DNA of 64,000 nt. Origin: Microcoleus sp. Lineage in GTDB: Bacteria > Cyanobacteriota > Cyanobacteriia > Cyanobacteriales > Microcoleaceae. Both the position numbers and the translations under genes were made by a program. The stretch is from contig JAYFMW010000020.1 of NCBI GenBank assembly GCA_042408215.1, positions 480,001 through 544,000 on the forward strand, read 5' to 3'. Shown here piece by piece: positions 1 through 64,000 of this stretch (position 1 is its first letter; each line of letters opens with the position of its first letter). The notes beneath the pieces were generated by a model. That model was given only the letters and a program-made list of their open reading frames with translations, made no database searches and was not told the origin of the DNA.

Positions 1-443
1 TTGAAGTCTTCCAGATCGATGACATATTCAGAGTTACACTCTATGTAAATAGGGACTCCACCTGCATGAACGATACTACTAGGAACTGCTGTGAAGGTAA
101 AAGCATTAGTCAATACTTTATTTCCATGCTTGACGCCACCTGCTTTCAGGGCTAAAAAGAGCGCACTTCCACAAGAATTAACTCCTATCACATACTTGTG
201 TTTTGTGTAGAGACTAAACTCATATTCTAATTTGGCTAATTCGGTTGCCAGTTCCTCATCGTCATCATTTAACTCAGGATGCTGGCGATAATTGCTCAAA
301 TCATCTGAGAAATTATAGCGATAAAGTCTTCCTGTTTGCATCAATTTTATCGCCTGCTCAATACCAGCTTGAGGAATGGGAGCGGGAGTTTTGAAACTCT
401 TATTAAAGAGAATCACTGATTGTTGTTCTTTTGTTTGTAGCAT
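1..443 (-). CDS. DegT/DnrJ/EryC1/StrS family PLP-dependent aminotransferase (partial, runs off left edge)
   Basis: Manual translation from ATG at 443: MLQTKEQQSVILFNK...LEYEFSLYTKHKYVIGVNSCGSALFLALKAGGVKHGNKVLTNAFTFTAVPSSIVHAGGVPIYIEC, a typical DegT N-terminus; not in the ORF track. Confidence 0.85.
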   Translation of the reverse strand, partial: MLQTKEQQSVILFNKSFKTPAPIPQAGIEQAIKLMQTGRLYRYNFSDDLSNYRQHPELNDDDEELATELAKLEYEFSLYTKHKYVIGVNSCGSALFLALKAGGVKHGNKVLTNAFTFTAVPSSIVHAGGVPIYIECNSEYVIDLEDF

Positions 444-998
444 AGTGTTATATTTCATTTTTTATCATTCCCTGATGGATGATTTTCCAATCATTTTGGT
501 TTCTGATGCGTGTAGATGGGTTTTCCTGTAAGGAATAAAGCGATCGGTAAACCCGATCGCTTAGTGAAATGCTTTATGTATAAAGAATCTCAGTCCTCAG
601 TCCCCAAAATCAGGGTTTTCCACTACAAGTACGAGAGAGCAATGATATGAAATTGAATCATGAGTGCTACAGATGATCCCCGCTCACCTCCCTTAGCAAA
701 GAGGGGAATGTGTAGCTAATATGTCGGGATTTCAGATTACACATCACAAACTAATGTGGTTAGCAGTGGTGTGAAAACTGGTGTAAACCAGGCTTTTTTA
801 GCCAATTTCCCCGAAAAATAGATGAATTGTTGCAGACATTAAGCAAATTATATGGCTACTTGAGGAGAATAAAGATTCCAAAATTCCAACTTTTGCGCGT
901 CTCAATAAACGCCACTAGACCGTGTATAATGCCATTTATCTGTTCAAAGCTCCCTCAAGCTACGTCTCAGACGATTTTACTCAACCTAACGCCAATCT

Positions 999-1979
999 AT
1001 GACCCTCACTGCTGACCCTAACTCCCACACGGACTCTCTGGTGGTGACTCGCCAGTTCGATGATATTGATGTTTGTGCCCAAGCTATCAAACAGTTGAAG
1101 CTCACTTGCACTCAGTTAACCTCTGGTCAGTTTGTGGGGAGAGTTAATTTTGCCGATTTGGGGAGTCTGAAGTTTACCGACGTTACCTATAATCAAGCCG
1201 TGAGAATAAAGGGGTTAAAGAGTCCTCAGCTCCTGGGATTTACGATCCCACTTCAAGGCGATCGCACACAGGTACTGGCTCATGGTTGCTCGATCAAAAA
1301 AAACGATCTATTTGGGTTCGATCCAACGAGAGAAAACGATATTACGACAGGGAAAGACGCTCACCTAGTCCTCGCCAACCTTGATTTGACCGTTTTCCAG
1401 TCCCTAGCCGAGCAAATGGGATACCATGACTTAGGGCAAAAGTTTCTCCGGCAAAATTCACTCCATTTCCATCCTGCTTCATTTCGCCATCTCAGAGCTT
1501 ATTATCAGCAACTCTCTCAAATGTTGATCGCCCAACCCTCATTATTAATGGAGTCGCAAGCACAATCCCACATCGTCGAAAATTTCTTGCCGTTGCTGAT
1601 GGATACGCTCGGAGCGGGTATCCGACAAAAAAAGCCGATCGTAAAAACTTTACGCCGTTACCCCATAGTGAAAAAAGCCGAAGAAATTGCCCAATCCTAC
1701 ATTGACAAACCCTTAACCCTTAAACAATTGTGCGACGCATTGGAAACCAGCAGTAGCGCCTTAGCTTATGGCTTTCAAGATATTTTCCGTCTAAGTCCAA
1801 TGGCGTATATCAAGATTCAACGACTTAATGGGGTACGTCGCGCTTTAAAAAAAGCTGACTCTGACACAACAATGGTGATGCAGTTGGCTCATGAGTGGGG
1901 ATTTTGGAGTCCGGGGCATTTTGCCAGAGATTACAAAGAAATGTTCGGTGAGTTGCCATCAGAAACGCTGCGACGGTAG
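999..1979 (+). CDS. AraC family transcriptional regulator (EutR-like)
   Basis: C-terminal double HTH: LTLKQLCDALETSSSALAYGF...LAHEWGFWSPGHFARDYKEMFGELPSETL. Confidence 0.9.
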   Translation: MTLTADPNSHTDSLVVTRQFDDIDVCAQAIKQLKLTCTQLTSGQFVGRVNFADLGSLKFTDVTYNQAVRIKGLKSPQLLGFTIPLQGDRTQVLAHGCSIKKNDLFGFDPTRENDITTGKDAHLVLANLDLTVFQSLAEQMGYHDLGQKFLRQNSLHFHPASFRHLRAYYQQLSQMLIAQPSLLMESQAQSHIVENFLPLLMDTLGAGIRQKKPIVKTLRRYPIVKKAEEIAQSYIDKPLTLKQLCDALETSSSALAYGFQDIFRLSPMAYIKIQRLNGVRRALKKADSDTTMVMQLAHEWGFWSPGHFARDYKEMFGELPSETLRR

Positions 1980-2267
1980 TTTTAAATCAGAGTCAAGAAA
2001 AACCTAGTCGCATGAGGGCGTCAGAAACCGGGTTTCTTCACTAAATCTTGGCGATCGGGCATACCTTTGTCGCAGAAACCCGGTTTCTTTTTCGAGTTTT
2101 TATTAAATCTTCAAATTATGAGTGGGATCAATTGCAGTGGCTTGCTCTTGTTCAGCCAGTATCTCAGCTATTAGCTTTCAGCTTTCTGCCCCGAAAGTAG
2201 TAAAAAACTTGTCTTTGAACATAAAAAAATCACAAATTTCAGCGCGTCCTCAGAGTAGTTATTGGAA

Positions 2268-3851
2268 TCATTCTTTACTTGCAATATTAACAGGAAATAG
2301 AATACATTCTTGCAGCAAGGTATCCATAAATTTTTTCCGCAGAATGCGCTGGATCTGAAGATGCTTTCCCGGCTTTACCTTCGTCATTGTCCGTAGCAAT
2401 AAGTTAGACTCGCTTAAACTTGCCACGCCATCTACCTGTGTGGGTTCAAGTACATCTGAATAATTTGCTTTTAACTCTTGTCCTATCTCTTCAATTACTT
2501 GATAGACTTTGGCTAAGTTGGCATTATAAGGTACGCAAAATTCCACTACTGCAAATATGTATTGTTTGGAGTAATTGGTAATTGAGCCAATATCCCCATT
2601 GCGAATAATCTGTAATTGACCATTGGGATGTCGGATGCGGGTGGTTCTCAGTTCGATCGCCTCAACAGTACCCTCTACTGTTTTCTCTTCGGCCTTCCCC
2701 GCCTCAATATAGTCACCCACTAAATAGTAGTTTTCAAACAGAATAAAGAAGCCGCTGACTATATCGTTGATTAGTGTCTGTGCGCCTAAACCTACAGCTA
2801 TCCCAACAATACCCGCACCAGCCAGTATGGGAGTTGGATTAATGTCGAGGGTATAAAGGATAGAAATCCCAACGGTGAAATAAACTAAGTATTGCAACAA
2901 ACTCCGAAACAGAGGAATCAGAGTTAAGCGTCTGCTTGTTTGTGTCTCAGTCAAATTATGGTCTTTAAATAGCACTTCTTCCACAAGTAAGTAGATCACC
3001 TCAAACAACACCTGACTTATGAAAATAATCGCAATGATCTTGATAATTCGCAGACCAAAATCGGACAGTTTGGTGATTAACTCCACTTGCTGAGTTACCA
3101 ATGTTGCTATGCAGACGTAGAGCGCAAATTCCAGACACCGCTTCAAAAGGGGGATCAGGTGTTTTAGGCGATCGTAGAATCTCAATAGGCGATCGGGGCT
3201 GGAGTATCTGAGGGTGAGAACATCTAGGGTATCAACGATCGCAGCAACTGCTTTGAGTATGAGTAATCCGACAGCAACGATCAGATAGATCCGCAATGCG
3301 ATCGACAGATAGTCTGAAACTACTCCTGGTAATTTGAGAAACTGAGTACAGGAAACGATCGCCCACAGCCAAATTCCCCATTTGATTCTTTGATAAAGTG
3401 ATCTAAAGAAAGCATCAATACTTTCGTCGTCAGCGGTGCTTTTGTCTATGTTCTTGACGCGAGTGCTCGCTACCTTCAGGCAATACTTGAGGACTTTCAG
3501 AGCGATCGCTGCTACAATTACGGTGCCAATACTTTGAGCTATGCCAATTCCCAGTGTGAGCCAAAATTCAGATGGGATACGGAGAATTAAGTCCAGTGTG
3601 TATTTTTCCAGGTCTTCACCTCGATAGAGCAGGAAACCATTAGCACCGACAATCAAAATACACAGCACCGAGCAAGCAAGTAACAACAATCCTGTGCTCT
3701 GACGACGCAGGATTTTGATCCCTCTATCGTCGAGCTTAAATATTGATAATTTGATCGATAGCTTGGATAGATTTCCGACCAGCCAAGTTAAGAACAGAAA
3801 AATAATTATGACCAGGCAGACTTCAGCCAAGATAATTAATAGGCTCATCAT
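2268..3851 (-). CDS. MscS family mechanosensitive channel (long N-terminal membrane region)
   Basis: ILAGAGIVGIAVGLGAQTLINDIVSGFFILFE...VGDYI...GTVEAIELRTTRIR signature. Confidence 0.9.
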   Translation of the reverse strand: MMSLLIILAEVCLVIIIFLFLTWLVGNLSKLSIKLSIFKLDDRGIKILRRQSTGLLLLACSVLCILIVGANGFLLYRGEDLEKYTLDLILRIPSEFWLTLGIGIAQSIGTVIVAAIALKVLKYCLKVASTRVKNIDKSTADDESIDAFFRSLYQRIKWGIWLWAIVSCTQFLKLPGVVSDYLSIALRIYLIVAVGLLILKAVAAIVDTLDVLTLRYSSPDRLLRFYDRLKHLIPLLKRCLEFALYVCIATLVTQQVELITKLSDFGLRIIKIIAIIFISQVLFEVIYLLVEEVLFKDHNLTETQTSRRLTLIPLFRSLLQYLVYFTVGISILYTLDINPTPILAGAGIVGIAVGLGAQTLINDIVSGFFILFENYYLVGDYIEAGKAEEKTVEGTVEAIELRTTRIRHPNGQLQIIRNGDIGSITNYSKQYIFAVVEFCVPYNANLAKVYQVIEEIGQELKANYSDVLEPTQVDGVASLSESNLLLRTMTKVKPGKHLQIQRILRKKFMDTLLQECILFPVNIASKE

Positions 3852-4232
3852 TTTTTATTCGGTTGTTTTTCGGAGAATTTTCGTAGATTAAATCCCCAAC
3901 ATTCACCCACAAATCGTACAACTAAGAGTGACTTTTGGCAGTTTCTAACATTCTGGGGTGAGTGGGAGAACAGAATTTAAAATTGAGATAGTGCTTGGTC
4001 TACATCTTCTATTATCTCACTTTTAATCACTTTAAATTCAATCAATTGATTTAGGCTAGTAGGGTGCGTCAGCTAGAACCCTTACGCTGAACGGAAAACC
4101 TTGTACGGGCTCTCTTGCCATTCGCCCCTACGCACCCTACGCCCCTAAGTTTAAATGCCGAACAGCTTATCGTGCCGACTTACTTACATTAATTTGGGGT
4201 TAAATTCGAGCTTAAATAACTTTTTAAGCTTC

Positions 4233-5586
4233 TTAGTTTTGTGATTTAGCTATCCTAAACCCCGCGTGTTGATAAAAATTGGGACGGAACCAATTGCGAT
4301 AAAACTTTAAGGCTTCTGTGCCATTTGTCACCCAAGCACCACCCAACATCATCTTATGTTGGCTATCAAAATAAGGTGCTGCATAATTTTCATAAAGAAA
4401 ATGGGTTTTAAATCCTGGTAATGGATTAAAATCATCATTCAACCATTCCCAAACATTCCCCCGTAAATCGTACAATCCAGAAGAACTTTCGGCTTGTTTC
4501 AATATACCGACTGGGCTAGGCGAACCAAATTTCAAATTGAGATTGAAATCATTTATCGTATCTAATGCAATGCTTTTTGCATAAGCATCAGAGCCATAAG
4601 TTGCTAAATTCCATTCCGCTTCACTCATTAAGCGAATTCCCTCACCTTTCCAGCGACAGTAAGCCATTGCTTCATAATGATTGACTTCCACTGGCCAATC
4701 TAAAGGGAGTTCAATTTCATCAAACATAGCTCGATATTTGTAACTACCATTATTAGGTATCCAAAATTGGGGATGTTTGACATTATATTCAGTTTTCCAA
4801 CCCCAAGATTCTTCATCCCAATAATCTTGTTTTTCGTAGCCACCAGCAGTAACAAATTCCTTGAAATTCTGCATTGGTGATCATATACTTACTGGCTGAA
4901 AATGGTTCAACCTTAACTTGACGATAACCATATTCACAATCCCAACCATAAAGGGAGGAATCTTCGGGTTTACCAAGTTCAACCAACCCACCAGAAACTT
5001 CGATCATTTCATTATGGGAAATGTTGTTATTAGAAGGTGCATATTGCCATCCGTCAGGACATTCAACTTTCTCTACAGGAAGTTGTCGGATTAGCATGGA
5101 AGAAGTTTCAAAATGAATGCGCTGATGTTCGATACCCATCATCAACGCCCAAAGGGGATGATTTTGATGAATTGGGAGATTAAGTGGCGTGTTTTTAATC
5201 ACTTCTGAAATGATTTCATAAGCTTGGTGGCGATATTCCCAAACCTTTGCTACTTCCGGCCATTGAATATGAGAAATGGCGGCATTGAGTTCATCAGGAG
5301 TTTGCGGATCTACCCCAAATCCAAATATTAATTCATAATCTGGGAGCAGAACTTTTTCCAACAAATTAACCCAGCTTAATTTGTTCATGTAAAAAGCCGC
5401 AGAATGACCTAAGTAAAAAATTAGGGGGTTCCTTAAGGAATCAGGATTGAGATAAAATGTTTCTGCTCCAACCATGCTTTTCATCAGCACATCTTCCATT
5501 TCCCAGGCGTTTTGAAAATAACTGAGAATGGCTTCTATGCTACAAGTATTCAGTGGGATTGGGTGTTGAAATTTGAGACTATTCAT
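4233..5586 (-). pseudogene. Short OvoA/EgtB-like sulfoxide synthase (DinB + FGE-sulfatase domains) split by a +1 frameshift near 4865
   Basis: ORFs 4813..5586 and 4233..4874 join as YMITNAEF/KEFVTAGGY if one T is removed; metal motif HQRIHFE, RNPLIFYLGH, GNVWEW, FYQHAGFR; no C-terminal methyltransferase domain. Confidence 0.8.
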
Positions 5587-5883
5587 GATGGCAATTTTTG
5601 TTTTTCAATGGGTTGGAATACTAATCAGATAAGTCTAGGCATTCTCAATGCACAACATGGCTTTTTTGGCAATGTAAGTACATTTAAATTTGATTCTTTG
5701 ATTCTCTTTTTGATTGTAAATGGCTTGATTGCTGAATAAATCCGTGTCAAAATTGCCTTGACAACGCCACTTTAAATGCTCAAGCATATTATCGCATAAA
5801 TTAAGTCGTCATCTTGAGTATTTTGGTAAAATTTGTTGGCATCCATTCACAGGCAAGAATTCATTCTTGCCGTAAATGGATGC

Positions 5884-7002
5884 TCAATTGTTGGTTGCTT
5901 GTAGACTCTGTTTATATTTTTCCGGCTCAGTTCTAAGTTCCACATGAAGGAAATCAATTCCCTCTTGTTCTAGTAATTCTAGGATAGCTAGATTTAAGTT
6001 TTTCTCAGCATCAAAGTAGAGATTGTCATCATTAACAAAAGCAACGACTTTAATGACTCTGGCATTATTTTCAATCTTGCTAAAACGAACTATTATTTCT
6101 TTCGATAAGCCCTTAATATTTGAGGGCATTTCTCGAATAGCATCGCATATTCTGGCAGTTTGCTTGGCTGAGATACCATCAATTTTGAGAGTTAAACTAA
6201 GACCCCACTTTAATTCACTACCAGGATTTTGTGACCAATTCTCTACAATGCCAGAAATCATTTTAGAATTCGGCATTTTCATTATAGAACCCCACTGATA
6301 TATATGCAGAGTTGTGGTTCTGAATCCGATATGGAGTATCTGCACAAAACCCTCTACTCCTGATATTCCCACCCAGTCACCTTCTCGATAGAGATTATCG
6401 GAGTAAATAATCAATGTACAAAACCAATCATAAACGATATCCTTCAACAGCAAACCAAAAGTGATACCAGCACCGCCTAATAGACCAACCAATGCAGCGG
6501 CAGATTGTCCTAAAAATATCTCACTTATCTTGATTGCCAATACAATAATTGCTGCTGATTGAAAAATCTTTGGCATTAAAGGTCTGAGCAATTCATCAAG
6601 CTCTGTTTCAGTGTGTAGCAATATGTTGGCTATTACCTGACCCAAAATAGAAGAGCCTCGGTAAACAACATAAGCAACTATGAAAATGACTATGTAGTTG
6701 AGCGTACTACCGATGGTTTGGTTCAGTTGAGAGCCTAAATTCTCTGCCAGAATTTCTTTGCTCAGTGAAAATCCACCAATCAGAATCAGCCAACTTGAAG
6801 CCGGCTTGATAATTGCAATCAACTCATCATCAAGTGTCGTTTCGGTTTTTTTAGTAAAACGCTCAATGGTTTTAACAATGACTGAAACAAAAAATCTCCT
6901 TAATGTCTGTGTCAACGTCAGGATAATGATAACAATAGCGATTTTGGCAATCGGTATGCCGGAGTAATTGATATTTTTTAGCGTATCCCAAACTGCTTCC
7001 AT
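5884..7002 (-). CDS. MscS family mechanosensitive channel
   Basis: GLLGGAGITFGLLLKD...YREGDWV...GFVQILHIGFRTTTL...MPNSKM. Confidence 0.85.
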   Translation of the reverse strand: MEAVWDTLKNINYSGIPIAKIAIVIIILTLTQTLRRFFVSVIVKTIERFTKKTETTLDDELIAIIKPASSWLILIGGFSLSKEILAENLGSQLNQTIGSTLNYIVIFIVAYVVYRGSSILGQVIANILLHTETELDELLRPLMPKIFQSAAIIVLAIKISEIFLGQSAAALVGLLGGAGITFGLLLKDIVYDWFCTLIIYSDNLYREGDWVGISGVEGFVQILHIGFRTTTLHIYQWGSIMKMPNSKMISGIVENWSQNPGSELKWGLSLTLKIDGISAKQTARICDAIREMPSNIKGLSKEIIVRFSKIENNARVIKVVAFVNDDNLYFDAEKNLNLAILELLEQEGIDFLHVELRTEPEKYKQSLQATNN

Positions 7003-7465
7003 AGGTTAGCCAACGGGTAATTGAGTTTTTGTACTTGATCAAGAAACTATTGGGAGAAATCCGCCTAAGTTATTTTTTAGTAACGGAAAAAATTTATCCC
7101 GTTTAGCGAGTCAGTAATAAGTAATTAGATATTACCAGACTTTAGAGCAAAAATATAAGAAATATATGAGATGGCCCAAATTTGGTTGTTGCGTAGTTAG
7201 AGTAAATGTTCGCTACCTTTACCCCAACCAGGGAGAGGAGGGTGTTTCTTACTCCTTTCCCTGGTTGGGCGGGACTCCTGACTTTGCCACCTTCATCACC
7301 GTCCCTGAGCCGCCGTTGCGGCTCCGGATCGACTATCGCTTCAGTGAGGGTGATGATGATGTTTGGGATTCACTTGAATTACGATTTTTCCTTGCTTTCC
7401 AGCTAGATACTCAATCTTTAAAATTAATTCATCGGTGAATCTGAAGTTGCCCAAAAGGGCGGTGT

Positions 7466-9019
7466 TTAGTTCAAATTGGCCAACACAACCTTTGAGTCGT
7501 CGGAGGAAGCGTCACTAACCATCCCTGAATATTCGCCGTTATAGTTGGTAAATTCAGACGGAGATCTCCGAATATTAGATAGACGAATTTGCCAATCGGA
7601 AACCTGCTCGTAGGTAAGGTGATTAGTATTGGAAGTCGTTGTCCATACCCCCCAAAGACAGGTGTCTTCAAACTGTAGCATTCCTGATTTCCGCAAGCTA
7701 TAAGATTGGGGAGTTCCGGGCAAGGGAATAATGCTGTAGCACGAAGTCTGAAATTCCAATTGAGGGTTAATCTCTACCAGTTGATCCACCAGTTCTGAGA
7801 TGGCTTCCTCAAGACGTAACAAGTCCTCATGGTCATCATCGGGTAGCCCGATAATGATGCCATAAGCAATGACAGGTACACCAGTTCTAACTACAGATTT
7901 CATCAACGTACAATGCTCTTGCCAAGGCACGAGCTTCTTGTAGGCTTCTCGTCCAAAAACGGGACGTTCGGCAGGGATATAAGCCAAAGGACAACCGACT
8001 TTGCCGTCCCAGCCAAACAGTGCTTCAATCAGTTCTTCGTCAGGTCTGAGGTCGCTGCTTTCGTAGTTACGCCCAGCGCCGAGAGTTGTTTTCCTCAGTT
8101 CCAAACCATTCGGCCACATGAGTGTTATTCCCATCTCCCGCGCACCATTGGTAATGTCGAGGATCTCTTGTCGCCCCTCAGGAAAGAGTCCGCGGGCGAG
8201 GAATTGATCGGAACCGATATTGATCGAACGAGCCCCCGCTTCTTTCTGAATCGCCAACCATTTGAGGGATGTTTGTGGGGACATTCTCCGAAAGCCAGTG
8301 CCGTAGGTGGGTGTCATGCAAAAATCGCAGGTGCGATCGCAACCAATGTCAGCCACCAGTGAACCTACTGGAACAGTTCCCTGGACATTGGGAAGTGTCC
8401 CTAAACATTCCCGCGCCACTTCCACTGAGGGTAGTGCCCACTCCTCTGGACTTTTGGCTTTAGCCTTCCTGGGATACTGTTTACCATCTGCGAGAATGAC
8501 ACCCGTGAGTTCTTCTCGTGGGGTTTTTCCGAGTACATAGTCAAAAATAGCCCAATTCGCTGCCCCGGATTTATCCTGAACGACTGCTGCTGCGCCAGCC
8601 TTCAAGTAATGGTGCGGTTCAGCGAAAGCATCCGATCCGCCAACGACAATGGGACGACCTCCCTGAGCCAGATGCTCAATCACCATACAAGTGACTTGAC
8701 GATCTTGGGAGAAATTCACTGTAATTCCCCAAGCATCGAAGGCGTGGGGATCGAGGGCGGAAATTTTGCCCCCGACGTAGGTTTTCCGCAGAGTCATCCC
8801 TTTCCAGACAATCTCCCCAAATTCTTGACTATAATTATCATCTCTGAGGTTTACCAATCGGGCATCAAATCCTCCTGCTTGCAAGTCAGGGATCAAAACT
8901 TGCTTGCTGATTAAGGAACGATGTCTATATAAAGAAGTCCAATTTTTGCCTTCTGCATCATAGAGTCCCGTTGCTGGAGGTTCAATCAGTCCAATTGTGG
9001 GATACTTGTTGTCTACCAT
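7466..9019 (-). CDS. Radical SAM protein with N-terminal B12-binding-like domain
   Basis: CxxxCxxC motif GCDRTCDFC, upstream PIVVGGSDA, NGLE and IIGLPDD motifs. Confidence 0.8.
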   Translation of the reverse strand: MVDNKYPTIGLIEPPATGLYDAEGKNWTSLYRHRSLISKQVLIPDLQAGGFDARLVNLRDDNYSQEFGEIVWKGMTLRKTYVGGKISALDPHAFDAWGITVNFSQDRQVTCMVIEHLAQGGRPIVVGGSDAFAEPHHYLKAGAAAVVQDKSGAANWAIFDYVLGKTPREELTGVILADGKQYPRKAKAKSPEEWALPSVEVARECLGTLPNVQGTVPVGSLVADIGCDRTCDFCMTPTYGTGFRRMSPQTSLKWLAIQKEAGARSINIGSDQFLARGLFPEGRQEILDITNGAREMGITLMWPNGLELRKTTLGAGRNYESSDLRPDEELIEALFGWDGKVGCPLAYIPAERPVFGREAYKKLVPWQEHCTLMKSVVRTGVPVIAYGIIIGLPDDDHEDLLRLEEAISELVDQLVEINPQLEFQTSCYSIIPLPGTPQSYSLRKSGMLQFEDTCLWGVWTTTSNTNHLTYEQVSDWQIRLSNIRRSPSEFTNYNGEYSGMVSDASSDDSKVVLANLN

Positions 9020-9233
9020 AGTCGAGGGTGGGGAATGTGGGATCAGAAAATGGCATTTTCGATGGCTCGCGATCGCCTACGGCATCCAGGAAGCCGATCG
9101 CAACTCCTTGGCGATAGGACAAGTCGGTGAGCCAATTTTTCATACAAACCAATGATAGGGGAAAAATATATGAAATATATGAGAAGGAAAAAATTTCTGA
9201 TTTTCTTTTCTTATTCATTCCCCCGCTGTTTGG

Positions 9234-9335
9234 CTATACCGCTTCATCCTGAACTGGTAACGTGAAATAAAAGGAGCTTCCTGCGCCCAACACACTCTGG
9301 GCCCAAATCTGTCCCTGGTGCTGTTGAACTATGCT
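9234..9335 (-). pseudogene. C-terminal HATPase fragment of a sensor histidine kinase
   Basis: Manual translation SIVQQHQGQIWAQSVLGAGSSFYFTLPVQDEAV*; abuts the IS607-type right end. Confidence 0.75.
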
Positions 9336-9416
9336 GCTCGACAAATCCTAAACAAGTCTAGACATTCGCTTCTTACTTCAACGGGAGCATGGGAGCGGTT
9401 ATCCCTCAATAAGCTT

Positions 9417-10493
9417 TCACGATGCCGCCAAACGCGATAAATTAATTGCGGCATTCAAATCTCTGTCTATCGAATGACCGCAACTTCCACAGTTGTAGGT
9501 TCTTTCTTTTAGGGACATATCTTGGATCTGCCCACAGCTTGAACAGGTTTTGCTTGACGGAAACCAGCGACTAGCCATGATTATTTCACAGCCAAACTTT
9601 TTCGCTTTATACTCTAACTGACGCTTGAATTCGTAAAAGCCACAGTCCGCTATAACTTGAGCGAGTTTGTGATTTGACAGCATCCCGGAAACATTTAAAT
9701 CTTCTACTACTATTTTTGCGTGGTTTTTACATAAGTAGGTAGTGATTTGATGCAGAGTATCCTTTCTGAGACTCGCCACCTTAGCGTGATGTTTTGCTAG
9801 CTTGGTTTTGGCTTTATACCTATTACTAGAGCCTTGAGTCTTTCTTGACAACTCCTTTGACAGCCTACGCAACTTACTGAGATGCGTTTTGTAATGTCTT
9901 GGATTAGCAAAAACAACTCCTGTTGAAAGCGTTGCTAATTCCTTAACCCCTAAATCAACTCCCACAACATCCTGTTGCTTTACAGTTGGTTCATGTTCTT
10001 GTTCGTAAGCAAAAGCCATAAACCAACTGTCAGCAGTTCGAGATATCGTGATTGACTTGCAGGTGGTGTGAGGCAATCCCTCATAGGTTTTCACCCAGCC
10101 GATTGTTGGCAACTTTATGGACGTACCTCCCACGGCTATAGGCTTACCACCTGCATCAATCGTGAAGGAATCATGATGCCCTTTCTTCTTAAACTTGGGG
10201 TATCCACTTTTCTTTGAGAAGAAACGAGAGAAAGAATCCCCTAGATTGTCAAAGGCATATTGGGTGATTTTTGGGCAGATACCAGCCTCTTTAATCCACG
10301 TAAACTCAGGTTTTACATGATTATTAAAGAATTTCTTGAGGAGGTATTTATTTGGCTTCAATCCATCTCGATCAAGGTTACTCCAAGTAGCTAATCCCCA
10401 ATTATAAGTAAACCTTGCTATTCCAGCGTGCTTGCTCATTATTGTGGCTTGACTCTTGCTTAGCTTTAGCTTTGTTTTGATGGACAGAAGCAT
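9417..10493 (-). CDS. tnpB: RNA-guided endonuclease TnpB (IS607/IS200-IS605 OrfB)
   Basis: RuvC residues GVDLG, VVEDL, DRDLNAAIN and zinc finger CSSC...CGSC all present. Confidence 0.92.
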   Translation of the reverse strand: MLLSIKTKLKLSKSQATIMSKHAGIARFTYNWGLATWSNLDRDGLKPNKYLLKKFFNNHVKPEFTWIKEAGICPKITQYAFDNLGDSFSRFFSKKSGYPKFKKKGHHDSFTIDAGGKPIAVGGTSIKLPTIGWVKTYEGLPHTTCKSITISRTADSWFMAFAYEQEHEPTVKQQDVVGVDLGVKELATLSTGVVFANPRHYKTHLSKLRRLSKELSRKTQGSSNRYKAKTKLAKHHAKVASLRKDTLHQITTYLCKNHAKIVVEDLNVSGMLSNHKLAQVIADCGFYEFKRQLEYKAKKFGCEIIMASRWFPSSKTCSSCGQIQDMSLKERTYNCGSCGHSIDRDLNAAINLSRLAAS

Positions 10494-10502
10494 TGTTCGA
10501 CC

Positions 10503-10710
10503 TCAACACTGGATTTCTATGTTCAATTCTGCCACGTCTTGTACGGGTTTGTCAATAGCCTTTTTTCGGTGCTCCTTGATTTCTTTGGAGTAATTTCGTA
10601 GACCGTACAACCGACAAGAAAAATAATGGATGATTGCCATTAAATCCTCTACTAATTCATGTTGGGGAGATAGTGACTCTTGATTGGCGACTGCGATCTC
10701 ACATCCGACT
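10503..10710 (-). pseudogene. tnpA: IS607 serine resolvase TnpA, C-terminal remnant
   Basis: Manual translation GCEIAVANQESLSPQHELVEDLMAIIHYFSCRLYGLRNYSK...IQC*. Confidence 0.8.
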
Positions 10711-10781
10711 TTTGAACATGGTACAGGTCAGAGGTTTGCCCAGGATTGTACTACTTTGTTTATTTATTTGCTAGCTAGGTA

Positions 10782-10940
10782 CTAGCTCACTGATTGCTGT
10801 CCACTTCGATCGGACAAATAACCGACTGTCCCAACTGCTCCCACCAATTGCAACATAAATGGAACCGTCAGCAATACTCGGAGCGGAATGTTTGCCAAGC
10901 CCTGATAGCCGCGTCGAAGTAAACTTGCTCTTTGTGTCAT
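10782..10940 (-). pseudogene. N-terminal remnant of a membrane sensor (histidine kinase/cyclase-type) protein
   Basis: MTQRASLLRRGYQGLANIPLRVLLTVPFMLQLVGAVGTVGYLSDRSGQQSVS resembles the first TM segment of cyanobacterial Cache-domain sensors. Confidence 0.6.
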
Positions 10941-11165
10941 ATACCAATCGTGACATACTCCCACACTGAGTGAGTACACAGAGCCTGTGGGCTTCTTTGT
11001 AGTCCTCCACCAGGGTATACAAAATTTCCTGCTGGTACGCTCATCCATAGTTCCTACTACAGAAAGATTCCCAATGGGCGCGTTTTATACTGGGGAAAAT
11101 GTCCAACCCCAGTCTTTTTAAGTTAATCGCGGCATTGAGATCGCGGTCAACCATCAAAGAGTTAT

Positions 11166-11460
11166 AAGAAATACCCTGAAAACCCTGCGACTTTAGTCCA
11201 GGGATGAAAGGGCGTTGCAGGATTTATCCAGCCTGCCCCATCTTGACAAACCGATTTTGGTTTGATCGAGTTGTTGAAACCTAGTTGGTGAAAAACCCGA
11301 CAGTTGCAAGCCGTTAGGCACCAAAGTAGCCATAGACTCAGCAACTCGCTGTGTGGGTAGCGGGTATCTGACTTACCCTTTAAGAACCGAAGTTTGGGTG
11401 GATTCATCCCCCAAAGTTTGTCCTTAAGAATCCCCGCGTCTTCAGACCGGGGAGTGTCAA
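11166..11460 (+). mobile_element. 295-bp non-autonomous IS200/IS605-derived mini-element, copy 1
   Basis: Follows TTAT, ends GTGTCAA, subterminal hairpins at both ends, no TSD; reverse-complement copy at 19321..19615. Confidence 0.85.
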
Positions 11461-11484
11461 ACTCATCCCAATAATCTCGAATAC

Positions 11485-11658
11485 TATAGCCTTTCTCAGT
11501 AGCATGAGCTACTCTCGGATATAGGGCATAATCAATTACGAATTAATCAATTACGAATTACGAATTTAGCACTTCAAAAAGTCAACTCGTAACTCGTAAT
11601 TCGTAATTCGTAATTATTTACCCTTGGGCATACCTCACCAAGATTGAGAACTGCTATA
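11485..11658. mobile_element. MITE with TATAGC...GCTATA ends and TA target, internal (AATTACG)/(TCGTAAT) heptamers
   Basis: Removing it restores the tnpB reading T-D-C-S-I; the same ends occur at 13834..13948. Confidence 0.75.
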
Positions 11659-12530
11659 CAATCGGTGAAAATAATCTCATTCCGATAACTGAGTATCATT
11701 AAGGTGTCAGCAGGTTTTTGTGAAATGACAACTGCGACCGCTTGTTCGGCTATGTAGTCCAGCGTCTGAAAAAAATGACCAAAAGCAGCATCTAGCCAAG
11801 ACTTATTCAGTCCTGATTTAGCTGATTGACCATTTGGGATATAAGTACCATCATCCTCTTGTTTAACTTTATTCCGTTTAGTCAATCCTTTGAGATTAAG
11901 GTCTTCATCGAAAAAAAAAAATAGCTCCAGTTTTGACCAATTTGTGAGCGGTTTTATATTGAAAGTATTGACGAAAACGAGCAATCTGTTGATGTTTTAT
12001 TGCTTCTTTTTTCGCCAATGTACGTCTAGATTTAGAGCCACACGTTTATTCCGCTTCTTTGAAATGCGTTCAAGCTGAGCTTAATTTTTGCGTAATGGCT
12101 TCAGGAAAGAAAGTTTCTCACCTTCAGACGTTGCGAGATAGACATCTTCGTGTAACACTGCATCCAAACCGATTGATTTATCCCATGTTGGGACAATTTG
12201 ATCGGGAATAAATTCAGGCACAGATGCATCTTCAAGCATTAACTGAATAAACCAGCAATCTGCTTTTCTGGTGACACTAGCTTGTTTAATAGTAAATCCA
12301 TCTGGGATTGGGCGATGTTTCCGAACTTTGACAACTCCTAGTTTCGGGAATCAAATATATAGCCAATTTTTGCGTATTAGTTTAATCCAATCATTGCTAG
12401 CAGTCGCAAAAGTCATTGTTCGGTAGTCCGCTTCAGTTTTCAAGCGAGGTATACCAGACTTTCCACCATTGATATCTCCTCTAATAAACCGCTCAAATGC
12501 TTTATCTACTCGCTTATAAACATCCTGTAA

Positions 12531-12694
12531 TACCAATTTAATGTGAAGTTGCATATATCTCGATCCCCCTAAATCCCCCTTAATAAGGGAGTAGGGTGTG
12601 AGTAGGGGGTGACGAAAGAGCAGAATCTTGTTCCCCCCTTATTAAGGGGGGTTAGGGGGGATCAGATTCTATGCAGCCTCATAAAAAACTGGTA
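12531..12694. mobile_element. MITE with imperfect TIRs carrying CCCCCTTATTAAGGGGG palindromes
   Basis: TACCAATTTAATGTGAAGTTGCATA ... TATGCAGCCTCATAAAAAACTGGTA; interrupts tnpB. Confidence 0.7.
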
Positions 12695-12729
12695 TAAAAT
12701 AGTTTAGTCTACTTGCTTAAAATCCAACA

Positions 12730-12838
12730 TACAGCAGTTCCCGCTGTTATGAAACACGGTAGGGACACTCCAAGAGCCATGTCCCTAGGAGGATTGAACG
12801 ATAAGTGGGTGTACCTCATAACAGCGGTTTCCGCTGTA
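12730..12838. mobile_element. MITE with imperfect TIRs
   Basis: TACAGCAGTTCCCGCTGTTATGAAACAC ... GTGTACCTCATAACAGCGGTTTCCGCTGTA; interrupts tnpB. Confidence 0.7.
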
Positions 12839-13167
12839 TCACCACTAGGTCAGACTTTCAATAAGTCTTTTTTAAGAATTGGCTGTTGTTGTTTCTATAA
12901 ATAGTAGTTAGGTTTTTACCAGGGAGGCGAAATGCTAGTTATCAATGGACAAGCATTCACAGCGGTGCGATTCATCTCCCACCAATCACAGCGCTCTCCT
13001 AACTGGCGATTATACCAATAACGGCAAATTCTGAGCCATTGGTTGAGGGTGATTTTATGATTGGTGTCTGGATAGAATCGGTACTGATATGTTCTCTTCA
13101 TTGCGTTACAACCTCTACACCTCAGTTGGTGTTACTATAAAAAAGCACAAGATTCTGTGTCAAGTAA

Positions 13168-13580
13168 ATGAGTTCATATTTGATCCTTAAAGCTAGAGGG
13201 GTTTCCGATATCAAATGTCATTTAATGTTGACTACTAAGTATCGACATAAAGTTATTACAGATTTAATACTGGCAAGGCTTGAGGAGATTTTTTAAGAAT
13301 TTAATGGCCAAATGGGAAGGAAGATTAGTAGAATTCAATGGCGAACGCGACCACGTACATTTGTTACTTCAGTACACACCGCAAACTGAGCGAAGCCAAG
13401 CTTATTAACAATCTTAAAACTGTATCTAGTCGAGCTTTACGGAAAGAGTTTGTGGCTGAGGTTAATCAGGTGTATTGGAAAGATATTTTTTGGACAAATG
13501 GTTATTTTATTGCTTCTTGTGGCGTGACTGTCGAGCAATTGAAGAAGTATATCGAAGAACAAGATCGACCTGTTGAATAA
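13168..13580 (+). pseudogene. tnpA: IS200-type Y1 transposase TnpA, frameshifted
   Basis: CHLMLTTKYR, HUH motif DHVHLL and FWTNGYFIASC...LKKYIEEQ lie in different frames. Confidence 0.85.
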
Positions 13581-13833
13581 GGAGTTTGTGGCGCACGCTC
13601 AGCTTCGCGGCGCACGCTCAGCTTCGCGGCGCACGCTCGCGAAGTCGAAGGGCTCGTCTCGTCATCCACCTGTTCATTGCTCGAAGCTCTGCTTCTGAGG
13701 TTATGAACAGGTGGAATCCTCGCCTCACGCGCCTTTCATCCCACACTAACCGAGGCGGTATAGTGTGGGGATTCCCGTCTGTTTAGCTAAAAGATCGATC
13801 GACTTTCCACAAAAACAAAAGTCTATAACAAAG

Positions 13834-13948
13834 TATAGCCTTTCTCAGTAACAGTGCGGTACTCTCGGATCTAGGGCATAGGGCATAGGGCATAGGGCAT
13901 AGCGCATAGGGCATAGGGCATACCTCACCAAGATTGAGAACTGCTATA
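13834..13948. mobile_element. MITE with TATAGC...GCTATA ends, internal (GGGCATA)n
   Basis: Ends match 11485..11658. Confidence 0.75.
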
Positions 13949-13950
13949 TG

Positions 13951-14721
13951 TTAAATTTCCGACTTCTGTCCTTCCGACTCCTGCGTTACAGGTTCTGAAT
14001 CTGGCTGCTTGAGAGCAACTTCCGAGGAATTTGGCTCAGCGAGCAATTCAGGATTACGTTGAGAAAATCCCCAGACAAATATTATGGCTATGCTGGAAAC
14101 CACCAGCCATTGCGGCGGAACTAAATTGTCATTAATCACTTTCACCAGCAGTCGCAAGCCCACCAACCCGACGGTGACGTAGCCAGCATCTTCCAGGTGA
14201 ACGAATTCGTCTAGCCAGCGGATGAACAATCCAGCCATAAATCGCAGGGTGATAATTCCGATTGTCGCGCCCGTCAGGACGAGCCAAGTTTGATCGGAAA
14301 TCGCGATCGCCGTAGTAACGCTATCCAAAGAAAACGCTAAATCTGTTAGAGCAAGCACCGGAATTGCTTGCCATAGAGACGAAAATCGCGGCCCGTGATG
14401 TTCTCCTTCCGAGTCAGCATCTGATGAAAAATGCTGGAAAACTAGCCACAGCAGGTAGAGAGCTCCTAGCAGTTCAAACTGCCAGTATTGGATCACCCAA
14501 GTAGCAGTTAAAATTAATGCGATCCGCAGTACAAAAGCAATTGCCAAACCGAAGTTGAGAGCCTGTTGCTGTAGCTTGGCATCTTCCAAACCTTTAGAAA
14601 TAGATGCCAGGGCGATCGCATTGTCTGCCGAAAGAACAGCCTCCAAAGCCACCAAAACCAACAATAATAAAAAGGCATCTACTCCCAAACTGGGCGAAGC
14701 GTCGAGAAATTGATCTAGCAT
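13951..14721 (-). CDS. TerC family integral membrane protein
   Basis: LEAVLSADNA and DLAFSLDSV motifs. Confidence 0.92.
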   Translation of the reverse strand: MLDQFLDASPSLGVDAFLLLLVLVALEAVLSADNAIALASISKGLEDAKLQQQALNFGLAIAFVLRIALILTATWVIQYWQFELLGALYLLWLVFQHFSSDADSEGEHHGPRFSSLWQAIPVLALTDLAFSLDSVTTAIAISDQTWLVLTGATIGIITLRFMAGLFIRWLDEFVHLEDAGYVTVGLVGLRLLVKVINDNLVPPQWLVVSSIAIIFVWGFSQRNPELLAEPNSSEVALKQPDSEPVTQESEGQKSEI

Positions 14722-14746
14722 TAACTATTTTGTGTACCTAAGATTT

Positions 14747-15072
14747 TTGACATACTCACCGACTATCAGGTGCGATGGTAGGCGCGTGCGTAGTCGAACT
14801 ATGATTCTTGACACTTCATCGAAATCTGCTACCGAAGTAGTCCTACGTTTCCTCTGTGTCCGTTTAGAGTCGTGCTGATGCCCCATGCCTACTTTTTGAG
14901 TTGCTTCTAGGTTAGATTCAACTATTGCCCTTACAGCGGACTCTAAGTTTACTCTCAACCTAGGTGTTTCAACGCTTCGACTACGCGAGCGCGCACCGCA
15001 GATATTGAGTCAGAGAGACCACCATTATAGCAAGCCGTCCTAAAACTACGGGGTTTTCAACCCAATTTTCTG
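14747..15072 (-). mobile_element. Non-autonomous IS605-derived mini-element retaining the left end and an omega-RNA-like right end, no tnp genes
   Basis: Follows TTAT; left end cagaaaattgggttgaaaaccccgtagttttaggacggc resembles 16072; right end gactctaaacggacacagag...ggtgagtatgtcaa resembles 17625..17746. Confidence 0.8.
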
Positions 15073-15163
15073 ATAAATTGAAGAGATCAGCACAAATCAC
15101 CGGCTCTGTCGAAAATTAGTGTCACCTCACTGATCTTAACCTAAAGTGGCCATTCTGTCCGAA

Positions 15164-15343
15164 GGAACAAGGAACAAGGAAGAGGGAACAAGGAAGAGGG
15201 AACAAGGAACAAGGAACAAGGAAGAGGGAACAAGGAACAGGGAAGAAGGAAGAAGGAACAGGGAAGACTTTCCCGATTCTCCCCCTCTTCCACTCTCCCC
15301 CTCTCTCCCCCACTCCCCCACTCCCCCTCTCCCCCACTCCCCC
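15164..15343. repeat. Short tandem repeats (GGAACAA/GGAAGAG)n and (CCCCACTC)n
   Basis: Directly visible; typical cyanobacterial STRR-like repeats. Confidence 0.85.
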
Positions 15344-15441
15344 GCCCAGAAGTGTTGCAAGTTGTAACAAATGATTCCCAAAAGCGCCAATTTGTCTGAA
15401 ATTGGTGAAAGATCGTGCCAGTGAAAAGGAGTTTTCCGAAT

Positions 15442-15537
15442 ATGTCTTTAACAGATACCCAAGTCTACGTAGCGCTCGTAATTGCTTTGATTCCCGGAAT
15501 CTTGGCTTTCCGGCTGTCAACTGAACTGTACAAATAG
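15442..15537 (+). CDS. psaM: Photosystem I reaction centre subunit XII
   Basis: [31 protein letters not shown], preceded by AAGGAG; below the ORF-track cutoff. Confidence 0.95.
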
Positions 15538-16100
15538 TTGAGGACACCAGATTGCAACGGTAAAGCGCCCTCCGAGCGCAGTTGAATCTTGAGATTGCAG
15601 ACAATTGCTCCGGCAGTGGAGTAAATTGTTGGTTGTCAGCAAGACGAGACTGCAAGGGTTGAATTCCGTTGACAATTTATCTATATTTACCTAGAATTTA
15701 AATACCGAATTCTAGGTAAATCCGTGGACAAATTGATCGGCATTGGTGAATTAGCGGAACTTAAAGCTGTCAGTGTAGACACGATCCGACGATGGGAGAA
15801 GGAAGGCAAGATCCAATCCGTTCGTACAGATGGTGGACACAGACGGTATCGTATTTCAGACTTTGTTGAACAAAAAGTTGGAAAGACGATCGCTTACGCC
15901 AGAGTATCTAGTCATGACCAAAAAGCAGACCTTGACAGACAAGATGCCGTCTTGTCTGGGTACTGCCAGTCTTTTGGTTGGGATTATGAGGTGATCCGAG
16001 ATTTAGGTAGTGGTATGAATTACCACAAAAAAGGACTCACCAAGCTAATATCTACTATTCTAGACGGTGACCAAGAAAATGGGATACAAGCCCCGTCCTT

Positions 16101-16508
16101 CTAGGACGGCTTTTCGTGATTTCTAATGTACTCCTTTAAGACTTCTAGGGGCGCACCACCCACGGAAACTGCAAAATAACTAGGACTCCACAAAGCCTCT
16201 TTATGGGGTTTCTTGTATCCAGCCTGTCCGTAGCGACGACTAGAAACTCCTTTCAAGGCGTTCACGATTTGAGAAATTGAAAGTTTAGGAGGATACTCAA
16301 TCAGCGTGTGAACGTGATTATCTTCACCATTGAATTCAAGAATTTGGAAATTCATTTTTTTAGCAACCTCGCGAAACGTTTTTCCAATCAAATCAATACT
16401 TTCGCCAGTGAATACAGACCGACGATATTTTGTAACACAGACCAAGTGCATCTTAAGTTCTGTAACACTATGCCTTTCCCTGCGATAAACGGTTGTCATT
16501 TTTTGCAA
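16101..16508 (-). CDS. tnpA: IS200/IS605 Y1 transposase TnpA
   Basis: HLVCVTKYRR, HUH NHVHTL, LWSPSYF...YIRNH. Confidence 0.93.
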   Translation of the reverse strand: MQKMTTVYRRERHSVTELKMHLVCVTKYRRSVFTGESIDLIGKTFREVAKKMNFQILEFNGEDNHVHTLIEYPPKLSISQIVNALKGVSSRRYGQAGYKKPHKEALWSPSYFAVSVGGAPLEVLKEYIRNHEKPS

Positions 16509-16549
16509 ACCAAGAGATGATTTAGTAACAGACCAATTTTAGCACAGCC

Positions 16550-17737
16550 ATGAAAGCCAGATATCGCTACAGGGTTTACCCAACTGACCAACAGCAGCAG
16601 AGCCTAGCTCAGTTGTTTGGTTGTGCGCGGGTAGTTTGGAACGATGCTCTTGCGTTGTGCAAGCAGTCCGAGAAAAAGCCAAGTTCGGCAGAACTTCAAA
16701 AAATAGTAATTACTCAGGCTAAAAATACTGAAGAAAGAGCTTGGTTAGGAGAAGTGTCGTGTATTCCCTTGCAACAATCGGTTGCCGATTTAGATGTTGC
16801 TTTCAAGAATTTTTTCAACTCCTGTAAAGGAAAGAGAAAGGGACGTAAAGTCGGATATCCTAAATTCAAGAAAAGAACTAGCAGTCAATCAGCACGTTTT
16901 AGGATTGGAGGGTTTTCTTTTAAAGATGATGGTATTTATTTAGCTAAGATTGGAGTTCTTGACCCGATTTGGTCGAGGGAGTTACCATCCGAACCTAGTT
17001 CTGTTACAGTAATTAAAGATTGTGCTAATCGCTATTTCTTGAGTTTTGTCGTAGAGGTTAAACCAATTCAGGTTGAGGCTAAAAACCCAATCGTCGGAAT
17101 CGACTTAGGAATCCAAACTTTTGCAGTGATGAGCAATGGGGAGAAAGCCGAAAGTCCTAGCTATAAAAAACTAGACCGGAAAGTTCGTAAACTCCAACGC
17201 AAATTAGCACGTCAACCTCATGATTCTAGGAGAAGGAATGTAACTCGCATCAAAATCGCCAAGTTGCACAATCAAATCACCGATACTCGCAAAGACTTTC
17301 TGCACAAATTGTCAACCAAAATAGTCAACGAAAACCAAGTGATTGTTTTGGAAGATTTAAACGTGTCTGGCCTGGTCAAAAACCGCAAACTTGCTAGAGC
17401 AATTAGCCAGCAAGGTTGGAGGGAGTTCAGGACTTTGTGCGAAGCTAAGTCTGAAAAATTTCGTAGGGAATTTAAGGTAATCAGTCGATGGGAACCCACT
17501 AGCCAAATCTGCTCAGATTGTGGTTTCAAGTGGGGCAAAATTGATTTATCTATTCGCTCAGTGCTTTGCTTAAGTTGCGGTACTGAGCAAGATAGAGATG
17601 AAAACGCTGCTAAAAATATAGCTCAAGTCGGGATAGGGCATTGCCACGACTCTAAATGGGCGCAGAGACAGAGTAAGACTACTCCGGTAGCATCAGTCGA
17701 TGAAGCGTCAAGAATCACCGCACTTTTAGGGCGGTGA
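16550..17737 (+). CDS. tnpB: RNA-guided endonuclease TnpB
   Basis: GIDLG, VLEDL, CSDC...CLSC, DRDENAAKNI all intact. Confidence 0.93.
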   Translation: MKARYRYRVYPTDQQQQSLAQLFGCARVVWNDALALCKQSEKKPSSAELQKIVITQAKNTEERAWLGEVSCIPLQQSVADLDVAFKNFFNSCKGKRKGRKVGYPKFKKRTSSQSARFRIGGFSFKDDGIYLAKIGVLDPIWSRELPSEPSSVTVIKDCANRYFLSFVVEVKPIQVEAKNPIVGIDLGIQTFAVMSNGEKAESPSYKKLDRKVRKLQRKLARQPHDSRRRNVTRIKIAKLHNQITDTRKDFLHKLSTKIVNENQVIVLEDLNVSGLVKNRKLARAISQQGWREFRTLCEAKSEKFRREFKVISRWEPTSQICSDCGFKWGKIDLSIRSVLCLSCGTEQDRDENAAKNIAQVGIGHCHDSKWAQRQSKTTPVASVDEASRITALLGR

Positions 17738-17746
17738 GTATGTCAA
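17625..17746 (+). ncRNA. Putative TnpB omega/reRNA scaffold (5' boundary uncertain)
   Basis: Overlaps tnpB 3' end to the right terminus; similar sequence recurs at about 19716..19839 and 14747..14895. Confidence 0.6.
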
Positions 17747-18034
17747 ATAATCCGACTCGCGATCACTCACAAGGATAGACTACTCAGATTTGGCTCAGAA
17801 CTGGTTTTTGCAATCTGCGAATACCACGGGGTCGAAGTTGTCATCCTGAACAAAAAAGAGGACGCAAATTTTGAAGAAGAATTAGCGAGTGACGTTTTGG
17901 AGATGATCGCCGTGTTCTCTGCAAGATTATACGGCGACCGATCAAATAAAAATAAAAAACTTATCCAAAACCTGGCAGATTCTGTAGAAAATAGATAATA
18001 TCTAGATATCTCAGCACATTGAGAGGTCGAATCA

Positions 18035-18940
18035 ATGGCTACCATAACTTATTGCAAAGGCTTACCCACACCAGCCCATGAGCTTAACGAGTTAGGTTTG
18101 ACAGATTTCGAGATGTTTCTAGATGCTTACGCCCCTATTTTTATGGCTGCAAATATCGAAACAGTCAATCATTTGCTTTCAGGCGTAGAATTCAAAAAAT
18201 CCCAGTGCAATACCCATTTACAGCAGACATACCGCATTAACAAACGTCACGCTAATGGCGCGATCAGTTCTGCTAAAGGTCGAGTAGACGGGAATAAAGA
18301 ACACAGAGCCTTGCATTTGAAAACCATTGAAGGGAAGATTAAGTCTATCGGTGCGTGGCTAAAGAAAGCAGAGCGCAAACTGGTATTGGCTCGTAAATTC
18401 TCTGCCAATAAGAAATGGCAGCAATCAAAAAAAGGCTGCAACTTCCCGATCTATTGCTCACTTACGTACAAATCTACAAACTGGCAGAATTTACGCTTTC
18501 AAATTCACAAGAAAAAGCGTAAATTTGCACGTTTGACCAACAAAGTAGAACAGTTAAAAGTTAAGCATATCAACGCTTCAGTACCTCACGCTGATGTTTT
18601 TGTTGTTGGTTATAAAGACGAGTCTTACGGTAATCATGTCTGTCAATGGGATGGAAGTAAAATTACTTTCCGTGTCCCTAATTGTTGAGAATCACGGTTT
18701 GGCAAAACCATCTCCTCTGAGATTGGTGATTTCAATCGGAACATCCACCGATTACCAGTATACTGTGCTAAAAATTGGCATTTTTATCGTAAAAAGGGTA
18801 AATGGGTTGCTGCTGTACAGTTCACAGCCCTGTGAAGCAAGTTTCTAGAGAGCGGGTATAGGGCTGCATTGGTATTGATATGAACCCTGGTTCTTTAGGT
18901 TGGGCTTGGTTAAATATCTAAGAATTTATGGACTGGCTAG
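18035..18940 (+). pseudogene. Degenerate TnpB-related accessory protein of the IS607 element
   Basis: ORF stops at 18688 but homologous-looking reading continues to a RuvC-I-like GCIGIDMNPGSLGW near 18860-18905, then is truncated. Confidence 0.65.
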
Positions 18941-18949
18941 TGATGAAGC

Positions 18950-19839
18950 GGCATCGTTTAAGAAGCTCGATCGTCAAGTTCGCAAACTGCAACGCAAGTT
19001 AGCACGTCAACCTAAAGACTCAAAGCGCAGAAACAAAACTCGGATTCAAATTGCCAAGCTGCAAAAACGAATTTCAGACACCCGTAAAGACTTCTTGCAC
19101 AAACTATCTACCCAAGTCGTTAGTGAAAACCAATCTCTCGTCTTAGAAGACTTAAATGTGTCAGGAATGGTGAAGAATCGCAAGCTTGCTAGAGCAATCA
19201 GCTTGCAAGGATGGAGAGAGTTTAGAACGCTGTGTGAGGCTAAATCCGAGAAACTTGGTAGAGATTTTCACGTCATTAATCGATGGGAGCCTACAAGCCA
19301 GATTTGTTCTGAGTGTGGCTTTGACACTCCCCGGTCTGAAGACGCGGGGATTCTTAAGGACAAACTTTGGGGGATGAATCCACCCAAACTTCGGTTCTTA
19401 AAGGGTAAGTCAGATACCCGCTACCCACACAGCGAGTTGCTGAGTCTATGGCTACTTTGGTGCCTAACGGCTTGCAACTGTCGGGTTTTTCACCAACTAG
19501 GTTTCAACAACTCGATCAAACCAAAATCGGTTTGTCAAGATGGGGCAGGCTGGATAAATCCTGCAACGCCCTTTCATCCCTGGACTAAAGTCGCAGGGTT
19601 TTCAGGGTATTTCTTATAAGTGGGGTAAGCTCGATCTAAAAGTTCGGTCGGTTCGATGCCTGAACTGTGGCACTGAACAGGACCGAGACGAGAATGCAGC
19701 GAAGAATATCCACAAAGTCGGGATAGGGCATACCCACGACTCGCTTCAGGACGCAGAGACAGAGTAAGACTGCTTCGGCAGCATCAGTCAATGAAGCGTC
19801 AAGAATCACCGTGGCGTTGACTCCCGGTGAGTATGTCAA
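18950..19839 (+). pseudogene. tnpB: 3' half of a tnpB with right end, interrupted by a mini-element
   Basis: KKLDRQVRKLQRKLARQP...CSECG | YKWGKLDLKVRSVRCLNCGTEQDRDENAAKNI; ends ggtgagtatgtcaa. Confidence 0.85.
19321..19615 (-). mobile_element. 295-bp non-autonomous IS200/IS605-derived mini-element, copy 2
   Basis: Reverse complement of 11166..11460; TTAT on its 5' side; removal restores TGT GGC TAT AAG TGG (C-G-Y-K-W). Confidence 0.85.
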
Positions 19840-20108
19840 TACTGTACCATTTCTAACAGGAGTTTCCTGAGCGTTCCTCGATTCCGGGGAAGCGTAAAGC
19901 ACGCTTAAAAGAACGTTTAAAACTTAAACCGCAGAGTTTACTTAGGTTTACCTAGGTTTTTAGAAGTGGCAGGCAGTTTTATTTGACCTGTTATCAAAGA
20001 GGTTCCGCCCTCGTCTCCTGAAGAAGAATCGGTACTCGGATTTTCTGCGGGGGACGAGCTAAAATTTTCCCGAATTAGCAGCTCTCAAACGTTTGTTTCA
20101 GCAGGTAT

Positions 20109-20546
20109 TTGTCAAAAAAGATTATGCAAGCGATTCAACCAACCGTTACCCCACTGAAATCTGTAAAAAACTCCCCTCGCGTTGCTGTTGCTCCAAGTCG
20201 GAGTAGCAGTCGTCAGCGTTCCTACCCTCACCAAGCGCTTGCCGCCGAAACAGGGGTCAAGTTAGCAGTCAACATGGTACTTTCAGTCTGTGCGACTTCT
20301 GCTTTGATTCAGCTTTGGCCTCACTACCGAGCAGTGCAAGAAAAGTTGCAGGAAATCCAAGCTGAAGTCAATCTTACCCAAGGGCGAGTAAATCAGTCGC
20401 GATCGGACTTTAACCGCTACTTTGACCCCAATGAAGCTCAAAGTGTGATGCAAGAGCAAAGCAATCGGGTTGACCCAAAGCAGCGCCCGGTGATTTTGCA
20501 AGAATTGGGGACACCGGAGGCTGAGGAGCCAACTCAGCAACCTTAA
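20109..20546 (+). CDS. Hypothetical protein, one TM plus coiled coil (septum-formation-initiator-like); start may be the ATG at 20124
   Basis: LAVNMVLSVCATSALIQLWP followed by EKLQEIQAEV...FNRYFDP. Confidence 0.6.
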   Translation: MSKKIMQAIQPTVTPLKSVKNSPRVAVAPSRSSSRQRSYPHQALAAETGVKLAVNMVLSVCATSALIQLWPHYRAVQEKLQEIQAEVNLTQGRVNQSRSDFNRYFDPNEAQSVMQEQSNRVDPKQRPVILQELGTPEAEEPTQQP

Positions 20547-20556
20547 CCTTAGGGGA

Positions 20557-20746
20557 GTTGACTGTTGACTGTTGACTGTTGACTGTTGACTGTTGACTGC
20601 TGACTGTTGACTGTTGACTGTTGACTGTTGACGGTTGACTGTTGACGGTTGACGGTTGACTGTTGACTGTTGACGGTTGACTGTTGACTGTTGACTAATG
20701 ACTAATGACTAATGACTAATGACTAATGACTAATGACTGTTGACTG
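20557..20746. repeat. Heptamer tandem repeats (GTTGACT)n/(AATGACT)n
   Basis: Directly visible between convergent genes. Confidence 0.95.
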
Positions 20747-20799
20747 CGTAAGTCTTGTAATTCACTGAGCCAGACAATCTCAGAACTTAAAACTTGGCT

Positions 20800-22038
20800 T
20801 TATGCTGACTTTGCCATTACGGTTTGTTCTTTTAGCAGTTGGAGTGCGGCTTGATATTGCAAGTCGTCTTTGCTACCGAATTTGGCAAGCGCAATCGGCT
20901 GTAGCGGTACTACCCGATCGGGCGAAATCCCCAGTTTGTGAATATCTGTGTGGTTCGGTGTCTCGTACTTGGCAACAGTCACAGCCAACCCCGAACCATC
21001 AGACAAATCAAACAGCGACTGAATCAGCCCTTTGCCAAAAGTCTTTTCGCCCACAAGTTGAGCTCTGCCGTTATCTTGCAGCGCACCAGCCAAAATTTCG
21101 CTAGCACTGGCTGTTCCCTTATTCACCAAAACAATCAGAGGATCGTTAGTCAGGGCTTCTCCAGAGGCTTCAAAACTGCCGAGAATGCCTTGTCGGTTCA
21201 CAGTGTAGACGATCGTCCCGGAATCCAGCCACAGGCGGGCAATTTCAATCCCCGCTTGCAAAAGTCCGCCTGGGTTATTCCGCAAATCGAGAATGTAGGC
21301 GGCGGCTCCTTGTTTTTCGAGTTGGTCGATCGCATGAGCGACTTCGGTAGTGGCGTTGGCGCTGAATTGACTCAGGCGAATGTAGCCCACTGGTAAATTC
21401 TCCGGCCCAGACTGCAATGCGGCGTAAACCGGATTCAGAGCAATGCGATCGCGCAGTAACTCAATTTCAACAGGAGACTCTCTCCCTTCGCGCCCCAAGG
21501 TGAGGGTGACAGGAGTGCCAATGCGGCCGCGCATTCGAGTTGCGGCCTCGTCTAGACTCAATTCTGAGGTGGGAGTGCCATCTATTTTCAGAATGCGATC
21601 GAGGGGTTGAATGCCGGCTTGATCTGCTGGTGAACCCGCCACAGGAGCCACCACTGTCAGAGTACCGCTCTTTTGGTCGATCGCAATTTGTAGCCCCACA
21701 CCCGTGAGTTCCCCAGAAGTATTGACCTGCAAACTGCGGTACTGTTCGGGTTTCAGCAGTCGAGTAAATGGGTCGTCCAGATTTGCCAGCATCTGTTGAA
21801 TACCGGTGTAAGTCTGCTCTCGATCGTTCAGGGGTTGCTTGACAGCCTTTTCGCGAATCGACCACCAGTTGTGATGGTTGAATTTGTCATCCACATAAGA
21901 GCGGTTGACAATTCGCCAAGCTTCGCTCAAGAGTTGCTGTTCTGGGCTCAGCGCCGCCGCAGGCCCGGCGGGCCAACCTAGAACCAGGGCGACTTGGAGG
22001 ACAAGTAAAAGGGCGATCTGGGAAACTCGTCTGTGCAT
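20800..22038 (-). CDS. ctpA: Carboxyl-terminal processing protease (S41)
   Basis: Signal peptide, PDZ domain, DLRNNPGG, TASASEILAGAL, TFGKGLIQ; next to petBD. Confidence 0.92.
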   Translation of the reverse strand: MHRRVSQIALLLVLQVALVLGWPAGPAAALSPEQQLLSEAWRIVNRSYVDDKFNHHNWWSIREKAVKQPLNDREQTYTGIQQMLANLDDPFTRLLKPEQYRSLQVNTSGELTGVGLQIAIDQKSGTLTVVAPVAGSPADQAGIQPLDRILKIDGTPTSELSLDEAATRMRGRIGTPVTLTLGREGRESPVEIELLRDRIALNPVYAALQSGPENLPVGYIRLSQFSANATTEVAHAIDQLEKQGAAAYILDLRNNPGGLLQAGIEIARLWLDSGTIVYTVNRQGILGSFEASGEALTNDPLIVLVNKGTASASEILAGALQDNGRAQLVGEKTFGKGLIQSLFDLSDGSGLAVTVAKYETPNHTDIHKLGISPDRVVPLQPIALAKFGSKDDLQYQAALQLLKEQTVMAKSA

Positions 22039-22742
22039 GATTGTTCGGTAAAATATGAGTAGATTGGTATCCGTTGTATTTTAAGTTTGTACGCTTTTGA
22101 GCTTTTGCACATTCAACTTGATGTCTGGGAAGGCAGAACTCATAAAGCCAGTCCTGGACGCACTGAACGGAAAAAAACCGGGTTTCTCGTTCTCATCCTC
22201 CATCTCAAATGACGCAATTACGTTAAGAAACCGGGTTTTTGCCTAAGTCCTAAAGCATCAGGTCTTTGGCAGTCGCGAACAAAAAATTAGTTAAAGTTGA
22301 CTTAACCACAGATTGAGTGAAGTTTTATGATAAATATGAAATTTTAGACCCCTTGGGTCGGCTCGCAGCATCGGACTCAGGTCTGTAGCTCGGTTCATTG
22401 CTATATAGCAGCTTGGGACGGATGTTGAGGTTTCGGACAAGGGTTTTTCAGACTGGGCAAAAGCGATCGCTCCGTGAAATCTACACGGCTATTATGTTAC
22501 ATTTCATATCATGTTCAGGAATTCGATCGGGCAACGCCAGCAAAGGGAAACCAGCTCTAGCTCCGTTTCCTAGGGAAGCGTGTTACCGCAAAATAGAGTT
22601 CCTCTCGTCAGCTCCAAATATTAAAATAGCCGAAGGTAGTTGCTAGCAAAAGCCAACTGACCATCGTGGGGCGACCAAAAATCCTTGTGGCTGCGGCCCT
22701 AAATCTCAACCACAGCAATATTCTTTTAGGAATTCTGGCTCA

Positions 22743-23411
22743 ATGTTTTCTAAACAAATCACCGAATCAAAAACCTTCCAGTGGTTTGACGAACGCCTGG
22801 AAATTCAGGCGCTCGCCGACGACATCACTACCAAGTATGTACCCCCCCACGTCAATATCTTCTACTGCTTGGGCGGAATCACTCTGGTTTGTTTTCTGAT
22901 CCAGTTTGCCACCGGCTTCGCCATGACATTCTATTACCGTCCCACGGTAGCAGAAGCTTTTTCCTCAGTGCAATACATCATGAATGAAGTCAGCTTCGGT
23001 TGGCTGATTCGCTCCATCCACCGCTGGTCTGCCAGCATGATGGTGCTGATGATGATTCTCCACATCTTCCGGGTTTACCTGACCGGTGGCTTCAAAAAGC
23101 CCCGCGAACTAACCTGGGTGACAGGAGTAATTTTGGCAGTCATCACTGTTTCTTTCGGTGTGACAGGCTACTCGCTACCTTGGGATCAAATTGGTTACTG
23201 GGCCGTCAAAATCGTTTCCGGTGTTCCCGAAGCTATCCCGTTTGTTGGTTCTTTAATGGTTGAGCTGCTGCGTGGTGGCACTAGCGTCGGTCAAGGCACT
23301 TTGAGCCGCTATTACAGCTTGCACACTTTTGTGTTGCCTTGGCTGATTGCAGTATTCATGCTGGCCCACTTCTTGATGATTCGCAAGCAAGGCATCTCTG
23401 GTCCGTTGTAA
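22743..23411 (+). CDS. petB: Cytochrome b6
   Basis: [17 protein letters not shown]...[10 protein letters not shown]. Confidence 0.99.
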
Positions 23412-23529
23412 GTTTTGAGTTGTGGGGGTGATATTTTTTTGCCCCCGCTGAGTTTTGAGTTGAAAATTCAGAATTCATCACTCATGATATTTATTTCCAG
23501 CCAACAACTAAAAGGAGAACACTCTCACT

Positions 23530-24012
23530 ATGTCTATTCTCAAAAAACCGGATTTGAGCGATCCAGCGCTCCGCGCTAAACTCGCTCAGGGCATGGGTCA
23601 CAACTATTACGGCGAACCAGCTTGGCCGAATGACTTGCTCTATGTTTTCCCTGTAGTAATTACGGGAACGATCGCTCTGTGCGTCGCTTTGGCTGTGCTT
23701 GACCCGGCTTTGGTTGGAGAACCGGCTAATCCTTTTGCTACTCCGCTAGAAATTCTGCCGGAATGGTATTTGTGGCCTGTGTTCCAACTCCTGCGCGTTC
23801 TGCCTAACAAATTGTTGGGTATTGCTTGCATGGCAGCTGTTCCCCTGGGTTTGATTTTGATTCCGTTCATCGAGAACGTTAACAAGTTCCAAAATCCGTT
23901 CCGTCGCCCTGTGGCTACTACTGTTTTCCTATTGGGAACTGCCATAACTCTGTGGTTGGGTATTGGTGCTATTTTCCCGATCGACAAATCTTTTACGCTG
24001 GGCCTTTTCTAA
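23530..24012 (+). CDS. petD: Cytochrome b6f subunit IV
   Basis: [22 protein letters not shown] motif. Confidence 0.99.
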
Positions 24013-24032
24013 AACTTCAGCTTGCTTGATTT

Positions 24033-24100
24033 TGACGCCTGCGGGTTTTCTAGAAGTGCTTTTGTACTGGTGGGAAACTTGAGCGGGCGTCATTTTATTT
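24033..24100 (+). terminator. Probable petD terminator / 3' stem-loop
   Basis: TGACGCC...GGCGTCA inverted repeat followed by TTTTATTT. Confidence 0.55.
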
Positions 24101-24308
24101 GGTTGCTATAATTAAACATAATTAATTAATTAATTAATTTGATCATCTCGGTATAAATATAGCAACCGCCTTAAAGAAATGTTCCGATTTTAGCGAAGGG
24201 CCAATGGCAGAGATCAGAAGTTAGATCACATCCGCTACCATCGGAATTGTAAAATCGAGTCAAGTGGCCACCAAATATAAGCGCAATTTTCAGTTTTTCG
24301 ACTCACGG

Positions 24309-24360
24309 TCAACAGTCAACAGTCAACAGTCAACAGTCAACAATCAACAGTCAACAATCA
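24309..24360. repeat. Heptamer tandem repeat (GTCAACA)n
   Basis: Directly visible; reverse complement of the 20557 repeat unit. Confidence 0.9.
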
Positions 24361-24419
24361 TTGCTGAGTGCAACCGGAATCGATATTAATGGTCAATATT
24401 AAATTAAATTTAAAAGCAG

Positions 24420-27400
24420 ATGATCGCCAATAAAATACCGCCGATAAAAGCATTAAATAAAGCATTCCTTAAGGTGAAACCCAATCGAGATGATTTTGAA
24501 CAATTTAAACACAATCTGATTAGATTAATCGACCACATTAACGAAGCAGAATCGGAGGAATTTCACAAAAATCTGGTGGCGCAGTTTTTGCGTGAGACTT
24601 ATTATGGAGCCAATCATTTCATCAACACAAAAGGACACAATGACCTAGTTATTCATAACGGAAAAAATGCCAAAAACAGCGTTGGTGTCATTCTGGAAGC
24701 TAAAAAGCCAACTAACAAAGGCGAGATGCTTAAGGTTGACAATCTGAATAGCAAAGCCTTTCAGGAATTGGTACTCTATTTTTTGCGCGATCGCATTTCG
24801 GGAAAAAACCTTGAAATCAAATATTTAGTCGCAACCAATGTTTACGAGTGGTTCATTTTTGATGCTGGTACTTTTGAAAAATCCTTTGCTCAGAATCAAC
24901 AACTGGTAAAGCGATTTACCGATTTTGAAGCAGGAAGACTAACCGGCAAAAAAACTGACTTTTTCTATCAAGAAATTGCGGCACCTGCTATTGAAGCAAT
25001 CAAAGACGAGATTACTTTTACCCATTTCGATCTTCGAGACTACGAACAATTTTTAAGGAATGCCGAAAAGCAAGATGACAATCAACTAATTCCACTATTT
25101 AAGCTGCTTTCACCAGAGCATTTATTGAAATTACCGTTGGCGAACGATAGCAACAGCCTCGATAAAGCATTTTACAGCGAGTTACTGCACATCATCGGTT
25201 TGACGGAAACCAAAGCAGGCGGCAAAAAACTCATCGGGCGGAAAAAAGAAGGCCGCCATATTGGTGCACTGATTGAAAATGCGATGGAGCAACTTGATAG
25301 TTTAGACAAAATCTCCCGACTCGAAAAACCAGAACAGTTTGGCGATACTTACCAAGACAGACTGTTTAATGTTGGCTTAGAATTAGCAATCACTTGGGTA
25401 AATCGCATCCTGTTCCTGAAATTATTAGAAGCGCAGTTAATTAAATATCACAAAAGCGATAAATCCTTGGCATTTTTGAATTTCAGCAAAGTAAATAACT
25501 ATGACGATTTGAATAGCCTTTTCTTTAGCGTTTTGGCGCGCCAACCACAGGAAAGAAGTAGTAGTATACAAAATATTTTCGCCAAGGTTCCTTATTTAAA
25601 CAGTTCATTATTTGAGCTAACCGAACTCGAACACTTAACTATTTCTATTAGCAATCTCCGGGATGAGAATCTGCCGATTTTATCATCTAGCGTCTTGAAA
25701 GATAGCAACGGGAAAAAGCGCACAGGCGAACTTAATGGCTTGGAATATTTATTTGAATTTCTGAATGCTTACGATTTCAGCAGCGAAGGTTCATCAGAAA
25801 TTAAGGAAGACAATAAACGGCTGATTAATGCTTCTGTGCTTGGGTTAATTTTTGAGAAAATCAACGGTTATAAAGATGGAGCTTTCTTTACTCCAGGCTT
25901 CATTACGATGTATATGTGCCGCGAAACTATTCGTAGGGCGGTTTTGCAAAAGTTTAATCAGACTAATAGCTGGGAATGCCAAAATATGGATCAGTTGTAC
26001 GATAAAATTACAGACAAAAAAGCAGCTAACCAGACGATCAATAGTCTCAAAATTTGCGATCCGGCTGTGGGTTCGGGACACTTCTTAGTTTCGGCGCTCA
26101 ATGAAATTATTGCGATTAAAAGTGAACTAAAAATTTTGCTTGACAGACAAGGGAAAACTTTAAGAGATTATCAAGTAGAAGTTGTCAATGATGAGTTAAT
26201 TGTCACCGATGATGATGGGTTATTATTTGAGTATAATCCCAAAAGCCCGGAAAGTCAACGGATACAAGAAACTCTATTTCACGAAAAGCAAACAATTATT
26301 GAAAACTGTTTGTTTGGTGTGGATATTAACCCTAATTCCGTCAAAATATGTCGGTTACGTTTATGGATTGAGCTTTTGAAAAATGCCTATTACAAGGAAG
26401 AACCCCCCCAACCCCCCTTATTAAGGGGGGATTATTCACTCAAAGTCCCCCTTTTTAAGGGGGATTTAGGGGGTTCTCCTTACAAGGAAGAACCCCTCCA
26501 ACCCTCCTTATTAAGGGGGGAGAATTCACTCAAAGTCCCCCTTTTTAAGGGGGATTTAGGGGGTTCTCCTTACAAGGAAGAACCCCTCCAACCCCCCTTA
26601 TTAAGGGGGGAGAATTCACTCAAAGTCCCCCTTTTTAAGGGGGATTTAGGGGGATCTCCGGGTTTGAAAACACGCCCTAGGGGGGAGCGACTAGAAACTT
26701 TGCCGAACATTGATATCAATATCAAATGTGGTAATTCTTTGATTAGCCGTTTTGCGTTGGATAGTGATTTGCGACAAGCTTTAAGGAAAAGCAAGTGTGA
26801 TATTGATAGTTACAAAAATGCTGTACAAACTTACCGCAATGCTGAAAGTAAGGAGCAAAAACGGGAAATGGAAGGCATCATCTCATCTATTAAGGGAAAT
26901 TTTCGCACAACACTTTATGGGAATGATTCAAAAAAGACTAAGTTGAGAAATCTTGAGGGTGAGCGTTATAATTTAGAGAATCAAATGTTGTTGTTTCAGG
27001 AATCAACGACGGAGCAAAAGGCACGGGAAAAGAAAATCACTAAGTTAAGTAATGAGATCGATCGGTTAGAAGTTGAAATTGAGGAAATAGAAAGTGGCAA
27101 AATTTACGAAAATGCGTTTGAATGGCGGTTTGAGTTTCCTGAATTGCTGAATAATGATGGTGATTTTGTGGGTTTTGATGTGGTGATTGGAAATCCACCT
27201 TGGGGGGCCAATATAGATCCTAATCAGCTTAAACATATAAAAGCTATGAATTCTGACATTGTTGTTAGGATGGTAGATTCTTTTATGTTTTTTATTAATT
27301 TAACATTTTCCCTGAAATCAAAATTTGGTCTGGTATGTCAAATTATTCCTGATGTGATTTTATATCAAATTGACAATGAAAAGTTGCGCGAAAAAATATT

Positions 27401-28424
27401 CAATAAATCTCAATTAGAGATAGCTTTGAATTTAGGAGATGCAATTTTTGAAGATGTCTCAAGACCTGCTTGCATCATACTCCTCACATCTAACATTAGC
27501 AATATTTCTTGGATTGGCGAATATTCTGTTGGTGGCTCTGACAAGCTATCTAATATTTTACTAACAAAAATCAATACATCTTTTTTCGAGGATATTCCCA
27601 ATAAAGCTATTCCTACAAAAAATATTAGTGGTTATCAAATAATTAATAAATATAAACATACCAGATTGATTGAGTTAGTAGATAATGATGAGATTCAAAG
27701 AGGAATCAGTCCTGATTTTAAAGATGCTTTTATTGTTGACGATCAAATTATTCACAGATGTTTATTGGAAAAAGATTTTATTTTTTCTACGATTACAGGT
27801 GGTCGAGATCTCAAAAAATATCTAGTTCAAGATGTTGGTAAGAAAATTATTTATACACAAAAAAGCGACGCTTGTCAACTTATTCCTAATATTCTCAACT
27901 ATCTACAAACGTTTAAGGAGCAGATAACTTGTCCAGAGGTTGAGGAAGGTAAACATCCTTTTTGGTCTTTGCATCGACCAAGAAATAAAAAAATATTTCT
28001 TAAACAAGAAAAGATTATTGGTGTAATTACTGGAGACAGAATAATTGTGGGATTAGATGTTAATCAAATATTTCCGACAGATGGATTGTATGTAATGGCG
28101 AGTAATGGGAAATATTCAAATAAATTGCTGGTTGGAGTTTTGAACTCAAAATTATTAACTTATTTCTATAGATTGTTATCTATGGAAGTGAATAGAACCT
28201 TGGCGCAAATTAAACCAACTATTTTAAAGAATTTACCTGTTCAATTTGACAATGAAAAAATTGTAATACGAATTGAATCAATAGTCGATCAAATCCTGAG
28301 CGCCAAAAAATCCGATCCCAAAGCAGACACCACAGAATTAGAAAAAGAAATAGATCAACTGGTTTATCAGTTGTATGAATTGACGGCTGAGGAAATTAAA
28401 ATTGTAGAGGGAGAGATCCGTTAG
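24420..28424 (+). CDS. Type IIG restriction-modification enzyme (Eco57I/TaqI-C-like fused REase-N6 MTase-TRD)
   Basis: N-terminal D...EAK nuclease motif, DPAVGSGHF (motif I), GNPPW (motif IV), C-terminal IDQLVYQLYELTAEEI. Confidence 0.9.
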   Translation: MIANKIPPIKALNKAFLKVKPNRDDFEQFKHNLIRLIDHINEAESEEFHKNLVAQFLRETYYGANHFINTKGHNDLVIHNGKNAKNSVGVILEAKKPTNKGEMLKVDNLNSKAFQELVLYFLRDRISGKNLEIKYLVATNVYEWFIFDAGTFEKSFAQNQQLVKRFTDFEAGRLTGKKTDFFYQEIAAPAIEAIKDEITFTHFDLRDYEQFLRNAEKQDDNQLIPLFKLLSPEHLLKLPLANDSNSLDKAFYSELLHIIGLTETKAGGKKLIGRKKEGRHIGALIENAMEQLDSLDKISRLEKPEQFGDTYQDRLFNVGLELAITWVNRILFLKLLEAQLIKYHKSDKSLAFLNFSKVNNYDDLNSLFFSVLARQPQERSSSIQNIFAKVPYLNSSLFELTELEHLTISISNLRDENLPILSSSVLKDSNGKKRTGELNGLEYLFEFLNAYDFSSEGSSEIKEDNKRLINASVLGLIFEKINGYKDGAFFTPGFITMYMCRETIRRAVLQKFNQTNSWECQNMDQLYDKITDKKAANQTINSLKICDPAVGSGHFLVSALNEIIAIKSELKILLDRQGKTLRDYQVEVVNDELIVTDDDGLLFEYNPKSPESQRIQETLFHEKQTIIENCLFGVDINPNSVKICRLRLWIELLKNAYYKEEPPQPPLLRGDYSLKVPLFKGDLGGSPYKEEPLQPSLLRGENSLKVPLFKGDLGGSPYKEEPLQPPLLRGENSLKVPLFKGDLGGSPGLKTRPRGERLETLPNIDINIKCGNSLISRFALDSDLRQALRKSKCDIDSYKNAVQTYRNAESKEQKREMEGIISSIKGNFRTTLYGNDSKKTKLRNLEGERYNLENQMLLFQESTTEQKAREKKITKLSNEIDRLEVEIEEIESGKIYENAFEWRFEFPELLNNDGDFVGFDVVIGNPPWGANIDPNQLKHIKAMNSDIVVRMVDSFMFFINLTFSLKSKFGLVCQIIPDVILYQIDNEKLREKIFNKSQLEIALNLGDAIFEDVSRPACIILLTSNISNISWIGEYSVGGSDKLSNILLTKINTSFFEDIPNKAIPTKNISGYQIINKYKHTRLIELVDNDEIQRGISPDFKDAFIVDDQIIHRCLLEKDFIFSTITGGRDLKKYLVQDVGKKIIYTQKSDACQLIPNILNYLQTFKEQITCPEVEEGKHPFWSLHRPRNKKIFLKQEKIIGVITGDRIIVGLDVNQIFPTDGLYVMASNGKYSNKLLVGVLNSKLLTYFYRLLSMEVNRTLAQIKPTILKNLPVQFDNEKIVIRIESIVDQILSAKKSDPKADTTELEKEIDQLVYQLYELTAEEIKIVEGEIR
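26391..26660 (+). repeat. Three tandem 90-bp palindrome-rich repeats inserted in frame in the R-M gene
   Basis: Units start at 26391, 26481 and 26571; each encodes YKEEPxQPxLLRGxxSLKVPLFKGDLGGSP. Confidence 0.95.
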
Positions 28425-29714
28425 AGTCTCGGTTTGAGAGCAAAAGGTGGGTCAGCAAAATTCACCCTTGATCCCAAATCTGTCAGACAACATTTTTCTC
28501 AATACATTGCTACCACGTTCTACAAATTAAGCTTCGGTTTCAACCTCGGATGGATCGCTAATACGGTCACTAAATTCAGGTATGAATGCTTCATCTCGGA
28601 CTAAATTAGAAACCTTCTCTGAAAATTCCTGCTTCCGATCATTTAGCAGCAAGGAAACTGGTATCAAAGAGCAGTAGGTAGCTACCACTAGAGAAGGCTG
28701 AATATCTGAGAGCGACATATTAGATGCTGGTAAAGGTTGAGTAGGTGACTCCTCAGCCTCATCCATAAAGTCTTTAAAGCTGCTGATGATTTACCCTCAT
28801 TTTTTTTGCTGTTTTCCCATTGTCTATAAAAAGCATCAAGCAACTCTTCAAAGGCTTTAATAATTTCTTCAATGATTTGATGTCTTGTTTTCTAATCTAG
28901 GCTATCCCATAGTTGCGAGAACCATTTGAACAATTAAAATAACAAATTAAAGATCATTGCTTTCCCCTAAACCAAGTTAAAATACTGCTTCGGCAATTTA
29001 CAGGTATGACACCGAGAGATTAGAGAACGAATTGAACAATCGTACTTTTGTACAGTACGATCCCGTGGCGAGATCGCAGAGCGCGATGGTGAGCAATGCT
29101 GCGCCACTGGGTGGTCAAAAGCTGTCATAAAACTTCTTGCAATTGCAAATCCGGTTTGAATACTCCTTTTATCTATTGGTCTTGGAAGACTAACTTTGTT
29201 TGTGTATTCGCGATTTAAATCTCATAATGATCGAGGGGAAACAACCCGGATATGATTTATTTACCAGCAGCTTTTTAGCACCTTGTGTTAGTGTATTTTT
29301 AAGCAGGGTTTGGCACTTGATGCACTCTAAATAATTTCCCAATGTGGGCATCTGATTCTTGAAACTCATGTTACTAATAGAACTGTGTTTGTGCAGTTCA
29401 TTGTGAGTTGCTCCGGCGGCGACTGTGTTGTGAATTAGAAGTTAAACGGCTCCGTGCGATCGTCTTGTAGCAATTTAGTGTTTTGTACGGAATCATGTAA
29501 GAGAGCGGTGTATCCAGTTGTAAGAGTAGTTGAATAACTACTGAGGAGGAGCGAAAAAGCCGTCAGATATCACTCCGGCAGCAGATGCTGTATCAACAGC
29601 ATTGAATCCGTCTGTTTTCTATACTACGTAAATAGCCTTGCAACGACTGAGACGCTACTTAATCAAGTAGATCGTCATCTAAGTAACACTTTTTTTGGGG
29701 AAGGACACAATTTT

Positions 29715-30893
29715 ATGACCACAATAATGCAGCTCTTAATCCACATTAGAGGTGGAGTTTCTCTTGTTATGAGTTCTGTACTTGCGCTTGGAAAACATTT
29801 TCGACTTGGGATAATTTTGGCTTTCGCGTGTCTTGCTTGTATTTTGAGTTCTGTTCCTGCTGTTTCGCAAGGTCAGTTACCTAATCCTATAAAAATAGGA
29901 GTTAGAACTGTTGCTTCCGCAATCGGCAATAATATAAGTACAAATAAAGCATATGGCTTCTGTGGCACTTTTGGTGAGGAGCTACAAGAGGAGTTAAAGA
30001 AGTTAGCTCCTAATGGTAAACGAATTGAAGTTGAATATCATGAGATTAAGAATGAAGGTCTTGGATACAAATACCCTAGGTATGATGGTTTGAATAAAGA
30101 AATAATTCATATTGAATGTGGTCCTAATTCAATACCATCTGATAATCTGAAAACTGCTGTCGGCATTAAGTTTTCAGATAGTTTCCATAAAACCGGGGTA
30201 AAGTTGCTATTACCAGAGAAATTAGTTGAGGATTTGAATTCAAAACGTCGGAATGTGAAAGATATAAAAGTTGGTGTTGTCAAGGAAACCACCACATCCA
30301 ACCTGTTAGAAGGTATTGTGGATAACATTCGTCCATATGATACGAGGGATGAAGCTTTAAATGCTCTTCTTGATAAAAATGTTAAGGAAATAGAGGCATT
30401 TGCTAGTGATGCACTTATTTTGCAGACTATTTTAGATAGTGGATATAACTCTAAAGAACCCTTCAACAGAAAAGGATACACTATTTTCAAAAAAGATGGT
30501 TACTTGACTTCATTACCAACAGAAGACTATGTTATGGCAGTCAAGGAAAACACGCCCTTTTCTAACAAACTAATTGAGTCGATCAATCGGACATTGAAGC
30601 GAGATAAAATATCTCAAGCAAGGAAAGAATTAGAGCAGATTGAAGATTCTACTCCAACTACTCCACCTACTTCAGGTATACTACTAAGGTTGCAGGAGTT
30701 TTTGTCGAGTATATTTACTGAAATATTGGGTGTATTTATTACACTATTGAGTACGTTTATTATACTACTAAAGCGTACAAGGCTCGAACAAAGGGAACAT
30801 CTAAGACTTTTTTTGTGGATTTTAGGGGCGGTATTGTGTGTATTAGGAGTTATAATCATAATTGCGATTTGGCTGCAATACAAAAAGCTTTAA
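29715..30893 (+). CDS. Substrate-binding protein (SBP_bac_3-like) with two C-terminal TM helices; start uncertain
   Basis: IKIGVRT...GFCGTF, IECGPNSI, VGVVKETTT, IEAFASDALIL; hydrophobic C-terminus. Confidence 0.7.
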   Translation: MTTIMQLLIHIRGGVSLVMSSVLALGKHFRLGIILAFACLACILSSVPAVSQGQLPNPIKIGVRTVASAIGNNISTNKAYGFCGTFGEELQEELKKLAPNGKRIEVEYHEIKNEGLGYKYPRYDGLNKEIIHIECGPNSIPSDNLKTAVGIKFSDSFHKTGVKLLLPEKLVEDLNSKRRNVKDIKVGVVKETTTSNLLEGIVDNIRPYDTRDEALNALLDKNVKEIEAFASDALILQTILDSGYNSKEPFNRKGYTIFKKDGYLTSLPTEDYVMAVKENTPFSNKLIESINRTLKRDKISQARKELEQIEDSTPTTPPTSGILLRLQEFLSSIFTEILGVFITLLSTFIILLKRTRLEQREHLRLFLWILGAVLCVLGVIIIIAIWLQYKKL

Positions 30894-31009
30894 CTCTAAG
30901 TGCGTTAGACTGTGAGTAAAGACTAATGAAATAGAATTGCTGCATACAAGTGCAGCCGGACTGGATCGAACTAAGCTAAACTAAGTTAGGTAAATGACTT
31001 GATATACTG

Positions 31010-32965
31010 ATGACTATTTTTACTCTGCGATCGATCAAAAAAGACTTCGGCATCAAAGAACTCTTGACAGATGCCAGTTTCAGCCTCGATGAAGGCGATA
31101 AAGTCGGACTCATCGGCACCAACGGTTCCGGGAAATCAACGCTGCTGAAGATGATTGCGGGCTTGGAATCCATCGACTCTGGCGATCGCTGGGTCAATCC
31201 CGGCGCTACAATTGTCTACCTCCCCCAACAGCCCGATTTGGACGAAAATCACACGGTTTTAGAGCAAGTATTTGCCGACAGTGGCGAACAAATGGCTTTG
31301 GTGCGCGAATACGAGGAAATTTCCGATCAATTGTCCCACGGCAAAGGCGACACAGACAAGTTGATGGCGCGACTGTCTGCGGTGTCTGAACGCATTGATG
31401 AGGTGGATGCGTGGGATTTGGAAACTAAGGCAAAATTGATTTTGACTAAGTTGGGAATTGAGGATTTTGATGCCAAAATTGGGGATTTGTCCGGCGGCTA
31501 CCGCAAGCGAATTGCCTTAGCAACGGCTTTACTTTCGGAACCAGATGTGTTGTTGATGGATGAACCGACTAACCACTTGGATGCGCTGTCGGTGGAGTGG
31601 TTGCAGAATTATTTGAACGGCTACCGGGGTGCTTTGCTGCTGATTACGCACGATCGCTATTTTCTCGATCGCGTCACCAATCGCATTCTAGAGATCGATC
31701 GCGGCGACCTTTACAATTATGCGGGCAATTACGCTTATTACTTGGAGAAAAAAGCCTTAGCTGAAGACTCAGCCACCAGCACTCAGCGCAAACACGCGGG
31801 AGTATTGCGGCGTGAGTTGGAATGGCTCAAAAAGGGGCCTAAAGCGCGCAGTACGAAGCAAAAGGCTCGGATCGATCGAATTAAAGATATGCGCGCAGAG
31901 GAGTTCAAAACAGCCAATGGCAAAGTCGAGATTGCTACAGCGGGGCGCCGGATTGGTAAGAAAGTTATTGAGTTAGTCAATATCTGTAAAGCTTATGGCG
32001 ATCGCACTTTAATTAAAGATTTTACCTACAATTTCACTCCCGAAGACCGGATTGGGATTATTGGCTGTAACGGCGCGGGAAAATCGACGCTGATGGACAT
32101 TATTACTGGACGAATTAAGCCGGATTCGGGGACTGTAGAAATTGGGACAACGATTCACATCGGTTATTTCGACCAACACTCGGAGGATTTGACACCAAAC
32201 GAAGACCAGCGTGTCATTGAATACCTCAAAAGTGTTGGGGAATTGGTGAAAACGGCCGATGGAGAAATCATTACGGCTTCTCAAATGTTGGAGAAGTTTC
32301 TGTTTCCGCCGATTCAACAATATGCACCGATTAGCAAACTTTCGGGCGGGGAAAAGCGCCGATTGTTTCTGTTGAAGGTGTTGATGAGTGCGCCGAACTT
32401 GCTGATTTTGGATGAACCGACAAACGATTTGGATGTCCAGACTTTGGCGGTGTTGGAGGATTATCTGGAAGACTTCAACGGCTGTGTAATTGTAGTATCT
32501 CACGATCGCTATTTTCTCGATCGCACAATAGACATGGTTTTCTCCTTAGAGCCTGGGGGGAATTTGCGTTTGTATCCCGGTAATTATTCGGTGTATTTGG
32601 ATCGCAAAAAAGCGGAAGAAGCGAAGGAACTTAAAGCACAAAAAAATCCTAGCAAAACACCACAATCTGCTGCTAACCCCCCCAACCAGGGCGGGCACGG
32701 GGGCACCGCCCCTACAAGGGGAGAAAGTCAGGAATCGGAGAAGCCGCGCAAACTTACATTTAATGAAAAACGGGAATACGAGAAGTTAGAAGTTAAAATT
32801 CCGCAGATGGAAGCTGAGAAAGCAGAGATTGAGCAGATTTTGTCTCTCAATTCTCCGAGTGGTTTTGGTGAGGTGAAAAAGTTATCTGAACGTTTGGGAC
32901 AATTGAATCAAGAGATCGATCGGGCGACCGAGCTCTGGTTGGAATTGGCGGAACGGGTGAGTTAA
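31010..32965 (+). CDS. ABC-F family ATPase (Uup-like)
   Basis: Two ABC domains (GSGKST/LSGG/DEPTNHLD; GAGKST/LSGGEK/DEPTNDLD), no TM segments, Uup-like C-terminal coiled coil. Confidence 0.92.
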   Translation: MTIFTLRSIKKDFGIKELLTDASFSLDEGDKVGLIGTNGSGKSTLLKMIAGLESIDSGDRWVNPGATIVYLPQQPDLDENHTVLEQVFADSGEQMALVREYEEISDQLSHGKGDTDKLMARLSAVSERIDEVDAWDLETKAKLILTKLGIEDFDAKIGDLSGGYRKRIALATALLSEPDVLLMDEPTNHLDALSVEWLQNYLNGYRGALLLITHDRYFLDRVTNRILEIDRGDLYNYAGNYAYYLEKKALAEDSATSTQRKHAGVLRRELEWLKKGPKARSTKQKARIDRIKDMRAEEFKTANGKVEIATAGRRIGKKVIELVNICKAYGDRTLIKDFTYNFTPEDRIGIIGCNGAGKSTLMDIITGRIKPDSGTVEIGTTIHIGYFDQHSEDLTPNEDQRVIEYLKSVGELVKTADGEIITASQMLEKFLFPPIQQYAPISKLSGGEKRRLFLLKVLMSAPNLLILDEPTNDLDVQTLAVLEDYLEDFNGCVIVVSHDRYFLDRTIDMVFSLEPGGNLRLYPGNYSVYLDRKKAEEAKELKAQKNPSKTPQSAANPPNQGGHGGTAPTRGESQESEKPRKLTFNEKREYEKLEVKIPQMEAEKAEIEQILSLNSPSGFGEVKKLSERLGQLNQEIDRATELWLELAERVS

Positions 32966-33011
32966 TCCGATTTGAGTTTTTTAATTGGGGAGTTTAGATT
33001 GGGAATAGCTC

Positions 33012-34130
33012 ATGTTGAAACGGATATACATTGACAATTTTCGCTGTCTGGTTAATTTTGAAATTGACCTTGATGCAATTAATTTATTTCTGGGTACTAA
33101 CGGTTCGGGAAAATCAACTGTTTTTGAAGTATTGCAGAAAATCCAAGCATTGGTCAGCGGCGACAGTAAGGTAGAAGGAATTTTCAAACCAGCGGACTGC
33201 ACCCGCTGGCAAATCTCACAAATTCAGCGTTTCGAGCTAGAAATTCTCGGTAATGGCGGCTGCTACACATATCAATTACAAATCGATGACAATCGAGATA
33301 AATGTCGTGTTAGGTACGAGAGTCTGCTCTTTGATAACCGGCTTTTACTACAATTTGAATTCGGCGAAGTTCAACTCTATCGAGATGATTATTCACCAGG
33401 CCCGAAATACCAGTTTGACTGGTCGCAATCTATTCTGCCTTCATTAATGCCAAGAAACGACAACACGAAGTTAACTTGGTTTAGAGAACGGATGGCGCGA
33501 TTTATCATCGTGCAAGTTGTTCCCAGCTTGATGGTTGATGAAAGTAGCCAAGAACAAATGCGTTTGACTCCTAAGATGGAAAATTTTGTTTCTTGGTATC
33601 GCTACTTATCTGAAGATCAAGGTAAAGTTGCTGAAATTGGCAATATTTTAAAAGATGTTTTGAATGGATTCAACAATTTTAAGTTTGAGCGAGTAAGCGA
33701 AGATAATTTGGTGTTAAAACTGCGGTTTTCAGGAGAAAAAGATAACAGCAAGCCAATTGAATATCGTCTCAGAGAATTGTCGGACGGACAAAAAACATTA
33801 GTGGCTTTATACGCGCTGATTCACGGTACAAAATCTGAAGACTATACTGTGTGGATTGATGAACCAGAAAACTTTTTAGCATTGCCAGAAATTCAACCCT
33901 GGCTGATTGAGATTTATGACCTTTGTAGTGATGGTACACTTCAAGCTTTACTAATTTCTCACCATCCTGAGTTAATCAACTATCTTTTAGTTTCACCAAT
34001 TGGCTATTGGTTTGAACGTCAAAGTAATGCTGCGGTTAGAGTCAAAAAAATTAGCAGTGAAGTGGCTGACAATTCTGGATTGCCAGTTTCTGAACTGATT
34101 GCACGGGGATGGTTGAATGAGTCAGCGTAG
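33012..34130 (+). CDS. AAA_21/AbiEii-type ABC-like ATPase
   Basis: IDNFRCL, GTNGSGKST, LSDGQK, IDEPENFL, ISHHP. Confidence 0.85.
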   Translation: MLKRIYIDNFRCLVNFEIDLDAINLFLGTNGSGKSTVFEVLQKIQALVSGDSKVEGIFKPADCTRWQISQIQRFELEILGNGGCYTYQLQIDDNRDKCRVRYESLLFDNRLLLQFEFGEVQLYRDDYSPGPKYQFDWSQSILPSLMPRNDNTKLTWFRERMARFIIVQVVPSLMVDESSQEQMRLTPKMENFVSWYRYLSEDQGKVAEIGNILKDVLNGFNNFKFERVSEDNLVLKLRFSGEKDNSKPIEYRLRELSDGQKTLVALYALIHGTKSEDYTVWIDEPENFLALPEIQPWLIEIYDLCSDGTLQALLISHHPELINYLLVSPIGYWFERQSNAAVRVKKISSEVADNSGLPVSELIARGWLNESA

Positions 34131-34671
34131 AGTTCAGATTGTCATTCTCTGCGAGGATAGACAGCAGGAAGTTTTTGCCCGTCATTTCCTGAACAAGCGA
34201 GGTTTCACAGGTCTATTTCGGACTAAAATTAGTCCGCCAGGTAGCCAATCTGGAGAACAGTATGTACGCACTGAGTATCCGAAGGAAGTGAAAGCTTATC
34301 GCCAGAATAGAAACCGGGTATCGATCGCATTAGTGGTGTTAATTGATGCAGATAGGGGTACGCTGCAAGACAGACTAAATCAGTTAGCTAGTATACTTGA
34401 TGAAGATGCTCAGGAAAAGAGGCGATCGGATGAGGCGATCGCAATATTCGTTCCCAAGCGCAATATTGAGACTTGGATACACTACTTGCAGGGAGAAACT
34501 GTGAATGAGGAGGATGCTTATGCAAAATATGAGAAAAATGAGGCTGTTTGCAAGACCTATGTTGAGAATTTAGCCGATCGATGTTATGCTCATGACTTAC
34601 CAGAAGATGCACCGCGATCGCTTCAAGCAGCTTGTGGCGAATTACAGCGGCTATTACCACTTTTGCAGTAA
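34117..34671 (+). CDS. Hypothetical partner of the AAA ATPase (TOPRIM/DUF4276-like)
   Basis: Overlaps the ATPase stop; ILCED, LIDAD and RNIETW acidic motifs. Confidence 0.65.
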   Translation: MSQRRVQIVILCEDRQQEVFARHFLNKRGFTGLFRTKISPPGSQSGEQYVRTEYPKEVKAYRQNRNRVSIALVVLIDADRGTLQDRLNQLASILDEDAQEKRRSDEAIAIFVPKRNIETWIHYLQGETVNEEDAYAKYEKNEAVCKTYVENLADRCYAHDLPEDAPRSLQAACGELQRLLPLLQ

Positions 34672-34758
34672 TTAGTTAATAACTGAGAAACGATATTAGA
34701 CCTATATTTGCTTCCTTGACAAGCACCTGGATTTATCAGTGGGGTCGATTCTTCAATT

Positions 34759-34857
34759 CTAAAATCTAAAATCTAAAATCTAAAATCTAAAATCTAAAAT
34801 CTAAAATCTAAAATCTAAAATCTAAAATCTAAAATCTAAAATCTAAAATCTAAAATC
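34759..34857. repeat. Heptamer tandem repeat (CTAAAAT)n
   Basis: Directly visible; overlaps the stop codon of the methyltransferase. Confidence 0.95.
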
Positions 34858-35470
34858 GATTGACTGCTGTTGCTGTCATCATCCCCCAAAACCAATCGAT
34901 TTTGTATCGTTCGATCGCAATTTCTTGTAATCCCTCGTCTCGCATCATCGCTTGACATTCAGCGACTCCATAGGTGCCCAAATGAGCGCGGTTGAAACAC
35001 CGCAGGAAAAAGTCACAAATTTTGCAAGTTAAATAATCATAACACCAATCTGTAATCACTAGACGACCATTAGGTTTGAGAACTCGTTTTGCTTCTTGGA
35101 GTGCTTGGGATGGATCTCGAAAGAAATGAAATGCGCTGGTTGACACTACTATATCAAAATAGTTGCTGGGAAATGGTAGGTTGTCAGCACTACCTAGTTT
35201 TAAATCCACAGACTCAGGTAGTTTCTGTTTGGCAATTTCGAGCATTTCAGCACTAGCATCAATTCCGACAACTTCTGATTCTGAGGCTACCTGTAACAGA
35301 CGCTGGATTAAAACCCCGGTTCCACAACCAAGGTCTAAAATACGCTCTCCTGGGTTAATTTCTAGACGGTTGAGTGTTTCCTCAACAGTTGCATTTACAT
35401 AAAATGACCAGCGACTATCATATTGCTGTGCGAGGCGAGAATACTCTCTTTGAACAGGGTCTGAGTACAT
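34850..35470 (-). CDS. Class I SAM-dependent methyltransferase
   Basis: ILDLGCGTG, GIDAS, RVLKPNG. Confidence 0.9.
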   Translation of the reverse strand: MYSDPVQREYSRLAQQYDSRWSFYVNATVEETLNRLEINPGERILDLGCGTGVLIQRLLQVASESEVVGIDASAEMLEIAKQKLPESVDLKLGSADNLPFPSNYFDIVVSTSAFHFFRDPSQALQEAKRVLKPNGRLVITDWCYDYLTCKICDFFLRCFNRAHLGTYGVAECQAMMRDEGLQEIAIERYKIDWFWGMMTATAVNRF

Positions 35471-35632
35471 AATTTTTAATGTCGATCGCTACAACAACAA
35501 CCTGATTAATTTAGGACTTAAGCTCAACTCTATTTGTAGGGTGTGTACTGGGGACCTTACCACTACCAATTGCGATCGCACATCCCATCCTACCTCGCTC
35601 TACTCTGAAAATGATCTCATAATTAACTAACC

Positions 35633-36235
35633 TTACTTTCCTTTTACCTTCGCCGCCCTAGACTCCACTGTAAATGGTGGAATGTCTTGCAATTCTGTTT
35701 CGCTTAAACTATACTGTTCGCAAACTAAACTGAGGCGAGTTCCAGCACTTTTAACAGCATTGACAGAATGAGTCAAGTCTCCTTGAAAATACACTAGCGC
35801 GTTCATTTCTGGCTTAATTTGCCCGACTTGTTTTTTGTGACAACACAACACCAACTCTCCGCCTTCGAGATTGGCCGGTACCTGGACGTACAAAACGCTG
35901 ACTGTCGCCGGCGGTTCCACTGTTTTGCAGTACGATCGCAAAGAGCGATCGATATGCGGATCGACGCGGGAACCTTCTTTCAGTAGCAGAGGGTTGAGGT
36001 AAAAAGCATTGCAAGCTGGCTGTAGCGCTTGGTCTAGATAGGGTTTGAAGTATGGGAAACGCTGTTCTACTTGGGCGATTTCGGAACGTTGAAATACGAC
36101 GGAAAAGCCTTTTGTACCGATGAAGTCGCGGTTGAGGTTGTTGATTGCCAAATAAGGGGATGCTAGAATTGCTCCTCGCAAATCGTTGAGGTAAGTAATC
36201 GAGAAAGTGTTAGAATGTTTGCTATAGTATTTCAA
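35633..36235 (-). CDS. 2OG-Fe(II) oxygenase family protein
   Basis: HxD (PHID), GGEL, HSVNAV...RLSLV. Confidence 0.8.
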   Translation of the reverse strand: MKYYSKHSNTFSITYLNDLRGAILASPYLAINNLNRDFIGTKGFSVVFQRSEIAQVEQRFPYFKPYLDQALQPACNAFYLNPLLLKEGSRVDPHIDRSLRSYCKTVEPPATVSVLYVQVPANLEGGELVLCCHKKQVGQIKPEMNALVYFQGDLTHSVNAVKSAGTRLSLVCEQYSLSETELQDIPPFTVESRAAKVKGK

Positions 36236-36433
36236 GGTGTTCCAGGGGACTCAATAAATGTGCGATCGATCAATATCCAGAATACATCACGGCATCAATA
36301 TTTAGTTGAAGGGCGATCGCCTTTGCCAATTCCTCACACATGGCTGTCGATAGCAGTTGACACAATAAGAAATTTCATGATATATAAAGTCTAGCTTTAA
36401 TTCCTCACATTACAATCTGAGCAAATATACCAG

Positions 36434-37582
36434 ATGAAAAGAAATCCACTAGCAGTCATGCTGCTATCCTTGTTGGGATTAGCCTTAACTTTTATAATTT
36501 CCAATTATTCTCACGTCGCAGCTCAAGAGACTCCCAGAAATTCCCTTGTTACTCAACAACAAAAAACGACAACAGCAACTGTTGCTCCAATAGCAAAACT
36601 CCCAGAAGCAAAACCCTCCCTCAAAACTCTTCCCAACCCTGACAAGCCAACAGAAGTTGCTGTCGGTTTCTACCTTACCAACCTCGGTCGCATTAATCAA
36701 TCAGATGAGACTGTTGATGTCAGCGGTTATTTGTCTGCAAATTGGCAAGACAAGCGTCTAGTATTTAACCCGAAAGCAGTTGGCGATACGGAAATTCGCT
36801 ACAGTCCCGAAAAAATATGGGAACCAGCTTTAACGATTGTCAATTCTCAATCAGCCGCGAAAAAAGGCGCGGTGGAATTAACTGCTCAGCCCGACGGCAA
36901 AGTCAATTATTTAGAACTCATTAACGCTACTGTATCTTCTGACTTAGATTTGAAAAAGTTTCCCTTTGATTCGCAAAAAGCTCAGATTGTTTTGGAATCT
37001 TTGTCTTCTGATGACAGACGTATAGTTTTGCAAAACGATCCAAACCTGACTGGATACAGCAAAGATTCTTTTGTTTCTTTATCCGAATGGCAAATTCTTG
37101 GGATTAACACTATAGTCACTCCCAACAAATTTGCACCAGAAGGTAAAACCTATTCGCGATACACTTTTGAATTAAAACTCAAACGCAATTGCCAATTTTA
37201 CATCTTTAAAGTCTTTATTCCCCTGCTGCTAATTACACTGCTTTCTTGGGCGACTTTTTGGATGGATTCCAACGCAGCTTTTTCCACTCAAATGAGTGTA
37301 GGGATGACCAGCACCCTCACGGCAATCACTTTTAACTTTACTGTTGCTAATGCTTTGCCGAGATTATCTTACTTAACTCTGCTGGACGCATACATATTTA
37401 TCTGTTATATCTTTTTCTTTTTGTCGATTATGGCGAATGTCACCGTACATTTCTTGCTAAAAAAGTACGAAAATCCCGATTTTATCCATCGTATGACGCG
37501 CAGATTTCGCTGGATTTTCCCCTTAGCTTTTGTGGTCTTTCAAGGGATAGTAATGACCGTATTTTTGGTGTCATCCAACTGA
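36434..37582 (+). CDS. Prokaryotic pentameric ligand-gated ion channel (GLIC/ELIC-like)
   Basis: Signal peptide, WQDKRL, IWEP, Pro-loop FPFDSQ, four TM helices with LPRLSYLTLLD. Confidence 0.9.
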   Translation: MKRNPLAVMLLSLLGLALTFIISNYSHVAAQETPRNSLVTQQQKTTTATVAPIAKLPEAKPSLKTLPNPDKPTEVAVGFYLTNLGRINQSDETVDVSGYLSANWQDKRLVFNPKAVGDTEIRYSPEKIWEPALTIVNSQSAAKKGAVELTAQPDGKVNYLELINATVSSDLDLKKFPFDSQKAQIVLESLSSDDRRIVLQNDPNLTGYSKDSFVSLSEWQILGINTIVTPNKFAPEGKTYSRYTFELKLKRNCQFYIFKVFIPLLLITLLSWATFWMDSNAAFSTQMSVGMTSTLTAITFNFTVANALPRLSYLTLLDAYIFICYIFFFLSIMANVTVHFLLKKYENPDFIHRMTRRFRWIFPLAFVVFQGIVMTVFLVSSN

Positions 37583-38294
37583 AATGGGAAATATTTCAAG
37601 AGGAATTCCCCATGTGTGTTGAGCAAGTGAGTTTTTCCCCAACATATTTTGATTTTTTACGAAAGTTTCGATCGCCTCTTTAGATAAGTAAAATTTATAT
37701 ATACGCCTAAAATATTTTTGATATTTAATGTTACGAGTTGTGTTGTAAAAAATTGTAAAAAAATTATTAGGAAAGATTCTTATTTAATTAACGATTTTGC
37801 GACTTTTCAGAATATATTACTACATCGTGATGAAGCTATGGTACAATTGAAATTCTATAATTTGGCGTAAGTTATAACTACTCAACAAGCAGACTCTTCA
37901 AAGTTAAAAGTCTGAAACTCTTTTGAATAGTGGAATACCAGCGCTAAGCTAGGGTAGAGAGAAAAAATTTTGCTAGATCCGAAAGTAAAGAAAAGTAAAG
38001 AAAAATTTGTTTTTGTATCAAAAGTCGGTCAGAGCGCCGTGAAAGGGCTTGACCGATCGGCAAAAATGTGGTATGGAATAAGATAAAATTAAGATGGGTA
38101 GCAGAAATTAAGCAGCCAAAATCTCGAAAAAGTCGATCGGACAAAGAAGTTTGCCAAAGCATAAAAATTTGGCGCTCGCTGAGGTACAATTCACCTGTTC
38201 AGGGGAAAGAATTGGTAAGTTAAAAAATCCACCTGTAGAAGTCAGAAGCTAAGAGTCTCAGGGTTTTAGACCGATCGCGAATTAGAAAAAAACT

Positions 38295-39644
38295 ATGTCT
38301 CAGAATATCACCACAAAACAGATGGCTTTGGAATCAGGCCAAGACCCGATCGCCGTAGTGGCGACAGTCGAAACAATGCCAGCCGAAGCAGTGGCGGTAG
38401 AGTCCTACGCCGATCGGTTGATGGATGAACTGTTTGAAGGGGTCGATCGATCGTTTGAGAAAAGTGGCGGACTGCCCACAGAACCGGTGCAGCCAAAAAC
38501 GATCGCACTCAAGTCGATCTCGGTACCTCCAATAGTCCTGTCGCAGTTGGCGCAGCCACAGCAGCCAGCCGAAAAAGACATAAAAGCGATCGCCCGCCAA
38601 GTCGCCCTAGAAACAACCCAAAAACAACAGTCCAAACAATCCTTCGACAAAATCCTACTCGGAGCAGCATTTGGTTCCCTAATGCTAGTCCTGGGATTGT
38701 GGCTGGCCAGCAGGTCAGGACTAGTCCGCTTACCTACAGCCACACCAGTCGCCTCTACGCCGGCAGAGGCTGGGAAAACAGCACCAGATACCCAGTTTGT
38801 CGAATACGTGCAACGATCGCTAGAAGCGATCGAACAAAAAAAAGCACCGCAGGCAAACCCACAACTACCAGTAGTTCCCGGAGTCGCCCCCCCAGGAACA
38901 CTGCCGAGCATTCAAATTTCCGGGTCGCCACCTGTAACGGCTGGTCTCTCGACAGCAGTCAACCGCATCGCCGACGCCCTAGAACAAGTCGCCGCGCAGC
39001 CGGGAACACCTGCACTCCCAGCCCAAGTGGTAATCATCCCGCCCGCTCCAGTTCCAGCTCCAGCTCCTGTTTTAGTTCCAGTTCCCATTCCAGCTCCAGC
39101 TCCAGCTCCAGTTCTAGTTCCAATTCCAGCTCCGGCTGCTGTGGCGCCTCAAACCGCTACAGTTTCGCCCCCGCCCGCAGCCCCCGCCTCTGGTCGAGCC
39201 ATCGCCTCTGCCGGAAGGGCAACTCAAACTCCCGTCGCCACTTCCCCTTCTCCTTCCTCTTCTCCCTCGGAGTCTCCCCAGCCAAAGATTTTGGCTCGCG
39301 AAACCGAACCGGCAGCCCCAGCGCCCGCAGCAGCCCCAGCGCCCGCAGCAGCCCCAGCGCCCGCAGCAGCCCCAGCGCCCGCAGCTCAGCCAGCAGCACC
39401 GCAGACACAACCAGCACCGCCCGTCAGCAGCAGCGCCCAGACTTCTGCACACACGCTCGTCGGGGTTTTGGAGTTGGGCGATCGATCGGCTGCTTTATTT
39501 GAAGTAGACGGTGTAGCCCGCAGAATTTATGTTGGCGAAAGCATCGGCGCTAGTGGTTGGACGCTGGCCGAAATCAAAAATCAAGAAGCAGTTATTCGTA
39601 AGGGGGGAGATGTGCGATCGGTTTTTGTCGGGCAGAAATTTTAA
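38295..39644 (+). CDS. Pro/Ala-rich single-TM protein with C-terminal T2SS GspC/PilP-like domain
   Basis: YADRLMDELF, one TM, long PAPA linker, HTLVGVLELGDRSAALF...GESIGASGWTL. Confidence 0.65.
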   Translation: MSQNITTKQMALESGQDPIAVVATVETMPAEAVAVESYADRLMDELFEGVDRSFEKSGGLPTEPVQPKTIALKSISVPPIVLSQLAQPQQPAEKDIKAIARQVALETTQKQQSKQSFDKILLGAAFGSLMLVLGLWLASRSGLVRLPTATPVASTPAEAGKTAPDTQFVEYVQRSLEAIEQKKAPQANPQLPVVPGVAPPGTLPSIQISGSPPVTAGLSTAVNRIADALEQVAAQPGTPALPAQVVIIPPAPVPAPAPVLVPVPIPAPAPAPVLVPIPAPAAVAPQTATVSPPPAAPASGRAIASAGRATQTPVATSPSPSSSPSESPQPKILARETEPAAPAPAAAPAPAAAPAPAAAPAPAAQPAAPQTQPAPPVSSSAQTSAHTLVGVLELGDRSAALFEVDGVARRIYVGESIGASGWTLAEIKNQEAVIRKGGDVRSVFVGQKF

Positions 39645-39751
39645 TTAGTTAGTTAACTGTTAATTGTTAACTGTTAATTGTTAACTGTTAACTAATAAAT
39701 TAATCCCTGGGAATCTCAACTGCAAAAACTAACAACAAATAACAAATAACC

Positions 39752-40203
39752 AATGATATCAATTCGGGTTGCATCGGAATGTTTTAACCGCAGAGAACGC
39801 AGAGAACACAGAGGGAGATCGGAGAGAGATGACTAATTCCGATGAAGAGCGGATTTTATCTAACCCATAACCAATAACCAATAACCAATGATATCAATTC
39901 GGGTTGCATCGGAATGTTTTAACCGCAGAGAACGCAGAGAACACAGAGGGAGATCGGAGAGAGATGACTAATTCTGATGAAGAGCGGATTTTATCTAACC
40001 CATTTGCATCGGAATGTTTTAACCGCAGAGAACGCAGAGAACGCAGAGGGAACTCAGAGAGAGATGACTAATTCCGATGAAGAGCGGATTTTATCTAACC
40101 CATTTGCATCGGAATGTTTTAACCGCAGAGAACGCAGAGAACGCAGAGGGAACTCAGAGAGAGATGACTAATTCCGATGAAGAGCGGATTTTATCTAACC
40201 CAT
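39752..40203. repeat. Four tandem copies of a ~100-bp MITE-like unit
   Basis: TTGCATCGGAAT units at 39769, 39904, 40004 and 40104 with an internal inverted ATTCCGATGAA. Confidence 0.9.
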
Positions 40204-40230
40204 AACCCATAATATAGGACTAATAAAAAA

Positions 40231-40818
40231 ATGGGCTTATTTGACGATTTCAGTCGATTGTTAGAAACAAAATTAGAAGAATTCTTGCGAAGTAATCCAC
40301 ATCTGGAATTGCAGGCCATAGAAGAACAACTCAAGGAACAAGAAGAAGACACCCTGCGGCTGATTCTCGAAATCCAAAAACAAGAGAAAACACTGCAAGC
40401 AGAGATTCTGTCAACAGCGCAAGAAATTCAGCGCTGGAACGATCGCATCAACAAAGCCAAAGCAGCTCAAAGGCTCGACCTCGCCCAAGCGGCTCAAGAG
40501 CGACAAGCAGGTTTACTGCGTCAGGGAAATCAGCGCTGGGGTCAAATGCAAGGCTGTAAAGAACGGATTGAAAAAGCTAAAGAACTTTACCGCCAAATTC
40601 AGGCGCGACGAAAGGAAGTCCGAGCAAAAGCAGCCGAAGCAGCAACTCGCACTGCTGCTAAAACAGCTACTAAAACAGAGCAGAGTTGGGATACAAAGGG
40701 TTGGAATCAGAGTTCAAATTATAGCAGTTTTAGTGCAGCAGACCCTCTGGAAGAAAAGTTTAAACACTGGGAAGCTGACGAAGAACTCGATCGCATGAAA
40801 CGCAATCTCAATCGATAA
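40231..40818 (+). CDS. TIGR04376-like PspA/IM30-related coiled-coil protein
   Basis: MGLFDDFSRLLETKLEEFLRSNPHLEL...DPLEEKFKHWEADEELDRMKR. Confidence 0.8.
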   Translation: MGLFDDFSRLLETKLEEFLRSNPHLELQAIEEQLKEQEEDTLRLILEIQKQEKTLQAEILSTAQEIQRWNDRINKAKAAQRLDLAQAAQERQAGLLRQGNQRWGQMQGCKERIEKAKELYRQIQARRKEVRAKAAEAATRTAAKTATKTEQSWDTKGWNQSSNYSSFSAADPLEEKFKHWEADEELDRMKRNLNR

Positions 40819-41130
40819 TTTGTAGTCAATCTCAAATCTCTCTCTCTTCTCTACCTCTGCGCCCTCTGCGCCCTCTGTGGTTCAATCAATCATTCCCATG
40901 AAAAACTCGATCGCATGAAACGCAATCTCAATCGATAATTTGTAGCCAATCTCAAATCTCTCTCTTCTCTACCTCTGCGCCCTCTGCGCCCTCTGCGGTT
41001 CAATCATTCAATCCTATGAAGAACTCGATCGCATGAAACGCAATCTCAATCGATAATTTGTAGCCCATCTCAAATCTCTCTCTTCTCTTCCTCTGCGCCC
41101 TCTGCGCCCTCTGCGGTTAAAAAATCAATC
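40781..41130. repeat. Three tandem ~119-bp units, each containing the 3' end of the upstream gene
   Basis: AA(G/A)AACTCGATCGCATGAAACGCAATCTCAATCGATAA at 40781, 40901 and 41019. Confidence 0.92.
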
Positions 41131-41166
41131 CTAATCAAATAAACTTGTCCCCAATAACTAAAATCC

Positions 41167-42228
41167 ATGACTACTCAAAACACCCTAGTTTCCCCCGTCA
41201 CCTGGCTCGAAGACCGAGTTCTACTAATTGACCAAAACCAACTCCCCCAAGAATATGAAGTGGTGGAAATTAGCCACTGCGACGACATGGCTGAGGCGAT
41301 TAAAACGATGATCGTTCGAGGTGCGCCGGCGATTGGGGTAGCAGCAGCTTATGGGATGTATTTGGGTGCGAGGGAAATCGAAACGGGCGATCGCGCCGAA
41401 TTTTTGACTAAACTAGAAAAAGTCGGCGATTTATTGCGATCGACCCGTCCCACTGCGGTAAACTTGTTTTGGGCAATATCCCGAATGCTCAAAACAGCCG
41501 ATCGCGCCATCGGTTCCGTCGAACACATCCAAAAAACTTTGCTAGAAATGGCAAAAACCATTCAAGCAGAAGACTTGCAAACCTGTAAAGATATCGGCGA
41601 CAAAGGTTTAGAAGTTCTCCCCGCGACACCGGAAAAATTAACATTACTAACTCACTGCAATGCCGGTGGTTTAGCAACTGCTGGCTACGGTACAGCTTTA
41701 GGCGTAGTTCGTTCCGCTTGGCGAGAAGGAAGACTCGCCAGACTTTTTGCAGACGAAACTCGTCCCCGTCTCCAAGGTGCAAAACTGACAACTTGGGAAT
41801 GCGTCCAAGAAGGAATTCCCGTAACATTAATTGCCGACAATATGGCCGCCCACTGCATGAAACAAGGCATGATTCACGCCGTAGTTGTCGGTGCAGACAG
41901 AATCGCTGCTAATGGCGATGCTGCTAACAAAATTGGCACTTACAGTTTAGCAATTATCGCCAAAGCTCACAAGGTCCCTTTCTTTGTCGCCGCGCCTCTT
42001 TCGACCATTGATTTTGAACTGACCGACGGGAGCAAAATCCCCATTGAAGAACGCGATTCCGTGGAAATGTATCAAGTGGGAACTACGCGCATTTGTCCTG
42101 TGGGAGTAGATTTTTATAATCCCGCTTTTGACGTAACTCCGGCTGAATTAATCTCAGGAATTATTACAGAATACGGGACCGTTGCTCCTGGGGAATTGAA
42201 ACAGTTTCAGTCAAAACAATTCATTTAA
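41167..42228 (+). CDS. mtnA: S-methyl-5-thioribose-1-phosphate isomerase
   Basis: [37 protein letters not shown]. Confidence 0.97.
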
Positions 42229-42232
42229 TTAT

Positions 42233-43138
42233 ATGTTACTCAACCGCTTAATTCAACAGTTTTCTTCGATAACTTTCAGATTTTCTAATTCCCAAATTTG
42301 GCTGGTTGGAGTTGTTTTGACAATTCTGATTATGCTAATTTTGTTCGTTAAAGTTGCTGAAGCTCAATTGTCACAAACGGTTCAAGCTGAGGAATTAGCA
42401 GCCAGACAATATGTTAGCTGGATGAATAGAACTCAGCAAGCTTACTATGCTGAAAATGCCGAATTCACAAATTCTGTTGCCAATTTAGGTCTTGGCATAA
42501 AATCTGAAACTGCGAATTACAAATACTCAAGTAGTACAGAAAATAAAGCTGTATTTAATTATGGAGTTTCGCAGAACGCTAATTTTAAAAGTTTTGTGGG
42601 AGGAGTTTTTTTAATAGAAAATACCACCCAAAAAATCTTGTGTCAAGCTAACACTGCTAGCACGGCTAAGCCAGCCAATCCTACTAATAATAATGGTACT
42701 TTAGCCTGCGGTGCTAATACGATGGAAGTTTCTCAATTGTCACCAACGGTTAAAGCCTCTGAATCAGATGAAACAGAAGGAAAACAATATGTTGGCTCAA
42801 TGAATAAAGCTCAGCAAGCTTACTATGCTGAGAATGGTGAATTTACAAATTCCGTTCCCAATTTAGGTCTTGGTATTAGATCTGAAACTGCGAATTACAA
42901 ATACTCAATTAGTACGGAAAACCAAGCTGTATTTAACTACGGACTATCGAAGCAAGGTAAGCTCAAAAGTTTTGTCGGAGGAGTTTTTTTAATAGGAGAC
43001 GCTACCACAGAAATCACAACAGTCAGAATCCTGTGTCAAACTAAAACTAATGGTGCTAGTACGACTAAACCGACTAATCCTACTAATAAAAATGGGGTTT
43101 TAGCTTGCGGTGCTAATACGCTAGAAGTTGCTCGATAA
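42233..43138 (+). CDS. Type IV pilin-like G/H family protein with two tandem pilin domains
   Basis: Duplicated QYVxxMNxxQQAYYAENxEFTNSVxNLGLGIxSETANYKYS...LCQ...LACG. Confidence 0.8.
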   Translation: MLLNRLIQQFSSITFRFSNSQIWLVGVVLTILIMLILFVKVAEAQLSQTVQAEELAARQYVSWMNRTQQAYYAENAEFTNSVANLGLGIKSETANYKYSSSTENKAVFNYGVSQNANFKSFVGGVFLIENTTQKILCQANTASTAKPANPTNNNGTLACGANTMEVSQLSPTVKASESDETEGKQYVGSMNKAQQAYYAENGEFTNSVPNLGLGIRSETANYKYSISTENQAVFNYGLSKQGKLKSFVGGVFLIGDATTEITTVRILCQTKTNGASTTKPTNPTNKNGVLACGANTLEVAR

Positions 43139-43464
43139 ATCCTGTCTGATTTTTCAGCACATTCTTAGGGTGCGTCCATTGGTGACAACTTAACGTCAAA
43201 CCTTAAGTCTTTCTTGTTTGTATCGAAGCCTAGACCTCCCTAACCCCCAAAACATCGGGGGGACAAGATTCTTCTCAAAGTCAACCCCTACTCATACCCT
43301 ACTCCCTTATTAATGGGGATTTAGGCGGTATCGAGACTCAACTAAAAGCGACATTTCTTATAGGTTCCAGTCTTAAGTTGTCACTAATAGGGTGCGTCAG
43401 AGAAAAAAAATTGCTGAAATCGAAATAATCAATGTCTGACGCACCCTACAAGTCTCGATAAATC

Positions 43465-44283
43465 ATGTTTAATTTCTTCGACTACTGGATAGTAAATGCA
43501 GATTTAGCTAAGCAATTTCTGGAACAAGTAGCTATTTTGCTAGATGCTCGCGCACCTATTTTTAAGTGGTTTTGTCCCTGGGAGAAAGCTGTTTCTGTAA
43601 CTTGGCAGGATTTTTCTATATCGCACTTTTCCCACAAGGGAAAACTCATCGAAAATGACACAGTTTTAACAGCCAAACTCCGAGCAATTGATATTTGTCA
43701 AGACCCACCTGTCATAGTCGTTGCTGATGCTGTTAAAGGGTGGGGAGAAGATGGGCGAATTGTCTGGATGTTGCGGACTTTGGGACAGGAAAAATCTGTT
43801 TTTGTAGATGGAGGATATGGAGCTTTAATCAAAGCTGGATATCCTCAAGTAAAAGCTGCAAACAATCCACCGCAAACCGGAGATTTTTTCATATATAGTC
43901 GCCGGAATTGGGAAGTTCAGCGGGATGAATTGAAAGGGATTTTAGGAGATGATAATTTAGTAATTATCGACGCTAGAACACCGCGAGAATATGCGGTAAA
44001 AACTCCTTATGGAGAAAAGCGTGGCGGTCATATTCCCGGTGCTGTTCACATCTACTACAAGCAGTTAATGGACAAACAAGGACAACTGCTTTGTCGCGAC
44101 GAAATTGTCGCTATTTTACAGCATAAAGGAGTTTCGCTGTCAAGTCAAATTTTGAGTTCTTGTACTGGGGGAATTCGCTCTGCATGGTTGATTTCAGTCT
44201 TGACAAATTTTGGATTTTATGCTAAGAATTATGCAGGTTCGATGTGGGAATGGTCGGCTTCGCCGGCAGATAGCTATCCTTGA
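43465..44283 (+). CDS. Rhodanese-like sulfurtransferase
   Basis: GRIVWMLRTLG, IIDART, GHIPGA, CTGGIRS, YAGSMWEWS. Confidence 0.85.
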   Translation: MFNFFDYWIVNADLAKQFLEQVAILLDARAPIFKWFCPWEKAVSVTWQDFSISHFSHKGKLIENDTVLTAKLRAIDICQDPPVIVVADAVKGWGEDGRIVWMLRTLGQEKSVFVDGGYGALIKAGYPQVKAANNPPQTGDFFIYSRRNWEVQRDELKGILGDDNLVIIDARTPREYAVKTPYGEKRGGHIPGAVHIYYKQLMDKQGQLLCRDEIVAILQHKGVSLSSQILSSCTGGIRSAWLISVLTNFGFYAKNYAGSMWEWSASPADSYP

Positions 44284-44406
44284 GAAAAAATAAAAATAGG
44301 ACTTACGAAGAACATCTAAATGTAGTAGGGTGCGCAGTGCGCACCTTACCAGATCGAACAAAGTTCAATCCAACCTATTAACTACAAACAATCAAGGTTG
44401 AGTATT

Positions 44407-44760
44407 TCAACCGACTTGTTCTAGATACTGAGCCAAATCATCTCGCAGGCGGCTGAGTTCGGCTTCGGTGGTCACGCGCACCCGATCGTCCCGCACAGTA
44501 ATCAGCACTTTCGCAGCAAAGGGAGTCGGCCAGATATTCGGGTTGCAGAAGACTTCAAAAAATACCTCTCCTGCATAGCGGTATTCCATCGGTTTCTGGG
44601 GAGAGGCTTTGCCGCCAGCAGTTTTGGCCGCTACTGCTTTGAGACTTTCCATCAAAAGACCGATCGCACTTTGCAAATCCCGCGCAGCTTGGGGGGAAAA
44701 GCTAAAGGAGACAGAACCTTCGACTAAATTCAGCGTAAATTGAGCAACAGACATAAGCAA
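44407..44760 (-). CDS. Conserved cyanobacterial hypothetical protein
   Basis: Clean ORF with EVFCNPNIWPTPFAAKVL; function not recognised. Confidence 0.65.
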   Translation of the reverse strand: MLMSVAQFTLNLVEGSVSFSFSPQAARDLQSAIGLLMESLKAVAAKTAGGKASPQKPMEYRYAGEVFFEVFCNPNIWPTPFAAKVLITVRDDRVRVTTEAELSRLRDDLAQYLEQVG

Positions 44761-44967
44761 TCAAATTTAACAGACGTTAATGCTAAAAGATACAATAACT
44801 CAAAGGAAGTACATTACAACTAAATTGGGCTGCAAGAATCAAATTAATTATAAATAATCTCAAGAAGCTAGGCAAAATTAATGAAGATTAATCTAGCCGT
44901 AAGCTAGAGTCCGCAAGACTTTTAACCTTTTATTACTCGATCGGCTTTAAACTAGAAACTAGAAAAT

Positions 44968-45912
44968 TTGATGTCCGATTCAGGAGATTCTATGGTGGCT
45001 GATAACCGTTCCGAAATCCGCAAGGTCTTAATCATTACCTTATTGCTAAATTTGCTGGTGATGGTAATTAAAGCAGTCGTGGGTTGGCTGACAGGTTCTC
45101 TTAGTTTGTTAGCAGATGCCTTGCACAGTGTCACGGACAGCGCTAATAATATTTTAGGATTGGTTACTAATCATTATGCCAATCCGCAGCCCGATCGCGA
45201 TCATCCCTATGGACATCATAAATTTGACGCGATCGGAGCTCTGGGAATTGCTGTTTTTTTGGGAATTGCCTGTTTTGAAATTCTCAGCGGCGCTGTTGAA
45301 AGGTTGCTCAAAGGTGGCACAGTTGTCAAAATATCCGCAAATGAACTATGGATTTTGCTGATTGTACTGGGGATCAATATTTTTGTCACTTTTTACGAGC
45401 GCAGGGCTGGGAAACGCCTTGGTAGCGCTATTTTGGTGGCTGACGCTCAACACACGATGAGCGATGTTTGGGTGACAATTATGGTAATTGCTGGGTTGAT
45501 TGGTGTTTGGCAAGGGGAGGTTTGGAATATACCTCAACTGCAATCCCTGGATGTGTTTTTGTCTTTTCCTGTAGCTGTTTTGGTGTTTCACAGCGGTTGG
45601 AAGGTTTTAACGGAAAATCTGCCTTGGTTGGTGGATGAAATGGCGATCGCACCGGAGATTATTCACGCGATCGCGATCGATGTACCGGGGGTTGTCAACT
45701 GTCACTCGATCGCCTCTCGTGGCGTTGTCGGGCGTCAGGTGTTTATTGATATGCACCTGATTGTCGATGCGGCTGATGTAGAAACGGCTCACCGGATTAC
45801 AGAAGAAGTGGAAGCCCGCTTGGAAGAACGTTTCAGCCCTGTACGAATCTTAATTCACGTTGAGCCTCCCGCCTACCAGAGCGATCTAATTAGCTATGAT
45901 GCTGAAAAATGA
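44968..45912 (+). CDS. Cation diffusion facilitator family transporter (FieF-like)
   Basis: ADALHSVTD, HPYGH, HTMSD, IHVEP. Confidence 0.92.
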   Translation: MMSDSGDSMVADNRSEIRKVLIITLLLNLLVMVIKAVVGWLTGSLSLLADALHSVTDSANNILGLVTNHYANPQPDRDHPYGHHKFDAIGALGIAVFLGIACFEILSGAVERLLKGGTVVKISANELWILLIVLGINIFVTFYERRAGKRLGSAILVADAQHTMSDVWVTIMVIAGLIGVWQGEVWNIPQLQSLDVFLSFPVAVLVFHSGWKVLTENLPWLVDEMAIAPEIIHAIAIDVPGVVNCHSIASRGVVGRQVFIDMHLIVDAADVETAHRITEEVEARLEERFSPVRILIHVEPPAYQSDLISYDAEK

Positions 45913-46222
45913 AGGAAGAAGGAAGTTCGGCAACGGATTCTGTAACGGATGTAACGGATGTAACGAATAGAATGAAAAAGGAAGATCGGAAGATGGAAGA
46001 TGGAAAAATGTGAGCTAAACAGCAGCTTGAAGGAAGAATCGGGAAAGTATTTTTACTTACCGCTCCTCGAAATCTTTAAATGGTATGAATGGTGTTGAGA
46101 TGTTATTTAAAGAAACTCGCACCTAATTCAGTTGTACTTTTCCACAGGAAAATGTGAGTTTTCCACAGAAATTGCCAAGTTTTCCACAATAGATCGATCG
46201 GCTGTCGTCGATTTCTGTCTTT

Positions 46223-46678
46223 CTATTTGTATAAATTCCAAGTATTTTGGATTTCTCTGGCCATTTCCCGCCGCCAGTGCCAAGGTAGTAGAATTTCTAC
46301 TTTTGAACCGAGAGCTCGCAACCACCTCAATGGGTAGTAGTCTGTATTTCGATAATACAGTTGGTAGTAGGCATCGGTGGTTGGGTGTGACTGGAGAATT
46401 TCTAAAAGAGCTGATCGCTCTTCTGGATTGGGGGTGTATTGTGTGATTAATCTGGCGGCGCGATCGTACTCTATGGCGGTAAAAGTATTGTGGATGCTGA
46501 TTCCGAGCAGGTAGGATTGAGCAAAAGTGCGATCGAACCGCAGTACCATCAGTGCTGCTTCCTTATAAAAATCACAGCCCCAAGCTTCTTTTAACTTGTG
46601 TTTTAGTTTACAAAGTTTCTCACCTTTACGGTGCTGTTGGAGTTTTCGATCCGAAATTGGGAAAATATGTAATTGCAA
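46223..46678 (-). pseudogene. C-terminal part of a CRISPR-associated WYL-type regulator (TIGR03985-like)
   Basis: AWGCDFY...LRFDRTF...RWLRALGSKVEILLP; only 151 aa, TTG start, no HTH, divergent from cas10. Confidence 0.65.
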
Positions 46679-46754
46679 TTACTCACAATCCAGAGTATAA
46701 TTTGGGTGACTTAGTTGATTGATGGTTTGCTAGGTAATAGAGGAAGTTTCAGAT

Positions 46755-49079
46755 ATGACATCACAAGCAGTTGCTCTCCAAGTTATTCAGCAAGCTATCT
46801 GCGCTTTAGCCGATTGGGCTAATAACGCGAAATTACCCGATGGATGTCAGTTTTCAACAGAACATCCAGCCGTGACTAAAGCGAAAGAATTATTGTCATG
46901 GCACAATCCGAACATAAGTTACTTGGCGTTGTTATTTGATGCTGTCAAATTGTCAGAGGGTAACGAACGAAATCAGCCCCACTATTGTCCGGCGAACGCG
47001 ATCGAAGCTAAGGATGATTGTTATCCGTCTATTCCTTATCCATTGACAGAACCTCCAGATTTAGAAGAGTATAAAAAAAATGTCAAACAAGAGTTAGAAA
47101 ATCTTCGGAAACAAGACTGGGAAAACTTATCACTGCTAACTCTGATTTTAGAGAAGTATGGTTCTTGTCTCAGCTTTTGCGAGCGGGATATTGCTTTGAT
47201 AGATATGGCGCGATCGACTGCTGCGGTAGCATCTGCTTTGGTTTACAATCCTGATGCAAACGAGATCGGTTTAATTGCCGGCGATTTATCGGGAATTCAA
47301 AAGTTTATTTACACCATTGCTTCTGACGGTGCGCTGAAATCTCTCCGCGCTAGAAGTTTTTATCTGGAATTAGTCACAGAAGAAATTGTTCAGCAGCTTT
47401 TAGAAGAGTTAAAGTTACCTCGTACTAATGTTATTTATGCGGGTGGCGGTAACTTATATTTGTTAGCCGCTGCTACTCAAGACACAAAACTTGTTTTAAA
47501 CAAAGTTCAGAGAGAATTCAACAAATGGTTACTAGGAAACTTTCAGGGCAAAGTCTTTTTGGCTCTAGACTACACTACATTTCCAGTTAAAGATGTCAAT
47601 CAAAGAGAATTTGCTAATCACTGGTCAACAGTTACGAAAAAAATTACTCCCCAGAAATCTCGGAAGTTTGCTGAGGAGATAAACTATTTTACCCGCCGGC
47701 TTCGTAGCTATGACAAGTGCCAAGTTTGTCATCGAGATGATGTGAAGAGTTTGGAAAATTTAAATACAGATCAACCTGATTCGGTACAGGCTTGTTCAAC
47801 TTGTCGCCGGATGTTTCGCTTGGGTGGTAAACTATTTAAAGTTGAGGCTATTGTGCGACAGAAAAAAAGGCATCCACCTCAACAAAAAGTCTCAAATGCT
47901 TTTAGGATTTCATTTCCTAAAGCTTACTATTACCTTCTAGCTGAGCGGGGACAGATAGATGAAGTTAAGGGGGAGAAAAATGTTTTTTTTATCAACAATT
48001 GGAATCTCCAAAAATATCGAGATGCTGAAACTAAAAATATAGTTCCGTTACTTTTAGGAAATTATGGTCAGCGCAGCCAAGAAGAATCGGGTTTCATCCG
48101 AGCAGGTGAAATGGCAGAGAAAGCCAAGGAAGTAGGAGCGATTCCTAGAGTTGGTTACTTGCGGATGGATGTAGACAGACTGGGTAAAATTTTTGCTAAG
48201 GGTTTGGGTGAAAATCAAACCTTGCCGAGATTGGCTGGACTTTCTCGCCAAATGAGTTACTTCTTTAAAGTTTATCTCAACAGTTTGGCAAAAAACCGTC
48301 TAGCTAATCTCGCCGATAGTGCTATTGTTTTAAACAACGAGGTACGACAGAATTTATTATTTATTTATGCAGGAGGTGACGATTTATTTGTCAGCGGTGC
48401 TTGGAATGAAATTGTTGATTTTGCTTTTGATGTTTATCAAAGTTTTCGCGCTTATACAGGCAATAACCCAGATATTACTTTGTCGGGTGGCATTAGTATC
48501 GAAAAAGCAAAGTTTCCACTATATCAAGCTGCCAAGTTAGCAGAGAAAGCTGAGGAGGATGCTAAAGATAATGGTCGCGACAGTTTCGGATTATTTGATG
48601 ACAAAGTGTTCAAGTGGAGCCAGTGGTTAGGAGCAAGAGATATTAAACTAGCAGATATCGAAGAGATTGACTCTAAAACTCAAGAATATTTGGGGACAGA
48701 GGGAACGCTGAGTTTATTTGGTGTCTGGCCTTTTGTCGAAAAGTTCCTAGAGCAATTGGAGGAAAGTTCCTCTCGCAGTTTTGTACGGAATCTTTTACTA
48801 ACATCTCAAATGCAAGAGCAAATGATTGAGGAGATACAAACTAAAAGGAGAAAAGTTGATTATGAAAATGAGGAGCAAGATATTCAATATTATTTGCACC
48901 TACCTCAAATAGCTTACACCATAGCGCGATTGCCTGAAGAGGTTCGGAAAAGTGATGAATTTAAACCTGTACGAAAATCTCTGATGAGTCCGTACAATGC
49001 ACCTTATTTCGGAGCGATCGCAACTTGGATTGAACTACTCAACCGCGCTAAAAACGATAACGATGACAAATCTACCTAA
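46755..49079 (+). CDS. cas10: Type III-A Cas10/Csm1
   Basis: GDLSGIQKFIY, LRARSF, Zn finger CQVC...CSTC, MDVDRLG, YAGGDD. Confidence 0.95.
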   Translation: MTSQAVALQVIQQAICALADWANNAKLPDGCQFSTEHPAVTKAKELLSWHNPNISYLALLFDAVKLSEGNERNQPHYCPANAIEAKDDCYPSIPYPLTEPPDLEEYKKNVKQELENLRKQDWENLSLLTLILEKYGSCLSFCERDIALIDMARSTAAVASALVYNPDANEIGLIAGDLSGIQKFIYTIASDGALKSLRARSFYLELVTEEIVQQLLEELKLPRTNVIYAGGGNLYLLAAATQDTKLVLNKVQREFNKWLLGNFQGKVFLALDYTTFPVKDVNQREFANHWSTVTKKITPQKSRKFAEEINYFTRRLRSYDKCQVCHRDDVKSLENLNTDQPDSVQACSTCRRMFRLGGKLFKVEAIVRQKKRHPPQQKVSNAFRISFPKAYYYLLAERGQIDEVKGEKNVFFINNWNLQKYRDAETKNIVPLLLGNYGQRSQEESGFIRAGEMAEKAKEVGAIPRVGYLRMDVDRLGKIFAKGLGENQTLPRLAGLSRQMSYFFKVYLNSLAKNRLANLADSAIVLNNEVRQNLLFIYAGGDDLFVSGAWNEIVDFAFDVYQSFRAYTGNNPDITLSGGISIEKAKFPLYQAAKLAEKAEEDAKDNGRDSFGLFDDKVFKWSQWLGARDIKLADIEEIDSKTQEYLGTEGTLSLFGVWPFVEKFLEQLEESSSRSFVRNLLLTSQMQEQMIEEIQTKRRKVDYENEEQDIQYYLHLPQIAYTIARLPEEVRKSDEFKPVRKSLMSPYNAPYFGAIATWIELLNRAKNDNDDKST

Positions 49080-49530
49080 TAAAATTATCAAAAGTCAAAT
49101 GAGTTTGACAGCAGACCAACAAATGATCCAAACTATCCGCAGTTTAAAGGATGGGCTTTTGCGAAATTACGAAATTCGCCAATTGGTTAAGGAGGCAGAG
49201 TTACTAGGTACATATCTCAAGGAGCAAGGATTAAAAACCAACCAAATTCGCAAGTTTTTGGAGGCTGTTAAACGTCTGAAAGTCAAACTTGCTCAAGATA
49301 AAGAAGAGAGTTTTTCTGTCATTGAGGATGAGCTGTTTTTACTAAAACCAAAGTTAGCTTATGCTGCGGTTCGGCAACAAGATCGTGGCAGCAATCCTGT
49401 TAAGCCGCTGAGTGACGTGATTTCAGAAGCGATCGACAAAGTTGAAGACTCACCAGATTTCTATCGCCTGGTTCAATTAATTGAATCTATCATTGCTTAC
49501 CATAAAGCTGCCGGAGGAAAAGATAATTAA
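49063..49530 (+). CDS. csm2: Csm2 small subunit (start taken at the ATG overlapping the cas10 end)
   Basis: TNQIRKF, LKPKLAYA, ESIIAYHK. Confidence 0.92.
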   Translation: MTNLPNKIIKSQMSLTADQQMIQTIRSLKDGLLRNYEIRQLVKEAELLGTYLKEQGLKTNQIRKFLEAVKRLKVKLAQDKEESFSVIEDELFLLKPKLAYAAVRQQDRGSNPVKPLSDVISEAIDKVEDSPDFYRLVQLIESIIAYHKAAGGKDN

Positions 49531-49532
49531 TC

Positions 49533-50528
49533 ATGCTACAACACAAACAACTACTTGGTAAATTTCGACTGGAAAGCACCTTGCTATTAGAGACAGGAAT
49601 GCACATTGGTGGTGGTGGAGAAAAACTCGACATTGGCGGTCTAGATAAAGCCGTTGTCCGTGACCCTATTACCCAGTTTCCATACCTTCCCGGTTCTTCA
49701 ATTAAAGGCAAATTGCGCTCTATTTTGGAGCGGTTTCACAATAAACCTTTGAATCGAGCTGGAGGGAGCGGTACTTATCGTTATGAAAGCGACGATCTGG
49801 TGGATGGATACAGTGAAATTAACGGAATGCAGATTTGTTATCAAGGTGCGCTGACTTGTCCTATTAGTCGGTTGTTTGGCTCTACTGGCGGCTCTAATTT
49901 TTGGGTTGAAACTTCACAGGCACAAGAAGCGGAAGGTTTGGAGCGAGTAAAAAGCAAGGATATTTTTGTTACTCGCACTATAAATGGTGTGGAACATAGC
50001 CAGGTGAAAAAAGGTCGCAATTCTCCGGCACGGTTAATTGTACGCGATTGTCATCTCATTCCTGAATCTGCTGAGCAACTTAAGCGGGTAGACACCGGAC
50101 TTTACATGACTGAGTGGAAATTTGAGAACGGTATCGATCGCATAACGGCTGCTGCTAATCCCCGCCAAGTTGAACGAGTTCCGAGAGGTGCAAAATTCAA
50201 GTTTGAGTTAGTTTATACTGTCGAAGCTGATGGCGATCGCGCAGATGTCACTCAAGCTGTAGAGGATTTGCAGAATATCGCGATCGGGCTTTCCCTCCTC
50301 GAAGATGATGCTTTGGGTGGACATGGATCGCGGGGTTACGGCCAAGTCCGGTTTGAAAAATTCAAGTGTTTCTGGCGCGACTTGGAGCAATATCGACAGA
50401 TAACAGAAGATGGTGTTGACTTTCGAGCTCCCATCCTTGAAGCAGATGATACATCAGCACTCCTCAAAAACTTTGGCACGTTGAGTCGCAGCATTCAACA
50501 AAAGAATTTGACAGGAGAAACAAAATGA
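49533..50528 (+). CDS. csm3: Csm3 RAMP (Cas7 group)
   Basis: TGMHIGGG, IGGLD, PGSSIKGKLRS, KFENGIDR, LGGHGSRGYG. Confidence 0.95.
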   Translation: MLQHKQLLGKFRLESTLLLETGMHIGGGGEKLDIGGLDKAVVRDPITQFPYLPGSSIKGKLRSILERFHNKPLNRAGGSGTYRYESDDLVDGYSEINGMQICYQGALTCPISRLFGSTGGSNFWVETSQAQEAEGLERVKSKDIFVTRTINGVEHSQVKKGRNSPARLIVRDCHLIPESAEQLKRVDTGLYMTEWKFENGIDRITAAANPRQVERVPRGAKFKFELVYTVEADGDRADVTQAVEDLQNIAIGLSLLEDDALGGHGSRGYGQVRFEKFKCFWRDLEQYRQITEDGVDFRAPILEADDTSALLKNFGTLSRSIQQKNLTGETK

Positions 50529-51592
50529 GCATCTGGAAACTTGTGCGACTGCAATTTTTAGGGACTGCACACTTCGGAGAATCAGGTATTGGGATTGAGG
50601 AAACTAGCGAACGAGTGCGATCGGATACGCTATTTAGTGCGTTGATTACGGTGTATGCTAGGATGTTTGGAACTCAGGCAGTTGCCGAATTGTTGCAACT
50701 ATTTTGCGTGAGGGAAAACCAGCCACCATTTTGCATCAGTTCTACTTTTATATATCAGCAAATAGGAGATAACATCACGTACTATTTGCCTAAACCGCTC
50801 CGATTTCCCTGCAATTACCCCGATGACGATTTGATTTTTTTTAAGACTTACAAGAAGAAACTCAATTACTTGCCTTTGGAAATTTGGCAGCGCTGGTATC
50901 AGGGCGAGGGGTTTGCAGATAGCGACGAACTCGGTACTTATACTAATGAGGGCAAAAGTCAGGGCAACTTAAATCAAGCGAGAGCATTTGCTTACGGAAC
51001 CTGTTACAAAAAGAGACCACTTCCCAAAGTGGCAATAGACAGAGTAACTAGAGGAACAAACTTTTATAACACAGGCATCGTACAATTTCAACAAGATAGC
51101 CAAAGCCATTCAGGCTTATATTTTCTCATCCACTTTCCCTCCGTCAATAAAACGTTGGAACATCAGCTAAAAGCTGTCTTGAAGTGGCTGGGAGATGAAG
51201 GTTTAGGTGGTGAACGTTCTAGCGGAACCGGACAGTTTAAAGCTAAGTGGGATTCTTTATCTCCGACTTGGCAACAAGTAGTAGATTTTAAGGACAACAG
51301 TTACTACACTCTTTTGAGTTTGTTTTGGACAAATGACGAACAAAAACTGAACGAGGCGATCGCAGATGAAAAGGCAAGTTATGAAATTATAGAAAGAGGC
51401 GGTTGGGTATCTTCTTCTCCTTCTGGGTATCAGTTGCGTCGCAAGTCAATTAGAATGTTTGCTGAAGGTTCGGTTTTTTCCTCCGAACCGATCGGCAAAC
51501 TAGCTGATGTCACTCCGTTAGGATTTACGAATCACCCAATTTATCGCAGCGGCATTAGTTTGAGTCTTCCTATCAAAGTCAAGAGTGAATAA
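50525..51592 (+). CDS. csm4: Csm4 RAMP (Cas5 group)
   Basis: HFG, SDTLFSA, GLGGERSSGTG, EGSVF. Confidence 0.93.
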   Translation: MSIWKLVRLQFLGTAHFGESGIGIEETSERVRSDTLFSALITVYARMFGTQAVAELLQLFCVRENQPPFCISSTFIYQQIGDNITYYLPKPLRFPCNYPDDDLIFFKTYKKKLNYLPLEIWQRWYQGEGFADSDELGTYTNEGKSQGNLNQARAFAYGTCYKKRPLPKVAIDRVTRGTNFYNTGIVQFQQDSQSHSGLYFLIHFPSVNKTLEHQLKAVLKWLGDEGLGGERSSGTGQFKAKWDSLSPTWQQVVDFKDNSYYTLLSLFWTNDEQKLNEAIADEKASYEIIERGGWVSSSPSGYQLRRKSIRMFAEGSVFSSEPIGKLADVTPLGFTNHPIYRSGISLSLPIKVKSE

Positions 51593-51597
51593 ATATC

Positions 51598-52881
51598 ATG
51601 ACTGCTGCTTCTCACCTTGCCATCAAAAAACCTGAAGCTTCCGAATCCAAGCTAATTCAGCTAACAAGTCCTATTTTACATATCGGTTCAGAAGTCTCCC
51701 GGTTGAATCCTTTTGAATACGTCCAGACATCTAAAAGGGTTTATCTCCCCGATCGAGAAGCTTTAGCTAAAGCCTTAAACCAAAAAGGAAAGTTACAGGA
51801 GTATATTCGCCGAATTGAAGATCGAGAAGAAATTACCTCGCTGCTACAATATGCTTTTGGTGACGACTGGCAAACTGAGAAATTTGATAATGAACTCATT
51901 TTTCCTGAAATTGCCGTCAGTCATAAATGGACTGAAAATCCGGTGACAGATTTGCGTCCGATGATTCGCAACGGCATGGGACAATTGTATATTCCCGGCT
52001 CGTCAATTAAGGGGGCAATTAGAACTGCGATCGCCTACCACCTCCTCAAACATGAAAACAAATATCAACTCCCAGAATCGGCCAGCCTTAGTGTCATAGA
52101 AATCAAATTACGAGAAAAACTTGGTAGAGGCGAACTCGCAAATAAACAAAAACAAAAAAAATTAGATGATGAATTATTCATGGATAGTTTATTCACTGAT
52201 TTTGCTCTCTCCTATCAAGGCAAATCTGTCAAAAGCAAAACCGGGCCAAACACGGACTTCATGCGAGCCATTAAAGTCACCGATTCTCAGCCTTTACTAG
52301 TATTTAAAAAAGTCACTAAGCAAGGAAAAAATGTATTTTTTAACTTGCCTATAGTTGCTGAAGTCATTGTCTCCAGCCGCTTCCCAGATTATAAAGCCAA
52401 ATATCGCGCTTCCATTTATGCGGAAATGGTTCGCAACGTGCAGACTAAATTCACCCTCACTCTGGATACGGAAATGCTGCAATGGTTCACTCACAATGAA
52501 GGGATGCAAATACCGTTTAAAAATCTGGATGAACTGCTGAAAATTTGTCAAGAGTTCGCTCAAGAGCAATGGGATGCTGAACATGATTATTGGGAGGATA
52601 TCGAAAATAATCGCTCTCAAGATAAAGACTTAAATTTCAGCTATATCCGCGAATTATACGAGCCAACTGGATGCCCCTATAACTTAAGAGTTGGTTGGGC
52701 AAGCGGAATGTTGGGAACTACGGTTAGTTTATGTCTTGATGATAAATTGGTAGCCGAAATCCGCGATACTTGCGGAATCAAAGCACCGGGTTTTGAAGCA
52801 CCAAAATCGCGGCGGACTGTTGTAGCTGCTGATGGCAATATCAAATATGTACCTGGATGGGTAAAGTTTAAGCCATGCTAA
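51598..52881 (+). CDS. csm5: Csm5 RAMP
   Basis: LHIGS, YIPGSSIKGAIRTA, LRVGWASG, PGWV. Confidence 0.92.
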   Translation: MTAASHLAIKKPEASESKLIQLTSPILHIGSEVSRLNPFEYVQTSKRVYLPDREALAKALNQKGKLQEYIRRIEDREEITSLLQYAFGDDWQTEKFDNELIFPEIAVSHKWTENPVTDLRPMIRNGMGQLYIPGSSIKGAIRTAIAYHLLKHENKYQLPESASLSVIEIKLREKLGRGELANKQKQKKLDDELFMDSLFTDFALSYQGKSVKSKTGPNTDFMRAIKVTDSQPLLVFKKVTKQGKNVFFNLPIVAEVIVSSRFPDYKAKYRASIYAEMVRNVQTKFTLTLDTEMLQWFTHNEGMQIPFKNLDELLKICQEFAQEQWDAEHDYWEDIENNRSQDKDLNFSYIRELYEPTGCPYNLRVGWASGMLGTTVSLCLDDKLVAEIRDTCGIKAPGFEAPKSRRTVVAADGNIKYVPGWVKFKPC

Positions 52882-53639
52882 TTCGTTCTACCTGGACATT
52901 AACTGTATCCGAACCCGCTGTTTTTCCGCGCGCTTACCATTTAGAATTGGTGAAAGAGTTGCATCGGCGATTAGAATTAGAAGTAGGAACTGAGACTGTA
53001 CCTTCTGTAAGTTTTTCAGGAATTCAGGGTTTTTACCAAGTTTCCCAAGATTTTCTTTCGTTTACACCAGATGAGTTTTATACCTTGTCTTTGTCTGGCT
53101 TGCAGGAGAATGCTGCAAAAGCGATCGCCTCCCTAAATCTCTCACCATCTCTCGAATTTCTCGGTGCTAAATTTGATATAATTAATCGAGAAGATGAAAT
53201 CACCAGCTACGAACAACTTTACACGGAACTTGTAGCCAATGAACCAGAACCAGTCCGCCGCTTCGATCTTAAATTTACTACTCCGACTGCTTTCGCCCAA
53301 GGTTCCACGCACTTAGCTTTACCCGTTGTAAATCTCATGTTTCGCAGTTGGTTAGAACGGTGGAATCACTTTGCCCCTGTTTATTTGGGGAGTGATGAAT
53401 TAATCGCTTATTTGAATCAATCTGTTTTATTAAAATACCACAAGATTCAAACGCGATCGCACCAATTACCTAAAGGATATGTAAACGGGTTTGTTGGCCA
53501 AGTAACGCTGCAAATTCCTTACCGCACTGATTCCTTGCTGGCTAATGTAGCGAATTTACTGATTCAATACAGTCAGTATTCAGGTACGGGAATTAAAACC
53601 CGTCTTGGAATGGGTCAAACAATTGTCAAACTAGATTAA
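52875..53639 (+). CDS. cas6: Cas6 endoribonuclease
   Basis: FTTPTAF, C-terminal G-rich loop SGTGIKTRLGMGQ. Confidence 0.93.
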   Translation: MLIRSTWTLTVSEPAVFPRAYHLELVKELHRRLELEVGTETVPSVSFSGIQGFYQVSQDFLSFTPDEFYTLSLSGLQENAAKAIASLNLSPSLEFLGAKFDIINREDEITSYEQLYTELVANEPEPVRRFDLKFTTPTAFAQGSTHLALPVVNLMFRSWLERWNHFAPVYLGSDELIAYLNQSVLLKYHKIQTRSHQLPKGYVNGFVGQVTLQIPYRTDSLLANVANLLIQYSQYSGTGIKTRLGMGQTIVKLD

Positions 53640-53650
53640 GGAGATTACCA

Positions 53651-54904
53651 ATGAGTCAAATAAAAATCATTACATTTTTAGGTAAATATCCAAGAGAAAC
53701 TATTTACAGCCATAGCGATCGCACCTACAAGGGTCAACTATTTGCTGAAGCACTGCACCAGTTTTGTGAATATGACACTATGTTAGTGTGCGTCACAGAA
53801 GAAGCAAAAGCAACTACTTGGCCTCTATTAGAAGCACTAGGAGATGCGCGGATCAAGCCGATTGATATCCCAACTGGTAGAACTACGGAGGAAATGTGGG
53901 AAACTTTTAAAATCATCACTCAATATGTTGATGAAGACGATCGCGTAATTTTTGATATTACTCACGGACTGCGATCGCTCCCTTTTCTCGTCTTCTTATT
54001 CGCTGCTTACCTCAAAGCGGCCAAAAACGTAACAATTGCAGCTATTTACTATGGTGCTCCTGAGTTAAGCGACAGCAAAAATAACGTACCAGCGCCTGTC
54101 ATTGACCTATCTGAATTTGTGTCAATGATTGATTGGATTACAGCCACTAATCAATTTGTCAAAATAGGAGACGGACGAGAACTAGCTAAGTTACTTAAAA
54201 GTGCTATACCATCAAATTTTGAACTAAGCGAAATTCCATCTAGCAGACAAATTAGAGACAATCTTAAGAACTCGGTTGAAGCAATTGAGAATATCTCTCT
54301 AGCTTTAAGTGTAACTAGACCTATTGAGACGATGCAATCGGCTACTAAGTTAGAAGAAATTCTCCAAAAAGCTGCACAAAATTTTGCAGATCGAGCTAAA
54401 CCGTTTTCACTTTTATCAGACAAGGTTGTTCAAGAGTACGGACAATTTGCTCTCCAAAATCCTACAGATGAAGCAGCATTGAGCCAGAATTTGCGGCTAC
54501 AATTGCAGATGATTAAATGGTACATTGACCGAGATCAATTAGTACAAGCAATTACTTTGGCTCGTGAATGGTTAGTTTCTATCTTAGCGCTGCGATTTGG
54601 TGAACCCATGTTCGATCATTCAAGAGGTCGCAAGTATGTAGAAGCTGCTCTAAATAATGCAGTTGAACAGAATAGACCTCATCCTCGCCCTCCTCTTGAT
54701 AGCCGTTGCAATGCAAAGTTTGCAGCTTTGCCAGAAGCAGATGAACTTGCTAGTGTCTGGAGTCTAATGGCAGAGTTGCGTAATGATATTGCTCATTGTG
54801 GCATGAATAATCAACCTCAAACTGCTCGCAGGCTTAAGGAAAAAGTTTTATCACTATCTCTTAAATTAGAGACAATTAGCAAGGAACTATTGCCAGATAA
54901 ATAG
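53651..54904 (+). CDS. csx1: CARF (DxTHG) + HEPN ribonuclease, Csx1/TM1812-like
   Basis: DITHGLRSLP motif; HEPN RxxxxH motif RNDIAH. Confidence 0.85.
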   Translation: MSQIKIITFLGKYPRETIYSHSDRTYKGQLFAEALHQFCEYDTMLVCVTEEAKATTWPLLEALGDARIKPIDIPTGRTTEEMWETFKIITQYVDEDDRVIFDITHGLRSLPFLVFLFAAYLKAAKNVTIAAIYYGAPELSDSKNNVPAPVIDLSEFVSMIDWITATNQFVKIGDGRELAKLLKSAIPSNFELSEIPSSRQIRDNLKNSVEAIENISLALSVTRPIETMQSATKLEEILQKAAQNFADRAKPFSLLSDKVVQEYGQFALQNPTDEAALSQNLRLQLQMIKWYIDRDQLVQAITLAREWLVSILALRFGEPMFDHSRGRKYVEAALNNAVEQNRPHPRPPLDSRCNAKFAALPEADELASVWSLMAELRNDIAHCGMNNQPQTARRLKEKVLSLSLKLETISKELLPDK

Positions 54905-55018
54905 ACGGGATAATAAATTTTTGTCAAAGGCGATCGCTCTTTTTACTAAAACCGATAGCCCTTGACCCATGCTCAAATCATCTCAATACAATACACCACC
55001 TAAATTTCGGAGGTTATT

Positions 55019-55645
55019 ATGCCTTTCAGCACTTACAAAACAGTCGGTTCAGTCCTCAAAGAATTTAAAATCACCTACACCGAATCTGATTTTATAGTAG
55101 AAACAAAGTTTAATATCTCTGACTATTTTCGAGAAGATTTGGAATTTACAATGCGAGAAGGAGTGGTTGATAATTCTGAATTTGCAATTTGTGAAAATTT
55201 GATTTATCCAGTGATCGAAGAAGTTTGGAAGCGCTATTACAGGGGGTTTGTTTTGTGGAGCCATCAATCTCTCACCTATGACCAATATCTTTCTGGGTTT
55301 CCTGAATATATTTTGGCGAAACGTTCTGTATTAGGAAAAGTTGTTTTTGAACAACCTTACTTTCTGTTAGTTGAAGCGAAACAAGATAACTTTTAAAATG
55401 GATGGGCGCAGTGTTTGGCTGAAATGATTGCCGCACAGCGACTGAATGAAAACTCAGAGCAAGATGTATTTGGAATTGTATCGAATGGTGGAGTATGGCA
55501 GTTTGGCAAGCTGAAGTTAAATATTTTTACTAAAAACAAACAGTCTTACTTGATTGATGATCTGAATCGACTATTTGCTGCGATTAATTACGTGTTTCAA
55601 CAGTGCGAATTGCTGCTGGATGCTGAAATGCGCGATCGCAATTAA
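55019..55645 (+). pseudogene. PD-(D/E)xK-like hypothetical protein with an in-frame TAA at 55394
   Basis: VEAKQDNF*NGWAQCLAEMIAAQ...FGIVSNGGVWQFGKL reads in one frame. Confidence 0.75.
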
Positions 55646-55734
55646 ACAGTCCGCGCAGGCGGACTTTCTTGGTGTAGCGACAGGTTGAAACCTGTCGAAA
55701 CTGTTTGTCCGCCTACTTAATGACTAACTATCAA

Positions 55735-57348
55735 TCACTCCCACTCGATCGTTCCCGGCGGCTTAGAAGTAATATCGTAAACCACCCGGTTCACCCCTTT
55801 AACCTCATTCACAATCCGGTTCGAGATCAGTTCCAACAAATCGTAAGGAACCCGCGCCCAGTCAGCCGTCATCCCATCCTCACTCTTAATAAACCGCAAG
55901 ACGATCGGGTAAGCGTAGGTGCGCTGATCGCCCATCACACCTACACTGCGAATCGGTAGCAACACAGCAAAAGCTTGCCAAAGTTCGTTATACAATCCAT
56001 GCCGATTAATTTCTTGGCGAACCACAAAATCAGCATCCCGCAAAATATTTAATCTCTCTGCGGTAACTTCTCCTATAATCCGAATCGCCAATCCCGGCCC
56101 TGGGAAAGGTTGTCGGTTCACGATTTCTTCCGGTAGCCCGATCGACCGGCCGACTTTTCGCACTTCATCCTTAAACAGTTTTCGCAGCGGTTCAATCAGC
56201 TTAAATCGCAAATCTTTCGGCAAACCGCCGACGTTGTGGTGGCTTTTAATTTTAACAGCAACTCGATCGCCACTTTTCGGGTCTGCATTAGTGTCAGCCG
56301 ACTCAATCACATCAGGATAAAGAGTCCCTTGGGCGAGGTAGTCGAAGGGGCCGAGACGCTTCGATTCTTCTTCAAATACGTTGATAAATTCGTGACCAAT
56401 CCGCTTGCGTTTTACTTCTGGATCGGTAATCCCTTCAATTTGAGCTAAAAAGCGTTCGCGAGCATTAACATATTCAACGTCAATGTGGAATTCCTCTTTA
56501 AATAACTTCACCAACCGTTCCGGTTCGTGCTTACGCATAAACCCTTGGTCGATAAACATACAGGTAAGTTTGTCGCCGATCGCCTGGTGCAGCAAAAAAG
56601 CCAAAGTTGAAGAATCTACGCCACCGGATAGAGCCAGCAAAACTCGTTTTTCTCCGACTTGCGCTCGAATTTCGCGAATAGATTCCTCCACAAAAGTAGC
56701 TGTAGTCCAATTCGGTTCGCACTCGCAAATATGGTAAACAAAATTGCGAATTAAAGCTATTCCCCCCATCGAGTGAACTACTTCTGGATGGAACTGAACC
56801 CCGTAAAGCTTTTTCTCGTGGTCAGCAATTGCCGCACAGGGAGTATTTTCAGTATGACCGAGGATTTCAAAACCTAGTGGCAACTGGGTACAGGAATCGC
56901 CGTGGCTCATCCACATCGTGCTGCCCTCTTCGACATTTGTCAGCAAATCCGTAGGGTCATCAATAGATAGTGATGCCTTGCCGTATTCCGCTAATTTAGC
57001 TCGCTCAACAGTGCCTCCGAGCTGCTTTACCATCAACTGCATCCCGTAACACACTCCCAACACAGGTATTCCCAAATTCCAAATTTCTGGGTCGCATTGG
57101 GGAGCTTTTTCATCGTATACAGAACTCGGCCCACCTGAAAGAATAATTCCTTGAGGATTGATTGCTGCTAACTGTTCAGCAGTAGTGCGGTAGGAAATAA
57201 CTTCTGAATATACTTGAGTTTCGCGAATGCGGCGAGCAATCAATTCGGAATACTGGGAACCGAAGTCGAGAATCACGATCATCTGGCGATCGCTCTGCCC
57301 CTGTTCCGAGTTTGTTAGACCTGATTTATTTTCTATTTGAGTAGTCAC
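55735..57348 (-). CDS. guaA: GMP synthase (glutamine-hydrolysing)
   Basis: [35 protein letters not shown]. Confidence 0.98.
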
Positions 57349-57814
57349 GGTTAGTGCTTAATTGGTAGTTGCGTGCTTGGTAATTCTTGCGGTCAAATGC
57401 AAGACTTTATGAGCGAGGGATTAGTGATTAGATTTTGGTTTTTTTGGGGATTTACCCAGCTCAAACTGTGGGTTTGGGGATTTGAGATTTGAGATTTTAG
57501 ACTTATTCCACTGATGAATCCAGGGACTTATGCCGAATAATCTTGGCATCGACCATCCCAAATCCCAAATCCCAAACCAGTGATTAGTTCCTAGCAATAA
57601 ACCTTACTAATATCAAGTTGCCATTTATGACGTTACCCGCTCTTCTAGCGTCGAGGGCAAGCGCGGATTCACTTCTACCCTTACTCTAATTAATTCAGCT
57701 ATTTCGTCAAAAAGCAACTTAGTATAATTAAGGTTGAAAAACTAAGAGTTACTACTGATTATCTATTAACCATGATACTTCCTTTAAAGAGAATTCAGGG
57801 ATATCCACACTACA

Positions 57815-58960
57815 TTAACAAATTTGGGTGAGAAATGTATCACCCATTTCACTTTTAACAATAATTTTGCGATCGCGCCCGAACATCACCGAGCCGACGG
57901 GGACGCGCAGCCCGGTGTGAGCGAAAATACAATCGGACGATCGCAAATCTATCTGTTGGGCGATGTCGCCGTAAACTCGATCGACCCAATTGCTGCCAGT
58001 GGAGCCGTCTAAAGCCCGCAGTTGCTGGAGAGCGTCTTCGGCCGTCGCTGCGGCAAAAATCGAGGAACACACATCAGCGGGCATTTGGGCTCGCGCACAG
58101 TAAGCTGTCAAAATTTCCCGACGCCCGTCAGCGAGGTGGTGATGAGTGTGAAAAATCCCCGCAGCCAATTTCATCAGTTTGCCATGATAGCCAAACAGCA
58201 AAATTGACTGCACGCCTTGATATCCAGCCTCTACGAGCAGCGGGCCGAGCCAGTTAGCTGTTTTGACCAGCCGATCGGGATTAATCCCCAGTTGTCGGGC
58301 CAAATCCAAGCCGTTTTCGCCGATGCAGAAAACCAAACAGTCAAACAGTTCAGCTTTTTGTTGCAGTTGTTCGCGGTAAGCTTCCAACTGTCCCGGGGCG
58401 CTCAGAGGTTGAGAAATGCCTGTTGTCCCCAGCAGCGACAGTCCTTCTACGACACCGAAAGCTTCGTTAGAAGTACGGGCGGCCAGTTGGCGACCTGATG
58501 GGAGAATCAGGGTGACAGTAATTTTTTCTCCCTTTTCGAGTTCTCGGCTCAGATTCACACGCAACAGCCGAGTCGCGTAATCATAGATAGCCGCTCCTCC
58601 ACCTTCGGAGTGATGTCCAATTCCCTCGCCCCCAACAATCAGTAACTTGTTGTTGTTTTTCCCCAAAGTTTCTCCCTCTCCCACTCTCGACAATTCCACC
58701 ATTGCCCAAACTGGGGTATTGCGAGTCAGATCTAGGTTATCCCCCGGATCGGAGCGAGTCACAGCTAAGGCTGTGTCAGTTTTTAGTACAGATACTTGCT
58801 CGATCGGAATTTCTGCGGTGATTGCTGGTTCAAGTAAATCTACTGAGACGCTATCTACGGACTGCATACCTCTACGCAAGCACCGCAGGGCTCCTAGTGC
58901 AGCAGCACAGGCAAATACTGGCAGTGTATACCCGGATCGAGGTTGATTTTTTGTGTTCAT
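57815..58960 (-). CDS. cbiD: Cobalt-precorrin-5B C1-methyltransferase
   Basis: RSGYTLPVFA, SDPGDNLDLT, RTSNEAFGVVEGLSLLGTTG, GIFHTH. Confidence 0.95.
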   Translation of the reverse strand: MNTKNQPRSGYTLPVFACAAALGALRCLRRGMQSVDSVSVDLLEPAITAEIPIEQVSVLKTDTALAVTRSDPGDNLDLTRNTPVWAMVELSRVGEGETLGKNNNKLLIVGGEGIGHHSEGGGAAIYDYATRLLRVNLSRELEKGEKITVTLILPSGRQLAARTSNEAFGVVEGLSLLGTTGISQPLSAPGQLEAYREQLQQKAELFDCLVFCIGENGLDLARQLGINPDRLVKTANWLGPLLVEAGYQGVQSILLFGYHGKLMKLAAGIFHTHHHLADGRREILTAYCARAQMPADVCSSIFAAATAEDALQQLRALDGSTGSNWVDRVYGDIAQQIDLRSSDCIFAHTGLRVPVGSVMFGRDRKIIVKSEMGDTFLTQIC

Positions 58961-59379
58961 AGAATGCAGACGTCCGTAAATTTGCTGGCGATCGACATCA
59001 CGCCGTAGCAGTGACAGTTCTCAGTATGTTATCAAAGAGTTTAAGCCCAATTCTAGGGTTTGATATTATTAGCAGTTAGTGTGCTTTTTGTCAACTGATA
59101 ATTCTGTCCTCACAGTTGCGATCGCGCGAAATTTGTTTTGGCCCTTGGGGCGACTTGTTTGAGGGCGAATTAGAGCAATTTTTGTATAAATGCTGCGATC
59201 GCTTCTTTGTTAAGCCAGACAAGCTACTTTTTTTATAATCAATAAACTTAGATATTCCAAACGGTCGATGCTAAGGGCGATCGCTTCACTTATACTAATC
59301 AAAATTACCCGGACGCGCCAGTCCTACTTTCAAGCTAACCCCTTGAAGGTGGGACTGGTTTTATCTGGCAATACTGGGG

Positions 59380-59510
59380 ATTGTTTGTGCTCTCCGCTGG
59401 TTTGCGGTTGATTGCGATTCTGCCTTTAGTTTTGGTGCGAGAACCTCGTAGTCTATCATTGCGCGAGTTTTTGTCAGCCTTTCTACTGTTCCAATTTAAC
59501 CGGGGCTAGG
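59380..59510 (+). pseudogene. Possible C-terminal remnant of an MFS transporter
   Basis: Manual reading GLFVLSAGLRLIAILPLVLVREPRSLS; no upstream body. Confidence 0.4.
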
Positions 59511-59702
59511 AAATCTTTGCACAAATTTGCCGATCGAGAAACCAGAAAAAGCCACAGATTGTTAAAAAATTCAAGAACAAAGATTTTATCCAAACTTAAT
59601 TCAAAGTGAAGACTGCATCAAGATAATGACAATAAATACCTCAACAGCCTTGGCAGTCCCTATAAATGTAGCCAGTTTCACCTAGTTTTCCTAAGTTTAT
59701 CT

Positions 59703-60224
59703 TTAATCATTTGCTATTTCATCCTCACCTTGACTTTTCACCTCTGAAGGAAACGATAACTTAATATTAATATCTATAGAAATTGTTGCATTATTATTTT
59801 CATTAAAAAAATGTATATCAGTTATATGTATCTTAGCGTCTTTTGGTAAAGACCTACCGACAGTAGAATCACCAGATAAATCTACTTTATAACCAGCTTT
59901 ATCCAACCATTGATGAACATTGCGCCAATTACCAACATCATCACTAGGAGTTTCAGGAATACCCTTAAAATATTGATAGAGAGTTTTGCACATATAAACC
60001 TCAGCCCCCCTAGCACTTTTCGACAATTGACGCGCAATATCACTAGGGCTGCAATTGCACAAAAGACCACGCAAATATAATTTTTCTGTATCAGTGAGAC
60101 CTTGGCGGGCGTTGGGGAAAATACGACGTTTAGCTTCGGTAAATAGTTCATAGATGCGATTCAAGTCCCAAGTTTGGGCAGCTTCGGCAAATAGATCCTT
60201 TCTAGTAGGTTTTCGTGTAACCAT
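59703..60224 (-). CDS. Helix-turn-helix protein, probable regulator
   Basis: LTDTEKLYLRGLLCNCSPSDIARQL...LYQYF...NWR resembles the cyanobacterial N-terminal HTH found on NACHT/vWA-MoxR-associated proteins. Confidence 0.65.
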   Translation of the reverse strand: MVTRKPTRKDLFAEAAQTWDLNRIYELFTEAKRRIFPNARQGLTDTEKLYLRGLLCNCSPSDIARQLSKSARGAEVYMCKTLYQYFKGIPETPSDDVGNWRNVHQWLDKAGYKVDLSGDSTVGRSLPKDAKIHITDIHFFNENNNATISIDINIKLSFPSEVKSQGEDEIAND

Positions 60225-60481
60225 TTTTAGTATTGGTATAAATTGCTAACGTAATGGTAGCATAAATTGATAACGTTCAATAGTTGCGGATTATTTTTTT
60301 TTGTTTTAAGGTAGATATCACATGGGTCTTTCATGCTTCTGGTCATATTTTTTTGTGACAGTTTCTAGTCCTTTGGGAAAAGGCTAATGTAATGATAGCG
60401 TAATTTGGTAGTCTTTGTTAGCTTTAAGTTCGTTATCAACAAAACAATCCTAGCTTATCCAACAGTTGAATCATAAAAAGT

Positions 60482-61069
60482 ATGCGAATTATATTTTTAG
60501 GCCCGAATGGCGCAGGCAAAGGCACTCAAGCTGCTATTGTGGCTCAGGACTTCGGGATTCATCACATCTCAACGGGCGAACTACTGCGCCAGGAGCGAAA
60601 AGACAAAACTGACAGAGGCCAAAAAGCACAATCTTATATAGATAAAGGGTCATTAGTCCCTGATAGCATTGTGCTAGATATTGTAAAAGAACAATTGACT
60701 AAAAAAGAAGCAACACCAGGTTGGATATTAGACGGATTTCCTCGGAACGTCGCTCAAGTTGGAGCTTTAGACAAATTATTAAAGGATTTAGGTCAGCCAA
60801 GTTGTGATTGTGTTATCAATTTTGATGTACCAGACTCAGTTTTAGTTCAGCGACTGAGAAAGAGGGCCATCAAGGAAAATCGTACAGATGATACTCCAGA
60901 AGTTATTCGGCGGCGCATCCAAATTTTTCAGGAAGAAACTGCACCTTTAATCAACTTATATAGTGAGTGGTTGTTGCTAGAAACCATCAACGGGTTTATG
61001 TCTAAAGAGGCAGTTACATCAGCAATTAAAGAAGTTTTATCAGAAATAAAAAATCCCACTAAGTCCTAA
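60482..61069 (+). CDS. adk: Adenylate kinase, short-LID type
   Basis: GPNGAGKGTQA, HISTGELLR, LDGFPRN, RTDD. Confidence 0.92.
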   Translation: MRIIFLGPNGAGKGTQAAIVAQDFGIHHISTGELLRQERKDKTDRGQKAQSYIDKGSLVPDSIVLDIVKEQLTKKEATPGWILDGFPRNVAQVGALDKLLKDLGQPSCDCVINFDVPDSVLVQRLRKRAIKENRTDDTPEVIRRRIQIFQEETAPLINLYSEWLLLETINGFMSKEAVTSAIKEVLSEIKNPTKS

Positions 61070-61190
61070 TTTAGTCCTGGACGCATACCTAACGTAATTC
61101 TGTCATTGTTCGCTGTGCGTCGCAATCTCAAACCCATGTTTTTCGTACTGCGTAAGTCCTTTAATTGATAAATCAAGGAGTAGACAAGTT

Positions 61191-62618
61191 ATGCCTTTTA
61201 ATCAAGGTGATAGAAATATCATTCGCGGTGGCCCAGGAAGTAGCAGTGAGCTTAATTATGATATTTACGCTGAATTACTTTGTAATATGGCGATCGAGGC
61301 TACACAACCACTTCTGAGACAAAATAAAGATCATAAAGAAGGCGCTTTTACCATTGGTATTTTTGGTTCTTGGGGGAGCGGCAAAACCAGCCTCATGGCA
61401 CGAATGAGAAGTGACTTTGAAGAATTAGGAACTCGTTCTGCAAAAAAATATAAAACGGTTTGGTTTAATGCTTGGAAAGATGACGATAAACTGGACATTA
61501 AAAATGCTCTTATTCAGACTATTCTTAGTCAAATATGTGAAGACACAAGTATTAATGCAGAAGAGCGAAAAAATATTACAAAAGCGGCTTTAACCTATTC
61601 AGCTTGTGCTTTGAAATTAGCTGGTGTTTTAGCAAAAGGATATGTTAATGCTCAAACAGCAGGGATGATTGATATACAAGCCATAGCTAAACAATTTGAA
61701 ATGTTGTCTAATCCCGATCAAAACTCTCATCTCATTAATCCTTATCAATTTATCAACAACTTTGAAAATGTCTTTAAAAATGCAGTGCAAAGTTATGTGG
61801 GTAACGATGGTCGATTGATGATATTTATTGATGATTTGGATCGTTGCTTACCAGAAAATGCTTTATCTGTCCTAGAATGCTTGAAATTACATTTAGATCA
61901 GTCTAACTGTATTTTTGTCATTGGAATTGATAAAAGAATTATTGAGCAAGCGGTGGGACAAAGATACCCGAAAGAGCTTGGTATTACTGGTAGGGAATAT
62001 ATAGAAAAAATCATTAACCTGAACTTTTTTCTATCTGATAAAGATCGAGAAGAAGTTAAAAATAGACTGCTTCAAGGTTCTTTAACAGCCCAGTATAGTA
62101 ATGATGAAAAAATATGGGGGATGATTTCTAAAGCGACTAATTCAAATATCCGTAAAATGCAGCAATTTATTACGGCTTTTTATATGATTCAAGAAATTGT
62201 TAAAAAACACAACTCTACGCTTGCTGATAAGCTCACACAACGACAACTAACAAGCGATAGTCGAAGCATAATTGAAAAGAAGAAAATAGACTGGAATACT
62301 GATGACAAGTATAAATTTTGCAAAATAATTTTACTCCAGTTAAATTTTCCTGAGTTTTACGATCGTTTAGCTAACAATCATCAACTTATGGATCAAATAT
62401 ACACTGCTTGGCAAAATGAAGGTGGAACAGATGATAGCATAGATATTGGCATAGATAATTTAATCAAGTCTACGAACAAACATCCAATATTTGCACAATT
62501 CTTAGAAAATCGAAATTTAATAGACTTTATAGTTACTTACTACAAGGATGGTAAAATCACAAATAGTGATGACTGGAAAGCGATTCAAAAATTATCTCAA
62601 TCAGTAACTTATATGTAA
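61191..62618 (+). CDS. KAP family P-loop NTPase
   Basis: IGIFGSWGSGKTS, WFNAW, IFIDDLDRC, YIEKII, NIRKMQQF. Confidence 0.92.
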   Translation: MPFNQGDRNIIRGGPGSSSELNYDIYAELLCNMAIEATQPLLRQNKDHKEGAFTIGIFGSWGSGKTSLMARMRSDFEELGTRSAKKYKTVWFNAWKDDDKLDIKNALIQTILSQICEDTSINAEERKNITKAALTYSACALKLAGVLAKGYVNAQTAGMIDIQAIAKQFEMLSNPDQNSHLINPYQFINNFENVFKNAVQSYVGNDGRLMIFIDDLDRCLPENALSVLECLKLHLDQSNCIFVIGIDKRIIEQAVGQRYPKELGITGREYIEKIINLNFFLSDKDREEVKNRLLQGSLTAQYSNDEKIWGMISKATNSNIRKMQQFITAFYMIQEIVKKHNSTLADKLTQRQLTSDSRSIIEKKKIDWNTDDKYKFCKIILLQLNFPEFYDRLANNHQLMDQIYTAWQNEGGTDDSIDIGIDNLIKSTNKHPIFAQFLENRNLIDFIVTYYKDGKITNSDDWKAIQKLSQSVTYM

Positions 62619-62631
62619 TCGTTGAAAAATC

Positions 62632-63564
62632 ATGGAAAATAGCGATGCAGTTAGTATAGAAGACACAAAAGTTATAACCAATGACTTTTGTATCTTGAAA
62701 GATACAGATACAGTAGCAGAAGCATTAGCTTTAGTTACTGTGCAAAATGCGAGTGAAATTGTTATTGTAGATGAGGATAAAAAATTTGCGGGTATCCTAA
62801 CTGACTTATCAATTTTACGATCGCTACCACCGCCAGTTTTAGATGTACCTGTTAAGTTTAGAATTAAAAGCCCTAAACTTCGCAAACAATTAAATGAGGA
62901 ATTAATTAATAGTTTAAAAAAGCCGATAATCGAGGTATTTAAACTAGAAAGAATCAAGCCTTATACTTCTAAAAATCAGAGGCTAATTTATGCGATGGAT
63001 AAATTAGTGGAATCCTATAAATCAACTTCAGCGATCGGAGTTTTACCTGTTATCAATGAGGACGAAACAGTTTATGGCGTAGCTTCTCCCGAAAGCATCT
63101 TAAGTCACATTAAATCTAATCAAAAATTTTGTCAATTGAAAGCCGAACGTTTTTTAGCGTTACCGGAAGTGAGTGGTATGGAACAACCATATACTCTACT
63201 ACCATCAGATACCCTAGCTCAAGCCAGATTTGCGATGAAATATTTGCCGATAGAGCATATAACTATCTGCGATCGAGATGGCAATTTGCTAGGAATGGTT
63301 GATAAAAAGCAGGTGACAACACTGACTCATCCCATGTATTTTAGTTTGATGGGTATATCTTTATCGGAAATAATGAAACCTGTAACTAAATTATGTTTGG
63401 TTGAGAAAATTCAAACATTGCAAGAGTGTATTAATGCTTACTTAAATAGGGGATTTAAGGAAGTAGTTATTGTTGAACAATTGCTAGGAAAAATTTACCC
63501 GAAAATGGTAGTAACGCCGATTGATATTTTACAATTCCGCGTACAAGTTTACCGTCAAAATTAA
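62632..63564 (+). CDS. Tandem CBS-domain protein (probably two CBS pairs)
   Basis: DTVAEAL...IVIVDEDKKFAGILTD; LPVINEDETVYGV; DTLAQA...DRDGNLLGMVD. Confidence 0.8.
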   Translation: MENSDAVSIEDTKVITNDFCILKDTDTVAEALALVTVQNASEIVIVDEDKKFAGILTDLSILRSLPPPVLDVPVKFRIKSPKLRKQLNEELINSLKKPIIEVFKLERIKPYTSKNQRLIYAMDKLVESYKSTSAIGVLPVINEDETVYGVASPESILSHIKSNQKFCQLKAERFLALPEVSGMEQPYTLLPSDTLAQARFAMKYLPIEHITICDRDGNLLGMVDKKQVTTLTHPMYFSLMGISLSEIMKPVTKLCLVEKIQTLQECINAYLNRGFKEVVIVEQLLGKIYPKMVVTPIDILQFRVQVYRQN

Positions 63565-63586
63565 ACAACAATGGAGGATTTTAATT

Positions 63587-64000
63587 ATGTCTATTAATAA
63601 CCTAGGATCACTTTTTAATCAGGGGTTCCCTGAATTCCAAGAGAATAGACCATTATGGTGGTTACAGCCAACTGACACAGTGGACTATTTAGATGCTATG
63701 ATGGATGAATTTAAAATCAGGCACGTCCCAATTATTGAGCCTATCGATCCTAAAAGTGATGAACCAAGAGGGGAGCTAAAAACAATCATTAGTAAGACAG
63801 ACCTAGTGAAAATTTTAACTCCTCCCAACGAACTATATCCGCCAGAATTTCCTCTGACACCTCAACAAAAATTACAACTGCGAAAATTCAATCAAGAAAT
63901 TAGTGCAAAATGTCTTAATGAAATTGAGGATTTTGCAAAACTTATGACGATACCTGTCAAGACTCTTTCTCTAAGAAATAGTAGAGTTGGAGATGTTTTT
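63587..64000 (+). CDS. Second CBS-domain protein (partial, runs off right edge)
   Basis: GGAGG RBS; MSINNLG...LQPTDTVDYLDAMMDEFKIRHVPII...IISKTDLVK open to the window end. Confidence 0.75.
   Translation, partial: MSINNLGSLFNQGFPEFQENRPLWWLQPTDTVDYLDAMMDEFKIRHVPIIEPIDPKSDEPRGELKTIISKTDLVKILTPPNELYPPEFPLTPQQKLQLRKFNQEISAKCLNEIEDFAKLMTIPVKTLSLRNSRVGDVF

Follow-up and report, generated by a model that had tools for sequence, protein, structure and literature searches.

An adk-KAP-CBS-CBS cassette of Microcoleus as a candidate adenylate-gated defence system

Gene content of the cassette

The window analysed is a stretch of 64,000 nucleotides from a Microcoleus sp. contig (JAYFMW010000020.1), and its last part holds the following features.

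59703-60224, minus strand: divergent HTH-type regulator gene (173 aa; ORF call)
60225-60481, no strand: divergent intergenic region of 257 bp, presumed promoters and operator (sequence)
60482-61069, plus strand: adk, accessory adenylate kinase (195 aa; Pfam ADK, motifs, tree)
61191-62618, plus strand: KAP-family P-loop NTPase gene (475 aa; Pfam KAP_NTPase, Walker motifs)
62632-63564, plus strand: CBS1, predicted four-CBS disc (310 aa; predicted fold, CBS motifs)
63587-64000, continuing to window-equivalent 64630, plus strand: CBS2, predicted four-CBS disc (347 aa; ATG at 63587)

ORF coordinates and strands confirmed the arrangement given in a preliminary description of this DNA, with adk, KAP and two CBS genes co-oriented and facing away from the HTH gene. 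The gaps between KAP and CBS1 and between CBS1 and CBS2 are 13 bp and 22 bp. The operon passes the window edge, as had been stated, and CBS2 ends 630 bp beyond it, before rpsD. Because a tandem repeat and the convergent rpsD come next, the operon comprises these four genes and nothing further. The Pfam matches were ADK (PF00406, 166.6 bits against a cut-off of 26.8), KAP_NTPase (PF07693, 133.7 bits against a gathering cut-off of 20) and CBS (56.8 bits, also above its cut-off). The impression of AT-rich DNA without HIP1 was borne out: the cassette has a GC content of 35.3% where the genome median is 45.1%, a value equally low in 0.11% of 7233 equal-sized windows, and HIP1 (GCGATCGC) is absent from 59277 to 67165, a length reached by 40 of the 5067 HIP1 gaps. 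Scans of the locus for promoters (26 vs 20.8 ± 4.0) and terminators gave results at chance level.

The adk product is of the short-LID type, with the P-loop, NMP-binding and LID motifs all intact. It had been proposed to be an extra copy, and the genome indeed has three adk genes, the cassette gene being the third; the search for a copy next to secY found one (L002), adjoining an ORF that we take to be secY-like, and the cassette adk lies elsewhere. Orthologues of at least 92% identity occur in only 6 of 36 other genomes of the genus, so the gene is neither secY-linked nor genus-wide, unlike a housekeeping adk. In a tree of 17 cassette and 19 other adks the cassette genes split off (support 94/80), which places this adk in a clade specific to the cassette; its dN/dS is 0.16.

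The KAP protein carries Walker A (GSWGSGKT, 59-66) and Walker B (IFIDDLDRC, 211-219) motifs that are kept across the alignment of its homologues, and no membrane helix was predicted in it. Judged by these features, it is a soluble KAP-family P-loop NTPase. Its C-terminal ~140 aa lie outside known families and match unnamed clusters only, and a sequence search found no solved structural relative of the protein. PADLOC matched it to its candidate system PDC-S20, QatA (100.2 bits) and PifA (90.2 bits) and matched none of the other four proteins. The PDC-S20 match (124.8 bits) covers 34-372 of 464 positions of models that probably catch many soluble KAPs, the PifA match spans positions 36-272 of 720 only, and the QatA equivalog scored 116.6, below its cut-off of 600, with qatB, qatC and qatD absent from the operon. 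The cassette KAP does not reach the length of the QatA and PifA models and matches them in the NTPase domain alone, sharing with both the KAP domain and intact Walker motifs, and solubility with PifA; the related YobI-family protein Tmn, by contrast, has membrane helices. Unlike known KAP defence proteins, it is followed by two 4xCBS genes in every locus seen whole. PifA, of the KAP type, and the related Tmn defend via nucleotide leakage or ATP collapse, according to PMC13001434.

The HTH protein had zero Pfam matches. In the Atlas it lies close to cyanobacterial HTH clusters (0.94-0.95) and to HTH_VMAP-M9 (0.90), which relates it to cyanobacterial VMAP-type HTH proteins; a divergent VMAP-type HTH gene is also a trait of the NTP-dependent conflict systems of multicellular bacteria. 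Orthologues of at least 97% identity were found in 8 of 79 genus genomes, in every case next to the cassette or to its adk end, and the regulator likely controls the adk-KAP-CBS1-CBS2 operon. In other lineages it is interchangeable with other HTH-type genes, the divergent slot being filled by other genes in loci L037, L041, L049, L052, L073 and L078.

Inheritance and mobility

The search for conserved synteny that the preliminary description had called for recovered the order adk-KAP-CBS1-CBS2 in 21 of the 23 non-self loci that were spanned in full, the other two being KAP-CBS1-CBS2. Identities across these 23 homologous loci range from 27 to 98%, and the gene order is kept down to about 40%. 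The main subclades agree among the adk, KAP, CBS1 and CBS2 trees, indicating that the cassette is a unit of inheritance.

The KAP-type cassette is present in 11 of 79 genus genomes, and the CBS2 profile was matched by 8/401 order-level and 4/401 phylum-level genomes. In four comparisons the dS of the cassette (CBS2 apart) was 0.05-0.20, against 0.42-0.58 for the neighbouring rpsD, and it was 0.12-0.30 to two Planktothrix records. The low GC, the HIP1 gap, the patchy presence and a cassette dS below that of rpsD uphold the earlier suggestion of acquisition, and these comparisons indicate a patchy, horizontally mobile and recently transferred cassette in filamentous cyanobacteria. Broken copies occur at L040, L041, L047 and L057. 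No relative was found in viral contigs or plasmids, and no metabolic neighbour is conserved among its loci. A type III-A CRISPR operon 5 kb upstream was considered as a partner and rejected, as it is missing there in L039 and other cassette loci; rpsD marks an insertion site only, since the cassette is placed elsewhere in other lineages.

By its substitution pattern CBS2 is the mosaic and fastest-evolving gene of the cassette, with a dN/dS of 0.55 and identities of 64-98% among near relatives, compared with dN/dS values of 0.16-0.34 in the remaining four genes; rpsD has 0.05. All genes measured had dN/dS below 1, and the CBS2 rate could reflect relaxed constraint plus recombination.

RNA contigs homologous to the cassette were present in four environmental libraries from samples with no known infection, weakly suggesting that it is expressed in such environments. 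The HTH gene is mostly uncovered by these contigs, an observation that says nothing about the regulator.

The CBS pair and the 4xCBS family

Four CBS motifs were found in CBS1 and in CBS2, which adds to the earlier reading of a ~4xCBS protein followed by a second CBS protein. Both carry long inter-motif inserts, and the two are predicted to be paralogous four-CBS (AMPKγ-like) discs. The aspartate of these CBS motifs marks the adenosyl-ligand site. Over motifs 1-4 of the alignments it is present in 24/26, 19/26, none and 26/26 CBS2 sequences (as SxxD, SYxD and SYxD in motifs 1, 2 and 4) and in 2/22, 4/22, 0/22 and 8/22 CBS1 sequences. The two proteins are therefore non-equivalent in their residues, CBS1 having mostly lost the adenosyl-site aspartates and CBS2 keeping three. 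From these residues CBS2 is likely an adenylate sensor, and CBS1 is likely an adaptor.

The predicted CBS2 fold is close to archaeal MJ1225 (VIA Z 21.3, rmsd 4.7, 263 aligned) and to AMPK gamma (Z 19.6), and AMPK gamma, Snf4 and MJ1225 share the predicted four-CBS disc with the cassette proteins at 11-19% identity. Like AMPK gamma, CBS2 has an aspartate at three of four sites; its degenerate site is motif 3, and that of AMPK gamma is site 2. The AMPK complex includes a protein kinase and scaffold subunits, none of which is in the operon, where the partner is the KAP NTPase.

The CBS1-CBS2 complex prediction scored 0.77 against 0.00 for the best control, passing a mark reached by 116 of 157 solved pairs and 2 of 215 mismatched pairs; at least 93% of contacts agreed between runs, with a partner pLDDT of at least 82. 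The proteins are thus predicted to bind each other as a heterodimer. The predicted interface shows no higher conservation than the rest (0.41 vs 0.43; 0.38 vs 0.42), and a resemblance to CBS pairs with solved structures, SriA-B for example, may explain why the mark was passed. A membrane-binding N-terminal helix of CBS1 was considered as an effector and rejected. The CBS1 of this cassette is without the ~50-aa N-terminal extension carried by most homologues; the helix exceeds shuffled sequences in amphipathicity in only 6 of 18, and it is not essential because it is deleted in this lineage and its start codon is lost in L037.

Relatives of the two proteins sit as C-terminal modules on enzymes. 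Among 52 matches scanned for domains, TIR_2 was found in nine (one below cut-off), CHAT with TRADD-like_N in two, and STAND/TPR in one (below cut-offs). Operons of the form Trypco1-trypsin-4xCBS are present in three genomes of the genus and in one from a different order, and catalytic triad motifs are present in the three protease sequences inspected. The effector-coupled 4xCBS proteins together with CBS1 and CBS2 split from 14 other CBS proteins (support 100/98) in a tree of 38 rows whose outgroup was drawn from matches of our own profile; a larger quick tree (93 rows) put CBS1 outside the family. The CBS2 profile had a median of 138 bits for effector-coupled members and 33 for generic CBS proteins; the CBS1 and TIR profiles set the family apart from generic CBS proteins by a narrow margin only. 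Longer fusions were not seen among 8000 candidates in a word search, which is a weak test. These couplings suggest that the family serves as an immune sensor that can be exchanged between effectors.

PMC12642450 describes Pepco (=Trypco1)-protease pairs as tested death modules with swappable sensors. Sister 4xCBS proteins are encoded in Trypco1-trypsin operons or joined to CHAT/TRADD-N, TIR and STAND proteins, whereas the cassette itself has neither protease nor Pepco; "CBS" does not appear in the main texts of PMC12642450, PMC7159879 and PMC8195603. The one precedent found for CBS-gated defence is DS-11 (CBS-HEPN; DefensePredictor), in which, according to PMC13092281, a CBS module controls a defence output via an adenine ligand still to be identified. 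DS-11 is one protein with a HEPN RNase, whereas the cassette spreads eight CBS motifs over two proteins without HEPN: the DS-11 profile NF053863 scored 15.2 bits, below its cut-off of 260, and no HEPN match was found.

Defence, mechanism and alternatives

The preliminary description had proposed a defence-type role; the coupling of the 4xCBS family to TIR, CHAT, STAND and Trypco1-trypsin modules strengthens that case, and some defence role is probable. The cassette matches no named system, as had been surmised: PADLOC, NCBIfam and PHROGs gave KAP-domain and generic matches only, and our literature searches found no described composition like the cassette or TIR-4xCBS and none joining "KAP NTPase" with "CBS domain". 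Defence-island enrichment, in contrast, was looked for and not found. PADLOC on 122 flanking proteins, from 11 loci without a matched control set, gave mostly short PDC-S03/S17-type, toxin-antitoxin-like and generic ATPase matches, besides a single type I methylase and a single NsnA-like protein; of 44 relatives, only 1 has a caspase+NACHT system in the slot after rpsD. A defence hotspot thus receives no support from either survey. Nothing recognisable as a nuclease, protease, TIR or membrane domain is encoded in the cassette, and KAP is named as the effector by elimination for this reason.

Energy charge is a classic eukaryotic stress signal, read through adenylate kinase and AMPK gamma, and in AMPK logic adenylate kinase amplifies AMP. 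On the reading that we favour, to which we give a nearly even chance, the cassette could be an adenylate-gated abortive-infection or dormancy switch. CBS2, paired with its degenerate paralogue CBS1, would bind adenine nucleotides (AMP/ADP or ATP). A fall in cellular ATP, presumably triggered by phage, would be read by the pair, which would release the KAP NTPase as an ATP-consuming effector, and the extra Adk would convert the ADP so formed to AMP, amplifying the signal by positive feedback. Directly observed components of this model are the gene order, the mobility and joint inheritance of the cassette, the intact motifs of Adk and KAP, the ligand-residue asymmetry and the link of the 4xCBS family to immune effectors; that adk can be dispensed with in 2 of 23 loci counts against it. 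A broader version, which we regard as doubtful though possible, makes the whole family an AMPK-like immune circuit reading AMP/ADP:ATP. Discs would stack head to tail, motif-3 face on motif-1 face, and drive an effector set by the wiring (TIR NADases, CHAT/trypsin proteases with Pepco pores, or the KAP ATPase here); a cassette with its own Adk would form a self-amplifying energy-collapse loop, a phage-agnostic energy-charge alarm for filamentous cyanobacteria.

If true, a bacterial sensor module dedicated to reading energy charge in immunity would form a new class next to SAVED, CARF and STING; DS-11 is the only CBS defence protein that our searches turned up. The single-gene TIR-4xCBS and three-gene Trypco1-trypsin-4xCBS forms offer simple test cases for the family ligand, and the cassette would offer a handle on the regulation of PifA, QatA and other soluble KAP NTPases, with relevance to phage control of Microcoleus, which forms mats, and Planktothrix, which forms blooms.

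In another defence reading, CBS2 or KAP would recognise as the trigger either a protein of the phage or some unusual nucleotide such as Ap4A or c-di-AMP, and Adk would be a safety brake, buffering ADP/AMP to prevent misfiring as energy swings between day and night. A mosaic, fastest-evolving CBS2 is what a phage-contacted surface would predict, adk is lost in two loci and absent from the Trypco1-trypsin versions, and the DS-11 ligand, too, is still to be identified. We consider this rather unlikely, given that three CBS2 ligand-site aspartates are strongly kept, that a dedicated adk clade has co-evolved with the cassette and that the cassette has no nucleotide-synthesising enzyme. An AMPK-like sensor outside defence, tuning a KAP-dependent process of mat-forming cyanobacteria in desiccation, darkness or cold, would suit a cassette whose parts all handle adenylates, which has no recognised effector and no defence islands, whose predicted folds are closest to MJ1225 and AMPK-gamma/Snf4, and which has homologous RNA contigs in environmental libraries. 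Its patchy presence, recent transfer and broken copies argue otherwise, as do the proteases, TIR and STAND proteins coupled to the nearest relatives of CBS2 and the lack of a conserved metabolic neighbour, and we think it improbable.

The CBS pair might also be the effector itself, a bacterial analogue of archaeal Sri/Dri that would bind ribosomes in tandem and silence them when KAP and Adk report an infection or a loss of energy. The archaeal ribosome hibernation factors Sri/Dri/HibA are likewise encoded by tandem genes for four-CBS proteins, which for Sri bind as pairs according to PMC13454478. In a Foldseek search the predicted CBS1 fold matched Sri (9znf chain 4) best, and Sri reaches Z 19.4 for CBS2, and the long inter-motif inserts fit as well. 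This reading nevertheless seems very unlikely. Identity to Sri is only 9-17%, tied with AMPK-gamma and MJ1225, and a profile match to 9znf chain 5 had an E of only 2.6e-7, weaker than MJ1225. The cassette proteins are bacterial, have adk and KAP in their operon and are not basic overall, with whole-protein net charge at or below zero in 19 of 21 CBS1 and 28 of 28 CBS2 homologues; Dri homologues, by contrast, are defined by basic loops, and in PMC13454478 most bacterial hits fall outside the Sri clades. The C-terminal position of 4xCBS relatives on enzymes also speaks against this reading.

Architecture, conservation and mobility of the cassette

All five open reading frames that the preliminary description had predicted at the right edge of the window were found, with the same intergenic gaps of 13 bp and 22 bp between KAP, CBS1 and CBS2. 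The operon does run past the window edge, as had been expected, and the CBS2 stop lies at window-equivalent 64630.

59703-60224, minus: divergent HTH gene
60482-61069, plus: adk, adenylate kinase
61191-62618, plus: KAP NTPase
62632-63564, plus: CBS1, four CBS motifs
63587-64630 (window-equivalent), plus: CBS2, four CBS motifs, 347 aa; beyond it lie a tandem repeat and rpsD in convergent orientation
about 64720-64965 (window-equivalent; L001:8721-8966): 3.4 tandem copies of a dispersed repeat with a period of 69 bp, in the gap from CBS2 to rpsD

The ADK, KAP_NTPase and CBS domains all scored above the Pfam cut-off in the cassette proteins. The divergent HTH protein had no Pfam match, and its nearest Atlas neighbours were cyanobacterial HTH clusters and HTH_VMAP-M9. 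Its family has at least five more members in the source genome (C14:30664, C30:580022, C8, C5 and C26), and most genus genomes hold a 50-55% paralogue. The AT-richness and lack of HIP1 octamers noted earlier were both confirmed: GC content is 35.3% in the cassette, where the median is 45.1% (just 0.11% of 7233 windows are as low), and the cassette is enclosed by a HIP1 gap of 7.9 kb, a length matched by 40 of 5067 gaps.

To profile conservation, 33 loci were tabulated: our own, one with KAP but no CBS genes in an ATPase operon (L033), eight cut by contig or retrieved-sequence ends, and 23 fully spanned. The synteny that the preliminary description proposed to look for was evident, with the order adk-KAP-CBS1-CBS2 kept in 21 of the 23 spanned loci and only adk missing from the other two (L032, L073). 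These loci are not all independent (L038 is close to L046, and L078 to L031), and four (L040, L041, L047, L057) contain a broken gene or an assembly error. Identities across the table fell as low as 40% for KAP, 33% for CBS1 and 27% for CBS2. The CBS2 profile matched in 14 of 79 genus genomes (11 KAP-type, 3 protease-type), 8 of 401 at order level and 4 of 401 at phylum level, five candidates being scored per genome in the order- and phylum-level searches. A MAG labelled Bacteroidia encodes CBS1-type and CBS2-type proteins with adjacent accessions, which may reflect transfer or a binning error. An HTH-type gene usually diverges from the cassette, its family differing between lineages. In four loci (L053:7486, L079:1773, L080:12636, L081:3038) an Imm30-family gene follows one cassette subclade.

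The cassette adk had been suspected to be an extra copy, and the source genome indeed has three adk genes, a different one of which adjoins a secY-like ORF. Its catalytic motifs are intact, and its close orthologues were found solely together with the cassette. One branch separated 17 cassette adks from 19 others (support 94/80), and the main subclades reappeared in the KAP, CBS1 and CBS2 trees, their deep order being unresolved.

Against L038, L040, L035 and L036, dS was 0.42-0.58 for rpsD versus 0.05-0.20 for HTH, adk, KAP and CBS1, and dS of adk, KAP and CBS1 to two Planktothrix records was 0.12-0.30, together indicating recent exchange. Mean dN/dS was 0.16 for adk, 0.22 for HTH, 0.33 for CBS1, 0.34 for KAP, 0.55 for CBS2 and 0.05 for rpsD; none of these ratios reaches 1, and positive selection is therefore not demonstrated. 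CBS2 identity ranged over 64-98% in loci with CBS1 at 88-95%, and this wide range, with shared blocks, indicates CBS2 mosaicism. Searches of viral contigs and plasmids found no copies of the cassette.

The suggested defence-island enrichment was not seen: PADLOC detected no island-like clustering among 122 flanking proteins of 11 loci. The slot after rpsD could be read in 44 of 75 rpsD-matching genus genomes (no cassette there, usable contigs); in most of them the occupants were a pair resembling peroxidase and catalase, or an MFS transporter. The commonest occupant was a haem peroxidase either joined to a Tle1-like lipase domain or separated from it, with a catalase-like gene next (L035:943-5335 and many other rpsD-slot loci). 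Just one of the 44, G721 (L126:2397-7855), carried a caspase and EAD10-NACHT system, along with an unknown 641-aa protein. About 5 kb upstream of the cassette, window 46755-54904 holds a type III-A CRISPR operon with cas10 by Pfam and, presumably, csm2-5, cas6 and a Csx1/TM1812-like gene; it is missing at that place in L039 and is thus a separate insertion, not part of that of the cassette. Between it and guaA, two small ORFs of 125 aa and 76 aa (window 55019-55645) resemble one split gene.

The CBS pair and the KAP NTPase

CBS1 and CBS2 are predicted four-CBS discs, based on AlphaFold2 models with pLDDT of 83.5 for CBS1 (the best of five, the remaining four at 50-69) and 89.1 for CBS2. The closest solved folds were MJ1225, AMPK gamma/Snf4, SSO3205 and Sri/Dri, at 9-19% identity. 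The two proteins are paralogous (HH probability 99.9 over 289 columns) and share a family signature: PP follows motif 1, H(P) follows motif 3, and motifs 2 and 4 both contain SYxD. The conserved CBS-motif Asp, which we take to be the ribose-binding residue, occurs at motifs 1-4 of the CBS2 alignment (four solo members included) in 24/26, 19/26 (plus five Asn), none and 26/26 sequences, and in the CBS1 alignment in 2/22, 4/22, 0/22 and 8/22.

The predicted CBS1-CBS2 complex scored 0.77 versus 0.00 for the best control, where the score mark is reached by 116 of 157 solved pairs and 2 of 215 mismatched pairs; contact agreement across runs was at least 93% and partner pLDDT at least 82. The CBS2 motif-1 face is predicted to pack against the CBS1 motif-3 face, with conservation that is not unusual, and the high score may be owed to likeness to solved CBS pairs. 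Most CBS1 homologues have an N-terminal extension of ~50 aa, which is deleted in our own lineage and has lost its start codon in L037. P0075, 425 aa long, starts as CBS1 and ends as CBS2, a hybrid that an inter-paralogue deletion or a misassembly could have produced.

Walker A and Walker B are intact in KAP, and no membrane helix was predicted. Its best defence-library matches were PDC-S20, QatA and PifA, for the NTPase domain only. RNA-library contigs of relatives from four studies (85-99% identity) covered adk to CBS2, and single contigs bridged each of the adk-KAP, KAP-CBS1 and CBS1-CBS2 junctions, which is only a hint of co-transcription because contigs themselves cannot prove a transcript.

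A possible adenylate switch and its alternatives

The cassette is real, mobile and undescribed, and its role is probably defence. It works like modular sensor-effector defence systems and borrows the logic of AMPK, but belongs neither to AMPK nor to qatABCD, PifA or DS-11. The earlier impression that no named system has this composition also agrees with a search of the main texts of mostly open-access papers, in which neither KAP with CBS nor TIR- or Trypco-coupled 4xCBS proteins turned up; such 4xCBS fusions could still appear in a supplementary table.

Our best model, held tentatively, is an adenylate-gated dormancy or death switch built on the CBS pair, KAP and Adk, in which we infer every step past the predicted CBS1-CBS2 contact. 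Infection would shift the adenylate pool, AMP or ADP would replace ATP on CBS2, and the pair would change shape and release KAP. Released KAP would consume ATP and Adk would turn ADP into AMP, a positive loop that could end in dormancy or death of the cell while sparing the filament. One study (PMC13001434) reports that depolarisation and leakage of nucleotides result from PifA, and that its relative Tmn increases the turnover of ATP and switches on systems that sense ATP depletion. Several results weigh against a defence role: no recognisable toxic domain was found in the cassette, its flanks show no island-like clustering, the slot after rpsD holds a caspase and NACHT system in just one genome, and viral and plasmid sequences yielded no copies.

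A phage protein or unusual nucleotide might instead be the trigger, with Adk as the brake, which we consider unlikely; a regulator of energy state outside defence appears similarly improbable. A ribosome block like that of Sri, as outlined in PMC13454478 and 10.1101/2024.11.12.623245, is more doubtful still, and the computed protein charge speaks against it.

The wider 4xCBS family and immune effectors

Beyond the adenylate switch model, the cassette leads into a broader family of putative 4xCBS sensors. An HMM search over 1.84 billion representatives found longer proteins in addition to CBS1/CBS2 orthologues. Among the 52 domain-scanned of 150 matches listed, TIR_2 occurred in nine, CHAT with TRADD-like_N in two, LexA in one and, below the cut-off, a STAND/TPR region in one. 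In seven further proteins, and additionally in one from L154, the N-terminal domain is alignable with the TIRs, whose Glu, presumably catalytic, is kept in 7 of 8 aligned TIRs.

P0094, P0098, P0100, P0101, P0116, P0126, P0149, P0171, P0187: single-chain TIR-4xCBS proteins, most keeping the TIR glutamate
P0089, P0103, P0125, P0102: CHAT-TRADD-N-4xCBS, STAND-TPR-4xCBS and 4xCBS-LexA fusions belonging to this 4xCBS family
L082:9060-11602, L083:8675-11220, L076:11356-13700, L154:8071-11022: Trypco1(Pepco)-trypsin-4xCBS operons

No published description of TIR-4xCBS proteins was found; P0187 may fall outside the family, given its low CBS2-profile score. CBS-HEPN fusions are published (PMC3710099 and PMC13092281), and ParB-CBS fusions (PMC12704722) are unrelated.

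The order Trypco1, trypsin-like protease, 4xCBS gene was shared by G016, G737, G020 and, from another order, G792; the G016 genes were identified by likeness to G737, and a premature stop interrupts its 4xCBS gene. Beside the operons of G016, G737 and G020 lies a divergent HTH-type gene, similar in kind to that found by Planktothrix cassettes. The 4xCBS protein of L154 has a degenerate TIR-like N-terminus and its gene overlaps the protease stop. According to PMC12642450, Pepco (Trypco1)-protease pairs act as death modules in experimental tests and occur in fusion with many sensors. The operon is by itself a candidate for a new defence system.

A more careful 38-row tree, which omits 55 of the 93 rows of a quick tree, separated CBS1, CBS2 and the protease/STAND- and TIR-coupled proteins from 14 other CBS proteins (100/98), with CBS1 and CBS2 as sisters (82/88). 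In the 93-row tree the effector-coupled clade was sister to CBS2 (94) and CBS1 was placed apart. These sequence trees thus argue firmly for kinship of CBS2 with the effector-coupled proteins and less firmly for the placement of CBS1. We infer that this 4xCBS family serves as an exchangeable sensor in immunity. Separately, L033:3638-8830 encodes a related KAP (35%) without CBS genes after two other P-loop ATPases (weak nSTAND3-like and NACHT-like matches), another candidate defence operon.
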